From Candidatus Actinomarina sp. (lineage in GTDB: Bacteria > Actinomycetota > Acidimicrobiia > Actinomarinales > Actinomarinaceae): a stretch of DNA of 54,948 nucleotides. Both the position numbers and the translations under genes were made by a program. The DNA lies in contig JBEROH010000002.1 in assembly GCA_041234785.1 (NCBI GenBank), forward strand, positions 1-54,948, given 5' to 3'. The notes beneath the pieces are model-generated. The model was not told where the DNA came from. It did no database searches and was given only the letters and a program-made list of their open reading frames with translations. Shown one piece after another: positions 1 to 54,948 of this stretch; the first letter of the stretch is position 1, and every line of letters begins with the position of its first letter.

Positions 1-40
1 TAATTACTGATCTGTCTGAGGATAATGAGATAACCTCTTC

Positions 41-484
41 ATGAGTCAAAAAAACGTATTGATAAAAGAATCAATACAAACAAAAAAGTCATTTACAGAC
101 AATAAAGAGGCAACGGTAGCTGCTGGAAACATACTATTTGAAAATGGCTATGTTGAGCTAGAGTATATAGACTCAATGCTTGAAAAACTTGAGACTCAAT
201 CATTTGCAACATACATAGGAAATGGCGTCGCAATACCTCATGGTATGGCTGAGGGCTCTAAATATGTTAAGAATACGGGAATTTCAATAATTCAGGTTCC
301 AGATGGTGTTGAGTGGAATGAAGAAAGGGCTTATATTGTGGTTGGAATTGCTGCTAATTCAGATGATCATATGAATGTTTTGGCTTCATTAGCAGATGCA
401 ATAGAAGACCCAGAAGAAGCAAAAAAACTTTGGATTGAGACCTCAGTAGACAAGATATTCGATCTTTTATCTGAAAATCTATGA
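41..484 (+). CDS. mtlF: PTS EIIA component, mannitol/fructose (type 2) class
   Basis: Carries the phosphorylation-site motif GNGVAIPHG typical of type-2 PTS EIIA. Its 147 aa size fits the family. ATGA start/stop overlap with the downstream mtlD. Confidence 0.8.
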   Translation: MSQKNVLIKESIQTKKSFTDNKEATVAAGNILFENGYVELEYIDSMLEKLETQSFATYIGNGVAIPHGMAEGSKYVKNTGISIIQVPDGVEWNEERAYIVVGIAANSDDHMNVLASLADAIEDPEEAKKLWIETSVDKIFDLLSENL

Positions 485-1554
485 AATTAGCCATTCATTT
501 TGGTGCTGGAAATATAGGGAGAGGTTTTATTGCCCCTGTTCTTCAAGACAATAATTATGAAGTTATATTTGTCGATGTAAACAAACAACTGATTGAACAA
601 ATAAATTTACTAAAAGAATATAAAGTTAGCTCTATTAGTTTAAATTCATCTACAGATTTATTAGTAGAAAATATTAGTGGTTTACTTTTAGAAGATAAAG
701 CCCCTCTTTGCGAGAAAATAGCACAAGCTGATTTGATCACTACTTCAGTTGGACCCAAGTTTGTAAAAGATATTTTTGATTTGGTATCCAATGTAAAAAC
801 TGAAAAAACACAATCATTTATTGCTTTTGAAAATATGTACAGGGCATCAACTAGTAATTCAAACGAAAAGAGTCTAAGTAAACTTGTATTAATTGATGCT
901 GTGGTTGATAAAATTGTTCCACCACAAAATACAACTTCATTAGATGTAACGGTTGAAGAATATGGTTCAATAGTGTTAGATGATAACAAAGATATAAAAC
1001 CCTTAAATGAATCAAAAATTGTATCTTACAGAAATTATGAGCACGAGTTTTATAAAAAGTTATGGTTGCTTAATGGCTTGCATTTAAAATTAGCTTATTT
1101 TGGGCTATCAAGAAATTTTAAATATATTCACGAAATTTTGAATAACCAGGAAGGACTAGAGTTTGCAGAGAAATCTATAGATTCACTTTCAAAAGCTTAT
1201 ATATTATTTTCTCACAGTACCGAAGATTTAAATGATTTTATACAAACTATATTAAATAGGTTTTCATTACCTGAAATTCAAGATGAGGTGATAAGAATTG
1301 CTAGAAACCCAGAGATTAAATTTTCAAAAGACGAAAGATTTGAAAGACCATTGAAATATTTAATTTCTGAAAATCATGAAATTAATTCTTTTAAAACAGT
1401 ACTTGAAATAATCTTTGAAAATAATTTTCAAGAAGTCGAAGGTTTTAGTGAATTTAAAATAAATCATCTATCAAAAGGAAAAAGCTTTTTTTATAATAAG
1501 TTTTGGAAAATAGATACTGATATTATGAAATATAAAAATAATTTAGGAGATTGA
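481..1554 (+). CDS. mtlD: mannitol-1-phosphate 5-dehydrogenase
   Basis: The N-terminus MKLAIHFGAGNIGRGFI matches the MtlD Rossmann signature (HFGAGNIGRGF). Length is 357 aa and it sits next to PTS EIIA. Confidence 0.85.
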   Translation: MKLAIHFGAGNIGRGFIAPVLQDNNYEVIFVDVNKQLIEQINLLKEYKVSSISLNSSTDLLVENISGLLLEDKAPLCEKIAQADLITTSVGPKFVKDIFDLVSNVKTEKTQSFIAFENMYRASTSNSNEKSLSKLVLIDAVVDKIVPPQNTTSLDVTVEEYGSIVLDDNKDIKPLNESKIVSYRNYEHEFYKKLWLLNGLHLKLAYFGLSRNFKYIHEILNNQEGLEFAEKSIDSLSKAYILFSHSTEDLNDFIQTILNRFSLPEIQDEVIRIARNPEIKFSKDERFERPLKYLISENHEINSFKTVLEIIFENNFQEVEGFSEFKINHLSKGKSFFYNKFWKIDTDIMKYKNNLGD

Positions 1555-1557
1555 AAT

Positions 1558-1887
1558 ATGGCAGTTGAAAATACTTTTGAAATTTTAATTTATCCTGGTT
1601 TGCATTCTAGGCCGGGCAAAGAATTTGTACATCTTTGCATGGACCATGAAAGTTTAGTAACAATTAAAATGAATGATAATGAATTTGATGGTAAAAGTTT
1701 TCTTTCACTTCTAAAACACAAACCATCACAGTCAGAAATTATCCATTTAATAATTGATGGTAAAGATGAAAATGAATTAATGGAAAAATTAATAACCTTG
1801 GAAACTATGTCACATAAAAGCAGAGAAGACTACGACAATGAAAATGAAGAATTATTGCAAGTTTTTAGATTGGTGGAAAATGAATAG
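1558..1887 (+). CDS. ptsH: HPr-like phosphocarrier protein with acidic C-terminal tail
   Basis: Has a GLHSRPG active-site His motif and DGKS at the Ser46-like position. Its own GGAGA Shine-Dalgarno sits 7-8 nt upstream. At 109 aa it is about 20 aa longer than classical HPr. Confidence 0.7.
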   Translation: MAVENTFEILIYPGLHSRPGKEFVHLCMDHESLVTIKMNDNEFDGKSFLSLLKHKPSQSEIIHLIIDGKDENELMEKLITLETMSHKSREDYDNENEELLQVFRLVENE

Positions 1888-2158
1888 TAAATTGTATGAT
1901 TTATTAATGAAATCTGAGAAAACTAAACAATCAGATGAATGGGATCTTTTATACAACAACCTTCCTGTAGTTATTGCAGAAGACGTAAACTCTCTGCAAG
2001 CTGCTTTAGAAAGGCTAGATGATGTTGGTGGGTATGGTTATGTTGCTACTTGGAAAAAGAATTTATTTGTTTTTAACACTAAGTTGCTATCAAAACGTTG
2101 TGGATTAATCGATGAAAATGGTGGTTTGCTAAAAGCAGCAAGGGTACCTAAAAACTAG
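1880..2158 (+). CDS. hypothetical protein
   Basis: Open frame with no motif I recognise. I prefer the internal ATG at 1880 (8-nt overlap with the HPr stop) over the track start at 1838, which would overlap HPr by 50 nt. Confidence 0.35.
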   Translation: MNSKLYDLLMKSEKTKQSDEWDLLYNNLPVVIAEDVNSLQAALERLDDVGGYGYVATWKKNLFVFNTKLLSKRCGLIDENGGLLKAARVPKN

Positions 2159-2436
2159 GTATTGTTTTTAAAGTTATAAATCTGCAATCTAATGATTTGA
2201 ATTGTGTACATTGCAACTATTGTTATTCCAATTTTTATTATTTCTCTCATCCACCAGAGATTTTGTGGAATATCCATATTATTACCAATAGATCCACCAA
2301 TTAGTCCTCCCACTAAACCTGAAGATATGAGGAGTAAGTAATCACGACTACTAGCTCTTTTAAGAAATAATGAAGCAATTAAACCATATACAAGCCAACC
2401 ACCAAGTAAGGGGACTAATGCGTAAATTACTTCCAT
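2155..2436 (-). CDS. small integral membrane protein (3 predicted TM segments)
   Basis: Hydrophobic segments with Gly-rich helices (LVGGLIGGSIGN). Its stop codon overlaps the convergent gene's stop within CTAG. Confidence 0.4.
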   Translation of the reverse strand: MEVIYALVPLLGGWLVYGLIASLFLKRASSRDYLLLISSGLVGGLIGGSIGNNMDIPQNLWWMREIIKIGITIVAMYTIQIIRLQIYNFKNNT

Positions 2437-2463
2437 GGAATAATCTTAGTTGATTTGCCTAAA

Positions 2464-3714
2464 TTATTTCTTTGCTATTTTTTTTACAATTAAAGATTCT
2501 ATTCTTCTATTGTCCAACTCTGTTACTGTCACTTCTAAACCATCAATAGTTATTTTTTCACCTTCTGCTGGAAGCTGTTCGGAATGACTCAAAAACAATC
2601 CCCCGACCGTAGCGATGTCTTTGTTACTTTCTTCTAAACCAAAAAATTCTTCAAAATCATCAATGTCTGTTTTGCCATCTACCCTCCATTGACCAGGGCC
2701 TATTCTTCTAATCCCTAAGAATCTTTGGTCATGCTCATCAGGTAGGTCGCCGACGAATTCTGAAAGGACATCTTTAATTGTTATGACACCTTCTATTCCA
2801 CCATTTTCATCAATAACACAAGCAAAACTAGACTTGTTTTCTCGTAAAATATTTAATGCAGATAAAACTGTTGTAGATTCTGGTAAGTAGATTGCATCTT
2901 TAACTACGTTTTCAACTTCTAGAGATTCCGCATTAGATTTTAAGTTAAACAAATCTTTAACATATACAATTCCGAATGTATCATCCAGAGATTCAGATTT
3001 AGAAACAGGCATTCTAGAAATTCTTGTTTCATCAACAATTTTTTTAATAATATTTAGATCAACCGGTAGAGATACAAATAAGACATCAACTCTTGGGGTC
3101 ATGATTTCTTTAATTGGTCTATCCGAAAAATCTAATAGAGAATCAATAATTTCCCTCTCGGCAGGAAGTATTTGTCCTTCCATTTCACCTAGAGCTGTTA
3201 AGGCTTGAATGTCAGCTTCTGTTATTTCATTATCTCCGTCCATGTCGCCTTTTCTGTTTGTACTCTTGTCTATAGAGTTAGTAATTAAATTAGTGAACGG
3301 TGCAAACACTCTTGAAAGCCAGTCAATTAAATACGCCGTTCTGGTAATGAATTTGATAGGATTTCTTGCTGCTATGGTTTTAGGCGTTATTTCACCAAAC
3401 ACAAGTACTAACAGAGTTATAAAGATTGTTGCTAATGCACTTCCAAGATTTTCTTGTTTTGTAATTCTTACAAACAATATAGTCGCTAAAGATGCCATTA
3501 AAATGTTGACAAAATTATTTGCTACTAAAATCCCCCCAATAGTTTTCTCAAGTTCATCTTTTGCATGTTTAATTTTTTTATTTTTTTTCGTATCGTCTAA
3601 TTGATGAATCTTTTCTCTTGGAACATAAGTTATTGCAGTTTCAGAGCCAGAAAGCAACGCAGAAAAAAACAAGCAAATTGCTATTAGCAAGTAGAAAATA
3701 TAGTTTGTACTCAA
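2464..3714 (-). CDS. CNNM/HlyC-CorC family transporter (DUF21 + CBS pair + CorC_HlyC)
   Basis: N-terminal multi-TM region, a central tandem CBS-like region and a C-terminal transporter-associated domain. The 416 aa length is typical of TlyC/CorC-type hemolysin-family proteins. Confidence 0.8.
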   Translation of the reverse strand: MSTNYIFYLLIAICLFFSALLSGSETAITYVPREKIHQLDDTKKNKKIKHAKDELEKTIGGILVANNFVNILMASLATILFVRITKQENLGSALATIFITLLVLVFGEITPKTIAARNPIKFITRTAYLIDWLSRVFAPFTNLITNSIDKSTNRKGDMDGDNEITEADIQALTALGEMEGQILPAEREIIDSLLDFSDRPIKEIMTPRVDVLFVSLPVDLNIIKKIVDETRISRMPVSKSESLDDTFGIVYVKDLFNLKSNAESLEVENVVKDAIYLPESTTVLSALNILRENKSSFACVIDENGGIEGVITIKDVLSEFVGDLPDEHDQRFLGIRRIGPGQWRVDGKTDIDDFEEFFGLEESNKDIATVGGLFLSHSEQLPAEGEKITIDGLEVTVTELDNRRIESLIVKKIAKK

Positions 3715-3745
3715 TATGTATTAATGATTGTATATTATTTTTCGT

Positions 3746-4072
3746 TTAAGTAAAAATCTTTTTTAAATTTGTTTTCTCAATAGGTTTTAATAAAAAATTG
3801 TCTGTACCTACTCTTTTAGATTGGAAAATATCAGCTTCCCTGTCAATGAGAAGTGTTATTTTTGAGTTATTAAAAGCTTCATTCCTCTTTAATTCTTTTA
3901 CGATTGATGGGCCACCATTGTTATTAACTTGCATATCAACAAAAATATGATCATATGAAGCATTAATTAATTTTTCAAAATTTTCAAAATGAAATAATTT
4001 ATATTCAAAATCAAGGAGTTTAACTAAAGAGTTTTTAACCCATATATTGTCAGTAATTAAGCAAATATCCAC
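3746..4072 (-). CDS. single-domain response-regulator receiver-like protein
   Basis: CheY-like layout at 108 aa: N-terminal ICLITD, a central IFVDMQV candidate phospho-Asp, and C-terminal LLKP Lys. No output domain and no kinase in the window. Confidence 0.45.
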   Translation of the reverse strand: MDICLITDNIWVKNSLVKLLDFEYKLFHFENFEKLINASYDHIFVDMQVNNNGGPSIVKELKRNEAFNNSKITLLIDREADIFQSKRVGTDNFLLKPIEKTNLKKIFT

Positions 4073-4113
4073 AGTTTTAAAAGACTACTATCCTATAAGT
4101 TTAAGTATATAAA

Positions 4114-5292
4114 ATGATAAAACTATTTTCGATATTATTTTTATCGATTTTAAACATTACTCAATTGAGTATTTTTGAAATTGAAGGAGTGTTCTCAAGC
4201 GGACATGTCAATGCTATAGATCGACATTTTGAAGAAACATTGCGTCAAGACAATCATTTATTTGTATTTCAGTACAACGCTAAAAGTTTTACAGAGGATG
4301 CGTTGATTGATTTAAAAAACATTCTTAAAGCAAATCCGAGTCCTAAAGCAGTTTGGGTTGGTCCAAACAAAACCGAAGTCGACCTATCGTTAATTCAAGA
4401 ATTTGACTTTGTCGGTTTGTCTCCTGGCACGCTAATTTCAAGTACTGATAAAGAATTTAATTTTTTTGATATTTGTAATTCAAACAACTGTTCAGATGGC
4501 CAAATTGAGATTGTCCAAGAGGAAGGGGTTTACAAAGGCTATTTAGTAGTTGGTTCTTTAGGAGCTTTTATAGAAAATTTGGGTAAAGGAAATATTCAAA
4601 GTAATCTATCTAATCTCAAAATATCAAATTTTTCAACAGTTTCTTTTGATTTAAATTCAGAACAGTTAAATGAAATTAAATTTATAAAACCTTCTTTAGC
4701 TGAAAGATTTTATATAGCTATAGCAAATCCGTTGTTTACCTACTTCTTTTTTGCTTTGGGATTTGCTTTAATTGGTTTAGAATTGTTTGCAATTGGACCT
4801 GGAATGATGGCTTTTTTTGGAGCTCTTCTAATCGGCCTCTCATCTATAACCTTTGAAGAGTTTGGACTTAACTATTATGGTTTATTTGTATTTTTTATCT
4901 CCTTTTTGATGTATATTAAAATATTATCTAGGGGATATTTTGGTTTTCTAGGACTAGTATCTCTTGCATTATTACACTTTTCTTCAATAGTTATGTTTAG
5001 TTCCTATAACATTCCAATTAATCAAGTACTAATGTTGTTTGCTTCTTTAGTAATAGCGTTCTTCTACTTTATTGCAATTCCTACAGTAATAAGATCAAGA
5101 TTAACAACAGATACGAGTGCTATGTCATCGTTTGTAGGAAAAAAAGTAAAACTTCTTGAAGTGATTAACGATAAAAAAGGGTTAGTCACAGTAAATCAAA
5201 ATAAAATAGTCGTAAGTTTTACAAATGAAATGGATTATCGAGTGAACTCAATCTATGAACTTAGAGAAATTGATGGAAAGCTAACTATTTAA
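4114..5292 (+). CDS. NfeD-like membrane protein
   Basis: N-terminal extracytoplasmic ClpP-like region, a central block of about 5 TM helices, and a C-terminal soluble tail (VGKKVKLLEV...GLVTVNQNKIVVSF) resembling the NfeD OB-fold domain. Confidence 0.5.
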   Translation: MIKLFSILFLSILNITQLSIFEIEGVFSSGHVNAIDRHFEETLRQDNHLFVFQYNAKSFTEDALIDLKNILKANPSPKAVWVGPNKTEVDLSLIQEFDFVGLSPGTLISSTDKEFNFFDICNSNNCSDGQIEIVQEEGVYKGYLVVGSLGAFIENLGKGNIQSNLSNLKISNFSTVSFDLNSEQLNEIKFIKPSLAERFYIAIANPLFTYFFFALGFALIGLELFAIGPGMMAFFGALLIGLSSITFEEFGLNYYGLFVFFISFLMYIKILSRGYFGFLGLVSLALLHFSSIVMFSSYNIPINQVLMLFASLVIAFFYFIAIPTVIRSRLTTDTSAMSSFVGKKVKLLEVINDKKGLVTVNQNKIVVSFTNEMDYRVNSIYELREIDGKLTI

Positions 5293-5351
5293 GCAAATAC
5301 TTCGCGAAAAAAATCATTTTACACCAGGTTTGGTCAGTTTATTGTTTAACT

Positions 5352-5612
5352 ATGCTACAAATAAAAGTTTCTACATGGCAGTATGATGCTCTTTGCAGAC
5401 AACACAGTAGCAATTTATTCTTTCCACCTGCAACATTCGAAAAAAAAGAAGACAGAGAAAAGCGCGAAGCAAAAGCAAAAGCTGTTTGTAGCGGTTGCCC
5501 CGTTAAATATGAATGCCTTGAAGAAGCAAATGAAATCTCTGAGCCTTTTGGGGTATGGGGTGGTTTAAATGAAATTGAGAGAAAAAGAGAGCATCTTTAT
5601 TTAGCAAATTAG
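5352..5612 (+). CDS. whiB: WhiB-family Fe-S transcriptional regulator
   Basis: Four Cys in the WhiB arrangement (C...CSGCPVKYEC = C-x2-C-x5-C) followed by the GVWGG turn and a basic C-terminus. Length is 86 aa. Confidence 0.9.
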   Translation: MLQIKVSTWQYDALCRQHSSNLFFPPATFEKKEDREKREAKAKAVCSGCPVKYECLEEANEISEPFGVWGGLNEIERKREHLYLAN

Positions 5613-5999
5613 CTAATTGCGTTTAATTTCTTTATCTTGTTTTTTTACAATTTCATGTTTGTAGCTGCTGTGAATTTCTTTTTCTTTTTGTCTAGATTCA
5701 GTTTTCTGAATTGAAATCTCGTTTTCTAAGTTATTAATTTTTTGCTGTAATTCTTCAATTTTATCTTTCATTTCATAAATAATTTTTACTCCTTCAAGAC
5801 TTATTCCTCTCTGAGAAAGATTTTGTATTTGAATTAATTTATCAACATCTTCTTGTGAATACCTTCTAGTTCCACCACCGGTTCTAAAGGGTTTAATTAA
5901 ACCTTTTTCTTCATAAGTTCGAATAGTCTGTTGATGGATACCAGATAGAGTTGATGCAACAGAAATAAAGTAAATTGCTCTTGAATCTTCTTTATTCAT
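5613..5999 (-). CDS. hspR: HspR, MerR-family heat-shock repressor
   Basis: MerR-type HTH (ISVASTLSGIHQQTIRTYEEKGLIKPFRTGGGTRRYS) plus a coiled-coil tail. It is the last gene of dnaK-grpE-dnaJ-hspR, the canonical actinobacterial arrangement. Confidence 0.85.
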   Translation of the reverse strand: MNKEDSRAIYFISVASTLSGIHQQTIRTYEEKGLIKPFRTGGGTRRYSQEDVDKLIQIQNLSQRGISLEGVKIIYEMKDKIEELQQKINNLENEISIQKTESRQKEKEIHSSYKHEIVKKQDKEIKRN

Positions 6000-7077
6000 T
6001 TAAATAACTTCTTGGTGATTCTCCGGACTCAAATTGGTCTCTAAATTTTTCCAGATGTTTCTTTGCAGATCTTGACAGATTTGTTGGGGGAGTAATGAAC
6101 ACTTTGACATATAAATCTCCAGGTTTTCTCCCTTGTGGTGATATTCCTTCATTTTTAATTTTAAAAGTTTTTCCACTCGGTGTCCCAGGAGGAATTTTTA
6201 ATGTTACATTTTTAAATAGTGTTGGAATTTTAATACTCGCACCTAAAGCTGCCTCTGTGAAAAGTAAAGGTACTTCTAGTATTAAATCGCTGTTATTTCT
6301 TCTGAAAAATTTATGTGGTTGTACAGAGACTTGCACTAACAAGTCACCATCTGGAGCTCCGGCATCTCCCGGACCACCACGTCCACGAAGTCTTATTACT
6401 GTACCATTGTCTACACCTGCAGGAACTTTAACCTTTATAGATTCATTTTTTATAGTTTTTCCAGAGTTTCTGCAAGTTTTACAACCTTTGTCAATTACAT
6501 TTCCTTGACCTCTACAAGCTGCACAAGTTTGTGCAAAAGAAAAGAACCCTTGATTTGATGCTGTTTGTCCACTACCACCACAAATATTACACCTATGATA
6601 CGCTGTACCATTTTCTGCACCAGTGCCTTTACAATCGGAACATATAATCTCTTTTCTTAAAGGGATAACTGATTCAACACCTGAAGCAGCATCAACAAAT
6701 GAAATTGTAATAGTTGTTTGATAAGTTTGTCCTTTTCTTCTACTACCGCTTCCTCCAAAGCCAAAGATATCACCTAAATTACCAAAAATATCACCTAAAT
6801 CTTCTACATTAAAACTTTGTCCTCCAAATCCTCCAAAGCCAGATGACCCCATTGCTCTTATTTGATCATATTCTTGTCTTTTTTTATCGTCATTGAGTAC
6901 AGAGTTTGCTTCCGAGATTTCTTTAAATCTTTTTTCTGCTTCAGTATCACCGGGGTTTAAATCAGGGTGGTTTTCCCTAGCTAATTTTTTGTAAGCCTTT
7001 TTAATGTCTTCTGAAGAAGCTTCTTTACTAACTCCTAAAATGGAATAAAAATCTTTTTCAAGCCAATCCCTACTCAC
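5992..7077 (-). CDS. dnaJ: molecular chaperone DnaJ
   Basis: J-domain with HPD, a G/F-rich linker, and four CxxCxGxG repeats (CSDCKGTG, CNICGGSG, CAACRGQG, CKTCRNSG). Confidence 0.95.
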   Translation of the reverse strand: MSRDWLEKDFYSILGVSKEASSEDIKKAYKKLARENHPDLNPGDTEAEKRFKEISEANSVLNDDKKRQEYDQIRAMGSSGFGGFGGQSFNVEDLGDIFGNLGDIFGFGGSGSRRKGQTYQTTITISFVDAASGVESVIPLRKEIICSDCKGTGAENGTAYHRCNICGGSGQTASNQGFFSFAQTCAACRGQGNVIDKGCKTCRNSGKTIKNESIKVKVPAGVDNGTVIRLRGRGGPGDAGAPDGDLLVQVSVQPHKFFRRNNSDLILEVPLLFTEAALGASIKIPTLFKNVTLKIPPGTPSGKTFKIKNEGISPQGRKPGDLYVKVFITPPTNLSRSAKKHLEKFRDQFESGESPRSYLNE

Positions 7078-7576
7078 TTTTTACCTTCACCATTGCTGGT
7101 CTGATTAATTGAGATTGAAATTTATATCCTTTTCTTAAAACAGTGTCAACAGTTTGTAATTCTCCATCTCCAATATTTTCAACTGCTTCATGAATAGATG
7201 GATCAAAACTTTCTCCAACTATTCCAATAGATTTTACTTGTAAATTTTCAAGTGTTTTCTCAAGTAATGTGTATAAAGTTTTCGTTTCTTCAGAGATATT
7301 ATTCTGTACCATCGCCATTTCAAAATTGTCAATTAGTGGAAACAATCCACTAATTAAATATGCGATTGAGGAAGTTGCTAAATTTTCTTTTTCTTTATCT
7401 GTTCTTTTTTTGTAGTTATCAAAATCAGCAGCAAGTCTTAAATAGTCATCTTTAATCTTTTCATACTGTGAAAGTGGAACAGAGGATTCTTCAATTAAAT
7501 CTTCTGTTCTTTCCTCTTCTGTAGAACTATCTTTAGAATTTTCTGAATCTAATGTTGAATTTTCCTCGTTACTCAT
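7070..7576 (-). CDS. grpE: nucleotide exchange factor GrpE
   Basis: Lies between dnaK and dnaJ. Acidic N-terminus, coiled-coil, and a FDPSIHEAV motif typical of GrpE. Confidence 0.85.
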
Positions 7577-9380
7577 CTTCTACAACTGCACCTTCAACTA
7601 CGTCATCTCCTTCATCTGATGGTGTAGAAGGGTCGTTGTCTTTATTAGATTCAGCATAAATTTTTTCAACAAAAGATTGAGTTGATTTAGTTAAATCTTC
7701 AATTGCAGTTCTCAATTCAGCTATTGCTGCCTCATCTTCTGCTATTAATTTTTTAAGCTTTTCTTTAGCATCTGTAATATTTGTAACTTCTTCTTCAGTT
7801 GCCTTATCTTTATTTTCCTCAAGCATTTTTTCTGTAGAAGTAATCATTCCCTCTGCTAAGTTTCTAGTTTCAACCATCTCTTTTTTTTCAGCATCTTCAT
7901 TTGCGTGTTGTTCCGCATCTTTAATCATGCGATCTATTTCATCTTGTTCTAAAGCAGTACCACCAGTAATCGTTATTGCCTGTTGCTTACCCGTCCCAAG
8001 ATCTTTTGCGTTTACATTGACTATACCGTTAGCGTCTATATCAAAAGTAACCTCAATTTGAGGTGTGCCCTGTCTAGCAGGAGGAATGTCAGTAAGTGTA
8101 AACTTACCTAATGATTTATTACCAGAAGCCATTTCTCTTTCTCCTTGCAAAACATGAATTTCAACTTGCGTTTGGTTGTCTTCAGCAGTGGTAAATGTTT
8201 CTGATCTTTTAGTAGGAATTGTTGTGTTCCTTTCAATCATTTTTGTCATTATTCCACCCTTTGTCTCAACACCTAGAGTTAAAGGTGTTACATCTAGTAA
8301 CAGAACATCTTTTACCTCACCTTTCAAAACTCCTGCTTGAATTGCAGCTCCAGCAGCAACCACTTCATCCGGATTAACACCCTTGTGAGGATCTTTTCCA
8401 GTGAGTGTTTTTACTAAGTTTTGTACGGATGGCATCCTTGTTGATCCACCAACCAAAATTATATGATTTAAATCAGAAAATTTTAATCCTGCATCGGCCA
8501 AAGCCTTTTGCACAGGTTCTTTTGTTCTGTTTACAAGATCAGCTGTTATTTTTTCAAACTCAGCCCTACTTAATTTTTCTAATAAGTGTTGTGGCCCGGA
8601 ATCATTTGCTGTAATAAATGGCAGATTTATTTCGGTTTCACTTGTTGAAGAGAGTTCAATTTTAGCTTTTTCAGCACTTTCTTTAATTCTTTGTATTGCC
8701 ATTTTATCCTTGGCTAAATCGATACCAGTAGATGACTTGAATCTTTCAATAATCCAATCCATAACTCTTTGGTCCCAATCGTCACCACCTAATTTTGAGT
8801 CACCCGAGGTTGACTTTACTTCAAATACACCTTCAGAGATTTCTAATATAGAAACATCAAATGTACCTCCACCTAAATCAAATACAAGTATTTTTTGATC
8901 TTCGTCATTTTCCAGCCCGTAAGCCAAAGAAGCAGCTGTTGGTTCATTTATAATTCTTAATACATTTAACCCAGCAATTTTACCCGCTTCTTTTGTTGCT
9001 TGTCTTTCAGCATCATTGAAGTATGCAGGAACAGTAATAACTGCATCTGTAACTTCAGTTCCCAAGTAAGACTCAGCATCCCTTTTTAATTTTTGTAAAA
9101 TTCTTGCAGAGATTTCTTGAGGAGTGTAGTCCTTACCATCAAAATTTTCTTTCCAATTTGTTCCAATATGTCTTTTAATAGACCTAACAGTGTTATCAGG
9201 ATTTGTAATAGCCTGTCTTTTTGCAAGTTCTCCGACTAAAACTTCACCAGACTTGAAAGCAACAATTGAAGGTGTTGTTCTGTTGCCTTCAGCATTCGCT
9301 ATAACGGAAGGTTCTCCACCTTCTAATACAGCAACAACGCTATTTGTTGTTCCTAAATCAATTCCAACTGCTTTTCCCAT
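7569..9380 (-). CDS. dnaK: molecular chaperone DnaK (Hsp70)
   Basis: Hsp70 signatures [17 protein letters not shown] and VGGSTRMP. Length is 603 aa, with an AAGGA Shine-Dalgarno upstream. Confidence 0.98.
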
Positions 9381-9403
9381 ATTTTATATTTCCTTTCTAA
9401 AAA

Positions 9404-9607
9404 TTAAAAACTAGACTCTTGTTCTCTTGGTAAATGACCTCGTACTCTTGGATAGGAGACAGGTGCATGAAGAAAACAAAACCTTTTTTTGTTGTAAACA
9501 CTAATTACTGTTTCACAAGATTCAAATGTGCAAATTCGACCTGAGGTGTATTTTTTTGATCTTCTAACACCAGGTTTAACTTGTGAAGCTGTCAAAGTTC
9601 CGCTCAT
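9404..9607 (-). CDS. small basic Cys/His protein (putative zinc-binding), first gene of the dnaK operon
   Basis: 67 aa with C-x4-C-x12-C-x2-H (ICTFESCETVISVYNKKRFCFLH). It lies 23 nt upstream of dnaK on the same strand. I could not assign a family name from memory. Confidence 0.4.
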   Translation of the reverse strand: MSGTLTASQVKPGVRRSKKYTSGRICTFESCETVISVYNKKRFCFLHAPVSYPRVRGHLPREQESSF

Positions 9608-9644
9608 TCTAATCCTTTCATATCTAACTATAATTTAATATATA

Positions 9645-9666
9645 ATCTAAGTATATTTGCTTAGAT
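9645..9666. promoter_or_regulatory. inverted repeat ATCTAAG-N8-CTTAGAT in the dnaK-operon/proC divergent promoter region
   Basis: Perfect 7-bp arms read directly from the sequence, located upstream of the operon that ends in hspR. It is only loosely similar to the HAIR consensus CTTGAGT-N7-ACTCAAG. Confidence 0.25.
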
Positions 9667-9772
9667 ATATAAAATATATCATAATTTTAAATATACATAT
9701 AATTTTTTTTAAATTTTTTTTAAAAAAAATTGTTTTTTTATAATCAATAACAATTGCTGATATTATTAAAAG

Positions 9773-10564
9773 ATGAAAAATATAGACATCCATATAGTTG
9801 GGCTGGGAAATTTAGGTACGGCTTTTCTAGATGCTTTAATAAGCCAATCTTTTAAACTCTATCTTTATGAACAAGATTTAAATTTAAAAGATAAAATTTA
9901 TAAAAAATATAAATTACCCGTAAATGAAAATTTAAATCATATTGAATCTGGAGTGTTGATTTTGTGTATTAAGCCACAAAATGTAATCTCATTTCTAAAA
10001 AATACTAAAGATTTTATTTCTGAGGAAGTTCTTATTTGTTCACCGGTAGCAGGTTTACAGATTTCTACACTTAATGAACATTTAAAAAATAAAGTGATAC
10101 GTATAATGCCAAATCTATTAATCAGGAATAAAAATGGATTCATACCTTACTGTAAAAATTATTCAGACGATTATCTTGGTTTTGAAAATTCCTTATTGTC
10201 GACCTTGGGAAAAATAAAGGAATACGAAGAAAATCATTTCCCGCTTATAACAGCTCTATCTGGTAGTGGACCTGCATGGTTTTATGAATTAGCAAATCAG
10301 TTGGTTGTAGCAGGAGCTAAACATGGCTTAGATCCTGTAGATGCAGAATTCATTGTTAAAGAGTTGGTTAAATCTCTCCCTAACTTAGTTAGTAAAGACG
10401 AATCTTTTCATGATTTAGTAACGAAAGTTAAATCTCCAAATGGTACGACTGAAGCCGGATTAAATTCGCTAAAACAAGCTTCGTTTGATACAATAATTCA
10501 CAATGCTATTGAAAAAGCAAGTCAAAGATCTGTAGAGATATCAAAAGATTTAGAGAATGAATAA
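9773..10564 (+). CDS. proC: pyrroline-5-carboxylate reductase
   Basis: N-terminal Rossmann motif (IVGLGNLG), SGSGPAW, and the C-terminal SPNGTTEAGL motif typical of ProC. Confidence 0.85.
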   Translation: MKNIDIHIVGLGNLGTAFLDALISQSFKLYLYEQDLNLKDKIYKKYKLPVNENLNHIESGVLILCIKPQNVISFLKNTKDFISEEVLICSPVAGLQISTLNEHLKNKVIRIMPNLLIRNKNGFIPYCKNYSDDYLGFENSLLSTLGKIKEYEENHFPLITALSGSGPAWFYELANQLVVAGAKHGLDPVDAEFIVKELVKSLPNLVSKDESFHDLVTKVKSPNGTTEAGLNSLKQASFDTIIHNAIEKASQRSVEISKDLENE

Positions 10565-12716
10565 ATTTATTAAAAAGTATAAAGCAAATGATTACGTTTT
10601 ATTGTTTTCTGCCGGCGCAGCATTAGGTACATTATTTTTGTGGGGTGCTAGCTATATTTATCCTGAAGGTGAAATAATAAACGGAAGAAGGGTTTTTGAA
10701 AACATTCCAAAATCAATCCAGTATGTTTTCTATGTTCTAAGTTCAGCCTTTATTTATATTTCTGGGTATTTATTTTCATTAAGGGTTAAAAACTGGACAC
10801 GAGGTAAAGCTGAAAAGCGTAATACTAAAACTTCTGAAAAAATTAAAAACTTGTTTGATGGATTGACTATGAAAACTGTTCTGAGGTTTAAAAGTGCAGG
10901 ACTAATGCACTCTCTTATTTATATTGGATTTTTGGGACTGTTTGCAGGTACAGTCACTCTTGAAATCCACCATCTTCTTCCTCCTTCATTAAAGTTCCTC
11001 CAAGGCACAACTTATATTGTGTATTCATTTTTGTTGGAATTAGCCACTATTTCTTTTTTAGTAGGTTTGTTTTGGGCTCTGATTAGACGTATTACTGGTT
11101 CAGAGTACAGAATTAAAACAAAAACTTCCCTAGACGATTACTTAACACTTTCATTGTTAATCTTTTTAGGAATCTCTGGTATTACGACAGAAGCTGGGAG
11201 GATAGCTTTAGAAAATTTTCCAGATTATGAAAAATGGTCATTTATTGGATATCGAGTTGCAGAAATGCTTTCATTAAATAATCCAGAAACTTTTCATAGG
11301 ATATCTTGGATTCTTCATGTAGTTAGTTTCTTTATATTTTTAGTCTCTCTTCCGTTAACAAAATTAAGACATATTTTTACTTCCCCTATAAATATGTTTT
11401 TTTCTCCAAAAGACAGACCCAAAGGGGCAATGAGTTTTATCGGCAATTTATTAGAAGCTGAAGATATAGATAATGTGGGATCTGAGATTATCGATCATTT
11501 TACGTGGAAGCAGTTAATGGATCTAGATGCTTGTACTGTTTGTGGCAGATGTACCTCAGTTTGTCCTGCTAATCAAACGGGGAAATCTTTAGACCCAAGA
11601 GAAATAATATTAAAGATAGGGCAAGTTATGTCTGAATCTGGTGAGCCACCAGTTTCAGCAACAATTACAACACCGGGCCCATTAAGAGTCAACTCATCAA
11701 ACGTTTTTGAACGTATAACATCAGAAGAAGTTTGGGCATGTACTTCATGTAAAGCATGTGATGAAATTTGCCCGGTGAACATTGAAATTCTTGACAAAAT
11801 ATTAGACATGAGAAGACATCTAGCGCTCATGGAGTCTGATTTTCCTTCTGAGCTTGGAAAAGCATATGTAGCAATGGAGAATTCTTCCAATCCATGGGGT
11901 GCTTCACAAAATGACCGACTAAAGTGGGCTAGCGATCTTGACTTTGATATACCGATAATAGATGATTCTAATTTTGAACAGTATGACTATCTTTACTGGG
12001 TTGGTTGTGCCGGTGCCTTTGACGACAGAAATGTTCCCGTAACCAAAGCAGTTGCAACTTTATTAAAAAGAGCAGGTGTTTCATTTGCTGTTCTTGGTCC
12101 AAAAGAAGTCTGTACTGGAGATTCAGCAAGGAGAACAGGAAATGAATTTATATTTCAACAATTAGCAATTCAAAATATTGAAAATATGAACAATTTAAAA
12201 GTTGAGAAAATTATTACACAATGTCCTCACTGTTTTAACACAATTGCAAATGAATACCCACAATTTGGTGGTAACTATGAAGTAATTCATCATAGTCAAC
12301 TCTTAACAGAACTTGTACAATCAGGACGAATTGAAGTAGGCAATAGTGATAAGCCTCATAAAATTACTTATCATGATTCATGTTATTTGGGTAGACATAA
12401 TGATATTTATACAGCACCTAGAGAAATTGTTGGCTCTATTGGTGGTATTGAAATTAGAGAAATGAAAAGACAGGGAACTGAGAGTTTTTGCTGTGGTGCT
12501 GGTGGTGGACGCATGTGGATGGAAGAATCAACCGGAAAAAAAATTAATATAGAGCGTTCTCAAGAAGCGATTGATACAGGTGCTGATGAGGTTGCTGTTG
12601 CTTGTCCTTTTTGTTATATCATGATGGATGATGGAGTAAAAGAATTAGGCTATGGTGATAAAGTTAAAGTTAGAGATGTTTCATTAATTCTGTTAGATAA
12701 TTTAAAAAAAGATTAG
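10557..12716 (+). CDS. membrane-anchored Fe-S reductase (NarI/HdrE-like b-cytochrome domain fused to an HdrD/GlpC-like domain)
   Basis: N-terminal 5-6 TM region with conserved His residues. Two 4Fe-4S ferredoxin motifs (CTVCGRCTSVCP, CTSCKACDEICP). Two C-terminal cysteine-rich CCG-type repeats (GCAG...C, CCGAGGG). Confidence 0.75.
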   Translation: MNKFIKKYKANDYVLLFSAGAALGTLFLWGASYIYPEGEIINGRRVFENIPKSIQYVFYVLSSAFIYISGYLFSLRVKNWTRGKAEKRNTKTSEKIKNLFDGLTMKTVLRFKSAGLMHSLIYIGFLGLFAGTVTLEIHHLLPPSLKFLQGTTYIVYSFLLELATISFLVGLFWALIRRITGSEYRIKTKTSLDDYLTLSLLIFLGISGITTEAGRIALENFPDYEKWSFIGYRVAEMLSLNNPETFHRISWILHVVSFFIFLVSLPLTKLRHIFTSPINMFFSPKDRPKGAMSFIGNLLEAEDIDNVGSEIIDHFTWKQLMDLDACTVCGRCTSVCPANQTGKSLDPREIILKIGQVMSESGEPPVSATITTPGPLRVNSSNVFERITSEEVWACTSCKACDEICPVNIEILDKILDMRRHLALMESDFPSELGKAYVAMENSSNPWGASQNDRLKWASDLDFDIPIIDDSNFEQYDYLYWVGCAGAFDDRNVPVTKAVATLLKRAGVSFAVLGPKEVCTGDSARRTGNEFIFQQLAIQNIENMNNLKVEKIITQCPHCFNTIANEYPQFGGNYEVIHHSQLLTELVQSGRIEVGNSDKPHKITYHDSCYLGRHNDIYTAPREIVGSIGGIEIREMKRQGTESFCCGAGGGRMWMEESTGKKINIERSQEAIDTGADEVAVACPFCYIMMDDGVKELGYGDKVKVRDVSLILLDNLKKD

Positions 12717-13030
12717 ATATTTTTACCCATAAAAAATTTTTTTAAATCTCCCTTAGACTGCCTAATGCTAAAAATTACATAAGCAGCAGTTGTAAAGTTA
12801 CCAAGAATTAATACAAAAAAAATCCAAATAATAGAGCTTGTTATTTTTTCCTTATAAAAAATCCAAAGACTAAATAGTACAAAACCGGAATATAGATCTA
12901 CTAACGAGACAACTCCCCAGGGTAATTTTGGAATGGGGGAATCAAAAATAGAAACTTTGCTTTGAGCCCAAAGTATTACCGATGCCATCGAAATGATTAT
13001 GAAGTATGAAATTAATTTTGTTATAGTCAT
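12713..13030 (-). CDS. small membrane protein (3 TM)
   Basis: Hydrophobic 105-aa ORF. Its stop overlaps the convergent Fe-S reductase stop (TTAG). Confidence 0.35.
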   Translation of the reverse strand: MTITKLISYFIIISMASVILWAQSKVSIFDSPIPKLPWGVVSLVDLYSGFVLFSLWIFYKEKITSSIIWIFFVLILGNFTTAAYVIFSIRQSKGDLKKFFMGKNI

Positions 13031-13060
13031 TAAGTAGATTTTAATTGAGAAATAAATAAG

Positions 13061-13681
13061 ATGGAAGATAAAAAAATAATAACAAGAATTTTAAAGCTTG
13101 ATAAAGATATTTACAATGAACTTTTGGTTATACCGAATTCACTTCAAAGGTCTTTAGCAATTTTTGTTACCACATCAGTTTTGGTTACCCTAAGTATTCA
13201 TAAATTTTTTGGCAATGTAATAAAATTTTTTGAAGATAATATTCCTATTTTAAGTGAAGTAACACCTAAAGAAGAGTTAGATATAATTAGGCTTTTAATT
13301 GAAGATTTAAAGTTATTTTATAGTGAAACAAGCTCCATATCAGTTTTAACAACTAATGTATTAACCTCTATTACATCTTCAGCGATTGGCACATTCATAG
13401 TTTTTTTTATTTTGAAATATTTGTTTAGAAAAGAACCTAGTTTTCGTAATATTGTAATAATTTTCTGCTTCTCCAGCATTCCTGGGTTCTTAAGTCTGCC
13501 AATACTTTTTTTATCAAGTTTATTTCTTCAAGGTATAATTCTTGTTTTTATTTCAATTTACTCATTTATTACATTTGGTTCTGGAATGAAGCAAGTTTAT
13601 ATGTTAAGAAATATTGAAGTAATTTTATTAATCGTAGCAATTACATTTGGCTCATCATTACTTAGTTCTTTTCAGTTATGA
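13061..13681 (+). CDS. multi-pass membrane protein (Yip1-like topology)
   Basis: Soluble N-terminus followed by 4-5 TM helices. ATGA overlap with the downstream gene. Confidence 0.35.
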   Translation: MEDKKIITRILKLDKDIYNELLVIPNSLQRSLAIFVTTSVLVTLSIHKFFGNVIKFFEDNIPILSEVTPKEELDIIRLLIEDLKLFYSETSSISVLTTNVLTSITSSAIGTFIVFFILKYLFRKEPSFRNIVIIFCFSSIPGFLSLPILFLSSLFLQGIILVFISIYSFITFGSGMKQVYMLRNIEVILLIVAITFGSSLLSSFQL

Positions 13682-14274
13682 ATGCTGCTGTAATTTTAGC
13701 TGCTGGAGATTCGAGTAGATTAGGTTTTCCAAAGCAACTAGCAGAAGTAAGGGAAAAACCAATTCTTCAAACCGTTATAGACACAATAAATAAAAACTTT
13801 TTACACTCTTCTGTCGTATTGGGGTCAGAAAATGAAGTAATTACTGAAAAAATTGATTTTGAAAATTCAACAATATTAATTAACGAAAATTGGTCTGAAG
13901 GCATTGTTTCTTCTATAAGAACTGCATTGTTTTTTTATCAAAATCAGAAGGAAATAGATGGTTTAATATTTTTTTTAGGAGATCAACCAGAAGTTAAAAG
14001 TGAGGTTATTCAAAAAATCTTAGAAGAGAAAAATGATGGAACATTTATATTACTCCCTCAATATAGATACAAACTTGGATTTCCAATTTTAATTCCTAGG
14101 ATGTTTTGGACCAAATTAGAATTATTAACTCAGGATGATATTTTTGAAAATGAACCTTCAGTGTTTCAAGATTTTGACTTAATTGACTATTTAACCTCTT
14201 CAGAAATAAAAACAAAAAAAATAAATTTTAATTTTATAGGCCCTAAAGATTACGATGAAGAAAAAGATTTTTAG
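13678..14274 (+). CDS. MobA/MocA-like nucleotidyltransferase
   Basis: N-terminal AAVILAAGDSSRLGFPKQL nucleotide-binding motif of the MobA-like NTP-transferase family, with a later LGDQP motif. Length is 198 aa. Confidence 0.6.
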   Translation: MNAAVILAAGDSSRLGFPKQLAEVREKPILQTVIDTINKNFLHSSVVLGSENEVITEKIDFENSTILINENWSEGIVSSIRTALFFYQNQKEIDGLIFFLGDQPEVKSEVIQKILEEKNDGTFILLPQYRYKLGFPILIPRMFWTKLELLTQDDIFENEPSVFQDFDLIDYLTSSEIKTKKINFNFIGPKDYDEEKDF

Positions 14275-14335
14275 AGTGGGAAAAACTTTTATAAAAAAAC
14301 ATTTTTTATCTAATATTTTTTGTAAAATTTAAAAC

Positions 14336-14740
14336 ATGAATTCAATTGACTCAATAAATGGCATGACCCATACAGAGGCAACTAAATTAAGAAGAGCAAG
14401 AGTCAGAACAACAACTACCTTTTTACAAATAGCGTCTTCAAGATCTGGTAGAGCTCTTTTAACAAAAGAAACTGGAATTAGCTCTCCAAAATTACTGCAT
14501 TGGGCCAGAAGAGCTGAGTTAATGAAAATCAAGAATTTAGGAAGAGATTATGCTGACCTACTAGAAGCTGTTGGAGTTGAAAGTGTTTCAGAGTTAAAAA
14601 GAAGAAATCCAGAATCACTGCATGAGATTATGTATAAAGTCAATGATAAGAAAAATATTGTTGATAGAATGCCTTCTTTAAAAAGAGTTACTAGTTGGAT
14701 TGAAGATTCTAAGGATATAGAAATTAAGGTTTCTTCATAA
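14336..14740 (+). CDS. DUF4332-like helix-hairpin-helix protein
   Basis: The pattern IKNLGRDYADLLEAVGVESVSELKRRNPESL resembles DUF4332 proteins. Assignment is from memory only. Confidence 0.45.
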   Translation: MNSIDSINGMTHTEATKLRRARVRTTTTFLQIASSRSGRALLTKETGISSPKLLHWARRAELMKIKNLGRDYADLLEAVGVESVSELKRRNPESLHEIMYKVNDKKNIVDRMPSLKRVTSWIEDSKDIEIKVSS

Positions 14741-14766
14741 CAAATCATTTTATCTATCATTAATTT

Positions 14767-16473
14767 GTGGACAGAAAAACTATAAGAATTACTGGAGCAC
14801 AACTATCTTTTCCAGTTGGGGCAATTCAGCAAAACAAAAGTACAATTCTAAATTGCATTGAAATAGCTGAGCAGGTTGAGTCTGATATAGTAATATTTCC
14901 CGAATTGGCACTAACGGGATATCCACCTGAAGATCTTTTACTTAGAGAAAGTTTTGTTGGTAAAAATTTTGCAGTCTTGGAGGAGCTTGCAGAGTTTTCA
15001 TCTTCTACAAGTGCAATTATTGGATTTGTTGATAGAAATTTAGTCGAAAACAAAGTAGATAAGTATACAAGAGGAATAGCTAATGCAGCAGCAGTTATAC
15101 AAAATGGGGATGTTAAAGGCATATACCATAAATGTTTTTTACCAAATTATTCAGTATTCGACGAAGCACGTTATTTTGCTAAAGGAAATAAACCTGAGAG
15201 TTTATTTTGGTATGAAGAGGTCGCAGTTGGAATAAATATTTGTGAAGATATTTGGGTAGAAAATGGTCCTTCTTTAAATCAAGTAAAAAATGGGGCGTCT
15301 CTAATTGTTAACATAAATGCCTCTCCTTTTGATATTAATAAATCTGAATCTAGAAAAAAAATTGTAGTTGAAAGGGCAAAATCTCTTAAAGTCCCAATTG
15401 TATATTTAAACATGGTTGGTGGACAAGACGAACTAGTTTTTGACGGAGGATCATTTGTGGTCAATAAAAACGGTGAAATAATTCATCAGTCTCCACAATT
15501 TGAAGAAGAAATATTTCACTTAGATATTGAAGTTGAAATTAATCAAATAAATGAAAAATCTAATCTCAAGCTAAGAGATAAAAAATTAGTTTTAAAAAAG
15601 AATAAATTCTCCGATGCACTTTCAAAAGAAGAGTCTATATATAAAGCACTAAAATTAGGATTATTCGATTATGTGACTAAGAATAAATTTAAAAAAGTAC
15701 TCATAGGATTATCTGGTGGTATTGATTCGGCCTTAACTGCAACAATTGCTGTTGACGCACTTGGTAATGAGAATGTAATAGGTGTTGCAATGCCCTCAAA
15801 ATATAATTCAAATGATTCGTTAATAGATGCAAAACAATTAGCTGAAAATTTAAACATTGAATTTAAAATTATAGAAATAGAAAACTTGGTTGATGGCTTC
15901 AGAGAAAAAGTAAGCTTAAATATTCAAGATCAACTTAGTCAAACAACTGATGAAAATTTACAGTCTAGAGTTAGGGGTAATCTGTTAATGGCATTATCAA
16001 ACCAAACTGGAGCGATGGTTCTTTCAACAGGAAACAAGTCAGAAATGGCAGTTGGGTATTCTACTTTATATGGAGACTTAGCAGGTGGCTTTGCTTTACT
16101 AAAAGATTTGTATAAAACTGAAGTTTATAAACTTTCAAATTTTAGAAATCAATTATCAAATGTAATTCCAAAAAACAGTATTGAAAAAGAGCCTAGTGCT
16201 GAGTTAAGGCCTAACCAACTAGACAAGGATTCACTACCGGAGTATCCATTGTTAGATAAAATATTGCAAATGTATATTGAACAAGATTTATCGTCAGAAA
16301 AAATAATTTCTTCAGGAATAGATTCTGATATTGTATATGACGTTTTAGAGAAAGTAGATAAAAATGAATACAAAAGAAAACAAGTTTCACCAGGTGTAAA
16401 GTTAACTGAGAAGGCATTTGGAAAAGACAGGAGAATGCCTATAACAAATACTTACATAAGAGAAAGAAATTAA
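14767..16473 (+). CDS. nadE: glutamine-dependent NAD+ synthetase
   Basis: N-terminal CN-hydrolase domain (FPELALTGYPPEDL, catalytic-Cys region NICEDIW). C-terminal NAD synthetase domain with the SGGIDS PP-loop. GTG start. Confidence 0.9.
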   Translation: MDRKTIRITGAQLSFPVGAIQQNKSTILNCIEIAEQVESDIVIFPELALTGYPPEDLLLRESFVGKNFAVLEELAEFSSSTSAIIGFVDRNLVENKVDKYTRGIANAAAVIQNGDVKGIYHKCFLPNYSVFDEARYFAKGNKPESLFWYEEVAVGINICEDIWVENGPSLNQVKNGASLIVNINASPFDINKSESRKKIVVERAKSLKVPIVYLNMVGGQDELVFDGGSFVVNKNGEIIHQSPQFEEEIFHLDIEVEINQINEKSNLKLRDKKLVLKKNKFSDALSKEESIYKALKLGLFDYVTKNKFKKVLIGLSGGIDSALTATIAVDALGNENVIGVAMPSKYNSNDSLIDAKQLAENLNIEFKIIEIENLVDGFREKVSLNIQDQLSQTTDENLQSRVRGNLLMALSNQTGAMVLSTGNKSEMAVGYSTLYGDLAGGFALLKDLYKTEVYKLSNFRNQLSNVIPKNSIEKEPSAELRPNQLDKDSLPEYPLLDKILQMYIEQDLSSEKIISSGIDSDIVYDVLEKVDKNEYKRKQVSPGVKLTEKAFGKDRRMPITNTYIRERN

Positions 16474-16477
16474 AAAT

Positions 16478-17326
16478 TTGTATTTAGTAAACGGCACTGA
16501 AGTAGAAAAAGTTAATTTTAATCTTCCTATAGAAAACTTAGCTGTATGGAGAGGAGATGGTGTATTCGAGGCTATTAAGCTTCACGATGGTTTCCCTTTT
16601 GGTTTAAACAGACACATTGAGAGATTAAAGGATTCTTGTAAAAAACAATACTTTAATGGTGTAAATTTTGAATTAGTAAAAAATTCTATTATTGAAATTT
16701 CATCAAAATATAAATCCGGATATGTAAGAGTATTAATTTTGAGAAACGACTCGGATGAAGGATTTGATATATTTTCTTTTTACCAAAACCCACAAGCTAT
16801 TCCTCCAGTTATTACCTTAGAATCTCAATTCGCCCCGTGGCATCCTGGTGGAGATTATGAAGTTTATCCTGACAGCCTAATTGGATCTAAATCAACTTCG
16901 TATGCATATAATGTAAGACAAACAAGAGAGGCTAATCAAAAAGGATATACTGACGCATTGCTGGTAAACAGTAAGCAAGTAATTTTAGAAGGCCCAACTT
17001 TTTCAATTGGTTGGATTGATGGGAATGAAGTTTTTGTTCCAGATTTAGGTTTAGGAATACTCAACTCAATTACTAGACAATATTTATTAAAGTTTGGAGA
17101 TGAAAAAAAACTGAAAGTTAATTGTGCAAGAATTACTCTTCAAGAAATATATAAAGTTGACTCTGTATTTATACTATCTACTGCAAAGCATGCAGTATTT
17201 GTGTCAAAAATAGATGACAATTTATATTCAGAATCTCCTGTTATTAAAGATATTCAAGAGTTATACAAACAAGAAGTATTATTAGAAAAAGCTAGATTCC
17301 AGGAGGTGATTAATGAGACTCACTGA
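16478..17326 (+). CDS. fold-type IV PLP-dependent enzyme (branched-chain/D-amino-acid aminotransferase or ADC-lyase family)
   Basis: 282 aa with family-typical blocks (WRGDGVFEAI, GLNRHIERL, ILEGPTFSIGWI). TTG start. Its 3' end overlaps the selD start. Confidence 0.7.
   Translation: MYLVNGTEVEKVNFNLPIENLAVWRGDGVFEAIKLHDGFPFGLNRHIERLKDSCKKQYFNGVNFELVKNSIIEISSKYKSGYVRVLILRNDSDEGFDIFSFYQNPQAIPPVITLESQFAPWHPGGDYEVYPDSLIGSKSTSYAYNVRQTREANQKGYTDALLVNSKQVILEGPTFSIGWIDGNEVFVPDLGLGILNSITRQYLLKFGDEKKLKVNCARITLQEIYKVDSVFILSTAKHAVFVSKIDDNLYSESPVIKDIQELYKQEVLLEKARFQEVINETH
17301..17306 (+). promoter_or_regulatory. Shine-Dalgarno (AGGAGG) for selD
   Basis: Perfect AGGAGG 6 nt upstream of the ATG at 17313. 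Confidence 0.6.
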
Positions 17327-18347
17327 GTATTCTCATGGTTCTGGTTGAGCTTGTAAACTCTCACAAGGAGAACTTGCTCAGGTACTGAAGCAATTAAAAC
17401 AACAAAAAATCGATAATCCAAACGTAATTGTTGGGTTAGATTCGCCAGACGACGGTGGTGTTATAAAAATTGGAGAAAATATTCAATTAATTCAAACAGT
17501 TGATTTTTTTAATCCAATATTAGACGATCCATATGATTGGGGTAGAGTTGCGGCTGCTAATGCATTATCTGATGTGTACGCAATGGGTGGATATCCTATA
17601 TCTGCTCTTCAATTGATAAGCTGGCCACGTTCAGATATTGGTTTTGATATATTATCAAAAGTGATTGAAGGTGGAGCCAAAGTAATGAAAGATGCAGGAT
17701 GCAACATTATTGGTGGTCATAGCATTGATGATAAAGAACCAAAGTATGGATTTGCAGTAACTGGAATTATAGAAGGAAAAATTTATACAAAAACTAATCT
17801 ACAAAAAGGCCAAAGGTTAATTTTAACTAAACCTCTAGGATCAGGAATTATTGCAACTGCAATAAAAAAAGGAATTGCTGATAGTGCCTCAATCAAAGAG
17901 ATAACAGAAGTTATGACTACATTAAACCACAATGCATTATCTATTGCTAAAGAATTACAAGCAGAGGCTATCACAGATATAACGGGTTTTGGTTTGTTGG
18001 GTCATTTAAGTGAAATGTTGATTGATGAAGAACTTTCAGCAACAATTTTATTGAATAGAGTTCCGATTTTAAGTTCTGCAAAAAAATATTTTAACAAAGG
18101 TATTTATCCATCTGGTAGTCAAAGAAATTTAGACTCAATTTTAAATCAAATTTCATTTGATAATTTGTCTTTAGATGAGATTAAGTACTTAGCAGATGCA
18201 CAAACAAGTGGAGGTCTTCTTTTCTCTATTGCGAGTGATTCGATGTTTAATGTCGAAGATATTAAAAAAAATTACAATGTTGATCTTTGGGAAATAGGTG
18301 AAATTACCTCAAGATATAACAAAAAAATAAATATCATTAATAATTAA
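17313..18347 (+). CDS. selD: selenide, water dikinase (selenophosphate synthetase), Sec-containing form; TGA at 17346-17348 read as selenocysteine
   Basis: The track ORF (17574-18347) is only the C-terminal part. The same frame from ATG 17313 reads MRLTEYSHGSG-TGA-ACKLSQGELAQVL...VGLDSPDDGGVIKIG...VDFFNPILDDPYDWGRVAAANALSDVYAMGG. This is the SelD N-terminal loop, with TGA at the catalytic Cys/Sec position. Confidence 0.9.
17346..17348 (+). other. UGA selenocysteine recoding site within selD
   Basis: In-frame TGA flanked by GSG and ACK, matching the G-x-G-(C/U)-x-x-K SelD motif. A tRNA-Sec gene is present in the same window. Confidence 0.85.
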
Positions 18348-19267
18348 TGATTAAAACTTTAGCTAAATTCGTAACAGTTGTAACAATTTTTAAAAATTTA
18401 ATAGAAACCAAAAAAAGCAAGTCTAATGGTGTTACCCAAATTCATCCAAGCAAAATTCCAGGTAGAACAGTTTTTGTAAGAGAAAAAGAATACTTTATAA
18501 GAGAAAATTATGTTGAAAATACAGTCCCTATTGTTTTTTTGCATAGTTGGGGATCAGATTCATTAGGAAGTTGGTTTAAGATTCTACCAAAGCTAAAAAA
18601 CACAACTTCCTATATTGCAATAGACCTAAAAAACCATGGAAAATCTGACTCTAGTTGGAAAAGGTGGGATGTAGATGAAAATGCAGATATTGTAATTAGC
18701 ATTTTAAAAATGCTAAATATTCAGCAATGTTATTTAGTAGGCTGGTCAATGGGCAGTGCAGTTGGGTTATCAATTGCAAAAAAGGAAGAATCTCTAATAA
18801 AAAAATTAATTTTAGTTACTCCATTTAGTTGGTTAGGTGGCGCTGTTTATCATGATAAAACATTTTTCAAAATCTTTGTGGGGTTTGTAAGAATTAGAGA
18901 AAGATTATTTCCAAATATGAATCCTAAAAATAAATATTCTTTTTTACGCAAAACAAATTCGATTAAAGACGAACATTCTGACTGGGCTTGGAACAATTTA
19001 CATAAATCAAAAGATGATTTTATTTATGCAGATGGAGGCAGATTTGTTGTTCCTTACGATGCAAGACCTTGGATTAACGAAATAGCCATTGAGACTTTAG
19101 TTATAATCGGGGCAAAAGATAAATTAGTACCCGAAGAGACTTCTAAAGAAGTTATAGATCGTTTAATAAATGTTAATGTGAAAACATTCATTGATGCTGG
19201 TCACTCAATACCCTGGACGCATGATGAGGAGCTATTAAAAGAATTGAAAGATTATTTAAACTTATGA
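18347..19267 (+). CDS. alpha/beta-fold hydrolase
   Basis: HSWGS oxyanion region, GWSMGS nucleophile elbow, and C-terminal DAGHSIPW catalytic His. The start shares one nucleotide with the selD stop. Confidence 0.7.
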   Translation: MIKTLAKFVTVVTIFKNLIETKKSKSNGVTQIHPSKIPGRTVFVREKEYFIRENYVENTVPIVFLHSWGSDSLGSWFKILPKLKNTTSYIAIDLKNHGKSDSSWKRWDVDENADIVISILKMLNIQQCYLVGWSMGSAVGLSIAKKEESLIKKLILVTPFSWLGGAVYHDKTFFKIFVGFVRIRERLFPNMNPKNKYSFLRKTNSIKDEHSDWAWNNLHKSKDDFIYADGGRFVVPYDARPWINEIAIETLVIIGAKDKLVPEETSKEVIDRLINVNVKTFIDAGHSIPWTHDEELLKELKDYLNL

Positions 19268-20394
19268 AAAATGTATTGTTTTTCTCACCAACATATTACG
19301 AGCTTCCTCTGAATAAAAATCTTAAAAAAAAATTTGAGTATTTAAGTGAAGTCGGAAATATATTTGTTTTTGCTTTTGCAAGCAAAAAACTTCATTTTAC
19401 TGAATCCAACACAGAATTTTATTTATTTAAAAAAAATAGGGTAAGAGTTATTAATTATTTAAAAATTTTTTTTCATTCATATTTTGAATTATCAAAAATA
19501 GTAGCTTTAAAAGAAATTGAAATTGTTGTCTTTCAAGATCCTGTCACTAGTTTTATCGGAACTTATATGCTTAAAAAAAAGCACAGTAAAGTTGGAATAG
19601 TTGTCGAATCACATGGTGATTTTATTAATACTTTAGGCTTAGAAAAAAACTTACTGTTACCAAAACTTTATGAATATCTTTTTAAAAAAATAGCTTATTT
19701 TACGATAAAAAATGCTGATATTATTAGGGCTGTTTCTTCGTCCACTGAAAAACAATCACTTCTTTTTGATCCAACCAAAAAAGTTGTAAGGTTTCCAGCA
19801 TGGGTTGACTTTGAAAGTTTTAGTCAAGTTGAGCCAAAAAGAGATGCTAATGGAAAATTCAAAATATTATTTATAGGAAGTGTCACAGATCGAAAAAAAC
19901 CTCACATGATAGTAAAATCATTAGCTCTAATAGATGATCCAAATATCGAATTAAATATTGTAGGCCCTACTCCAAATGATAAATATCTGGGAGAGCTTAA
20001 CAGCTTGATTCAAATTAATAATTTAGTTGATAGAGTATTTCTACATGGTATAAAAAATCAAGAAGAAGTAATGGATTATTATGCTACTAGCAATCTTATG
20101 ATCTTACCATCTGTTTCAGAGGGACTTGCAAGGGTAATTTTTGAATCTCAGGCGACAGCGTGTCCCGTTCTTGTAACTGATGCACCAGGTATGCAAGATA
20201 TTGTCCTTGATGGACAGACAGGGTATGTCTTTTTAAGTAATAATCTTGATTCTTTAGTTGAAAAAATCAAATATATTCAAGCAAATTATGATGAATCAAC
20301 ACAAGTAGGAATCAATGCAAAAGAGTTTATTATTAGTAATTTTTCAGCTGAAAAATTTAAATTTAGTTTTAAGAAAATATTTGATTTAGTTTAA
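19264..20394 (+). CDS. GT4-family (GT-B fold) glycosyltransferase
   Basis: C-terminal EX7E motif (EGLARVIFE) followed by PVLVTDAPGMQDIV...GQTGYVF, typical of group-1/GT4 glycosyltransferases. ATGA overlap with the upstream hydrolase. Confidence 0.8.
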   Translation: MKNVLFFSPTYYELPLNKNLKKKFEYLSEVGNIFVFAFASKKLHFTESNTEFYLFKKNRVRVINYLKIFFHSYFELSKIVALKEIEIVVFQDPVTSFIGTYMLKKKHSKVGIVVESHGDFINTLGLEKNLLLPKLYEYLFKKIAYFTIKNADIIRAVSSSTEKQSLLFDPTKKVVRFPAWVDFESFSQVEPKRDANGKFKILFIGSVTDRKKPHMIVKSLALIDDPNIELNIVGPTPNDKYLGELNSLIQINNLVDRVFLHGIKNQEEVMDYYATSNLMILPSVSEGLARVIFESQATACPVLVTDAPGMQDIVLDGQTGYVFLSNNLDSLVEKIKYIQANYDESTQVGINAKEFIISNFSAEKFKFSFKKIFDLV

Positions 20395-20450
20395 TTTTTA
20401 AAATACTTCTTAATATTTAAACTGTCTGAGTACATTGCTATTCTAATCAT

Positions 20451-21488
20451 GTGGATATTTTTCTAATTTTATTTTTGGTCGCATTAATTGCTCTTTTGGG
20501 GTTAACTATTTTATGGAATAAAACCAGTAATAAGCTAATTGAATTAAAAACCTTGGATGAAAATAAAATAGATTTAAGCAATTCAGACTATCCATTTAAT
20601 CAAACACTTGAAGAATTAAAAGGTCAAATACAAATAATTGAAAAAGGCTATACAGATTATATTGTGACTAAAGAAGGCATCAACACAAAGCTTGAAGATT
20701 TAAAAGCATTAACCTCAAAACTTAATTTAACTCTTTCAAGCAATCAAAAACGTGGAGCTTGGGGGGAGATTCAAGCTGAAAAGATTTTAGAAGATGCAGG
20801 CTTAATTAATGGTCAACATTATGTCACACAAGTTAAATTAGCTTCTGGGGGTAAACCTGATGTAACTTTTAAGCTACCTAATGAAAAAATTTTAAATCTA
20901 GATGTTAAATTTCCACTTGAGAACTACATGTCATACTTGGGAATAATTGATAAAAAAAATAATACAATTGACGAGAACGAAGTTGGAATATTAGATGATA
21001 GAGCAAAAATTCTTAAGAATCAATTCTTAGAAGATGTTAGAAGAAGAGTAGATGAAGTTACAAAAGAAGGATATATAGATCCTTCTTCTAACACAATTGA
21101 CTATGCGCTAATGTTTGTACCTGTTGAAGGTGTTTTTCAGTTTATAGTAGAAAATGAGCTTGAATTAAAAAGTAAAAATGTAGATATATACGATGAAGCT
21201 ATTGGGAAGAAAGTCATCCTAGTACCCCCATCTTTATTATTGGTATATTACTCGACAATTAAAAATGCTGTTGACACTTTTAATTTACAAGACAAAGCTA
21301 AAAATCTTATTGAATTGCATAAAAAGTTTGTAAAGCAATGGGAAGCATATAGTGATTCAATTTCTCAAATAGGAGTATCAATAGAAAACTTACAAAAAAA
21401 ATATAAGGAAGTTAGCGATACTAGAACAAACCAACTTAGTAAAGTGGTTGAGGAAATGGATAGACTTAAACTAGAAAGTTCAGAATAA
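20451..21488 (+). CDS. rmuC: DNA recombination protein RmuC
   Basis: N-terminal TM plus coiled coil. RGAWGEIQAEKILEDAGL motif and the PDVTFKLP...LDVKFP nuclease-like core typical of RmuC. GTG start. Confidence 0.8.
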   Translation: MDIFLILFLVALIALLGLTILWNKTSNKLIELKTLDENKIDLSNSDYPFNQTLEELKGQIQIIEKGYTDYIVTKEGINTKLEDLKALTSKLNLTLSSNQKRGAWGEIQAEKILEDAGLINGQHYVTQVKLASGGKPDVTFKLPNEKILNLDVKFPLENYMSYLGIIDKKNNTIDENEVGILDDRAKILKNQFLEDVRRRVDEVTKEGYIDPSSNTIDYALMFVPVEGVFQFIVENELELKSKNVDIYDEAIGKKVILVPPSLLLVYYSTIKNAVDTFNLQDKAKNLIELHKKFVKQWEAYSDSISQIGVSIENLQKKYKEVSDTRTNQLSKVVEEMDRLKLESSE

Positions 21489-21490
21489 AA

Positions 21491-21868
21491 CTATTTAGCC
21501 TCAACCATGATGCATTTATCGTCAATAAATTTTTTACCTTCGTTTAGTAAATATTCTGAAATTTCTTTACTTTCCGCTCCAGGTTGATACCAAAAGTTAT
21601 CATAACCAAGCTTTACTAGGTCTTTAGTTATTTTTAGTCCTAGTGAGGGTGGTACAACAAAATTAATAATTGATGGCTTTTTTTGCATCTCAGAGACTTT
21701 TGAAAAAGATGCAAGCCCATTAACTTGTTTTTCTTTAGGGTTAATTGGAACTACTTTATAATTTTTAGATAGTAAATTTAATAAAATTTTATTTCCATAT
21801 TTTTTAGGATTATTACTTGCACCTATTAATGCTACTAAGTTATCTTTATTCTTTAATAGCTCAATCAA
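21491..21868 (-). CDS. CoA-binding domain protein (YccU/YneT-like)
   Basis: 125 aa with VALIGASNNPKKYGNKI and VNGL...YKVVPINPK motifs of the small CoA-binding family. Confidence 0.7.
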   Translation of the reverse strand: MIELLKNKDNLVALIGASNNPKKYGNKILLNLLSKNYKVVPINPKEKQVNGLASFSKVSEMQKKPSIINFVVPPSLGLKITKDLVKLGYDNFWYQPGAESKEISEYLLNEGKKFIDDKCIMVEAK

Positions 21869-23659
21869 TTAAAAATTTTCAGCTTTCATGGCATATAGGT
21901 CTTCTTTACCAGCAGTGATAGCTGAAGCGTATCCTGATGCTAAAGGAAGGAGCTGCTCGATATAAAATTTTGAAAGTGTAAATTTGTCTTTGTAGTATTC
22001 ATCTCCTGTTTGCTCGAATTTTTTATCAGCCAGTATTGCTGCTTTCCCCATATAATATCCACCTATAACCTGACCAAACATTTTTAAATAAGGAGTTGCT
22101 CCAGCACTTGCATCAACTAAATTCCCTTCAAGCATCTTTTCACCAAGCCATACGGTAATCTCTGCAAGTTTTGTAACTTCTTTTTCTAATTTTTCACCAA
22201 GGGATTTGATAGATTCACTTTCATTCTTCATCTCATCTATAACTTTATTAATGTCGGAAAAGAGACGTTGTACAGCTTGTCCACCATCGAGAGGTAGTTT
22301 TCTGAACATAAGATCTAATGCTTGAATTCCATTTGTTCCTTCATAAATTGGGGCTATTCTTGCATCTCGAAGGTATTGAGCAACACCAGTTTCTTCAACA
22401 TATCCCATTCCACCATAAACTTGGATTGCAATTGATGATAATTCAACTCCAAGATCAGACACCCAGGCTTTAGTAATAGGTGTTAGAATTCCGCATCTTT
22501 CCTCACCAAAAGATTTAGTCTCTTCATCTTCAGCAAAATACTCTACATCAAGCATAAGCTGATTATCGAACATTAGGTATCTCATAGCGTCAACATATGA
22601 TTTGATAGTCATAAGCATTCTTCTAACATCTGCATGGTCAATTATTGTTGAATTTTTTGCATCTTCTTTGGACATTCCTACTGGTCTACCTTGTACTCTA
22701 TCTCTAGCGTATTGAGCAGCCCCTTGAAGTGCTCCAGAAGCACAAGCCAGTCCTTGTCCCCCAACCCAAATTCTTGCTTCGTTCATCATGGTAAACATAT
22801 AGGAAAGACCACGATTTTCTTCTCCTACTAAATATCCTGTTGATTCGCTGTATTCCATTACACATGTTGGACTAGCATGAATACCCAACTTTTCTTCAAT
22901 GGAAATACAACTTACATTATTTTGTTCTCCTAGTGTTCCGTCATCATTAACTAAAAACTTAGGAACAATAAACATCGAAATTCCCTTGGTTCCTTCTGGT
23001 GACCCCGGAACTTTTGCTAAAACTAAATGTATTATGTTTTCAGTCATATTGTGGTCACCAAATGTAATCCATACTTTTGTACCGGTTATTTTATATGTCC
23101 CATCTTCTTGAGGAATAGCTTTTGTAGTTATAGTTCCTAAGTCTGATCCAGATTGTGGCTCACTCAAGTTCATAGTCCCAGTCCACTCTCCAGAGACTAA
23201 TTTAGGGAGAAACTTATCTTTTTGTTCTTGACTTCCATGAAAATTTATTGCTGAAATTGCTCCAGCACTTAGACCAGGTGCAAGTCCAAATGCTAATTTA
23301 GCAGTACTTAAAATTTCTAGAGTACCTCCAGATAATGTTATAGGCATTCCACCACCACCAATTTCTGAGGGCAATGAAATAGAAGCCCAACCAGCTTCAG
23401 CAAATTTTTTATATGCATCAACAAACTCTTGAGGCATTATTACATTTCCGTCTTTGTAAATTGCACCTTGCTTATCTCCAAGGGCATTTATTGGTGCTAA
23501 AACTTCTTCAGAAAATTTTGCACATTCTTCCATTGTGGGAATAACTATATCTTCTGTAAAATCTTTAAACGCGGAAATTTTTTGCAAGATGTTATATGAA
23601 TCAATAACTTCATACCCAAAAATAATATCTTTTACTGGAGCTTTGTATTGAACAGCCAT
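21869..23659 (-). CDS. acyl-CoA dehydrogenase (long form with C-terminal extension)
   Basis: ACAD middle and C-terminal domain patterns (LSEPQSGSDL, IYEGTNGIQALDL). Length is 596 aa. Confidence 0.85.
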   Translation of the reverse strand: MAVQYKAPVKDIIFGYEVIDSYNILQKISAFKDFTEDIVIPTMEECAKFSEEVLAPINALGDKQGAIYKDGNVIMPQEFVDAYKKFAEAGWASISLPSEIGGGGMPITLSGGTLEILSTAKLAFGLAPGLSAGAISAINFHGSQEQKDKFLPKLVSGEWTGTMNLSEPQSGSDLGTITTKAIPQEDGTYKITGTKVWITFGDHNMTENIIHLVLAKVPGSPEGTKGISMFIVPKFLVNDDGTLGEQNNVSCISIEEKLGIHASPTCVMEYSESTGYLVGEENRGLSYMFTMMNEARIWVGGQGLACASGALQGAAQYARDRVQGRPVGMSKEDAKNSTIIDHADVRRMLMTIKSYVDAMRYLMFDNQLMLDVEYFAEDEETKSFGEERCGILTPITKAWVSDLGVELSSIAIQVYGGMGYVEETGVAQYLRDARIAPIYEGTNGIQALDLMFRKLPLDGGQAVQRLFSDINKVIDEMKNESESIKSLGEKLEKEVTKLAEITVWLGEKMLEGNLVDASAGATPYLKMFGQVIGGYYMGKAAILADKKFEQTGDEYYKDKFTLSKFYIEQLLPLASGYASAITAGKEDLYAMKAENF

Positions 23660-23698
23660 ACATTTACTTTAATATATATTGGTTTAAAGACTAAATAT

Positions 23699-24550
23699 TT
23701 AGCGAGGTTTAACTTCAACTAATTTAGCAATTTCATTAATTTTACTTAATGAGGGCTCTTCGTTAGTACCTGCTACTATAGCTCCAGCAGCACAAGCATT
23801 TTTAATAGTTGAAACTAAATTATTTACTCCAAATGCACCAATATAAGCAGCAGTAGTATCTCCAGCACCAGTTGCATTAATTGTTTTAAATTCAGGTGGA
23901 ATAATTTCAATAGCTCCATCTCTGCTTATTAATCTCGCAGGTAAGTTCGAAGCTGTAAGGAGGATATACTTTACAATTTCGTTATCAATTAAATTATTTG
24001 CCTCTTGTATCGATATCTCGTCTTTGCTTACAATTAAAAAATCAAGATTGTAATTTATGTGTGTCTCATATCCAGCTTGTATAATGAATAAATTTTTATT
24101 TGAAGACAAATTTGGCAAGTGTTCCGAAATATATTTTACAGAGTAACGATCTAAAATTATTGAATCAAAGCTTTCCAGATTATTAAATTTACTCCATTTT
24201 GATTTTGAATATCCAGATGAAACGATAGTTCTTTCCCCACTGGAATCTACAAAAATTGAACAAGTAGGAGTTACACCTTCGATAACTAAATTTTTATGCT
24301 TTATATTTTGAGATTCTAAAAAGTTGATTATATATTCACCCAGTGGATCAGATCCAATACTATTACCACGGACTTCTATAAAGCTATCACTCCATATCTT
24401 AATTTTTTCTGCACAATTAATTGCGGTACCACCTGGCCTTAATTTATAATCATCACTTTGAATATCTCCACCTAAATCTGGTAGTTTATCAACAAAGTAA
24501 ATTAAATCGGGATTAATTGTTCCGTAACATAGAATATTATTAAAAGACAT
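23699..24550 (-). CDS. PfkB-family carbohydrate kinase (ribokinase-like)
   Basis: N-terminal GGTAINCA-type motif and C-terminal NATGAGDTTAAY / GA anion-hole motif of the PfkB family. Confidence 0.75.
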   Translation of the reverse strand: MSFNNILCYGTINPDLIYFVDKLPDLGGDIQSDDYKLRPGGTAINCAEKIKIWSDSFIEVRGNSIGSDPLGEYIINFLESQNIKHKNLVIEGVTPTCSIFVDSSGERTIVSSGYSKSKWSKFNNLESFDSIILDRYSVKYISEHLPNLSSNKNLFIIQAGYETHINYNLDFLIVSKDEISIQEANNLIDNEIVKYILLTASNLPARLISRDGAIEIIPPEFKTINATGAGDTTAAYIGAFGVNNLVSTIKNACAAGAIVAGTNEEPSLSKINEIAKLVEVKPR

Positions 24551-24569
24551 AGTTTATATAATAGTATCT

Positions 24570-25136
24570 GTGAATGAAGCTTTAAATATTTCTAAAAAAC
24601 TTATATGGTTTACAATTTTTTACAACCTAATCGAAGGTATTTTTGCAGTTTATTTTGGAGTTCAAAGCAATAGCACTTCATTAATGGGATTTGGGCTCGA
24701 TAGTTTTATTGAGATATCAGCTTCAATAATTGCACTTTGGGGAATTAATTCTAACAATTTAGATTTTGAAAAAAAAGCCGAAAAGCTTATTGCTTACTCT
24801 TTTTTGGTGCTAGCTTTCTTTATTGTTTTTAAGTCAATTCTTGATTTAATTAATCAAAACAGACCTGAAGCCTCAATTTTTGGAATAATAGTTGCTACAG
24901 TTTCTATTGCTGTTGAAGGCCCATTGTCTTATAAAAAATATAAAATTGGAACAAAATTAAATAATAAAGTAGTTATTGCTGAAGCAAAAGAAACTTTATT
25001 TTGCTTAAATTTATCAGTATTAGTTATTGTTGGTGTGGGTGCTAATTATTATTTTGGACTTTGGTATTTTGATCCAATTGCTGCCTTGCTTATGGTTCCT
25101 TGGTTAATCTATGAATTTAAGCAACATACTGCTTAA
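24570..25136 (+). CDS. membrane protein resembling the TM domain of cation-diffusion-facilitator transporters
   Basis: About 5-6 TM helices. An LIEGIFAVYFGVQSNSTSLMGFGLDSFIE block is similar to CDF TM1-2. There is no cytoplasmic C-terminal domain. GTG start. Confidence 0.4.
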   Translation: MNEALNISKKLIWFTIFYNLIEGIFAVYFGVQSNSTSLMGFGLDSFIEISASIIALWGINSNNLDFEKKAEKLIAYSFLVLAFFIVFKSILDLINQNRPEASIFGIIVATVSIAVEGPLSYKKYKIGTKLNNKVVIAEAKETLFCLNLSVLVIVGVGANYYFGLWYFDPIAALLMVPWLIYEFKQHTA

Positions 25137-25140
25137 ATTA

Positions 25141-27108
25141 TTACACCAACCCACTAATCAATGCACCAGCCACCAGAATAATTAAATAACTAAAAAGACC
25201 TCCAATTATTGCTGCATATTTCATTTGCTTTGAAATTGCACTCGGACCAACAAGATGATATCCCAAGACTCCAAAAAATGGAACAAGATATACAATAGCC
25301 AGCCATATATATTTCTTACTTCCACTTACCTTGCCGTTAGAGTCTATATCTTTTATTGCTAGCGCTGCCCAAGCTGCATATAAAACAAATGGCATTAGAT
25401 ATCCATATAATTGAAATAGCAACTGCCATAATGTAGGACTTGAAATTGGTACACCACTCATAATTATCTCCTTTTCAGCTTTGTAGTAGTTTTCAATATT
25501 TTTGTCTAAAAGGTTATAAGGAACTTTAATTTCATCTAGGTTTGGAACATAAAATAAGTCTATTGCTGGTGCAGGTTGGTTTAAATTACCAAAAACCATA
25601 TTTTGTTGTTCTTTTGGCCACGGATATTCTTTGTATTTGTTTTTATCAATTTCTGAAGTTTGAGCATCAGCAAAGTATCCAGCTAAAAGCATCAAACCAG
25701 ATGGCTCACCTTGTAAAGGAAATCTTGACAGTATATTTCCTGATTCTAAACCACTGCAGTTATGAATTTGTTCAAGTAGTGGAGGAGTGCTTGTTTGGTA
25801 AATATTATTTTCAAAACAATTTCCTGGACCCCAAGGTCCTGCAAAAGCTAAGTCACTAAATCCTGAATCAAGGACTACGTTACCTTTAACTACAACATGT
25901 TGAGAAAAATATAGATTAGCGTCTAACATTGGGCTTGCTACAATACCGTATCTATTATGGTTAATAACTAAGTTTTTTTCGATAATGTCACCAACCCTTC
26001 CAGGAACTACAATACCCATTCCTTTAGCTACCAGTCCAAATTTATTAGTAGGAGCTTCATAATTGTTATTATCAATAACTAAATTTCCAATAATTGTTGT
26101 TTCTCTACCTGGAGGATTTAGTTCGGAGTCTAGAGTGTTTGGAACAATGCCAGACATGTTGTCTCTCCAAATATTGTTAAAAAGATATAAGTGACCGCCA
26201 GCATTGGTTCCTGAATAACCTAACGCATTTCCTTCGACAACATTATCATAAATTAAAGAATTACAAGGATAGCATTGACCAATATAAATTCCACTATCAG
26301 GGTGTCCTGATGCATATATATTGTTAAACACACCATCTGTCGAGTTAAAAGCATAAACTCCGTAATCACCATTATTATATACAGTTAGATAAGAGCCTCT
26401 GAATCCTTTTGAATTATTCCAGTAAACTCCATTTAAAGAAAAATTTCTAACAGATAAATTTTCAATAGACACACCGTCAGTATCGTAAATTTGAATCCCA
26501 TTTTCTCTCATAAACTCGCCATCAATAATGACTTTGTTTCTATCTACTCCTCTTATAGTTAAATAAGGTGTGGTTATTGTAACGCTTTCGTTATAAACTC
26601 CTTCATGAATTAAAACGAGATCTCCTTCAGTTGCTATATCAACTGCTTTTTGAATTGTAGGGAATTCACCTTCTTTTTTAACAATAAGTACATTGTTATT
26701 AAGAACTACTTTACTATTCTCTTCAGGAGCTGTGTATTCCATATCTCCTACGATAATAATTCCAACCATTCCTTTATCGTTTGTGCCATGGTAAGGACAG
26801 TAGTACTCGTAAATTCCTGGCTCGTCAAAAGTATGTTCAAATTGATCACCTTTAGTGATGATTCCATATTCAAAATAATCTGATGAGATAGCCTGCCATG
26901 AGCCATCACTTGCAATTACATTATGATTATTTGCCCCTCCAGATTCCCAAATAACTGTTGTTCCGGGTTCTATTCTTAAAACGTTTGGAGAAAATTCGTC
27001 ATCAACAACTTTGACTATCTGTGGTTCTATGTATGCACTTTGACTTGAATCACAAGCATAAAAACAAACAAACAAAGTAATTATTAACAATTTATGAATG
27101 TTTTTCAC
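25141..27108 (-). CDS. lipoprotein-like fusion: cupredoxin domain + right-handed beta-helix (NosD/CASH-like) + C-terminal multi-TM anchor
   Basis: Signal peptide with lipobox-like FYAC. Type-1 Cu ligand set (NHNV ... YYCPYHGTNDKGM). Repetitive beta-helix region (GVYNESVTIT.. LTIRG.. VIIDG...). The C-terminal TM helices include a PLDc_N-like WLAIVYLVPFFGVLGYHLVG segment. Confidence 0.6.
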   Translation of the reverse strand: MKNIHKLLIITLFVCFYACDSSQSAYIEPQIVKVVDDEFSPNVLRIEPGTTVIWESGGANNHNVIASDGSWQAISSDYFEYGIITKGDQFEHTFDEPGIYEYYCPYHGTNDKGMVGIIIVGDMEYTAPEENSKVVLNNNVLIVKKEGEFPTIQKAVDIATEGDLVLIHEGVYNESVTITTPYLTIRGVDRNKVIIDGEFMRENGIQIYDTDGVSIENLSVRNFSLNGVYWNNSKGFRGSYLTVYNNGDYGVYAFNSTDGVFNNIYASGHPDSGIYIGQCYPCNSLIYDNVVEGNALGYSGTNAGGHLYLFNNIWRDNMSGIVPNTLDSELNPPGRETTIIGNLVIDNNNYEAPTNKFGLVAKGMGIVVPGRVGDIIEKNLVINHNRYGIVASPMLDANLYFSQHVVVKGNVVLDSGFSDLAFAGPWGPGNCFENNIYQTSTPPLLEQIHNCSGLESGNILSRFPLQGEPSGLMLLAGYFADAQTSEIDKNKYKEYPWPKEQQNMVFGNLNQPAPAIDLFYVPNLDEIKVPYNLLDKNIENYYKAEKEIIMSGVPISSPTLWQLLFQLYGYLMPFVLYAAWAALAIKDIDSNGKVSGSKKYIWLAIVYLVPFFGVLGYHLVGPSAISKQMKYAAIIGGLFSYLIILVAGALISGLV

Positions 27109-27172
27109 ATTTAAATTTTAGCTTTTTATCAAGAAGTATTCTATTTTAATTTGATATAGTTACCATTAAATA

Positions 27173-27403
27173 ATGGACAAAGAACAATATCCAGTTAATC
27201 GCACAATTTGGAATTGTATAAAATGTAATTCATCTGAATTTACTGAGGACATTGTAACAATGACTGGAAAAAGTTGGTCAAGATTTATGAATATTCAGAA
27301 TAGAAAATTTGCATCAATATCTTGTGATAAGTGTGGCTATACAGAATTTTACAGAGGAAATTCTAAAGCTTGGGAAAATGTAATAGACTTTTTTGGTAAT
27401 TAA
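27173..27403 (+). CDS. zinc-ribbon protein (two CxxC pairs)
   Basis: CIKCNSSEF ... SCDKCGYTEFY pattern of a small conserved Zn-ribbon family. Length is 76 aa. Confidence 0.6.
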   Translation: MDKEQYPVNRTIWNCIKCNSSEFTEDIVTMTGKSWSRFMNIQNRKFASISCDKCGYTEFYRGNSKAWENVIDFFGN

Positions 27404-27414
27404 ACTTTATTTAA

Positions 27415-28263
27415 CTATGCCTGTATCCACTCGTCTGGATTATCATCAACAAAAAAATCAGAAACCAAAGTAGCCTCTGGGTCAATTGCATACTTATCAA
27501 AATCAGTAACACCTTCTTCTTCAAGCACATCTTGATCTAGATAGAAGTTTCCAGTATTTGAAGAAGAATCTCGTTTTAAGACGGCATAGGCTGCATCTGC
27601 ATATATAGATGGTTTTCTTGATCCTTTAATTAAATCAGCACCTATAACATTTCTTACAGCAGCTGTGTCAAGTGAAGTTCTTGGCCATAAGCAATTTGAA
27701 GCAATATTGAATTTACTTAATTCTTCAGCCAATCCATGTGCGACTAAAGACATGCCATATTTTGCAGTTGTATAAGCTAATGTCATTCCAAACCATTTTC
27801 TGGAAATATTTAAAGGTGGTGAAAGTGTAAGAATATGAGAGTTGTCACCATTTTTTAGGTGAGGAATACACTTTTGACTTAACATAAAAGTGCCTCTCAC
27901 ATTAATATTATGCATTAAGTCATATCTTTTCATTGGAGTGTTTACAGTATCTGTTAAATGTATTGCGCTTGCATTATTTATGCAAATGTCTAAGCCTCCA
28001 AATTGTTTTACTGCTTCGTCAACAGAATTTTCAACTTGTTCTTCAAATCTTATATCACAAACAATTGGTAAAGCGTTGCCTCCAACGGCTTCAATCTCTT
28101 TAGCTGCGGTATATATTGTTCCAGGTAATGTCGGATGTGGTTCGGTAGTTTTTGCTAGGATTACAATATTTGCACCATCTTTTCCTAAAGTTTTAGCAAT
28201 TTCAAGACCTACACCTCGAGATCCACCACTCATAATAATTGTTTTATCTCTAAAATATGTCAT
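27415..28263 (-). CDS. SDR-family oxidoreductase
   Basis: SGGSRGVG cofactor motif, NNAS, and the YTTAK (YxxxK) catalytic motif. Confidence 0.8.
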   Translation of the reverse strand: MTYFRDKTIIMSGGSRGVGLEIAKTLGKDGANIVILAKTTEPHPTLPGTIYTAAKEIEAVGGNALPIVCDIRFEEQVENSVDEAVKQFGGLDICINNASAIHLTDTVNTPMKRYDLMHNINVRGTFMLSQKCIPHLKNGDNSHILTLSPPLNISRKWFGMTLAYTTAKYGMSLVAHGLAEELSKFNIASNCLWPRTSLDTAAVRNVIGADLIKGSRKPSIYADAAYAVLKRDSSSNTGNFYLDQDVLEEEGVTDFDKYAIDPEATLVSDFFVDDNPDEWIQA

Positions 28264-28275
28264 TTAGATATTCTA

Positions 28276-29535
28276 TTAGAATTGGTTATTTTCTGTAGAG
28301 TCTTTTGTGGAAAGAAGGTCAGAGTCTTCTCCAAGTAAAATTTCACCAATTTTTTCAAAATAATTAGCGCCAACTTCGGCTTGGTGTTTTAATCCACTGT
28401 AGCCACCCTCACTTAGTCGAGTTTCTAAATTTTGTAATTCGATTATTGAGCTCATATCACCACCTTTATATTTTTTTGCTAAATCATACATCGAGCTTGA
28501 CATCGAATGAAATCCAGCAAGTGAGACAAATTGAAGGTTATAACCATATTCAAAAAGACTTTTTTGAAAATTTGATATCTCTTCTTTGGAAAATTTATTA
28601 ACCCAATTAAACGATGGTGAACAGTTGTAAGCCAAAATTTTATTTGGGTATTTAGATTTAATTTCATTAGCAAATTCTTTTGCGAACCCAAGATCAGGCG
28701 AGTCAGTTTCACACCAAATCACATCAGCATACTCTGCATATAGTAAAGATTTTGTTATTGCTAGTTCTTGGTTATTTTTTATTTCAAAATAACCATCTGA
28801 AGTTCTTTTATTGTTTAAATATCCTTTTTCTCTTTCATCAAAATCTGAAGTTATTAACTTTGCCGTTAACGCATCTGTTCTTGCAATTATGACTATAGGG
28901 GAGCCGAGGACGTCAGAAGCAAGTCGAGCCGAGTTAAGTTTTTTTATATACTCATAAGAAGGAATTACTACTTTTCCACCCATATGTCCACATTTTTTTT
29001 CTGAAGCTAACTGATCCTCTAGGTGAATTCCAGAAATACCTGCAGAAATAAATTGGGATGTTAATTCATAAACACTATAAACACCTCCAAAGCCTGATTC
29101 AGCATCCGCAACAATAGGCGGAAACATTTTATTTTTTGATTCAGAACTTTTTCTTAGTAGAGTGTTATTTATTTTTCTCACAAAATCTGGAGTACTATTC
29201 GATGGATAAAGAGATAAATCCGGATAAGTACTGACACCATTGTTGCTCTCAGCAGCAACCTGCCAACCACTAACATAAATTACCTCATAATTTAAATTGT
29301 ACATTTGAACTGCTTGTTGCACGGTAGCTGCTCCAAGTGTTGATATCCATGTTTCATTTCTGTTTAGTAAGCTCCACAATGTTTTAGAGCCCATTTCAGA
29401 AATAGTGTTAACAATTTTGATTGAATTTCTTAATTCTTGTATCCCACTAGAACTGTAAGATCGATTTATACTGTTCCACCTATCTGAAGCTAAATACTGT
29501 GCAACAGTTTCAGGAGTATTAAAATTGTTTTCCAT
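28276..29535 (-). CDS. aceA: isocitrate lyase
   Basis: Contains the isocitrate lyase signature KKCGHMGGK. I prefer the start at 29535 (MENNF...), since the track start at 29568 would overlap the upstream gene by 29 nt. Confidence 0.9.
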   Translation of the reverse strand: MENNFNTPETVAQYLASDRWNSINRSYSSSGIQELRNSIKIVNTISEMGSKTLWSLLNRNETWISTLGAATVQQAVQMYNLNYEVIYVSGWQVAAESNNGVSTYPDLSLYPSNSTPDFVRKINNTLLRKSSESKNKMFPPIVADAESGFGGVYSVYELTSQFISAGISGIHLEDQLASEKKCGHMGGKVVIPSYEYIKKLNSARLASDVLGSPIVIIARTDALTAKLITSDFDEREKGYLNNKRTSDGYFEIKNNQELAITKSLLYAEYADVIWCETDSPDLGFAKEFANEIKSKYPNKILAYNCSPSFNWVNKFSKEEISNFQKSLFEYGYNLQFVSLAGFHSMSSSMYDLAKKYKGGDMSSIIELQNLETRLSEGGYSGLKHQAEVGANYFEKIGEILLGEDSDLLSTKDSTENNQF

Positions 29536-29539
29536 GGCT

Positions 29540-30655
29540 TTAATGCTGGCTGAGAGCGATGCTAGCAATAATTATAATTAGTGTAAGAATTCCAGCGGAA
29601 GCTATAAATACTTCTGCTTTAGTTATTTTAATTTTTGGAGCAGAGCTCATTACGCTTGCAAATAAAAGAATCGAAGCAGCTATGATAAGTGCAAATAGTG
29701 GAGCGTATTCATGAAAGTTCAAAAATATTTGAGCAATTAAAAATGCTATTGAGCCACCAAATAAGATTGATCCAAAAGGTACTAATAACGAACCAATTAT
29801 TCTTTTTCTTATTTTATCAGCTTCCAAATTTTCAATTATTTCAAGACCTTTTGGTACTCCTAGCAACATTGATAATGCTGATATTGCTGATTGAGAAATA
29901 ATAGACAACACAACAATTCTCCAAAATGCATTACCAACTGATATTAAAGTTACAACCGGATTATCAGGTAAATATCCTGCAATACTTTGACCCACACTAC
30001 CGACTATAAAGAATGCTGTTATTGATCCAAAAATTAACCCTAAACCACCGCCTGTTAAGACAGACTCCCTATCGGTTGTAAAAATTCCAAAGCCTAAGTA
30101 GTTAGAATCTAAATATTTCTTTGTATTTACTGCGTTAATTGATCCAAAAAAACTAGAAGTTAATGAAATTACCAATACAAAAGTTAATAAATTATATTCA
30201 GCAATTAAGTTTTGAGTTTCCGCTTCTAAAACTAGACCATCAAAAAGAAGTGAACTATTAATTAAGCCTTGAATTAAGCCAGCAACTAGACCAAATCCTA
30301 ATCCAAACTTTAATGATTTAGTTATTTTTTCATTTATTGAAACAGGAGGTTCAAAATTTTCTTCTATAGCTTTCACAGTCTGAGTTATTTTCGAACTTGG
30401 TTCAGCTTCTGTAATCAAATTACGTTCCTCAGTGATAATTATTGCAGGCTTCTCTTCTTTAATTTTTTGCACTGGCTCATTTTTAACAACAGAACTACTT
30501 GAAGGTTGGATAATAGTTTCTCCACCAGACCAACTTGATAATATTTCATCACTTGATTTTCCAGTTGCCTCAGCTCTTGCTTGCACTGACCTCCCAAGTA
30601 ACATTTTCGGAATTCCACTATTTTGACTTAGTTGTTCTAAAAGTTTTTCATCCAT
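29540..30655 (-). CDS. polytopic membrane protein of unknown function, downstream of ctaG
   Basis: Soluble N-terminal domain of about 110 aa followed by about 8 Gly-rich TM helices. It starts 18 nt after ctaG on the same strand. Confidence 0.4.
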   Translation of the reverse strand: MDEKLLEQLSQNSGIPKMLLGRSVQARAEATGKSSDEILSSWSGGETIIQPSSSSVVKNEPVQKIKEEKPAIIITEERNLITEAEPSSKITQTVKAIEENFEPPVSINEKITKSLKFGLGFGLVAGLIQGLINSSLLFDGLVLEAETQNLIAEYNLLTFVLVISLTSSFFGSINAVNTKKYLDSNYLGFGIFTTDRESVLTGGGLGLIFGSITAFFIVGSVGQSIAGYLPDNPVVTLISVGNAFWRIVVLSIISQSAISALSMLLGVPKGLEIIENLEADKIRKRIIGSLLVPFGSILFGGSIAFLIAQIFLNFHEYAPLFALIIAASILLFASVMSSAPKIKITKAEVFIASAGILTLIIIIASIALSQH

Positions 30656-30673
30656 AATAAAATCTATATAATT

Positions 30674-31453
30674 CTAGTCAATTGAGTTAGTTCTCACTAC
30701 ATCATCAAATGTTTTTTCATCTTGATACCATCTCATCCAAATAATTAAAATTGAAATCCATAAGATTATGCCTCCACCCAATTTAAGAATTAATCCTGCT
30801 AGATTTTGATCATTTATTACAGAAATATTAAATATGTTATCTACATTCACATATGATGAATATAGTGGTTCAGTTCCAAGAGCTAAGAAACTCGCTGGTA
30901 TAGTTGGTAACAATGATTGAAGAAATAAGTATCCAATTTTTGCAGCTGATCCTAGAGGTTTTATTTCATCGTTAAAACCTATAACAGGTATCCACATGTT
31001 TAAAGATACTAAAATCATTACCGCATGAATGAGAAAGTGGGCGAACGTATTTGTTACCATTAAATTAACCACAGTAGACCAGTGCATTCCGACTAGTACT
31101 AAATTAAAAATTAAGAATGCAATTAAAGGTTTTGAAGTTAATTTTAAGACAGCAATGAAAGGCTTAACAGAAATAAGTTTTTTCATATCTTCATGTAAGC
31201 CTAAGAGTAATAAAGGAGGGCTGACTAATGCCAGAACAAGATGCTCAATTGAATGAATTGAAAATAAGAAATTTTCTCCAATATCATGAATAGGATAGTC
31301 AGTAAAAATCCAGAGTGTTACAACACCTGAATACCATATTTTTCTTTTCTTTTGTTTAGTAGTTTTATTTTTAGAGGAAAATTCAAAGAAAAAAATCAAA
31401 GTAATTATTAGAGCCCATACGTCATAATGTGGGTGGAATGGTAAATTTTGCAT
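30674..31453 (-). CDS. ctaG: cytochrome c oxidase assembly factor CtaG (caa3_CtaG family)
   Basis: 259-aa, 7-TM protein with His-rich helices, immediately downstream of the ctaC-D-E-F genes as in Bacillus-type operons. Confidence 0.7.
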   Translation of the reverse strand: MQNLPFHPHYDVWALIITLIFFFEFSSKNKTTKQKKRKIWYSGVVTLWIFTDYPIHDIGENFLFSIHSIEHLVLALVSPPLLLLGLHEDMKKLISVKPFIAVLKLTSKPLIAFLIFNLVLVGMHWSTVVNLMVTNTFAHFLIHAVMILVSLNMWIPVIGFNDEIKPLGSAAKIGYLFLQSLLPTIPASFLALGTEPLYSSYVNVDNIFNISVINDQNLAGLILKLGGGIILWISILIIWMRWYQDEKTFDDVVRTNSID

Positions 31454-31459
31454 TGAAGA

Positions 31460-31759
31460 TTAAATGTAGTTTGCAGATGCTCTTTCGAACATCACAATAG
31501 CAAAAAGAATCAATGCTAAAATCATTCCACCTATAAAAAATCTGTTTACTGTTTTGTTCTCAAACTTTAAGTGCATAAACCATCCAACAACAATTACAAA
31601 CTTTCCAACAGCTAATATAACTAAAAGTGGATCTGTAAATACTCCTACAATTTCTTCTGTATAATAAAGAGCTACCTCAATTGCAGTAAGGATTCCAAGT
31701 AGAATTGCTATTTGTACATACATCTTTGGAGTCGGGTGTTCTAAATGTGCTTCACTCAT
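31460..31759 (-). CDS. ctaF: cytochrome c oxidase subunit IV (prokaryotic COX4 family)
   Basis: 99 aa with 3 TM helices. The N-terminal HPTPKMYVQIAILLGILTAIEV block is typical of the family, and it follows subunit III. Confidence 0.7.
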   Translation of the reverse strand: MSEAHLEHPTPKMYVQIAILLGILTAIEVALYYTEEIVGVFTDPLLVILAVGKFVIVVGWFMHLKFENKTVNRFFIGGMILALILFAIVMFERASANYI

Positions 31760-31760
31760 T

Positions 31761-32345
31761 TTAAATCAAATATACAACTGTAAACAAAACAATCCAAACA
31801 ATATCAACAAAGTGCCAGTAAAGAGCAATAAACTCTAAATTCATGCCTTGATTTAAGGATAAACCGTTTTGCCTTTGTCCAATAGCCCATAGGCCAAGTA
31901 AAAGCACAACTCCAATAAACACATGTAAACCGTGAAAACCGGTAAGTACATAGAAAGACGAACTAAATATATTTGTGTCTAGCTCAAATCCTTTATGATA
32001 AAATTCTGTGAATTCATAAATTTGACCAGCTAAAAAAACTGCTCCTAACATTGCAGTTGCAAGCAACCAGACTCTCGTTTTTTCCTGATCAGAATTTTCC
32101 AAAGCGTTATGAGCTAAAACCATTGTCAAAGAGCTCATAAGCAATATAAATGAACTAATTGAAGTAAATGGAATATCGTATACATCAGTTAATTTGATTC
32201 CAGGAAAATTTTTACCTTTAAAAATCATAAAAGTAGTTATAAGTGTTCCAAAAAATAGAATTTCAGTGGACAAGAAAACCCACATCCCTAATTTTCTAGT
32301 TTCTACTCCAGTTTCTTCGTGAGGGTAAGCGTGTGAGTTACTCAT
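31761..32345 (-). CDS. ctaE: cytochrome c oxidase subunit III (short form)
   Basis: 5-TM protein with FYVLTGFHGLHVFIGV and YWHFVDIVW motifs. Confidence 0.9.
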   Translation of the reverse strand: MSNSHAYPHEETGVETRKLGMWVFLSTEILFFGTLITTFMIFKGKNFPGIKLTDVYDIPFTSISSFILLMSSLTMVLAHNALENSDQEKTRVWLLATAMLGAVFLAGQIYEFTEFYHKGFELDTNIFSSSFYVLTGFHGLHVFIGVVLLLGLWAIGQRQNGLSLNQGMNLEFIALYWHFVDIVWIVLFTVVYLI

Positions 32346-34293
32346 GAAGTTCTTCTAATTTTTCTTCTAACGGTTCAGTAGCCCACCCAAAAGCACCAAC
32401 CAGTATTAAAACAACTCCTAGTAGTGCAAGTGGGATTGATTTATAAATTACTGCATAACCTAAAAATGGTAATCCAGATGCAAGAACAATTGGAAAGTAA
32501 GAAGGATTTGGAAGTTCAATATGTTCACTTGGATTTAAACCTTCTTCCTCTAAATTTTGAAGAAGTTCATCAGTATCTTTTTTTCTTACTGGTCTCCCTT
32601 CTTCATCCTCGTCATATTTTGTATGCCAAAAATCATCAAGAGACTTTACTTCAGGTGCTTTTCCAAAGTTCCAAACTGGGGTTGGAGAAGGTACCGACCA
32701 CTCTATAGTTCTAGCGTCCCAAGGATCAAATGGGGCGACATCTCCATTTCGCTTAGAAAATATCCAATTAATCATAAATACGATAATTGAAAGCGCAATT
32801 ATAAAAGCTCCAATTGTAACTATTACATTCCAGAATTGAAGATTTGTTTCTTCAGCATAGACCCAAGTTCTTCGAACTTGTCCTTGTAAACCAAGCCAAT
32901 GCATGGGACCAAATGTTAGATTAAAACCTATAAGCATCAACCAAAAATGGATTTTTCCTAGAGTTTCATTGTACATTTTGCCCCAAACCTTTGGAAACCA
33001 GTAATACAATCCTGAAAATATTCCAAAAAGAGCTCCACCAAAAAGAACATAGTGAAAGTGAGCTACTACATAGTAGGTGTCAGTCTGTTGGGTATCTGCA
33101 GGCACAATTGAGTGAGTAACTCCACTTAATCCTCCAATAACAAACATTGCAATAAAACCTAGTGAAAATAACATTGGAGTATTAAGTTTCAATTTTCCAC
33201 CCCAGATTGTACCAAGCCAATTAAATATTTTAACACCCGTTGGAACAGCTATAACCATTGTAGATAAACCAAATCCAGCTTGAGCCACAGGACTAATTGA
33301 TGAAGCAAACATATGATGAGCCCAGACTCCAAAGCCTATAAATGCAATTCCAAAACCTGCAAATACAATTGCCGCATATCCAAAAAGAGGTTTTCTTGAA
33401 AAGGTTGGAAGCACTTCTGATACAATTCCAAATGCTGGAAGTATTAGGATATATACTTCTGGATGACCAAATAACCAAAAAAGATGTTGCCAGAGTACTG
33501 GGTCTCCTCCACCTTCCACAAGAAAGAATGATGTTCCAAATTGTCTGTCAAAAGTTACATAAAACAATGCTATTGCAATTATTGGAAGTGAAAAAGCTAA
33601 CAGGAAAGAAACTGCAAAAGTCAGCCAAGTAAATACAGGCATCCTCATAAATCTCATTCCTTTAGTTCTCATATTGATAATTGTCGTAATGAAATTAAAA
33701 GCAGAAACTAAAGAAGCTATACCTAATATTTGTAAACCTAAAGCCCAGAAATCCATCGCAGTTCCAGGAGAATATTTTATTCCAGCATTTGGTTGATAGC
33801 CAAACCAACCACCATTTGGAGCAGAACCTAACCAACCGACTTCTTCTGCTAAGTAACCACCTTCAGGAGCTCCAGCGGTCCCAAAAATAAAGGTTGAATA
33901 AAGAAATACTCCACCAAAAATAAAAATCCAAAATGAGAGTGCATTCAATCTTGGAAATGCGACGTCTCTTGCACCAATTTGAAGAGGAAGAAGGTAATTA
34001 AAAAAAGCTGCACTAATTGGCATGATAGCAAGGAAAATCATAGTAGTACCATGCATCGTAAACATGGCATTGTATTCTGCAGCAGATAAGAAATTATTGT
34101 CTGGTTGAGAAAGCTGGATTCGAAGCACCAATGCTTCAAGACCGCCAACCAACAAGAAAAAGAATGCAGCATAACCATACATTATGCCAATTCGTTTGTG
34201 GTCTACAGTAGTGATCCAACTCCAAATACCTGTTTCTGAGGAAGGCCTTTTGAAAATATTTTTTTGTTTTGATGGCTCAATAATTTTTGTCAT
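32338..34293 (-). CDS. ctaD: cytochrome c oxidase subunit I
   Basis: Heme-copper oxidase signature (LFWLFGHPEVYILILP, VAHFHYV). The 2-TM C-terminal extension is as in Bacillus-type CtaD. Confidence 0.97.
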   Translation of the reverse strand: MTKIIEPSKQKNIFKRPSSETGIWSWITTVDHKRIGIMYGYAAFFFLLVGGLEALVLRIQLSQPDNNFLSAAEYNAMFTMHGTTMIFLAIMPISAAFFNYLLPLQIGARDVAFPRLNALSFWIFIFGGVFLYSTFIFGTAGAPEGGYLAEEVGWLGSAPNGGWFGYQPNAGIKYSPGTAMDFWALGLQILGIASLVSAFNFITTIINMRTKGMRFMRMPVFTWLTFAVSFLLAFSLPIIAIALFYVTFDRQFGTSFFLVEGGGDPVLWQHLFWLFGHPEVYILILPAFGIVSEVLPTFSRKPLFGYAAIVFAGFGIAFIGFGVWAHHMFASSISPVAQAGFGLSTMVIAVPTGVKIFNWLGTIWGGKLKLNTPMLFSLGFIAMFVIGGLSGVTHSIVPADTQQTDTYYVVAHFHYVLFGGALFGIFSGLYYWFPKVWGKMYNETLGKIHFWLMLIGFNLTFGPMHWLGLQGQVRRTWVYAEETNLQFWNVIVTIGAFIIALSIIVFMINWIFSKRNGDVAPFDPWDARTIEWSVPSPTPVWNFGKAPEVKSLDDFWHTKYDEDEEGRPVRKKDTDELLQNLEEEGLNPSEHIELPNPSYFPIVLASGLPFLGYAVIYKSIPLALLGVVLILVGAFGWATEPLEEKLEELHE

Positions 34294-35303
34294 TTTAGTG
34301 TCTCCAGATAGGCAATTAAAGCATTAATTTCATCTTCAGTCAATTCTAGGTTAGGCATAAATGTACCAGGTTTTATTTCTGGGGGGTTTGCCAGCCATTT
34401 TTTTAAATTTTCTTCATTATTAGTTAAAGCTGCTCCGGCAAAGACATTTCTACTCGCAAAATGTGTTAAGTTTGGAGCGATGCGATCGCCTTGGATGTCC
34501 CATACCCCATCTATAACATGACATTGGGTGCATCCAGCATTTAAATAAACTTGTTGCCCTTCAGCTGCTAAAGAACCTTCTGTAAGTTTTACTGCATTTT
34601 TTTGCTGTTGAAGAATCCAGTTTTCAAAATCATTTTGAGATAAAGATAGCACTCTACCTCTCATTTTTGAATGACTTAATCCACAGTATTCACCGCATTG
34701 AGCCCAAAATTCATTTGGCAAATCAGCATAAAGATTCAAATATGTTTTTTGTCCAGGAACTAGATATCTTTTTCCATTTAATTTAGGTACCCAATAGTTG
34801 TGCAGTACATCATTTGACCACATCTCTAGTCGAATAGGTCTGTCAGCAGGTATTACTAATACATTTGCAGTAGTAATTCCATATTCTGGATATTTATACT
34901 CAAACCACCATTGGTGACCTATTACTTCAACTTTTAATGCATTTTCTGGTTCACGAGCAAGGTCAAAAATTGTCTTGACAGTTGGTACTGCTATCGCAGC
35001 TAATATTAGTACGGGAATAACTGTCCATAATATTTCAAGCTTAGTATTTCCGTGAATTTGTTTAGGGTCTGGTGAATCAGGCTTTTCTTTAAAAACAAAT
35101 ATAGAAATTAATAATGCTCCTTGAACAATTGCAAAAATTACAACTGCAATCCAAAAAGTTAACCAAAAAAGCTCATCTATAGATCTTGCATAGGGCCCTT
35201 CAGGGCTTAATGAATCAAGTGGAGCATTTTCAATACACGCGGTAAAAATTAACAGCAAGCTGTACTTTAAATATTTAAAACTAAAAATTCTATTCACAAG
35301 CAT
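34290..35303 (-). CDS. ctaC: cytochrome c oxidase subunit II with fused C-terminal cytochrome c domain (caa3 type)
   Basis: CuA motif H...CGEYCGLSHSKM. C-terminal heme-c motif CTQCH with distal FMPN. N-terminal lipobox-like FTAC. Confidence 0.92.
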   Translation of the reverse strand: MLVNRIFSFKYLKYSLLLIFTACIENAPLDSLSPEGPYARSIDELFWLTFWIAVVIFAIVQGALLISIFVFKEKPDSPDPKQIHGNTKLEILWTVIPVLILAAIAVPTVKTIFDLAREPENALKVEVIGHQWWFEYKYPEYGITTANVLVIPADRPIRLEMWSNDVLHNYWVPKLNGKRYLVPGQKTYLNLYADLPNEFWAQCGEYCGLSHSKMRGRVLSLSQNDFENWILQQQKNAVKLTEGSLAAEGQQVYLNAGCTQCHVIDGVWDIQGDRIAPNLTHFASRNVFAGAALTNNEENLKKWLANPPEIKPGTFMPNLELTEDEINALIAYLETLK

Positions 35304-35375
35304 ATTAATATTATCAACAATATTTTAGAATAGCGTTCAATCAATATATAGTGTAATCATAAGTACTATGTCTCT

Positions 35376-36257
35376 ATGAAAGTTAAATCAAAAAAATTAT
35401 TAGATAAATATTTAAGACTTTCTAAATTGAGAATTGTTGAACTCCTTTTAATAACAACAGTTCCCTCAATGGTTGTGGCGGTATATGGTTTTCCCCCAAT
35501 TGAATTAATTCTGTACACATTGTTGGGAGGCACTTTCTTAGCTGTGAGCGCAAATGTATTAAACCAAATTTTTGAAATTGAGACTGATAGATTAATGAAA
35601 AGAACTTCTAACAGGCCTTTGGTAACTGGTGAAATATCAAAAATTAATGGTTATATGTACTCAATAATCTTAGGAATACTCGGATTTATTATTCTTTATT
35701 TAAAAACCACCCCAACTGCAGCAATAATTGCCCTTTTTGCCAATATTTTTTATTCATTTATTTACACTCTAATTCTTAAACCAAAAACTCCTCAAAACAT
35801 TGTTATAGGAGGAGCAGCAGGGGCTGCCCCAGTTTTGATTGGTTGGTCTGCAACAAATACGACATTAGATATTGGGGCATGGTTATTATTTTTATTAGTA
35901 TTTTTGTGGACCCCTGCACATTTCTGGGCTCTATCAATTGACAAGCTTGAAGATTATAAAGATGCTCAGTTTCCAATGCTACCTACTATAGAATCTTTTC
36001 AGAGAACAGCAGTTTATATTGGTCTCTACTCATGTGCAACAGTCTTAACTTCGATTTTATTAGCTCCAATTTTGCAACTCGGAATCATCTATTTAATTTT
36101 TTCAATTTTTTTTGGTGTAATATTAATGTTTAAATCTTTTCAGCTCTACATGAAGAAAATTAAACCAATTCAATATTTCGCATTTTCCAATATATATTTA
36201 GCTGCATTATTCTTATCTATGGTGATTGATATTTTATTTACATTAAGGCGTGTATAG
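35376..36257 (+). CDS. ctaB: protoheme IX farnesyltransferase (heme O synthase)
   Basis: UbiA-family motif NQIFEIETDRLMKRTSNRPL in a 9-TM layout, divergent from the cta operon. Confidence 0.9.
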   Translation: MKVKSKKLLDKYLRLSKLRIVELLLITTVPSMVVAVYGFPPIELILYTLLGGTFLAVSANVLNQIFEIETDRLMKRTSNRPLVTGEISKINGYMYSIILGILGFIILYLKTTPTAAIIALFANIFYSFIYTLILKPKTPQNIVIGGAAGAAPVLIGWSATNTTLDIGAWLLFLLVFLWTPAHFWALSIDKLEDYKDAQFPMLPTIESFQRTAVYIGLYSCATVLTSILLAPILQLGIIYLIFSIFFGVILMFKSFQLYMKKIKPIQYFAFSNIYLAALFLSMVIDILFTLRRV

Positions 36258-37093
36258 TGATTCAAGAAGTTTTTCTCTCTATAACTTATCCACCTATTCC
36301 AATTACCCAAATTGGTCCACTATCATTTTCCTTGCACGGAGTGTTTGCAGCTATAGGTTTCTATATTGGAGCTAGTCATGCGCTTAAATTGTGTGAAAAA
36401 GATAAAGGTAACTCAGTACTATTTTCAGATGCACTGACATGGGCTATTTTTGGGGCAATACTTGGAGCAAGATTTTTTACTATTCCAGCCCATATTGGTG
36501 AGCCAGGATATGGAATAGATGATGTATTTTCACTAGCTGGAAGTTTTTCAATTATGGGTGGTATGGCTGGAGGAATAATTGCTGCATATTTAAAGATAAG
36601 TGTGCTTAACAAGGAAGATTTTAAACAGTACGGTGATTATGCTGCAACCGGGTTAATTCTTGGAACAGTAATTGGAAGAATTGGCGATTTAGCAATAGTT
36701 GAGCATTTAGGTAGAAAAACAAATTTTTTACTTGGGTATGAAGTTTTACCTGGATACGATTTAGCTCCACAACATAATCGAATTGAGTGTTTTGAGCCTC
36801 TTCAGACATGTGGAATTTATCATCACGTTGCAATGTACGATTTGTTTTTTGCGTTAATTATTTTTTTTGTTTTTAGAAGTTTACAGAAAAAATTTATATT
36901 TGGTAAAGGGTCATGGATGGGCTTATGGGCCTTATGGTATGGAGTTCAAAGGTTTATTCTAGATTTTTTACGTTTTGGTATGGGTGATTCTACAATTGGA
37001 AATTTTACTTGGAATCAAGTTGGTGGAATCTTACTAGCGCTAATTGGATTGTTGTTTTTCTTAAAAAATAAAAAACTAAAACAAGCTAACTAA
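36257..37093 (+). CDS. lgt: prolipoprotein diacylglyceryl transferase
   Basis: Lgt-like layout: an N-terminal segment with HGVFAAIGF, a central GRIGD motif, and a C-terminal WNQ...G block. GTG start overlapping the ctaB stop by 1 nt. Confidence 0.8.
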   Translation: MIQEVFLSITYPPIPITQIGPLSFSLHGVFAAIGFYIGASHALKLCEKDKGNSVLFSDALTWAIFGAILGARFFTIPAHIGEPGYGIDDVFSLAGSFSIMGGMAGGIIAAYLKISVLNKEDFKQYGDYAATGLILGTVIGRIGDLAIVEHLGRKTNFLLGYEVLPGYDLAPQHNRIECFEPLQTCGIYHHVAMYDLFFALIIFFVFRSLQKKFIFGKGSWMGLWALWYGVQRFILDFLRFGMGDSTIGNFTWNQVGGILLALIGLLFFLKNKKLKQAN

Positions 37094-37999
37094 AAAAATT
37101 ATATAAAACATTAATAGCAAAAAGCCTATCCAATAAGTTTTTTTTATATTTGTTTTAGATAAGAAAATTACTAAAAATGAAACTACGTACATTAACAAAA
37201 GTTGATACCCTATATCATATTTTAAATTACCAGGGCTTGCCACAATTGAAGCTCCTCCAACTAAACCTATATTAAATAAATTAGATCCAAAAATATTTCC
37301 AAAAACTAAATCAATTTTTTCTCTTTTGGAAGCTGAAATACTACTAGCAACTTCAGGCAAGCTTGTACCCACAGCAACGATTGTTGAACCAACTATGAGT
37401 GATGAAACACCAAATGTTGTAGCAATTTCCACAGCATTGTTTACTACGAGTTGACTTCCCAGAATTGTTCCCATTAGAGAAAAACTGCTTCTGAAAAATA
37501 AATACTTTTTGTTTTCTTCAACAAACTCTTCTTCGTCAACACTATCTAATCCAACCATTTTGTAAATGACAAATAATATTAGAAATATTAAAGTTAGGCC
37601 TAATAAAAAGGGAAAGCTTTCATTCAAGTAATATGTAGAAACAAATATTGTAGTTAATATAGCCATCCAAATAGGGCTTACTTGGTTTAACTTTATTTTT
37701 TTTGAGAAACTTTTTGGTAGAAAAAAATAGATTGTTGATACTACAAGTAATGAATTAGCAATATTTGATCCTACAATATTTCCAATTGCTAAATCTAAAT
37801 CTCCTTTAATAGATGCTCCAACACTGGCAAAAAGTTCTGGAGCGGATGTGCCGAATCCAATAAATACGGCACCAATAACTGAATTTGGTAGTTTAAATTT
37901 TAGAGCAATTTGAATAGCTGATTTAACCATTTCGTCAGCACCTTTAATTAAAAGAACTAGACCAACCAAAAGTCCAAAAATTGATAAAAATATTTCCAT
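37076..37999 (-). CDS. Ca2+/Na+ antiporter (CaCA/YrbG family)
   Basis: Two alpha-repeat motifs (GFGTSAPELF and AVGTSLPEV) in a 10-TM protein. Confidence 0.85.
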   Translation of the reverse strand: MEIFLSIFGLLVGLVLLIKGADEMVKSAIQIALKFKLPNSVIGAVFIGFGTSAPELFASVGASIKGDLDLAIGNIVGSNIANSLLVVSTIYFFLPKSFSKKIKLNQVSPIWMAILTTIFVSTYYLNESFPFLLGLTLIFLILFVIYKMVGLDSVDEEEFVEENKKYLFFRSSFSLMGTILGSQLVVNNAVEIATTFGVSSLIVGSTIVAVGTSLPEVASSISASKREKIDLVFGNIFGSNLFNIGLVGGASIVASPGNLKYDIGYQLLLMYVVSFLVIFLSKTNIKKTYWIGFLLLMFYIIFLVSLF

Positions 38000-38013
38000 T
38001 TAATTACAATTTG

Positions 38014-38829
38014 TTATTTTGAATCTCTCCAAGAAATCCAATCTTTAACTAGAGAAAGGTCATAACTTGGTCCATTTATAGCCAATGTAACTTCTGTAGC
38101 TCCAGCCTCAATTAATTTATCAGCAAGATCGATTCTTTTAATATCGATTCCTATAGATCGTTGAATCTCGTTAGGGTTTCTACCTACTTCATCACACCAT
38201 TTATTCAATACAGCATTTTTATGAGCGACTGTTTCAATCCCACTTCTATCTTCAGTTTTAGTTGCAAATCCATGCCATATATCTGCGTATTCAGCAACTA
38301 GCCTAAGTGTAAATTTTTCGCCACCTCCGCCAATTAGTATTGGAATTTTTCTCTTAGGCTGAGGGTTTAGTTTGTCCATTCTTTCAACTATTCTTTTAAG
38401 AGATTTTTCTAATTCTTTTAATCTCCATATTGGCGTTCCAAACTCATAACCATATTCCTCATAGTCTTGTTCAAACCATCCCGAACCTATACCCAGAATT
38501 GATCTACCATTAGAAATGTGATCAACCGTTCTAGCCATATCTGCTAAAAGTTCTGGATTGCGATATGAATTACAAGTAACAAGTGGCCCAATCTCAACTG
38601 ATTTAGTAACTTCAGCCCATGAAGCCAACATGGTCCAACATTCAAAATGTTTTCCTTCTCTTCGCTCTCCCTCAGCCCATTGAGTTCCATCTTCTTTATA
38701 AAGTGGATAAAAATGGTCCCAATTATATATAACATCAGCACCAATAGCTTCAGATTCAATTGCTGCTTTTCTAATCTGATCATATTCTGCGTGTTGTGGT
38801 TGTAAAAATACTGCTATTCTTGGTTTCAT
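38014..38829 (-). CDS. luciferase-like (LLM class, flavin/F420-dependent) oxidoreductase
   Basis: TIM-barrel LLM patterns (LGIGSGW, PILIGGGGEK). The cofactor cannot be assigned from sequence alone. Confidence 0.7.
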   Translation of the reverse strand: MKPRIAVFLQPQHAEYDQIRKAAIESEAIGADVIYNWDHFYPLYKEDGTQWAEGERREGKHFECWTMLASWAEVTKSVEIGPLVTCNSYRNPELLADMARTVDHISNGRSILGIGSGWFEQDYEEYGYEFGTPIWRLKELEKSLKRIVERMDKLNPQPKRKIPILIGGGGEKFTLRLVAEYADIWHGFATKTEDRSGIETVAHKNAVLNKWCDEVGRNPNEIQRSIGIDIKRIDLADKLIEAGATEVTLAINGPSYDLSLVKDWISWRDSK

Positions 38830-38845
38830 TTCTCTTCCTTTCTAA

Positions 38846-41353
38846 TTAAAATTTTCCATTATTGAGTTCTTTTTGAATTGAGTTTTTAAATTTAATATTT
38901 GCTCTTAATCGTTCAAGTTTTTGTTTTGTTATTTTTTCCGCAGAAGGAATAGAGTTTTTATCTAAAAATGAAATTATATCTTTACTTAATTCTTCATCAT
39001 ACACAGATGGGAGTAAATCTAGTATTCTAGAAGTAGTCCATTCCGGCATTATTTTTAATAAAGGAACCCAGTTTTCTGTAATAGTTTCCCAACTTTTTTT
39101 AGCATTTTTTGAATTTGCAATCAGCATTGCGAGCACATACGGAGCGTCAGCCCCTCTGATAGTTTTATTTAAAACAGCATTTATAATTTTTTGAGGTGAT
39201 TCAGGGTCATCAAGTAAACCAAGTACTCCTCTAAATCTACTTTGCATCTGAGGAGAATTTGAATTAGTAAATTTTTCTAGATATGTATCAGCGGAATTAG
39301 AATCGTCCATTGCTGAAATGTTTAATACAAGATTGAAGTAATTTCCGTCAACATAGTCAATATATTTATTTGATTTAAATTGGTCAGAAAAGTTTTTTAT
39401 AAATTCTTGATCTCTAGTTACTGAAGCATATACAGAGCAAACAATAGATTTCAATTGTGAAGTTTCTTGATCTAATCCAACTTCGTAACTACTACCAAGT
39501 TTTTCTATCATTGGCATGCAATAGAGTTTTACATAATTTCTAAAATTTTCAGTGGTACTAATTTTGTCTAAAGTTGTAAAAATAGTACTTAATAGTGACC
39601 AAATGTTTTTTTCGAATTCATTTGAATAATGATTAAGTACATTAACAAAAGACTCAACACTTAAATTATTTGTTCTCAAGTTCATCCAAGAGTCTTCTAG
39701 TAATCTATATTTTTCATTTGTATCTAATTTATGAAAGTTTTTTAGAATGTTTTCTAAAATTTCTTCATCATAATGGGTATGAAAAAAAGACCATCCTCCA
39801 TTGTTAACAAATGGGATTGATCCTTCAAATTGAAGAGTTGTTTGATTTGTTTCTAACATCTCTTTGTATTCTTTATTAGAATCTAAAGTCCTAATATTTA
39901 AGGGAACTTTCCATAAAGATTCATCAGATTCTCCGCTAAGTAAAAATTTATTTTGTGTAATCAAAAATTCTGAATCAACTTTTTTAACAGTTATTAATGG
40001 GTACCCTTCTTGCTTTATCCAAGTTGGAAGGATTTTATCAAGTTGGTAATTGCTCGAATTAGTTAACTCTTCCCATAAATCTGACGAGTGGGTATTTTTA
40101 AACTGGTGTTTTTTAAGGTAATTTCTAACACCTTTTTTAAAATTTTCTTCACCAATAAATGTTTCAAACATTCTTAAAACTGTTGAACCTTTTTGATATG
40201 TTAGGACATCAAACATTTCTTCAGCTTCTTCTGGTGTATTAACTTCAAATTCAACTGGTCTTGAAGATTTTAATGAGTCTACACTGAAACCTGCTGATCT
40301 AGCTAAATTTAATTCATTCCATAATTTAAACTCAGGGTAGGTTGCTTCGGAGGCAATTACTTCCATTAAGCTAGCGAATGCTTCATTTAACCATATGCCG
40401 TCCCACCAATTCATAGTTACTAGATCGCCAAACCACATATGTGCAAGTTCATGAGCTATTACTTCAACAGATCTTGACAGTTCAGATCGGGTAGCTTTTT
40501 TTTCATCTATCAATAACAAATTTTCTCTAAAAGTTATAGCTCCTATATTTTCCATTGCTCCCATAGCAAAATCGGGTACTGAAATTAAATCTAGTTTTGA
40601 ACCTGGATAAGGAATTTCATAATATTCTTCAAAAAAATCTAGAATTTTAATTGCTGCAGTTCCAGCAAAACTTGTTTGGTGTGCAAAACCTGGCTTATGA
40701 ACAATTCTGACTTCAGTTGAATTAGAATTTCCAATATTAGTTACTTCTAAAGGTCCAACAACAAAAGCAACTAAATATGTAGACATACGCATTGAGTCAA
40801 CAAACTTGGTAGTAGTTTTGTCTTTTTCTACAATCTCATTTAGTATTTTTTCATTACTGATTCTTACAAATTTGCTTAAAGTAGATATGGTTATTGAAAA
40901 AACAGCTTTATATTCTGGTTCATCCCAACATGGAAATGCCAACCGTGCTCCAGTTGGTTCGAATTGGGTAGTTCCTATCCATCTCTGAACTCCATTTTCA
41001 TCACTGTAGCTACTTCGATAAAAACCTCTTAAATCATTAGTAATTGTGGCTTGAAAATTAATAAATAGTTTCCAATCACCAGGATTAATTTTTTCTTCTA
41101 ACGATAGTGAAATTCTTTCTTCTTCAGAAAGATAGTTCACTGTTGCTTCAACATGTTGACCACTATCATTTTCTAGAAAAGCACCATTAATGATAATTCC
41201 TAGTGAATTAAGTTGAATCTCATTTGTTTGATCAACAATTTCTAAATAGATAATTTCTTTTCCTATATAGCTAAAGTTGTCCAAATCAACATCTAGGTGT
41301 ATTTCATATCTATTGGGAATAGCAACTTTTGGAAGTCTTATATTTTGGTCCAT
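38846..41353 (-). CDS. pepN: M1-family aminopeptidase N
   Basis: GAMEN exopeptidase motif and HELAHMWFGD...E zinc-binding motif. Length is 835 aa. Confidence 0.92.
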   Translation of the reverse strand: MDQNIRLPKVAIPNRYEIHLDVDLDNFSYIGKEIIYLEIVDQTNEIQLNSLGIIINGAFLENDSGQHVEATVNYLSEEERISLSLEEKINPGDWKLFINFQATITNDLRGFYRSSYSDENGVQRWIGTTQFEPTGARLAFPCWDEPEYKAVFSITISTLSKFVRISNEKILNEIVEKDKTTTKFVDSMRMSTYLVAFVVGPLEVTNIGNSNSTEVRIVHKPGFAHQTSFAGTAAIKILDFFEEYYEIPYPGSKLDLISVPDFAMGAMENIGAITFRENLLLIDEKKATRSELSRSVEVIAHELAHMWFGDLVTMNWWDGIWLNEAFASLMEVIASEATYPEFKLWNELNLARSAGFSVDSLKSSRPVEFEVNTPEEAEEMFDVLTYQKGSTVLRMFETFIGEENFKKGVRNYLKKHQFKNTHSSDLWEELTNSSNYQLDKILPTWIKQEGYPLITVKKVDSEFLITQNKFLLSGESDESLWKVPLNIRTLDSNKEYKEMLETNQTTLQFEGSIPFVNNGGWSFFHTHYDEEILENILKNFHKLDTNEKYRLLEDSWMNLRTNNLSVESFVNVLNHYSNEFEKNIWSLLSTIFTTLDKISTTENFRNYVKLYCMPMIEKLGSSYEVGLDQETSQLKSIVCSVYASVTRDQEFIKNFSDQFKSNKYIDYVDGNYFNLVLNISAMDDSNSADTYLEKFTNSNSPQMQSRFRGVLGLLDDPESPQKIINAVLNKTIRGADAPYVLAMLIANSKNAKKSWETITENWVPLLKIMPEWTTSRILDLLPSVYDEELSKDIISFLDKNSIPSAEKITKQKLERLRANIKFKNSIQKELNNGKF

Positions 41354-41378
41354 TTCTAAATCTTAGTTAATATTTAAA

Positions 41379-42731
41379 TCAATCCCAGTCTAAGTGTAAA
41401 AAATCATCAGAATTATTTAATTGTACTTTGTGTCCTCCAAAGTAGTCTCTTTGAGCTTGTATTAACGCAGAGGGATTGAATTCATTTGAACTATTTATAT
41501 ACCAATTGTATGTAGAAATTATTACTGGAATGGCAATATTTGATTCAACAGAGTTTGTTATCTGTTTTTTTACCATAGGTAAATTTAAGTTAAGAATTTT
41601 TTGAATTTGTTTTGATTTAGCTAATGATTCTTTATTTAAAACTTTTTTTAAATCATGAAGCAAGTCAGATCTAATTATGCAACCAGCCGACCAATTGTCT
41701 AGTACATTTTTAATTTCAATATTAAGATTTTCAGATTGACTATAGTTTTCTATAAAAAGTAAACCTTGAAGCATTGAGCACATTCTTGAAAAATACATAG
41801 CACTGCTGACTTGGGCTATATCTATTGTGCAATTATTTGACGCAATTAATTCTGGCCATATATTTTGAAAATGACTTTCCACCCGTGAGTTGAAAGCCTC
41901 ATAGATACTGGGTAGTGGAAATCCATTTTCCATTGAGGTAAAAACCGATAATTTTCCGGTTCCTTTGTGATTAGCTTTTGATTGTATCTGGTCAATTAAG
42001 AATCCTTTTTCATTTTTACTTAATAAAATTTTTGCAGTTATCTCAATTAAATACGATGATTTATTCTCTTTTTTTAAATTGTCAAAAAAATTACTAATTT
42101 GAATATTATCTAATTTTCCATTTTTAAGAATTCTGTAAATCTCAGCAATTATTTGCATTTCTGCATATTCTATTCCATTATGCAGCATCTTTATAAAGTG
42201 TCCTGTCCCATAACCTTTATAAAGGCCTATACATGGCTTTTCCTGATATTTTGCAGATATGTCAACAAGCATATCTAACAGTTGTTTGTCAATATCAGTT
42301 CTTGCACCAATCATTAATGACGGCCCATGTCTAGCACCAGATTCACCACCTGATACACCCATTCCAATAAAATTAATATTTTTTTCTTTACATAAATTAC
42401 CTAATTTTTCACTATCTAAGAAATAAGCATTTCCACCATCAATTAAAGTATCCCCAGGTGAAAGATAAGAAATTAATTCTATTGCAAGATTAAATGTAGG
42501 ATCTCCAGAGGGAATCAACATTAAGACTTTTTTTGGAGGTTCTAAACTGTCAATAAATTCTTGAATCGATTCATGTCCAGAAATATTATTGTTGAGATCA
42601 GAATTTATTAAAGTATTTAATTTTTCACGAGATTTATTTAATATGCTGATTTTGTATTGATTGTCTGAGAGATTGAGAGCAATATTAGAACCCATTACCC
42701 CTATACCTATTAAACCAATATTACTTTTCAT
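41379..42731 (-). CDS. gnd: 6-phosphogluconate dehydrogenase (decarboxylating)
   Basis: N-terminal IGLIGIGVMGSNIALNL and the signature HFIKMLHNGIEYAEMQ. Confidence 0.9.
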   Translation of the reverse strand: MKSNIGLIGIGVMGSNIALNLSDNQYKISILNKSREKLNTLINSDLNNNISGHESIQEFIDSLEPPKKVLMLIPSGDPTFNLAIELISYLSPGDTLIDGGNAYFLDSEKLGNLCKEKNINFIGMGVSGGESGARHGPSLMIGARTDIDKQLLDMLVDISAKYQEKPCIGLYKGYGTGHFIKMLHNGIEYAEMQIIAEIYRILKNGKLDNIQISNFFDNLKKENKSSYLIEITAKILLSKNEKGFLIDQIQSKANHKGTGKLSVFTSMENGFPLPSIYEAFNSRVESHFQNIWPELIASNNCTIDIAQVSSAMYFSRMCSMLQGLLFIENYSQSENLNIEIKNVLDNWSAGCIIRSDLLHDLKKVLNKESLAKSKQIQKILNLNLPMVKKQITNSVESNIAIPVIISTYNWYINSSNEFNPSALIQAQRDYFGGHKVQLNNSDDFLHLDWD

Positions 42732-44047
42732 GATAGAAGTTTAACAACACCTTGAAAGGTCAAATTCTCTAAATACAATTTCCTAATTTTAATCTCTACC
42801 TCAAGATCTTCGCTATTGTTAGCAACACTTATTATGGTTGAAAATTTTTGTAATTCATGTAATTTACTTGGATTTATTAAAACTTTAGTTTCAATTATTT
42901 CACCAAAAATTCTTCTAGTTAACTCAGAAATTAATTGTTCAATATTTGTGTTTTTTGTAGATGAGATGAAAATTGCATTATCATATTTTTCCATTAAAAA
43001 ATTGAGTGATGCTTTATCAATTTTATCAATTTTGTTAAAAACGAGTAATTCTTCAACCTTTGAATCTATCTGGTTTAAAATTTTACGAACAGTATTTATA
43101 TGCATCTCGGGTAAAGCTGCAGCGGCGTCAACAACATGAACTAATAAATTTGCTTCCTTAACAACAGTTAAAGTTGACTTAAAAGACTCTATTAATGTAG
43201 TTGGCAGATTTTGTATAAAGCCTACGGTATCAGAAATAATAATTTGCTCATTTATATCATCAATTTTTAACTCTCTTTGAAGGGAGTCAACTGTTGCAAA
43301 TAATTCATTTGCTACGTATGTTTTTGCAGACGTAATTTTCTCTAATAGTGTAGATTTTCCCGCATTTGTATAACCTACAATTGAAACCAACGGTGTATTA
43401 TGTTTTTTTCTAAAACTAGCCTGCACTTGTCTTTGTTTGTCTACTTTTTTAATTTCTCTTTTTAATTTATTAATTCTATTGTCAATCAACCTACTATCAG
43501 TTTCAAGTTTTGTTTCACCCGGACCTCTTGTACCAATACCACCCCCTTGTTGATTAAGTGTTTTACCTAATCCGGCAAGACGGGGTTTTAGGTAAATTGA
43601 AAGCGCTAGTTCAACTTGTAAACTAGCTTCTTTAGATTGGGCATGTAAAGCAAATATATCTAAAATTAATCCCGTTCGGTCAACTACATCACACATAAAC
43701 ATTGCTCGAAGCTCTTTTTGTTGATTAGGAGTAAGTTCACAGTCAAAAATCACAACGTCTATATCATTTGCATTAGAAATATCAACTAGTTCGCTTATTG
43801 AACCTTTTCCTATAAAAGTTTTTGGATCAATTTTTTCTACTCTTTTAGTTTGTATAATTTTTGGACTTGATCCAGCAGTTTTTACAAGATTTTCTAACTC
43901 TTTTAAAGATTCTTCCTTATCTGCTCTAACTTCATTTTTTAGAACGATACCTATTAAAAGTGCATTTTGAGTCGTAACGAAGATGTCTCTATCAGAAACT
44001 GTTAAGAGTCTTCGATCTGTTTGATTTGGGTTATTTCTTTGATTCAA
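42728..44047 (-). CDS. hflX: GTPase HflX
   Basis: HflX N-terminal domain followed by a G domain (VGYTNAGKSTLL, DTVGFIQNLPTTLIESFKSTL). Confidence 0.9.
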   Translation of the reverse strand: MNQRNNPNQTDRRLLTVSDRDIFVTTQNALLIGIVLKNEVRADKEESLKELENLVKTAGSSPKIIQTKRVEKIDPKTFIGKGSISELVDISNANDIDVVIFDCELTPNQQKELRAMFMCDVVDRTGLILDIFALHAQSKEASLQVELALSIYLKPRLAGLGKTLNQQGGGIGTRGPGETKLETDSRLIDNRINKLKREIKKVDKQRQVQASFRKKHNTPLVSIVGYTNAGKSTLLEKITSAKTYVANELFATVDSLQRELKIDDINEQIIISDTVGFIQNLPTTLIESFKSTLTVVKEANLLVHVVDAAAALPEMHINTVRKILNQIDSKVEELLVFNKIDKIDKASLNFLMEKYDNAIFISSTKNTNIEQLISELTRRIFGEIIETKVLINPSKLHELQKFSTIISVANNSEDLEVEIKIRKLYLENLTFQGVVKLLS

Positions 44048-44055
44048 TTACTTAA

Positions 44056-44376
44056 TTATAAGTACGTGCCATTATCTTGAGAAGATGAATTTTCTTCTTC
44101 TGCGATAATTTGTGATTCCCTCACCGCTAAAACTACTTTTCCAGTTGGTGGCCAAATAAATTTCCATGCACCACTGGCAACTGCCCAAAATTGTTTTCCA
44201 GTGTCAATATCAATTAGCGGCAATGCTTCAGAGGTTTTCTCACTTCCAGCAGGTACTAATAATCCAGATTTTGTATAGGTTTCTTCTCTTAGGTGTCCTA
44301 CCCTCCACCCTGGTGATACTTTAAACCCAGCAGGTGCAAATTGAATTTTCTTTAGTAACTCTTCGTCTTTTGCCAT
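44056..44376 (-). CDS. hypothetical protein with faint GroES/Cpn10-like resemblance
   Basis: 106 aa. The segment ETYTKSGLLVPAGSEKTSE loosely resembles the GroES mobile-loop region (T.SGL.IP...KEKP.E). It lies immediately downstream of tRNA-Sec on the same strand. Confidence 0.3.
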   Translation of the reverse strand: MAKDEELLKKIQFAPAGFKVSPGWRVGHLREETYTKSGLLVPAGSEKTSEALPLIDIDTGKQFWAVASGAWKFIWPPTGKVVLAVRESQIIAEEENSSSQDNGTYL

Positions 44377-44411
44377 TTTCTTATATTATACGCATTAAAT
44401 CTATAAGATAG

Positions 44412-44503
44412 CGGAGGTGGACAGGAATCGAACCTGCCAAAGATTTTTACACCTTTCATCAGTTTTGAAGACCGTGGAGCCCACCAGGCGCTCATTCACC
44501 TCC
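44412..44503 (-). tRNA. selC: tRNA-Sec (anticodon UCA)
   Basis: The reverse complement reads GGAGGTGA-AT-GAGCGC-CTGGT-GGGCTC-C-ACGGT-CTTCAAA-ACTGA-TG-AAAGGT-GTAAAA-ATCTTT-G-GCAGG-TTCGATT-CCTGT-CCACCTCC-G. The acceptor has 7 paired bases plus an A:C mismatch at position 8. The anticodon loop CUUCAAA (UCA) is identical to E. coli selC. There is a 6-bp long variable arm, a 5-bp T stem with a GGTTCGATTCC-type loop, and discriminator G. It is 92 nt without CCA. The anticodon stem is weak (4 bp including a G:U). Confidence 0.85.
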
Positions 44504-44554
44504 ATTTAGTAGAGTAGTTGTATAAAAAATTTTTAATTGAATAGAATTAGTCAT

Positions 44555-45160
44555 ATGGATAATTTTCAACACACATTAAATAAGCTTTTAACTGAAAGGG
44601 GATTAAGCAGTAAACAGCTCGCATCGTTTACAGGTGCTGAATTAAAAGAAGTTAAAAAGTGGCAATCCGGAACTAGTTTTCCAACAAACGAAAAAATTAT
44701 TAATGCCCTAGAAGGCTTATTAGGTACCGAGATCACAAAAACTCTCAAGGGGTATAGTTATTCAACAGTAAAAAACAACGACTCTGCAGAATTTGAAGAC
44801 AGTCTTTTCAATATCACTAAAGAAGAATTCGTAATTAAGAAAACAAAAGTTGATAAATTTCGAACTATTTTCCAAAAAACTAATCGTGAGCGTCTTACAA
44901 ACACTTCATACAAGGAATTGGAAAACAAAACAGAAGCTGAATCAAGTTTGACAGATGTTGATTTAAGAACAACAAATAGTGAAGACATATTCATAAGTGT
45001 CGAAGAGGAACCCTACATAAATGACGATAGCCAAATTATTTTTTATTTATTAAGAAATATAAAAACAGGAGCACTGCTTTTATTTTTGTTATCGATTGCA
45101 GCTACTACATTAGGATTATCTTGGAATTCTTTCTCAACTTTTATAAATAATCTTCTGTGA
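44555..45160 (+). CDS. membrane-anchored XRE-type helix-turn-helix protein
   Basis: N-terminal HTH (LLTERGLSSKQLASFTGAELKEVKKWQSGTSFP), a low-complexity linker and a single C-terminal TM helix. I prefer the ATG at 44555 over the TTG at 44537. GTGA overlap with ctaA. Confidence 0.5.
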   Translation: MDNFQHTLNKLLTERGLSSKQLASFTGAELKEVKKWQSGTSFPTNEKIINALEGLLGTEITKTLKGYSYSTVKNNDSAEFEDSLFNITKEEFVIKKTKVDKFRTIFQKTNRERLTNTSYKELENKTEAESSLTDVDLRTTNSEDIFISVEEEPYINDDSQIIFYLLRNIKTGALLLFLLSIAATTLGLSWNSFSTFINNLL

Positions 45161-46041
45161 AGATATTTTTTTATGTACGGCTTGGGTTGGTATTTTCATT
45201 AATCTCAATATTAGCTGGCGCACTTGTTCGAGCTACAAATTCTGGAGATGGTTGTGGATCAACCTGGCCAACATGCAATGGAAAAATAATACCGACATTT
45301 TTAGATTTAAATGAAGCTATTGAATTCTCTCATAGAATAGTTAGTGGAATTTTATTAATAATAACATTGATAATTTTTATTCAGTCTCGTCAGTATCAAA
45401 AGCATGACTTAAATAGAAAAATAGTAAACTACCTAACTTTTTTTGTTGTTTTTGAAGCAGTAATTGGTGCTGTAATAGTAATTTATGAATGGGTCGGTTT
45501 AAATTCATCACTTCCAAGAATTATTGCCGTACCCATACATTTAGTAAATACTTTTGGATTATTGGGAAGTTATGCTTTGCTCTATAAGTCAATTAAATAT
45601 AAGATAAAAGATTTAAGTTTTCTGTTTAATAAGAAATTTATTTTTATCAGTTTACTTTTTTTAGTAACAGCTGCTACAGGATCAATTGCTGCCTTAGCAG
45701 ATGTTTTATTTCCAAACGAAACTTTTATTGAAGGATTATTGGCAGATTTTGATAAATCATCACAAATATTAACTAGATTAAGAATTTTACATCCAATTTT
45801 TTCCACAGTTCTTGCATTAGTGTTATATTTTGACGCAAAAACAACTTCAAAAAGTTTTGAAATCAATACCAGTCTTATGAGGACATTGATACTAATTACA
45901 ATTTTTCTTGGCATTACTAACGTTTTACTAAATTTAGTTCTGCTATTAAGTATTATCCATCTAGCAAGTGCAGATTTATTATGGATTACCTATATATATG
46001 TAAGCATGGAAAAATATAAAAATAATCCTTCTTTGAGTTAG
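45157..46041 (+). CDS. ctaA: heme A synthase (COX15/CtaA)
   Basis: N-terminal LVRATNSGDGCGSTWPTCNG motif, 8 TM helices and conserved His residues (SHRIVS, PIHLVN, LHPIFS). GTG start. Confidence 0.85.
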   Translation: MKIFFYVRLGLVFSLISILAGALVRATNSGDGCGSTWPTCNGKIIPTFLDLNEAIEFSHRIVSGILLIITLIIFIQSRQYQKHDLNRKIVNYLTFFVVFEAVIGAVIVIYEWVGLNSSLPRIIAVPIHLVNTFGLLGSYALLYKSIKYKIKDLSFLFNKKFIFISLLFLVTAATGSIAALADVLFPNETFIEGLLADFDKSSQILTRLRILHPIFSTVLALVLYFDAKTTSKSFEINTSLMRTLILITIFLGITNVLLNLVLLLSIIHLASADLLWITYIYVSMEKYKNNPSLS

Positions 46042-46110
46042 CTTTAATTTCGCAATAGGTTTATTATTCAAATCTGTAACTAGATACGTAAATATAAGGT
46101 CAAAACACTG

Positions 46111-47166
46111 ATGGTAACTAAAACAATTCCTTCAAAGCCAAAACCAGAGGCTAAAGAAGTAGATTTTTCTAATGAAGATTTAGTCTTAACTCCTGAACAG
46201 GAGAAAGCTGCCCGTGAAAAAGCAAAGTCGTTAACTAAAAAACTTGCTGACGATAGAGGTAAATTAACTACTGACCTTGTAAGCCAGTATTTAACAGCTA
46301 TTGGTAACTTTGATCTTTTGACGGCAGAGCAAGAGGTTGAACTAGCTCAAAAAATTGAATCTGGTGAAAAAGCAACTATAAAACTTCAGAAAAAACAATT
46401 TAAAGATAAAAAAGGCGAAATAAGACTTAAAAGAGATAGAAAAAAAGGTGCTGAAGCCAAAGATGCATTCTTAACTGCAAATTTAAGGTTAGTTGTTGCA
46501 AATGCTAGAAGGTATGCCAACACTTCTGGTATTGATTTTCTAGATTTAATACAAGAAGGTAACCTTGGTTTAATCAGGGCAGTTGAAAAGTTTGACTGGA
46601 GAAAAGGGTTTAAATTTTCAACTTATGCAACTTGGTGGATTAGACAAGCAATTACTAGAGCTATTGCTGATAAGTCTCGTACCGTTAGAATTCCAGTTCA
46701 CCTTCATGATACAATGGCAGCTGTTAGAGCTGCACAGGCACAACTTAAGGCAGAATTAGGCCGTGACCCAAAACCTGCAGAAATTGCCAAAGAAGCAGGA
46801 GTAGGGGTTGACAAAGTTGAGCTAGCATTAAGCGTAGCAGATACGGTCTCTCTAGAGCAACCAGTTGGTGAAGATGGTGCACAACTAGGTGATTTCATTC
46901 AAGATGAAGATGCAAGTGACCCATCACTAATAGTTCAAGACCTAGATGTTGCAGAAAGTTTAAGGGAAAGCATTAGTAGACTTCCCGAAAGAGAAGGTAG
47001 AATTCTTGCTTTAAGATATGGTTTTTATGATGGAGTGCCAAGAACACTAGAGGAAATTGGTGAAGAGTTTGACCTAACAAGAGAACGAATTAGGCAGTTA
47101 GAAAAACTAGCGTTATGTAGATTAAGACATCCATCATTTGGAATAAGAGAACAAGACTTAGTTTAA
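46111..47166 (+). CDS. sigA: principal (group 1-like) RNA polymerase sigma-70 factor, compact form
   Basis: Region 2 ([35 protein letters not shown]), region 3, and region 4.2 ([19 protein letters not shown]). Confidence 0.9.
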
Positions 47167-47212
47167 ATTTTTAAAACTTCTTAGTATCCAAAACAATTGT
47201 TAATCTATAGTT

Positions 47213-48649
47213 ATGTTTGAATTATTAGACATTGCAATAGAATCAGCAGTACATTCAGGTGCGAAATACGCAGATGCAAGAATCTTAATATCAAAATCTA
47301 GAAATATATCTGCAAAAAATGGGGAAATTGAAAATTTTAATGAATCTGAAAGAATTGGAATAGGAATTAGAGCTTTAGTTGGCTCTTCATGGGGATTTTA
47401 TTCAACATTTGACTTATCTACAGATTCTCTAGTAAATTCTGGCAAACAAGCTTTCAATATTGCTAAGGCTTCATCGAAAGTATCCGGTAAAGATATTCCG
47501 TTTGCTGATGTTCCTGTGGTTCAGGATACCTACACAACTCCTCATGACGAAAATCCATTTAGAATGTCATCCTCAGAGCAGATTGATTTATTGATTAACT
47601 CAACTGAAGAAATGAAGAAACTTGGTAGTTCTAGATCTTTTGGTAGATTAGATTTTTGGGATACAGAAAAATGGTTTTCATCCAGTCAAGGTCATAAAAT
47701 ATTTCAGAATATTATAGAATCTGGAGGTGGGATATCTTCCCTTTCAATAGGGGATGGTGAAACACAAATAAGATCTTACCCACAATCCTTTGGGGAATAT
47801 AGAACTGGTGGGTGGGAAGTAATAAAAAGTTTTGATTTTGGTCAACACACAGCAAGACTTGCGGAAGAATCACAAAGACTCCTTGTTTCTCCACAATGTC
47901 CAGAGGGTAAAATGGATTTAATACTTGAAGGAAGCCAACTGGCTTTGCAAATTCATGAATCAGTAGGTCATGCAATTGAATTAGATAGAATACTTGGTTG
48001 GGAAGCTGCTTATGCTGGAACATCTCATTTAGAGTTAAACAAACTCAATAAGCATCGTTATGGTTCAGAATTAATGAACATTGTTGCAGATGCAACCCTT
48101 CCTGGTGCTTTAGCAACATTTAAATATGATGACGAGGGCACACCTGCACAGAGAGTTGACATTGTAAAAGAGGGAGTATGGACTGGAGTACTGTCTGGCC
48201 GAGATAGTGCTGCTATAGCTGGGGTAAAACCTGGCGGTATGGTTAGAGCTGATGGTTTTGGAAGATTGCCAATGGTTAGAATGACTAATGTTGGTTTATT
48301 ACCGGGAAATTCGTCTTTAAAAGAAATTATTGAAGCAACTGACAATGGAATATATATGGAAACTAATAGATCATGGTCAATTGATGATTTAAGATTAAAT
48401 TTTCAATTTGGTTGCGAGGTAGGGTGGATTGTAAAAAATGGAAAGATTTCTGATATGGTCAAAAATCCAACCTATACAGGAATAACTCCAAAGTTTTGGG
48501 GCAGCCTTGATATGTTAGCTGATGAAAATGAATGGGTTTTTTGGGGAACACCAAATTGCGGAAAAGGTCAACCTAGCCAAATAGGACATACAGGTCATCC
48601 AGCTTCACCTGCAAGGTTTAGAGACATAAGAATTGGAGTTAGAGGATGA
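47213..48649 (+). CDS. tldD: TldD-family metalloprotease
   Basis: HESVGHAIELD (HExxxH) motif and the Gly-rich C-terminal block of TldD. Paired with a PmbA-like gene by an ATGA overlap. Confidence 0.85.
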   Translation: MFELLDIAIESAVHSGAKYADARILISKSRNISAKNGEIENFNESERIGIGIRALVGSSWGFYSTFDLSTDSLVNSGKQAFNIAKASSKVSGKDIPFADVPVVQDTYTTPHDENPFRMSSSEQIDLLINSTEEMKKLGSSRSFGRLDFWDTEKWFSSSQGHKIFQNIIESGGGISSLSIGDGETQIRSYPQSFGEYRTGGWEVIKSFDFGQHTARLAEESQRLLVSPQCPEGKMDLILEGSQLALQIHESVGHAIELDRILGWEAAYAGTSHLELNKLNKHRYGSELMNIVADATLPGALATFKYDDEGTPAQRVDIVKEGVWTGVLSGRDSAAIAGVKPGGMVRADGFGRLPMVRMTNVGLLPGNSSLKEIIEATDNGIYMETNRSWSIDDLRLNFQFGCEVGWIVKNGKISDMVKNPTYTGITPKFWGSLDMLADENEWVFWGTPNCGKGQPSQIGHTGHPASPARFRDIRIGVRG

Positions 48650-49971
48650 AAGTGTGGAGTAAATTTCTTCAAGATATTCAAAAAGTAATCCCTAATAGTG
48701 TTGAATGTGAAGTAAAAATGATGCATTCAAAAAGTGCTTTAACGCGCTTTGCAAATTCTCAAATTCATCAAAATGTTGATGAGGAATCAGTTGAAGTATA
48801 TTTAACTGTACATTCAAATGACAAGACTGCTACATTGTCTAAAAATTTAACTGCTATAAAAAATCCATCAGAATTTTACCAAGAGGCAATTAATGTGGTA
48901 GGAAATAGTCCAGTAGATGAAAATTGGGCAGGGCTAGCTGAAAAAAAATTAGAGTTTCAAGGCATTAAAGAGTTAAAACAGTCTACTCCAGAAGAAAGAG
49001 CTATCGCTGTCGAAGAGTTTATATCCCATGGAAAACAAATGAACTCTGCTGGTTATTGCTCAACAGAAACAAGTAACTATTTTATTTGGAATACCAATGA
49101 GTTGTCTTCAGCTGACTCATCTTCAAATGCTTTTATAGATGGAATTTTTAGAACAGAGACCTCTGCAGGCTCATCCCATAGAGGCGGAGTAAGTCTTGAA
49201 GAATTAGACATTTCAAGTGCTGGGTTGGAAGCCTCAAAATTAGCACAAGATAGTCAAAATCCTGTCAACATTGAACCGGGCAATTATGAAGTCATACTTG
49301 GACATGAAGCTGTAAGCACTATCCTAGTTTTTTTATCAGTTTATGGATTTAATGCTAAAAGCAAAATTGACGGTATGAGTCCTATTAAGTTAGGTGAACA
49401 ACAATTTGACGAAAAGATAAACTTACTAGATACACCAGAAGATTCAAAATCTATAGGTTTTAAAATTGACGCATCCGGTGCTTTAAAGTCGAATATGAAA
49501 GTAGTTGAAAATGGTATACCTCAGAGTTACTTCCAGACAAGAAGAACATCAAAAGAATTAGGTATGGACAATACTCATCATGAACTATTTGGTTGGGGAG
49601 AAAATTTTGGAGGAATTGGGACAAACTTAGTTCTTCAGAATGGCAATACAGGTCTTGATTCAATGATTTCAAATGTTAAAAGAGGTATTTATATTAATGA
49701 GTTTTGGTACTGTAGAGTTTTAGACCCTATAACGCAAGTAGTTACTGGTTTAAATAGGAATGGTTCTTTTTTAATAGAAAATGGAAAAATTACAAAGCCT
49801 GTTGGAAGATTGAGATTTACACAAAGCTTTATTTCCTCTTTATCACCCGGTAATGTCTTGGCTATCGGTGATTATATAAGATACGCAGATTCAGAGTTTG
49901 GAGAAGGAATATTGCAAGTACCAAAATTACATTTAAAAGAATTTAACTTTACTGGTGGTGTGTCAGGTTAA
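48646..49971 (+). CDS. pmbA: PmbA/TldE-family protein
   Basis: Same fold family as TldD but without HExxxH. The C-terminal GLNRNGSFLIENGKI block and the canonical TldD partner position support the call. Confidence 0.8.
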   Translation: MKVWSKFLQDIQKVIPNSVECEVKMMHSKSALTRFANSQIHQNVDEESVEVYLTVHSNDKTATLSKNLTAIKNPSEFYQEAINVVGNSPVDENWAGLAEKKLEFQGIKELKQSTPEERAIAVEEFISHGKQMNSAGYCSTETSNYFIWNTNELSSADSSSNAFIDGIFRTETSAGSSHRGGVSLEELDISSAGLEASKLAQDSQNPVNIEPGNYEVILGHEAVSTILVFLSVYGFNAKSKIDGMSPIKLGEQQFDEKINLLDTPEDSKSIGFKIDASGALKSNMKVVENGIPQSYFQTRRTSKELGMDNTHHELFGWGENFGGIGTNLVLQNGNTGLDSMISNVKRGIYINEFWYCRVLDPITQVVTGLNRNGSFLIENGKITKPVGRLRFTQSFISSLSPGNVLAIGDYIRYADSEFGEGILQVPKLHLKEFNFTGGVSG

Positions 49972-50737
49972 ATTGAGTTATTTCGATAGTAATAAACCTT
50001 TAATTATTCCCCATAGAGGTGGTGCAAATATTGTTCCTGAAAATACACTGCATGCTTTACAGACAGTTTCCAACGAAAAGTTTTCTCACTTTGAGACAGA
50101 TTTAAGAATGTCAAAAGATGGTGAAGTATTCCTTCAACATGACGAAACATTTGACAGGACTACAAATACATCAGGATTAGTAGGAGACTTTCTTTGGAAA
50201 GATATATCTAAGATAAATGCAGGTTATAAATTTTATAGAAGTAGAGGACTAAGTGAAATGTCTACAAGATTTGTAACATTGTTAGAAGCACTAACAAAAT
50301 TTCCAGACTTGAAATTTAATTTAGATTTAAAACAGTCAGGGATGGATAAAAAAGTGACCGATATAATATTTTCTTTAAAAGCCGAAAGTAGAGTTTTAGT
50401 ATCTTCATTTAGCCCTAAAAGACTCGATAATTTTATAAAAGTAAGCAAAGGAAGAATTTTAACTTCAGGATCATTTAGAGAAAATCTAGTAGCTAGATTT
50501 CTTCCCTCACAAAAAAGAAATATAAAAGTAAATGCAATTCAAGCACCGTTTCGATGGAAAGGGGTTCAGGTACATTCTTCAAAGCTACTAAATTTTTGTA
50601 AATTAAATAATATTCCTCTTCATATTTGGACAGTTAACTCAATAGATGTATTTAAGAAATGTTTGGAAATTGGATGTGATGGGGTTATAACAGATGAGCC
50701 TATAATTCTAAGAGAGTACTTACGCAAGAAAAATTAA
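49955..50737 (+). CDS. glycerophosphodiester phosphodiesterase
   Basis: IIPHRGG...ENT and ETDLRMSKDG motifs of the GDPD family. The start is uncertain: GTG at 49955, or TTG at 49973 just after the pmbA stop. Confidence 0.8.
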   Translation: MVCQVKLSYFDSNKPLIIPHRGGANIVPENTLHALQTVSNEKFSHFETDLRMSKDGEVFLQHDETFDRTTNTSGLVGDFLWKDISKINAGYKFYRSRGLSEMSTRFVTLLEALTKFPDLKFNLDLKQSGMDKKVTDIIFSLKAESRVLVSSFSPKRLDNFIKVSKGRILTSGSFRENLVARFLPSQKRNIKVNAIQAPFRWKGVQVHSSKLLNFCKLNNIPLHIWTVNSIDVFKKCLEIGCDGVITDEPIILREYLRKKN

Positions 50738-52230
50738 ACTTTAGTATTTTTCTCAATAAAATTATTTGCTTCTTGAAAAATATTCATTTTTCTTTCAGAG
50801 TCTAAGTTTTCTAATAATTTGTATTGCATTGACAACCTAGGATTAGATTTATAAAATTCTTTATTTTTATCTACAAAACTCCAATAAAGTCCATCCATAA
50901 TGTCACACCAGGAACCTCTCTTATAATTACTCATTTTTAAAATATAATTTGAGCTACATGTATAAGGCTTTGTAGACATTAGTCCTCCATCAGCAAAAGT
51001 AGCCATCCCAAAAACATTTGGTACCATAACCCAGTCTGATGAATCTATATACATTTCCATAAACCATTTGTAAATCTCTTTTGGGTGTACGCCGCTTAGA
51101 TTCATAATATTACAAATAACCATAAGTCGAGGGATATGATGAATGTATCCATCTTTAATAGTTAATTTTATACAATCATCTAATGGGAGTATCCCGGTAG
51201 TTCCTGTGTACCAAGAAGTAGTAAGTTTTCTATTATTATTCCAAAAGTTTTGATTATATTGAAATTGTCCCTCTTCATGATAAATTCCACGTATAAATTC
51301 TCTCCATCCGATAATCTGCCTTATAAAGCCTTCAAGAGAATTAATAGGTATTGAAAATTTCATACCATACTCTAGAGCTTTATTTGTTACAAGCAATGGG
51401 GTAAGTAACCCTACATTGAGAGCTGGGCTAATAGCACTGTGAAATAAAAAATTTTGCTCAGATAGCAGACTATCTTCAAATGTACCAAAGAATTCAAATT
51501 TAAGTTTAAAAAAATTATTCAACTGTTCTTCCGCACTTTTTCTGGTGACTGGAAACCAAATATTTTCTAAAGTTCCAGGATGATTAGAAAAATTTTTGTT
51601 AATAATTTCTGATACAGAAATATGGTGTTTTGAAAGCTTAAAAACTATATTTTTTGGAATCTCGGTATTTTTCGGAATTTTTTTTCGGTTTTCTTCATCA
51701 AAGGACCATTTACCCCCAAAAGGTTTGTTGTTTTCTTCAACAAGAATGTTTAGTTTTTTTCTAGCATTTTGATAATAAGAGGACATTCGATATGTTTTTT
51801 TTCCTTTTGCCATAGGTACAAATTCTTCTCGGTCAAAAATAAACATCGGAGATTTATGAACTATAACTTCTATTTTATTTTTTGCTAATTGATTAAGAAG
51901 AGATGTTTCAAAATCTTTATCCTCGATTTCAAACATGTGTATAGTTTTAATATTTTTTTCTTTTAAAAAATTTGTTAAAAATTTTGGATAACTTAAATTA
52001 TCATTTCTATCTTTAAGGTTAAAATAATTTACTTTAATCGAATTATTTTCTAGTTCGTCTTTATATTCACGCATGGATGTTAGAAATAGGTATAGTTTTA
52101 ATTTATGGTGTTTAAAATATGTGCAAAGTCCATAATCTTCACTCATAAAAACTTCATTGCAACGTAATTCTTTTAGTATTGTCGGTGAAAATAGTTGGTT
52201 TCCGAGTATTATAAAAAATTTACTTTTCAT
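50734..52230 (-). CDS. cryptochrome/photolyase-related protein (COG3046 / FeS-BCP-like family)
   Basis: N-terminus MKSKFFIILGNQLF and the C-terminal HHIPRLMVICN...PNVFGMATFADGG...KPY..SSNYILKMSNY blocks are typical of the (6-4)-photolyase-like bacterial family. Confidence 0.75.
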   Translation of the reverse strand: MKSKFFIILGNQLFSPTILKELRCNEVFMSEDYGLCTYFKHHKLKLYLFLTSMREYKDELENNSIKVNYFNLKDRNDNLSYPKFLTNFLKEKNIKTIHMFEIEDKDFETSLLNQLAKNKIEVIVHKSPMFIFDREEFVPMAKGKKTYRMSSYYQNARKKLNILVEENNKPFGGKWSFDEENRKKIPKNTEIPKNIVFKLSKHHISVSEIINKNFSNHPGTLENIWFPVTRKSAEEQLNNFFKLKFEFFGTFEDSLLSEQNFLFHSAISPALNVGLLTPLLVTNKALEYGMKFSIPINSLEGFIRQIIGWREFIRGIYHEEGQFQYNQNFWNNNRKLTTSWYTGTTGILPLDDCIKLTIKDGYIHHIPRLMVICNIMNLSGVHPKEIYKWFMEMYIDSSDWVMVPNVFGMATFADGGLMSTKPYTCSSNYILKMSNYKRGSWCDIMDGLYWSFVDKNKEFYKSNPRLSMQYKLLENLDSERKMNIFQEANNFIEKNTKV

Positions 52231-52294
52231 GTTACAAAAACATAGTCTACCATTGTAGAGTAGAATGATTGGCTAATGAAACTTGGAGGTATAA

Positions 52295-53410
52295 GTGGAT
52301 CTTAAAATTTTAGAAAAAGGGTTTATCCCAGAAAATATTTGTCAAAAACTACCTGATATTTTTTTAGACATTGAACAATTAGCAAGTGACCTACCTAAAG
52401 TTTTAGCCAATGAACAAATCGATGACTTTGTCCATAACTTAGAAGTAGAGAAAGACATATCTTCTCTGACTGAAAGCGAATTAGAGAGAGCTATGTTGCT
52501 CTATTCTTATATTGGCCATGCTTACATGTGGGGGAAAAAAGAAGTTGCAAATGTTATACCAATCCAACTTTCTAAAACCTGGTATGCAATTTCTCAAAAA
52601 CTAGATAGGCCACCTATTCTTTCTTATGCCTCCTATGCTCTTAACAACTGGAAATTACTTGATACTACAAAACCTTTTGATTTAGAAAATATAGCAATTC
52701 TGCAAAACTTCTTAGGTGGAGTTGATGAAGATTGGTTTATTATGATCCACGTGGCAATAGAGCACGAAGCAAAAAATGTTTTGTCTTATTTAAAAAACTA
52801 TTTTTTAGACGAAAGCTTTGATGATAACAATTTAGAACTTGCGTTAAATAGCATTAAAAAAATTAATTCAATTATGAATAGAATGCCAGAAAAATGTGAT
52901 CCGTTTATTTACTACAACAGAGTTAGGCCATATATATTTGGGTGGAAAAATAATCCAGCTACTCCAAACGGTGTTGTTTATGATGGAGTAAAAGAATTTA
53001 ATAATGAACCACAACAATTTAGAGGTGAAACAGGAGCACAAAGTTCAATAGTTCCTGTACTAGATGCCTTGCTTGGAGTTGTTCATTCTAATGACCCATT
53101 ACGAGAATACTTAGATGAAATGAGACTCTATATGCCTAAGGAACATAGGGAAATATTAAATTATTTAGATGATTGGTCAGAATCAACTAGAAAAAACTTA
53201 ACATTAGAGGGTAAAGCTAAAAATTTGGTTGCTGAAATTATAAAAGAAGTTCATATCTTTAGAGATAAGCACCTTGAGTATGCCAGAGTGTATATTTTTG
53301 AACAGTCTTTAACAAATAATTCAAACTCTAATATTGTCGGCACTGGTGGTACGCCTTTTATGAAATATCTTGATAAGCATTTACAAGAGACTGTATCTAC
53401 AGATGGTTAA
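52295..53410 (+). CDS. indoleamine 2,3-dioxygenase-like heme protein
   Basis: IDO-family blocks are present: N-terminal GFIPE...LPD, ERAMLLYSYIGHAYMWG, PPILSYASYALNNW, GGVDEDWF, FRGETGAQSSIVPVLDALLGV (compare GGSAGQSS in eukaryotic IDO), and FRDKHLEYARVYI (proximal-His region). GTG start with GGAGG 5 nt upstream. Confidence 0.75.
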   Translation: MDLKILEKGFIPENICQKLPDIFLDIEQLASDLPKVLANEQIDDFVHNLEVEKDISSLTESELERAMLLYSYIGHAYMWGKKEVANVIPIQLSKTWYAISQKLDRPPILSYASYALNNWKLLDTTKPFDLENIAILQNFLGGVDEDWFIMIHVAIEHEAKNVLSYLKNYFLDESFDDNNLELALNSIKKINSIMNRMPEKCDPFIYYNRVRPYIFGWKNNPATPNGVVYDGVKEFNNEPQQFRGETGAQSSIVPVLDALLGVVHSNDPLREYLDEMRLYMPKEHREILNYLDDWSESTRKNLTLEGKAKNLVAEIIKEVHIFRDKHLEYARVYIFEQSLTNNSNSNIVGTGGTPFMKYLDKHLQETVSTDG

Positions 53411-54506
53411 AAAACTAGGCATACCAAAAGAAGTTAAGAAAGATGAAGGTCGGGTAAGTTTAATCCCTAACCATGTTTCTCAATTTTTAGGTCTCGCAGA
53501 TATTTATGTTGAAAGTAATGCTGGACTAGGTTCGGGATTTTCTGATGGAGATTATATAGAAGCTGGTGCCAAGATTGTTCCTAGTGCTGAAGACTTATAC
53601 GATGTTTCGGACATCATTTGTAAGGTAAAAGAACCCCAGGAGCAAGAACATGCTTTACTAAAACCAAACCATGTTTTGTTTGGGTATCTTCATCTTGCAT
53701 CAAACTTATCGTTAGTAAAAAAATTATTGGATAAAAAACTAACAGGTATCGCAATTGAGATGATTATGGAGGGTAAAGAATACCCTTTATTAATTCCAAT
53801 GTCTAAGATTGCAGGGAATTTGGCAATTCAAAAAGGAATGCAGTTTTTAGAGTATTCTTCTGGTGGAAAAGGTGTTTTGCTTTCATCAATATCAGGTAAA
53901 AAAAATTCTAAAGTTACAGTTATTGGATGTGGAGAAGTTGGAAAAAGTTCTATTCATAAATCAATTCAACTAGGTGCAGAAGTTTCAGCAATAGATATTA
54001 ATGAGAAAATTCTTCAAGATTTACAAGAAAAGTATGGGGACAATATCTCTACCTTTTTAAGTGGCACACCTGAAGCAGAGAATACAATTAGAACTTCTGA
54101 TTTGGTTATTGGAGCTGTCCTAATTCCAGGTAGGAAACCTCCAATAGTTGTAACAGAAGAAGACATAAATCATATGGAAAAAGGTTCAGTAATTGTCGAT
54201 GTTGCTATTGATCAAGGTGGTTGCGTAGAGAATGTTGCTGTAAATTCACATAGTGATCCTTTTGTAGTCAAAAATGGAGTTTTAGTTTCGGCAATTGCAA
54301 ATTTACCAGGAGCTGTTCCAAGAACCTCTTCAATTGCGTTATCTTCAGTTTTGCAAAAATATATTGACTTTCTTCTTATTGAAGACTGGTTTGAAAACTT
54401 TAAAAATGATCCAAATTTAAAACCATCCTTACAGATTCATAACGGCCTTTTATTATCAGAAGAAGTTGCAGAAAGTTTGAGTTTGACTTTATCTAAATTA
54501 ATTTAG
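53403..54506 (+). CDS. ald: alanine dehydrogenase family protein
   Basis: MVKKLGIPKEVKKDEGRVSLIP, VESNAGLGSGFSDGDYIEAGAKIV, KVKEP, FGYLHLA, and the Rossmann motif VIGCGEVG. I prefer the ATG at 53403 (ATGGTTAA overlap with the IDO stop) to the track start at 53370. Confidence 0.85.
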   Translation: MVKKLGIPKEVKKDEGRVSLIPNHVSQFLGLADIYVESNAGLGSGFSDGDYIEAGAKIVPSAEDLYDVSDIICKVKEPQEQEHALLKPNHVLFGYLHLASNLSLVKKLLDKKLTGIAIEMIMEGKEYPLLIPMSKIAGNLAIQKGMQFLEYSSGGKGVLLSSISGKKNSKVTVIGCGEVGKSSIHKSIQLGAEVSAIDINEKILQDLQEKYGDNISTFLSGTPEAENTIRTSDLVIGAVLIPGRKPPIVVTEEDINHMEKGSVIVDVAIDQGGCVENVAVNSHSDPFVVKNGVLVSAIANLPGAVPRTSSIALSSVLQKYIDFLLIEDWFENFKNDPNLKPSLQIHNGLLLSEEVAESLSLTLSKLI

Positions 54507-54948
54507 GCTTCCATTTTTTTCTTGAGTTACTAAATTCTTCGATAGCTTTTTGATATTTAAGTGATATATCAATCTTGTCTAAGCCGTTCAATAGTCTATT
54601 TTGAGAAAAATCATCAAGTTCAAATTTAAATTTTATATCTTCACATTCCACATATTTGTTCTTAACTGATATAAAAATTTTCAGATTTGGATTCGAATCA
54701 ATTTTATTAAATAAATTTTCAAGATTTTCTTGTGTGGTTTCAATCGGCAATAAACCGATGTTAATGGAGTTTAGTTTAAATATATCTGCAAATTTTGAAG
54801 AAATGATAGCCTCAAAGCCCCAGTCTTGCAGGCCCCATGGGGCATGCTCCCTAGAAGATCCGGTTCCAAAATTATCACCTGCAATTAGGACTTTAGCGTT
54901 TTGATATTTTTCATTATTTAATGGAAAATCTGGGTCTTTTTTCCAATC
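54493..54948 (-). CDS. leuD: 3-isopropylmalate dehydratase small subunit (5' end beyond the window)
   Basis: The frame is open to the window edge. It reads ...VLIAGDNFGTGSSREHAPWGLQDWGFEAIISSKFADIFKLNSINIGLLPI..., the LeuD signature region. Confidence 0.85.
   Translation of the reverse strand, partial: DWKKDPDFPLNNEKYQNAKVLIAGDNFGTGSSREHAPWGLQDWGFEAIISSKFADIFKLNSINIGLLPIETTQENLENLFNKIDSNPNLKIFISVKNKYVECEDIKFKFELDDFSQNRLLNGLDKIDISLKYQKAIEEFSNSRKKWKPKLI

Follow-up and report, generated by a model that had tools for sequence, protein, structure and literature searches.

The window analysed here is a single stretch of DNA of 54,948 nucleotides, for which the initial annotation had proposed only one RNA gene, a 92-nt minus-strand tRNA with the architecture of a selenocysteine tRNA (tRNA-Sec). 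The question raised by this locus is whether it is a functional selC gene, and how this can be judged in a window where selA and selB are not seen. Our answer, to which we assign a probability of about 0.93, is that the locus is the functional selC, encoding tRNA-Sec with the anticodon UCA, of a small actinobacterium of low GC content from marine or brackish water, which most likely belongs to the Actinomarinales, and that it would operate through the SerRS/SelA/SelB pathway, including at codon 12 of selD.

Identification of the tRNA-Sec gene and of its relatives

ARAGORN, run over the 54,948 bases, reported a sole tRNA, located on the minus strand at 44411-44503 and typed as tRNA-SeC, its anticodon tca being placed at position 36. 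Comparison with 4,227 Rfam families at gathering thresholds (cmscan) gave a single RNA-family match in the window, RF01852 (tRNA-Sec) at 44413-44503 on the minus strand. This match scored 70.8 bits against a gathering threshold of 47 (E = 1.5e-12), covered model positions 1-91 of 91 and survived clan competition with RF00005 (tRNA). With one ARAGORN tRNA and one Rfam match, the claim that this is the only RNA gene of the window was borne out, and the interval first proposed for it runs exactly from G1 to the discriminator G73. The gene and its anticodon are placed as follows:

44412..44503, minus strand: selC (tRNA-Sec), 92 nt, with G1 at 44503 and the discriminator G73 at 44412
44466..44468, minus strand: anticodon UCA (reads UGA), in the 7-nt loop CUUCAAA with U33, located by ARAGORN and by the Rfam alignment

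ARAGORN and the Rfam covariance model independently agreed on the tRNA-Sec architecture, the latter scoring the locus as tRNA-Sec and not as tRNA-Ser or tRNA-Leu. The anticodon loop CUUCAAA, the 6-bp variable stem AAAGGU/AUCUUU and the discriminator G, all listed in the initial annotation, are present. When the tRNA was folded unaided with RNAfold, a cloverleaf of -35.2 kcal/mol was obtained, compared with a shuffle mean of -24.9 (z = -3.19), and none of 200 shuffles was as good. The gene does not encode CCA, the bases following G73 being CUA (CTA in the DNA).

Related loci were collected by a metagenome scan with the pattern TGGTGGG-N9-CTTCAAA-N6-GAAAGG, in which the D loop, the anticodon loop and the start of the variable arm are fixed while the other stems are free. 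The scan yielded 116 stretches; once the window and the loci found through HflX were added, one family of 116 sequences was obtained, comprising 19 distinct tRNA types. The anticodon UCA is invariant in this family (116/116 loci). The same scan also recovered tRNA-Sec genes of higher GC content, used as outgroups (L057, L089, L099 and L103), as well as some chance matches that are not tRNAs.

Where HflX is identical, so is the tRNA, and where HflX is 85% identical, a tRNA-Sec differing at a few positions occupies the equivalent site. Thousands of relatives of the window HflX, at 84-85% identity, were found in Tara, JGI and ENA marine metagenomes, and the identical locus is present on public contigs, including those of the NCBI MAGs GCA_001510535.1, GCA_041252455.1 and GCA_041243165.1 and the 240-kb contig ERZ28772413:k127_33351648. 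The exact tRNA type of the window, marked by an A.A opposition at 28:42, was found on six non-JGI contigs only and in none of the 116 JGI metagenome stretches, and the window therefore comes from a rarer species. Encoding of CCA is mixed among the subclades, and most of the family lacks it. Lack of an encoded CCA is common in bacteria.

Secondary structure and the 8th acceptor pair

The acceptor/T branch of the window tRNA has 13 positions: seven standard pairs, an A.C opposition, and a 5-bp T stem starting with G.U and C-G. The D stem, GAGC(G)CC / GGGCUC, has six pairs with one bulged G and closes a 4-nt loop, UGGU. The variable stem has six pairs and a 6-nt loop. In the anticodon stem, U-A, G-C, G.U and C-G are followed by the oppositions A.A and C.U.

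Conservation of this structure was evaluated in an alignment of 20 distinct sequences, made up of 18 family types and two outgroups. Under a model with eight acceptor and five T-stem positions (8/5), 92.9% of the cells pair and nine pairs change on both sides, a result that none of 500 shuffles matched. When the 3' partners were slid by one to three columns as a control, pairing fell to 39-54%. The pairs below illustrate the variation among the 20 types:

Anticodon stem, 28:42: A-U in nine types, C-G in seven, G.U in one, U.G in one, unpaired in two
Anticodon stem, 30:40: A-U in 11 types, G-C in seven, G.U in two
T stem, third pair: G-C in 11 types, A-U in six, G.U in three
Variable stem, sixth pair: U-A in seven types, U.G in seven, C-G in six

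These data support the maintenance of the anticodon, variable and T stems by compensatory changes. In the acceptor and D stems, two-sided changes occur solely between the family and the outgroups (two such pairs in the D stem); within the family, the acceptor and D arm are identical across the 116 loci, while the flanking genes diverge down to 37-93% protein identity.

The initial annotation had pointed out two oddities, an A:C mismatch at the 8th acceptor pair and an anticodon stem with only four clear pairs. Both are real: A8 stands opposite C, a non-standard pair, and the anticodon stem has four standard pairs in the standard register. The wider comparison changes how each of them reads. 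The mismatch is not a one-off but is lineage-wide, A8 opposite C being invariant in 116/116 family loci. None of the 20 aligned types has a standard 8th acceptor pair (18 have A.C, the two outgroups G.G), while C-G is found there in L057 and in E. coli.

The four-pair anticodon stem, on the other hand, holds true for the window, whereas the family consensus has five pairs and a possible closing C-G. Position 27:43 never pairs in any type (C.U or C.A), which leaves five pairs in the family stem. The A.A at 28:42 is unique to the type of the window's species; one other type has A.C, and relatives have A-U or C-G. The four-pair stem is thus a derived state of this species. C27 and the G that follows the stem are invariant, and a closing C-G formed across a one-base bulge would lift pairing to 96.1%; in the window variant, six pairs would be regained if that bulge slipped by one base. 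The bulged register drawn by RNAfold (A29-U46, and A28 with the next U) was rejected as a structure for the family, being broken in nine of 20 types while 28:42 covaries. As such a one-base slip, the bulged register is possible for the window's own variant.

The invariant A.C also allows the same gene to be drawn differently, with seven acceptor pairs and six T-stem pairs (7/6; GGCAGG/CCUGUC). The C is then matched with the G ahead of the T arm, leaving A8 to the linker. Such a fold has 13 standard pairs and no mismatch, compared with 12 standard pairs and one opposition for 8/5, and it is the exact minimum-energy structure given by RNAfold. In the alignment, 67:85 is G-C in 18/18 family types under 7/6, and 97.9% of the cells pair overall. 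Covariation is nevertheless silent on the choice, because none of the three bases concerned (the G, the C and A8) ever varies within the family, and the outgroups L089 and L099 show G.G in the same columns under both models. What decides is homology: the normal C-G pair at this position in L057 and E. coli favours 8/5 with an A.C, by roughly three to one. Moreover, the passages of the Secmarker survey that describe structural variants (PMC5330540) do not include a 7/6 fold. We therefore consider the 7/6 fold rather unlikely, and the 8/5 fold is used below.

Two features of this structure bear on recognition by other factors. The discriminator G73 and the long variable arm are SerRS identity elements (PMC9976931). 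According to the section of the same article that cites Rudinger 1996, C7-G66, G49.U65 and C50-G64 are the pairs responsible for SelB identity and EF-Tu rejection in E. coli, the one organism in which this triplet was defined. In our alignment, G49.U65 is kept in 20/20 types and C50-G64 in 18/20, but 7:66 is A.C, so that only two of the three pairs defined in E. coli are retained. As far as can be judged from sequence, the gene agrees with bacterial tRNA-Sec in covariance score, anticodon, D stem, variable arm and discriminator, with the qualification of a fixed A.C at one of 13 branch positions, which is also one of the three SelB-identity pairs as defined in E. coli.

Genomic context and the in-frame UGA of selD

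Analysis of essentially all ORFs of at least 80 aa with Pfam and NCBIfam revealed that the window is a compact housekeeping region. It carries genes for PTS components, dnaK-grpE-dnaJ, WhiB, NAD synthase, the cox operon, ctaA/ctaB and lgt, together with genes for an F420-dependent LLM oxidoreductase, an M1 aminopeptidase (pepN), gnd, hflX, a sigma-70 factor (sigA) and PmbA/TldD. Genes occupy about 97% of the window and GC content is about 32% (~0.30-0.36 throughout), which agrees with the figures published for Candidatus Actinomarinales (1.1 Mb, 32.4-32.7% GC and 97% coding; PMC7771536). WhiB and the F420-dependent enzymes likewise suggest Actinomycetota as the source. The elements closest to selC are:

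41379-42731: gnd, its start overlapped by hflX
42728..44047, minus strand: hflX, ribosome-associated GTPase (TIGR03156, 401 bits; Pfam GTP-bdg_N, GTP-bdg_M and MMR_HSR1)
44056..44376, minus strand: 106-aa ORF, function not assigned by homology, in the same orientation as the tRNA and 35 nt beyond it
44385-44390: TATAAT, 8 nt before the ATG of the 106-aa ORF
44511..44516, minus strand: candidate -10 element TACTCT (TANNNT) for selC, 7 nt upstream of tRNA +1, from flank comparison
44537..45160, plus strand: divergent ORF with an HTH and a C-terminal membrane segment (gene callers' ATG at 44555, 201 aa)

The neighbours named in the initial annotation, hflX, gnd and an HTH-membrane ORF, were found as described, but the 106-aa ORF that separates the tRNA from hflX had been overlooked. 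The HTH-membrane ORF has weak matches to HTH_19 and HTH_26, a PHROG match to a CII-like regulator (7.7e-6) and a hydrophobic C-terminus in its translation; its position is conserved in relatives, at 37-59% identity. The arrangement as a whole is fixed. In each of the 115 related loci with enough flanking sequence, sigA, ctaA and the HTH-membrane gene lie on one strand and the tRNA, hflX and gnd on the other. Since the scan loci were chosen by tRNA sequence alone, this view of the context is unbiased. The ORF located between the tRNA and hflX is 106-109 aa long, is confined to the subclade of the window and is 82-88% identical where HflX is 78-93% identical. In other subclades, hflX begins 46-55 nt after the tRNA with no intervening ORF. 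The 106-aa product had no match in Pfam (even at E = 10), NCBIfam or PHROG; a GroES-like pattern noted in it was a by-eye impression only and was dropped.

The spacer between the ATG of the HTH gene (44555) and tRNA +1 is 51 nt long and contains two blocks conserved across subclades. One of them, TTTTTATA[C/T]AA[C/T]TA[G/C]TCT, ends 7-8 nt before tRNA +1 and reads TACTCT in the window; the other, AATT[C/G]TATTC, gives on the complement a TAGAAT located 7 nt before the ATG of the HTH gene. TACTCT was missed by a strict sigma-70 consensus scan; from its conservation and position, we infer that the element at 44511-44516 may serve as the -10 element of selC. Flank comparison among relatives also showed TATAAT or TAATAT 8 nt ahead of the start of the 106-aa ORF, and the interval from the tRNA to hflX showed no terminator-like site. 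selC and hflX could be expressed from independent promoters, by read-through or by co-transcription. One could go further and imagine that the A.C at 7:66 is a lineage-specific identity element that co-evolved with a divergent SelB, and that the fixed selC-hflX order reflects a co-transcription tying tRNA-Sec supply to the ribosome-rescue GTPase HflX in a promoter-poor genome. We regard this combined proposal as speculative and improbable.

Two further statements of the initial annotation concerned what is missing around selC, namely linkage to selA/selB and a flanking island. Neither a SelA nor a SelB domain was detected by Pfam or NCBIfam in window ORFs of at least 80 aa, and no selA or selB gene lies in the 7.7 kb beyond the right end of the window on the public contig. 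That segment carries alaDH, genes for the large and small subunits of an aconitase-family enzyme, an MFS transporter, a Na/H exchanger, a H+-PPase and a phosphatase. As for an island, Pfam and NCBIfam revealed no integrase among the ORFs of the window, and PHROGs returned no phage structural match near the tRNA, only the weak regulator match. The 23 nt at the tRNA 3' end occur once in the window, even with three mismatches allowed, so no att repeat was seen. GC content is flat around the tRNA, at ~0.30-0.35. Without an integrase, a repeat of the tRNA 3' end or phage-type neighbours, the locus gives no sign of an island. Both statements therefore stand.

The UGA-containing gene of the window is selD, which ends 26.1 kb from the tRNA:

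17313..18347, plus strand: selD, selenoprotein form, 344 aa (TIGR00476, 368.8 bits with Cys substituted; NF002098, 345.6 bits; AIRS and AIRS_C)
17346..17348, plus strand: in-frame TGA, Sec codon 12 (MRLTEYSHGSG-U-ACKLSQ)
17346..17380, plus strand: candidate bacterial SECIS hairpin, starting at the UGA (UGAGC...GCUCA), with a stability within shuffle expectation

A homology search with SelD returned full-length relatives of 62-99% identity. Residue 12 is W in every database relative inspected, and several of them also have W at the C-terminal end, a pattern typical of short contigs whose genes were called with UGA read as Trp. At the DNA level, 10 relative loci have TGA at codon 12, and none of them yields the database protein when translated with table 11. 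Their 11 upstream codons encode MRLTEYSHG[S/A]G throughout, despite changes at synonymous sites and in the start codon (ATG or GTG). Conservation of the TGA, together with that of an upstream peptide whose synonymous sites vary, provides strong comparative evidence that the selD UGA is translated. That the selD UGA and the tRNA-Sec support each other as signs of Sec decoding, as originally suggested, is thus consistent with retention of the TGA in relatives of 62-99% identity.

The hairpin at the UGA (UGAGCA...CUCUCC-CAA-GGAGAG...UGCUCA) is found in all relatives, with z values of -0.25 to -1.63 relative to shuffles. Its substitutions are all explicable by coding constraint, the region encoding the conserved active-site motif. 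Another candidate hairpin, its loop being GU[A/U], lies ~36 nt downstream. No other selenoprotein gene was apparent in the window: no pair of ORFs interrupted by one TGA looked genuine, and the intergenic gaps contained no small ORF with a UGA. For annotation, the UGA of selD should be recorded as Sec. The organism decodes UGA in two ways, which matters for gene calling, and public databases carry this SelD in a shortened form or with Trp wrongly placed at its active site.

Alternative readings and comparison with known systems

In the established bacterial pathway, SerRS would charge this tRNA with serine by means of G73 and the long variable arm, SelA would convert the serine to Sec with selenophosphate supplied by SelD, and SelB, rather than EF-Tu, would deliver Sec-tRNA to in-frame UGA codons, including codon 12 of selD. 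The gene would do so from a fixed housekeeping context, upstream of the 106-aa ORF, hflX and gnd and behind its own candidate -10 element, with selA and selB located elsewhere in the genome. Two other readings have to be weighed against this one.

The tRNA could decode UGA without Sec, as an allo-tRNA or a selC*-type tRNA inserting Ser or Cys. UCA-bearing look-alikes of tRNA-Sec (allo-tRNAs) do exist in metagenomes (PMC6267555), selA and selB are unseen in the window, and the non-standard 8th pair could reduce the effective branch to 12 bp, as in allo-tRNAs. However, eight residues separate the T stem from G73, which is the geometry of tRNA-Sec, the D stem has its 6 bp and 4-nt loop, and both G49.U65 and C50-G64 are kept. 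A 12-bp branch would not be foreign to Sec either, the natural 12-bp tRNA-Sec genes treated in the survey passages of PMC5330540 being genuine Sec tRNAs, and selA is reported from every complete genome of the genus (bioRxiv 10.64898/2026.04.03.716425). The window contains no second tRNA of this kind, and its selD has a UGA at the active site. At that position of SelD, to our knowledge, only Sec or Cys would be expected to work. A decoder of this kind is therefore very improbable.

The other reading, in which the gene is a remnant, decaying or without function, of a Sec trait that has been lost, appears even less probable. It could draw on the A.C and the A.A, both non-standard, in the copy of this species, on the unencoded CCA and on the fact that selA and selB are out of view. 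But most of the family likewise does without an encoded CCA, three stems are kept by compensatory changes, and the identity of the acceptor and D arm in 116 loci has outlasted the divergence of the flanking genes; the selD UGA and the coding sequence upstream of it are also conserved. We thus retain a functional selC as the preferred reading.

Comparison with E. coli K-12 selC (b3658; NC_000913.3 3836222-3836316) showed that the two tRNAs share the UCA anticodon within CUUCAAA, G73, a branch of 8+5 positions, a 6-bp D stem with a 4-nt loop, a long variable arm, G49.U65 and C50-G64. The T arm of the window tRNA, GCAGG-UUCGAUU-CCUGU, had been called nearly identical to that of E. coli, and alignment confirmed that a single loop base differs (GCAGG-UUCGA(C/U)U-CCUGU). 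In contrast, E. coli has C-G where the window tRNA has A.C at the 8th acceptor pair, lacks the extra D-stem nucleotide (a G in the window tRNA) and encodes CCA, which the window gene does not. The variable arms differ in sequence and length. Moreover, E. coli selC is a classic site of island integration, whereas selC of the window stands in a fixed housekeeping context.

The structural peculiarities of the window tRNA are of known kinds, as bulges and 12-bp branches are described in the relevant parts of the Secmarker catalogue (PMC5330540, Santesmasses et al. 2017), where the anticodon-stem bulge 43a, the D-stem bulge 13a and 12-bp branches are reported for other bacterial tRNA-Sec, including that of the actinobacterium Rubrobacter. 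In those parts the D-stem bulge is given as specific to Clostridiales, while the window tRNA also has an extra D-stem G (13a). Compared with the variants set out there, the window tRNA instead keeps eight residues, with a fixed A.C at the junction. The selC result opens no new question about Sec biology.

A further close system is that of Candidatus Actinomarina. The order-wide genome study of Actinomarinales published in 2020 does not mention selenium (PMC7771536). A preprint of April 2026 reported selC, selA, selD and a divergent selB in 84/84 complete Actinomarina genomes (bioRxiv 10.64898/2026.04.03.716425), so that Sec use in the genus, including selC and the Sec form of SelD, is already on record. 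With selA and selB reported for these genomes, we infer a complete Sec pathway in the genome of the window. The window shares with the preprint genomes a low GC content, a genome of ~1.1 Mb, the UCA anticodon and a selA unlinked to selC; in the preprint, selA has a fixed position away from selC. The abundant marine relatives recovered here also carry this tRNA family, in an unchanged setting. The Sec-form SelD family is described there by an 'MRLT* prefix, 342-346 aa', and the SelD of the window likewise starts with MRLT (MRLTEYSHGSGU) and has 344 aa. The preprint differs on the place of selC, which it describes as varying, within a hypervariable region in 32/84 genomes and with no universal adjacency. 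Here, in contrast, the tRNA, hflX and the divergent HTH gene were constant in 115/115 loci, which agrees better with the well-preserved synteny described by Lopez-Perez et al. (PMC7771536). The two observations can be reconciled if whole blocks move.

In the preprint, selC was identified by its anticodon alone, with tRNAscan-SE and no structure given. Relative to that account, the new elements are the covariation-backed structure, an A.C that never varies, an A.A restricted to this species, the mixed encoding of CCA, the constant selC-hflX adjacency and the mis-translated SelD entries in databases. The present analysis thus complements the anticodon-only identification with a tRNA-Sec structure and a fixed selC-hflX address for one of the most abundant streamlined lineages of marine actinobacteria.

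The selD neighbourhood and an Hdr-type candidate

We examined the surroundings of selD in the window and in ten further loci carrying this gene (L139-L148).

Window 16478-20394: selD neighbourhood, conserved in the window and in L139-L148

The gene order is NAD synthase, class IV aminotransferase, selD, alpha/beta hydrolase and GT4 glycosyltransferase, with the selD start (17313) overlapping the end of the aminotransferase gene (17326). SelD homologs from a large protein database (P0121-P0240), considered together with loci L139-L148, are complete proteins in which Trp occupies the Sec position and additional Trp residues occur at the C-terminus. Genes on short contigs had been called with a UGA=Trp code. 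Such a pattern of mis-translation could mislead annotation, and could also serve for mining selenoproteins.

Hdr-type proteins were among the selenoproteins that the initial annotation had proposed to search for, and one candidate was considered.

Window 10557-12716, plus strand: 719-aa membrane Fe-S protein

Its domains are nitrate-reductase-gamma-like, 4Fe-4S dicluster and two CCG (HdrD-like). No in-frame UGA was found in this gene, and it was therefore rejected as an Hdr-type selenoprotein.

Variation and rarity of the tRNA-Sec type

The exact tRNA type of the window combines A.A at 28:42 with G.U at 30:40 in the anticodon stem. It was found on six ENA or NCBI contigs only, all of them with the HflX of the window; none of the 116 matching stretches of the JGI metagenome scan has it. 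In these JGI data the species of the window is thus much rarer than the marine relatives that are 85% identical to it. Samples with this species include a "crustacean metagenome" and the MAG GCA_001510535.1.

Comparison of the 3' trailers of the pattern-scan loci (L023-L138) showed that an encoded CCA is variable inside this single tRNA-Sec family. G-CCA is encoded in 23 loci, comprising the CCCGGT/ACTGGT types and some CCCGGT/ACCGGT types, while the window and most other loci have a G-CTA trailer.

A partial tandem duplication was observed upstream of the tRNA-Sec gene in a single metagenomic locus, L136.

L136, about 8543-8638, plus strand after orienting the locus by the tRNA: tRNA-Sec

The promoter block together with tRNA nucleotides 1-30 (GGAGGTGAATGAGCGCCTGGTGGGCTCCCC) is followed by CTTAATAAT and then by the complete tRNA. 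An assembly artefact or a recombination scar at selC could explain this arrangement.

Candidate promoter signals and gene order around selC

Window 44504-44554: 51-nt spacer separating tRNA-Sec from the divergent HTH gene
Window 44385-44390: TATAAT, 8 nt ahead of the ATG of the 106-aa ORF
Window 44056-44376, minus strand: 106-aa ORF between tRNA-Sec and hflX

Two blocks of the divergent spacer are common to all subclades (window and corresponding spacers of L010-L138). One reads as a -10 element, TAGAAT, 7 nt upstream of the ATG of the HTH gene, so the HTH gene probably has a leaderless mRNA. The second block, TA[C/G]TCT, ends 7-8 nt upstream of the tRNA +1, a spacing implying that almost no 5' leader would be left for removal by RNase P.

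The 106-aa ORF gave no matches in Pfam (up to E = 10), NCBIfam or PHROGs. Locus comparison showed that it is kept at 82-88% within one subclade; the other subclades lack it, and there hflX comes immediately after tRNA-Sec. The short distance between TATAAT and its ATG suggests a leaderless or near-leaderless mRNA.

The HTH gene upstream of selC and hflX downstream of it are present in all related loci whose flanks are long enough (L010-L138). In contrast to these constant neighbours, a preprint on complete Actinomarina genomes states that none of the gene adjacencies is universal and that selC moves into the hypervariable region and out of it (bioRxiv 10.64898/2026.04.03.716425). The two observations are compatible only if blocks move as a whole.

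Follow-up and report, generated by a model that had tools for sequence, protein, structure and literature searches.

Among the closest described relatives of the gene considered here are the human indoleamine 2,3-dioxygenases (IDOs), IDO1 and IDO2 (PF01231; PDB 2D0T, 7A62, 6CXU and 9UZ4), which have a two-domain, all-helical fold. IDO-family members are monomeric in type, whereas tryptophan 2,3-dioxygenase (TDO) is tetrameric. Bacterial TDO (KynA), a member of the kynA-kynB-kynU anthranilate pathway, converts Trp to N-formylkynurenine and belongs to an unrelated sequence family (PF03301). Distant members of the IDO superfamily include PrnB, the haem enzyme that rearranges 7-chloro-Trp in pyrrolnitrin synthesis, and a Shewanella IDO-like protein. 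Bacterial IDOs are also on record (Yuasa, Ushigoe & Ball 2011, Gene 485:22, cited in PMC4191572) and, as they are described there, occur in place of TDO and not alongside it (PMC4191572). Here, we describe an IDO gene from Candidatus Actinomarina that overlaps an alanine dehydrogenase gene, ald, and we discuss what the pairing may mean.

The IDO gene occupies positions 52295–53410 on the forward strand of the window, i.e., the whole 54,948-nt stretch of DNA that was analysed. It starts with GTG and encodes 371 amino acids. An earlier note on this DNA had assigned the ORF to the IDO family from a set of motifs (HAYMWG, PPILSYASYALNNW, GGVDEDWF, GETGAQSS and FRDKHL..YI), all of which are present, and had proposed a search with the PF01231 profile as a check. 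That search returned a significant match (E 1.1e-76; score 258.8 bits, cut-off 26) spanning profile positions 10–410 of 412, i.e., full length. An AF2 model of the protein has a mean pLDDT of 93.3, and Foldseek aligns it with many human IDO1 chains and with IDO2 (TM 0.84–0.89, E ~1e-21); the common fold extends over the full length. Human IDO1 chains in the PDB also match the sequence at E 5e-41, providing a residue-level alignment. Identity to the human proteins is 25–28%, and there are clear differences: the N-terminus is shorter, the long JK-loop insert is lacking, and the gene is bacterial, operonic, and without a downstream pathway. All 25 PDB sequences matched at E ≤ 1e-3 are IDO1 or IDO2; PrnB and the Shewanella IDO-like protein are absent among them, and the locus has none of the pyrrolnitrin-type halogenase context of PrnB. 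Judged by profile, motifs and predicted fold, the product is a genuine IDO-family haem dioxygenase of the human type.

The alignment with IDO1 retains the proximal His on which the earlier note had relied. His326 (codon 53270–53272), the proximal haem ligand, is aligned with IDO1 His346 (FRDKHLEYA vs LRSYHLQIV) and is invariant in two alignments, of 40 and of 9 bacterial IDO homologues. Also retained are the carboxylate Arg (Arg211, equivalent to IDO1 Arg231), the GTGG (JK) loop (G349-T350-G351-G352, with T350 equivalent to Thr379), Phe163 (F148), and the G-x-x-G-x-QSS segment (GETGAQSS, equivalent to the IDO1 Ser263-Ala264 segment). Across the alignments of bacterial homologues, R211, the GTGG loop and GETGAQSS either do not vary or have a conservation of 90% or more. 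We take Arg231, the Thr379 GTGG loop and the Ser263-Ala264 segment to be what holds Trp by its amino-acid moiety in IDO1 structures. It is from these conserved residues that we infer substrate and product: most likely, L-Trp (or a close indole amino acid) from seawater would react with O2 on a haem-b IDO to give N-formylkynurenine, the reaction that TDO carries out.

The distal pocket departs from that of IDO1. His152 (codon 52748–52750) stands at the position of Ser167, a TDO-like feature; Tyr206/Tyr207 replace Phe226/Phe227, and Ile149 replaces Phe164. The best PDB sequence match is an engineered mutant of human IDO1, S167H (6CXU), in which Ser167 is His, as it is here. The distal His of TDO contacts the substrate (PMC11904535), and His152 in place of Ser167 could change reactivity. 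These differences are one ground for an alternative that we regard as unlikely, in which the enzyme is not an L-Trp dioxygenase: it would act on D-Trp, indoleamines or phytoplankton indoles, or would scavenge or sense O2, ROS or NO through its haem, and its adjacency to ald would be metabolically meaningless. Members of the IDO family can be promiscuous or non-enzymatic, as exemplified by the IDO-like myoglobin (PMC4191572). Of 40 other bacteria that carry an IDO of this type, only 7 have a kynureninase, and the clade as such seems detached from the kynurenine pathway. However, the equivalents of Arg231, the Thr379 GTGG loop and GxxGxQSS are invariant or nearly so within the clade, and a distal His is normal in TDO, an enzyme highly specific for L-Trp (PMC11904535).

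The downstream gene, ald (53403–54506, forward strand; 367 amino acids), is predicted to encode an NAD-dependent L-alanine dehydrogenase (AlaDH). The product has both AlaDh_PNT domains (PF05222, E 1.6e-38; PF01262, E 1.6e-58) and is closer to alanine dehydrogenases of known structure (E 2.5e-88) than to PntA, the transhydrogenase alpha subunit (7e-32). Its KVKEP, YLHLA and VDVAIDQGG motifs are identical to those in the alignment with the 8HYE Ald; together with an N-terminal Arg, the Lys, His and Asp of these motifs are presumably the substrate and catalytic positions. The name given to the product relies on these motifs and on the similarity to PDB entries; one caveat is that its TIGR00518 score, 351.1 bits, lies under the equivalog cut-off of 391.85. 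Actinomarina Ald orthologues all score 337–354 bits, and we therefore ascribe the shortfall to a fast-evolving, low-GC lineage. In five genomes, ald is the single full-length AlaDH copy, and 185 of the 201 Acidimicrobiia genomes tallied have the gene (one unpublished genome, G226, is counted among them, but the result does not hinge on it). Because ald is near-universal in the class, IDO is the newcomer, placed ahead of a resident, housekeeping-type ald. We rejected the idea that ald encodes an opine dehydrogenase, a lysine dehydrogenase or another specialised paralogue: it is the sole full-length AlaDH, is nearest to solved Ald proteins, has intact motifs, and persists in genomes without IDO.

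The two genes share 8 nt, ATGGTTAA (53403–53410), with the ald ATG at 53403–53405 and the IDO TAA at 53408–53410. The earlier note had read this arrangement as implying co-translation. The overlap is real, but the case for a special coupling is weakened by the rest of the window, in which overlaps occur in 18 of 37 pairs of adjacent same-strand genes and measure exactly 8 nt in six. The Ca. Actinomarina genome is ~1 Mb long and ~95% coding, and gene overlap is a general habit here, not special to IDO-ald. The presumed promoter of the operon lies in an intergenic region of 64 bp (52231–52294, forward strand) that is common to a divergent gene. A Shine-Dalgarno sequence, GGAGG (52285–52289), sits 5 nt ahead of the GTG start. 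There is no consensus sigma-70 site on the forward strand of 52231–52294; consensus scans for promoters and terminators yielded fewer promoter-like sites than in shuffled sequence and nothing useful; and no riboswitch, T-box or attenuator was matched in Rfam (E ≤ 0.1) ahead of IDO, where the spacer is only 64 bp.

The divergent neighbour (50734–52230, reverse strand) encodes a photolyase-related protein of the DPRP/FeS-BCP type (PF04244, E 1.4e-57; PF03441) and stands outside the IDO-ald operon. At two loci (L052 and L053), this gene is missing upstream of IDO, and IDO-ald is still there. The idea that kynurenines serve as a UV sunscreen, which the photolyase-related gene had suggested, was set aside on the general consideration that intracellular sunscreens are ineffective in cells as small as those of Actinomarina; the gene is, moreover, absent beside IDO at these loci. 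On the other side, the convergent leuD (54493–54948, reverse strand, cut by the window end; NF002458, E 1.2e-54) overlaps the 3' end of ald by 14 nt, and the ald-leuD adjacency is kept in all loci checked. The neighbourhood also contains genes for sigma-70, two TldD/PmbA proteins and GDPD, and no kynurenine-pathway genes.

IDO was found in 55 of 65 Actinomarinales genomes and in one of 236 other Acidimicrobiia genomes. The earlier note had allowed that the pairing with ald might be unique to this genome; instead, all 50 Actinomarinales loci that hold both genes have IDO-ald with the identical 8-nt overlap. The pair also occurs in a second genus of the order (59% and 48% identity), and the exact overlap is held across ~40% IDO and ~50% Ald protein divergence. 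This constancy leaves room for selection on co-expression. Beyond the order, no AlaDH gene lies within ±6 kb of IDO at any of 61 loci from bacteria of other phyla, and recurrence of the pair in independent lineages was not seen among them. When the ORFs of these 61 loci were clustered, no shared IDO neighbour emerged: the largest cluster (aldehyde dehydrogenase) covers 6 loci, and none of the ten annotated neighbour clusters is a kynurenine gene. The IDO-ald pairing is lineage-specific, confined to the order Actinomarinales. In a tree with IDOs from many phyla, the Actinomarinales proteins form one clade with 100% support, on a long branch and with no evident donor. The statement in the earlier note that IDOs are uncommon in bacteria was fair, but uncommon is not rare: at least 597 species genomes have this IDO type, and bacterial IDOs have a literature.

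The earlier note had also seen no kynurenine-pathway gene in the window, and the absence extends to the genome as a whole. Five genomes (G000, G019, G002, G043 and G048) gave no match to kynureninase (TIGR01814, E ≤ 1e-3) or to the KynB formamidase (PF04199), in MAGs and SAGs that are 72–94% complete (93–94% for three of the five) and with profile searches, which could overlook non-homologous replacements. TDO (PF03301) was not found in the genome either, a trait shared with the bacterial IDOs described previously. The class-V PLP (PF00266) proteins, three in all, are SufS, a NifS/IscS-like protein and SerC. In place of KynB, there are only unspecific HSL-type esterases (PF07859). These persist in IDO-less genomes, and the proposal that a dedicated formamidase was lost along with IDO was dropped for want of any signal. 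One established destination for the product is de novo NAD synthesis from Trp, a route known from eukaryotes and from certain bacteria. Trp 2,3-dioxygenation classically serves this purpose, which would suit a genome that has no TDO, IDO and TDO being mutually exclusive in bacteria (PMC4191572). However, the obligatory kynureninase is absent in the five genomes tested, and five species do without IDO; we consider a role in NAD synthesis effectively refuted and its probability close to nil.

In five genomes, trpA is absent and trpB never rises above cut-off, and auxotrophy for Arg, His and Trp has been published for this group (PMC7771536); hence, Trp must be imported. Amino acids are the preferred carbon sources of the group (PMC7771536). 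A Trp auxotroph that destroys Trp without visible gain is odd, and this points to a step that our account lacks. We found no literature tying Actinomarinales to indoleamine or kynurenine metabolism. As a separate observation on haem supply, about half of the species are without ferrochelatase.

A metabolic connection between the two genes would turn them into a module for Trp nitrogen. An aminotransferase would convert (formyl)kynurenine and pyruvate to kynurenate and alanine, and Ald would then release NH4+, NADH and pyruvate; in the classical version, alanine is instead released by kynureninase, of which it is the product in the established pathway. The earlier note had speculated on the latter, with kynureninase encoded elsewhere, and this link did not survive: there is no TIGR01814 match, and the class-V PLP enzymes are all otherwise assigned. 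What speaks for a module is that adjacency and exact overlap are kept order-wide, second genus included, and that both enzymes consume imported amino acids, the favoured carbon sources (PMC7771536). Against it, no specific kynurenine aminotransferase was identified; the pair is absent in other IDO-bearing bacteria (0 of 61 loci); the whole region is syntenic, with ald-leuD equally conserved, and overlaps are generic; and, where IDO has been deleted, ald persists behind the same upstream region and is presumably expressed. We regard the module as rather improbable.

These deletions are informative about IDO itself. The gene was lost in five species by two different, independent internal deletions, and ald and the 5' end of IDO remain. 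In the deleted relatives, ald is still preceded by the upstream region, with the start of IDO and at least 21 of its codons; in the type A remnant, the frame is unbroken and the ATGATTAA overlap persists. The IDO-less genomes are nested among genomes with IDO, and the Ald of one of them, G024, is 99% identical to that of G027. Where IDO is present, dN/dS is 0.04–0.14 (pairs with dS > ~0.1), similar to that of Ald, which indicates purifying selection. As IDO is maintained in this way, yet has been deleted at least twice, its function is most likely useful but dispensable. The natural IDO-deletion lineages are ready comparison populations.

The explanation that we favour, and which we hold to be probable as a whole, is that a Trp-opening IDO was acquired once, landed ahead of the resident ald, and has no pathway continuation. 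IDO would have entered by a single horizontal transfer into an ancestor of the Actinomarinales and been inserted directly before the housekeeping ald. The two genes would now form one transcription unit, for which IDO supplies the promoter and the ribosome-binding site; this co-transcription, like the physiological role of IDO, is inferred. Their pairing would reflect a landing place in a 95%-coding genome and the co-expression of two consumers of imported amino acids, not a two-step pathway. N-formylkynurenine or kynurenine would be a dead end (released, or used in an unrecognised way) or would be processed by unspecific enzymes. A more far-reaching proposal, to which we give a low probability, is a truncated, kynureninase-free Trp route in which IDO is the entry and possibly the whole, with the product excreted or deaminated via alanine and Ald. 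If this were true, an actinobacterium that ranks with the most abundant of the surface ocean would steadily supply kynurenine-type compounds to marine dissolved organic matter.

For annotation, the lesson is one of caution: we find no support for the neat equation "IDO + Ald = Trp to Ala to pyruvate". For the family, the distal His found throughout the clade makes these proteins a natural counterpart of the engineered human S167H IDO1, and the distal-His bacterial clade, with 33 of 40 genomes kynureninase-free, may have an unrecognised physiological role. Few free-living marine bacteria are as small or as abundant as Ca. Actinomarina, and a gene retained in a genome of 1 Mb usually has a reason to be there. 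A Trp-destroying haem enzyme that is maintained by selection in a Trp auxotroph, with no visible use for its product, is a puzzle in the amino-acid economy of streamlined plankton, and one that bears on where the kynurenines of seawater come from.

The IDO gene (52295–53410, + strand) begins at a GTG start 5 nt past a GGAGG and encodes 371 amino acids; the ald gene behind it (53403–54506, + strand) is an ORF of 367 amino acids. The two share the octamer ATGGTTAA (53403–53410, + strand), which contains the ald ATG and the IDO TAA. The overlap of the two ORFs, read from the sequence in the earlier note, is correct as it was written, and every one of the IDO motifs listed there is present in the translation. 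The profile search proposed at that time gave a significant match to Pfam PF01231 (IDO) over nearly the full profile (E = 1.1e-76); in an NCBIfam search, no model matched. In the PDB, human IDO1 and IDO2 are the sole sequences matched at E ≤ 1e-3 (best E = 4.8e-41), with no PrnB or other IDO-like protein among the matches at that threshold. An AlphaFold2 model built with 40 homologues (mean pLDDT 93.3) can be superposed on human IDO1 along its entire length, with TM scores of 0.84–0.89.

Residue-level alignment places His326 at the position of the proximal haem ligand of IDO1, so the proximal histidine is kept. Likewise, Arg211 corresponds to IDO1 Arg231, Thr350 (in the GTGG loop) to Thr379, GETGAQSS to the segment 261–267, and Phe148 to Phe163; bacterial homologues keep each of these positions, invariantly or with at least 90% conservation. 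Human IDO1 differs in having Ser167 where the Actinomarina protein has His152; at least 90% of the bacterial clade likewise has His there. For this reason, the top PDB sequence match is 6CXU, a human IDO1 engineered to carry S167H. TDO normally has a distal His that forms a hydrogen bond with the indole nitrogen (PMC11904535). We conclude that the first gene encodes a genuine haem dioxygenase of the IDO family whose indole amino acid site is intact. That the product is an IDO-family haem protein is close to certain; its activity is inferred, with tryptophan dioxygenation the probable reaction. We consider a different substrate or a non-catabolic haem function unlikely for a protein with this set of conserved site residues.

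The second gene carries both AlaDh_PNT domains. In the PDB, solved alanine dehydrogenases match it at E = 2.5e-88 and transhydrogenase alpha subunits at ~1e-31, and its KVKEP, YLHLA, and VDVAIDQGG motifs are identical to those of a solved alanine dehydrogenase. Its TIGR00518 score of 351 bits is under the equivalog cut-off of 391.85, and all ald orthologues of the genus score 337–354 bits; the low score therefore reflects lineage-wide divergence rather than a special paralogue. Across five genomes searched (the window's own and four relatives), ald is the single full-length alanine dehydrogenase in each. A second protein of ~340 amino acids, at G000:C4:1439-1837 in the window's genome and with orthologues such as G019:C1:984443-984841, matches the alanine dehydrogenase model solely within the NAD-binding core (profile positions 164–279) and is kept in all five.

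The conservation of the pair, which the earlier note proposed to check, extends well beyond one genome: IDO lies directly upstream of ald with an overlap of exactly 8 nt in 50/50 Actinomarinales loci holding both genes, some genomes being counted twice through two tools. The second genus has the same arrangement and overlap at 59% and 48% protein identity. In one genome (G059; locus L121, G059:C1:869351-873319), IDO is split near residue 281 and ald near residues 40–46 by one frameshift each; either the operon is decaying, or the assembly (3 contigs, probably long-read) contains indel errors. Elsewhere the pair is absent, with no alanine dehydrogenase within 6 kb of IDO at any of 61 loci from other bacteria. 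The neighbours of those loci have nothing in common (the biggest cluster comprises 6 loci), and the ten neighbour clusters that were annotated showed no kynurenine-pathway gene.

Adjacency and overlap must be read against the surrounding genome. The order sigma-70, TldD, TldD, GDPD, photolyase-related gene, IDO, ald, leuD is syntenic across the Actinomarina loci compared, with changes confined to the upstream side of IDO; adjacency therefore tells little more for IDO–ald than for ald–leuD. The photolyase-related (DPRP/FeS-BCP-like) gene (50734–52230, − strand) is divergent to IDO. At locus L052 it is missing, and GDPD is the next gene upstream of IDO, in the same orientation; at L053, in the second genus, ~2.2 kb of other DNA takes its place. 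Further upstream in the window (47213–50737, + strand) are two tandem TldD/PmbA-family metallopeptidase genes, overlapping by 4 nt, the second without an N-terminal domain match, and a glycerophosphodiester phosphodiesterase gene with a 17-nt overlap with the TldD/PmbA gene before it. With longest-ORF starts, which make these figures approximate, 18 of the 37 co-directional neighbour pairs in the window overlap, six by exactly 8 nt, and the coding fraction is ~95%. In this genome, start/stop overlaps are the norm.

Ten genomes of the order have no IDO match. Five of them (63–78% complete) also lack ald, and the region is therefore probably unassembled there; the other five retain ald at the same position. 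In type A (G024, G047), IDO codon 20–21 and the IDO end are joined at 8 nt of microhomology, TCGAATGA, leaving 22 codons that still end in the ATGATTAA overlap. Type B (G051, G026, G039) has its junction a few codons further along and carries a frameshifted remnant. G024 and an IDO-containing genome, G027, share 98.7% identity in the flanks, and in the Ald tree G024 and G051 are each nested among IDO-containing genomes. Thus, IDO has been lost at least twice, recently, by defined deletions. In both types, the IDO translation start and the sequence upstream of it remain in front of ald, from which we infer that the IDO promoter drives ald expression, with ald indispensable and IDO accessory. 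Where kept, IDO is under purifying selection (dN/dS 0.04–0.14 for pairs with usable dS, with Ald in the same range).

The suggestion that ald handles alanine released by a kynureninase elsewhere is unsupported. Neither kynureninase nor cyclase-type KynB was found in the five genomes, three of them 93–94% complete, matching their absence near the locus. These genomes encode three class-V PLP proteins, identified as SufS, a NifS/IscS-like desulfurase, and SerC, which makes a hidden kynureninase unlikely. Hormone-sensitive-lipase-type esterases (PF07859), which we take to be the fold family of animal kynurenine formamidase, occur in 63/65 genomes, including those without IDO, and hence show no tie to it. 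A real nitrogen-harvest module via alanine, for which the invariant pairing might speak, is accordingly improbable, and a role in NAD synthesis is hardly tenable because kynureninase is absent from those five genomes. Among 40 non-Actinomarina genomes with a distal-His IDO (G301–G340, loci L056–L115), 7 have a kynureninase above the TIGR01814 cut-off, some misses being expected in MAGs. Carrying IDO as an orphan, with no kynurenine pathway, thus seems usual for bacteria. Many of these carriers belong to intracellular or predatory lineages (Coxiellaceae, Legionella, Chlamydiota, Bdellovibrionota).

IDO is present in 55/65 genomes of the order, the second genus among them, and in 1/236 other genomes of the class, where it is of a different type. 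At least 597 species genomes carry a distal-His-motif IDO, and they span many phyla, including Bdellovibrionota, Armatimonadota, Acidobacteriota, Coxiellaceae/Legionella, Chlamydiota, Myxococcota, Bacteroidota, and Cyanobacteriota. In a tree of 82 IDO sequences, Actinomarinales form a single clade with 100% support and a long stem, with no well-supported sister group. Ald is found in 185/201 genomes of the class (37–45% identity), a tally that takes in one unpublished genome, G226, on which the conclusion does not depend. The simplest history is one horizontal acquisition of IDO, landing in front of a resident ald. G063 has, besides a full copy, a partial IDO fragment (G063:C3:42151-42609; profile positions 10–167 in a 187-aa open frame); this assembly is fragmented and 2% contaminated, and the fragment may be an artefact of strain mixing or what remains of a duplicate.

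A genome survey of the order reported auxotrophy for Arg, His, and Trp throughout and a preference for exogenous amino acids, without mention of IDO, kynurenine, or alanine dehydrogenase (PMC7771536). Trp auxotrophy is confirmed here: trpA was not found in the five genomes, nor was trpB above cut-off. One of the five has a lone TrpB-like ORF (G048:C3:63483-64541; 143 bits, far under the cut-off of 392), which may be TrpB2-type or another PLP enzyme. Ferrochelatase (PF00762) is patchy, occurring in 33/65 genomes and 7/12 of those at least 90% complete (e.g., G002:C1:234611-235603), with nothing found in G048, the single-contig genome G019, or the window's own assembly (0.91 Mb, 55 contigs, 72% complete, the window being contig 14). 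Therefore, many Actinomarina species may be haem auxotrophs despite retaining a haem enzyme.

Together, we favour, with moderate confidence, an account in which the pairing is historical and not a pathway. Imported L-Trp, the presumed substrate, would be oxidised by IDO to N-formylkynurenine, which would not be channelled into a recognisable pathway. Because IDO went in between ald and the region upstream of it, in a genome nearly without spacers, the two genes would share a transcript, and their translation would probably be coupled.

IDOs are already known from bacteria (Yuasa et al. 2011, as cited in PMC4191572), and a close homologue is publicly annotated as “indoleamine 2,3-dioxygenase [Acidimicrobiia bacterium]”. 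Bacterial IDO and TDO are described in that review as mutually exclusive (PMC4191572), in agreement with our finding no TDO in the window's own genome. Our literature search found no paper tying Actinomarinales to IDO or kynurenine. New here are that IDO is not universal in the order, with at least two losses by defined deletions; that the IDO–ald pair is absent outside it; that kynureninase is absent even by class-V enzyme census; and that most IDOs in the bacteria sampled are orphans. IDO–ald is a lineage-specific operon, and the physiological puzzle attached to it is real but modest.
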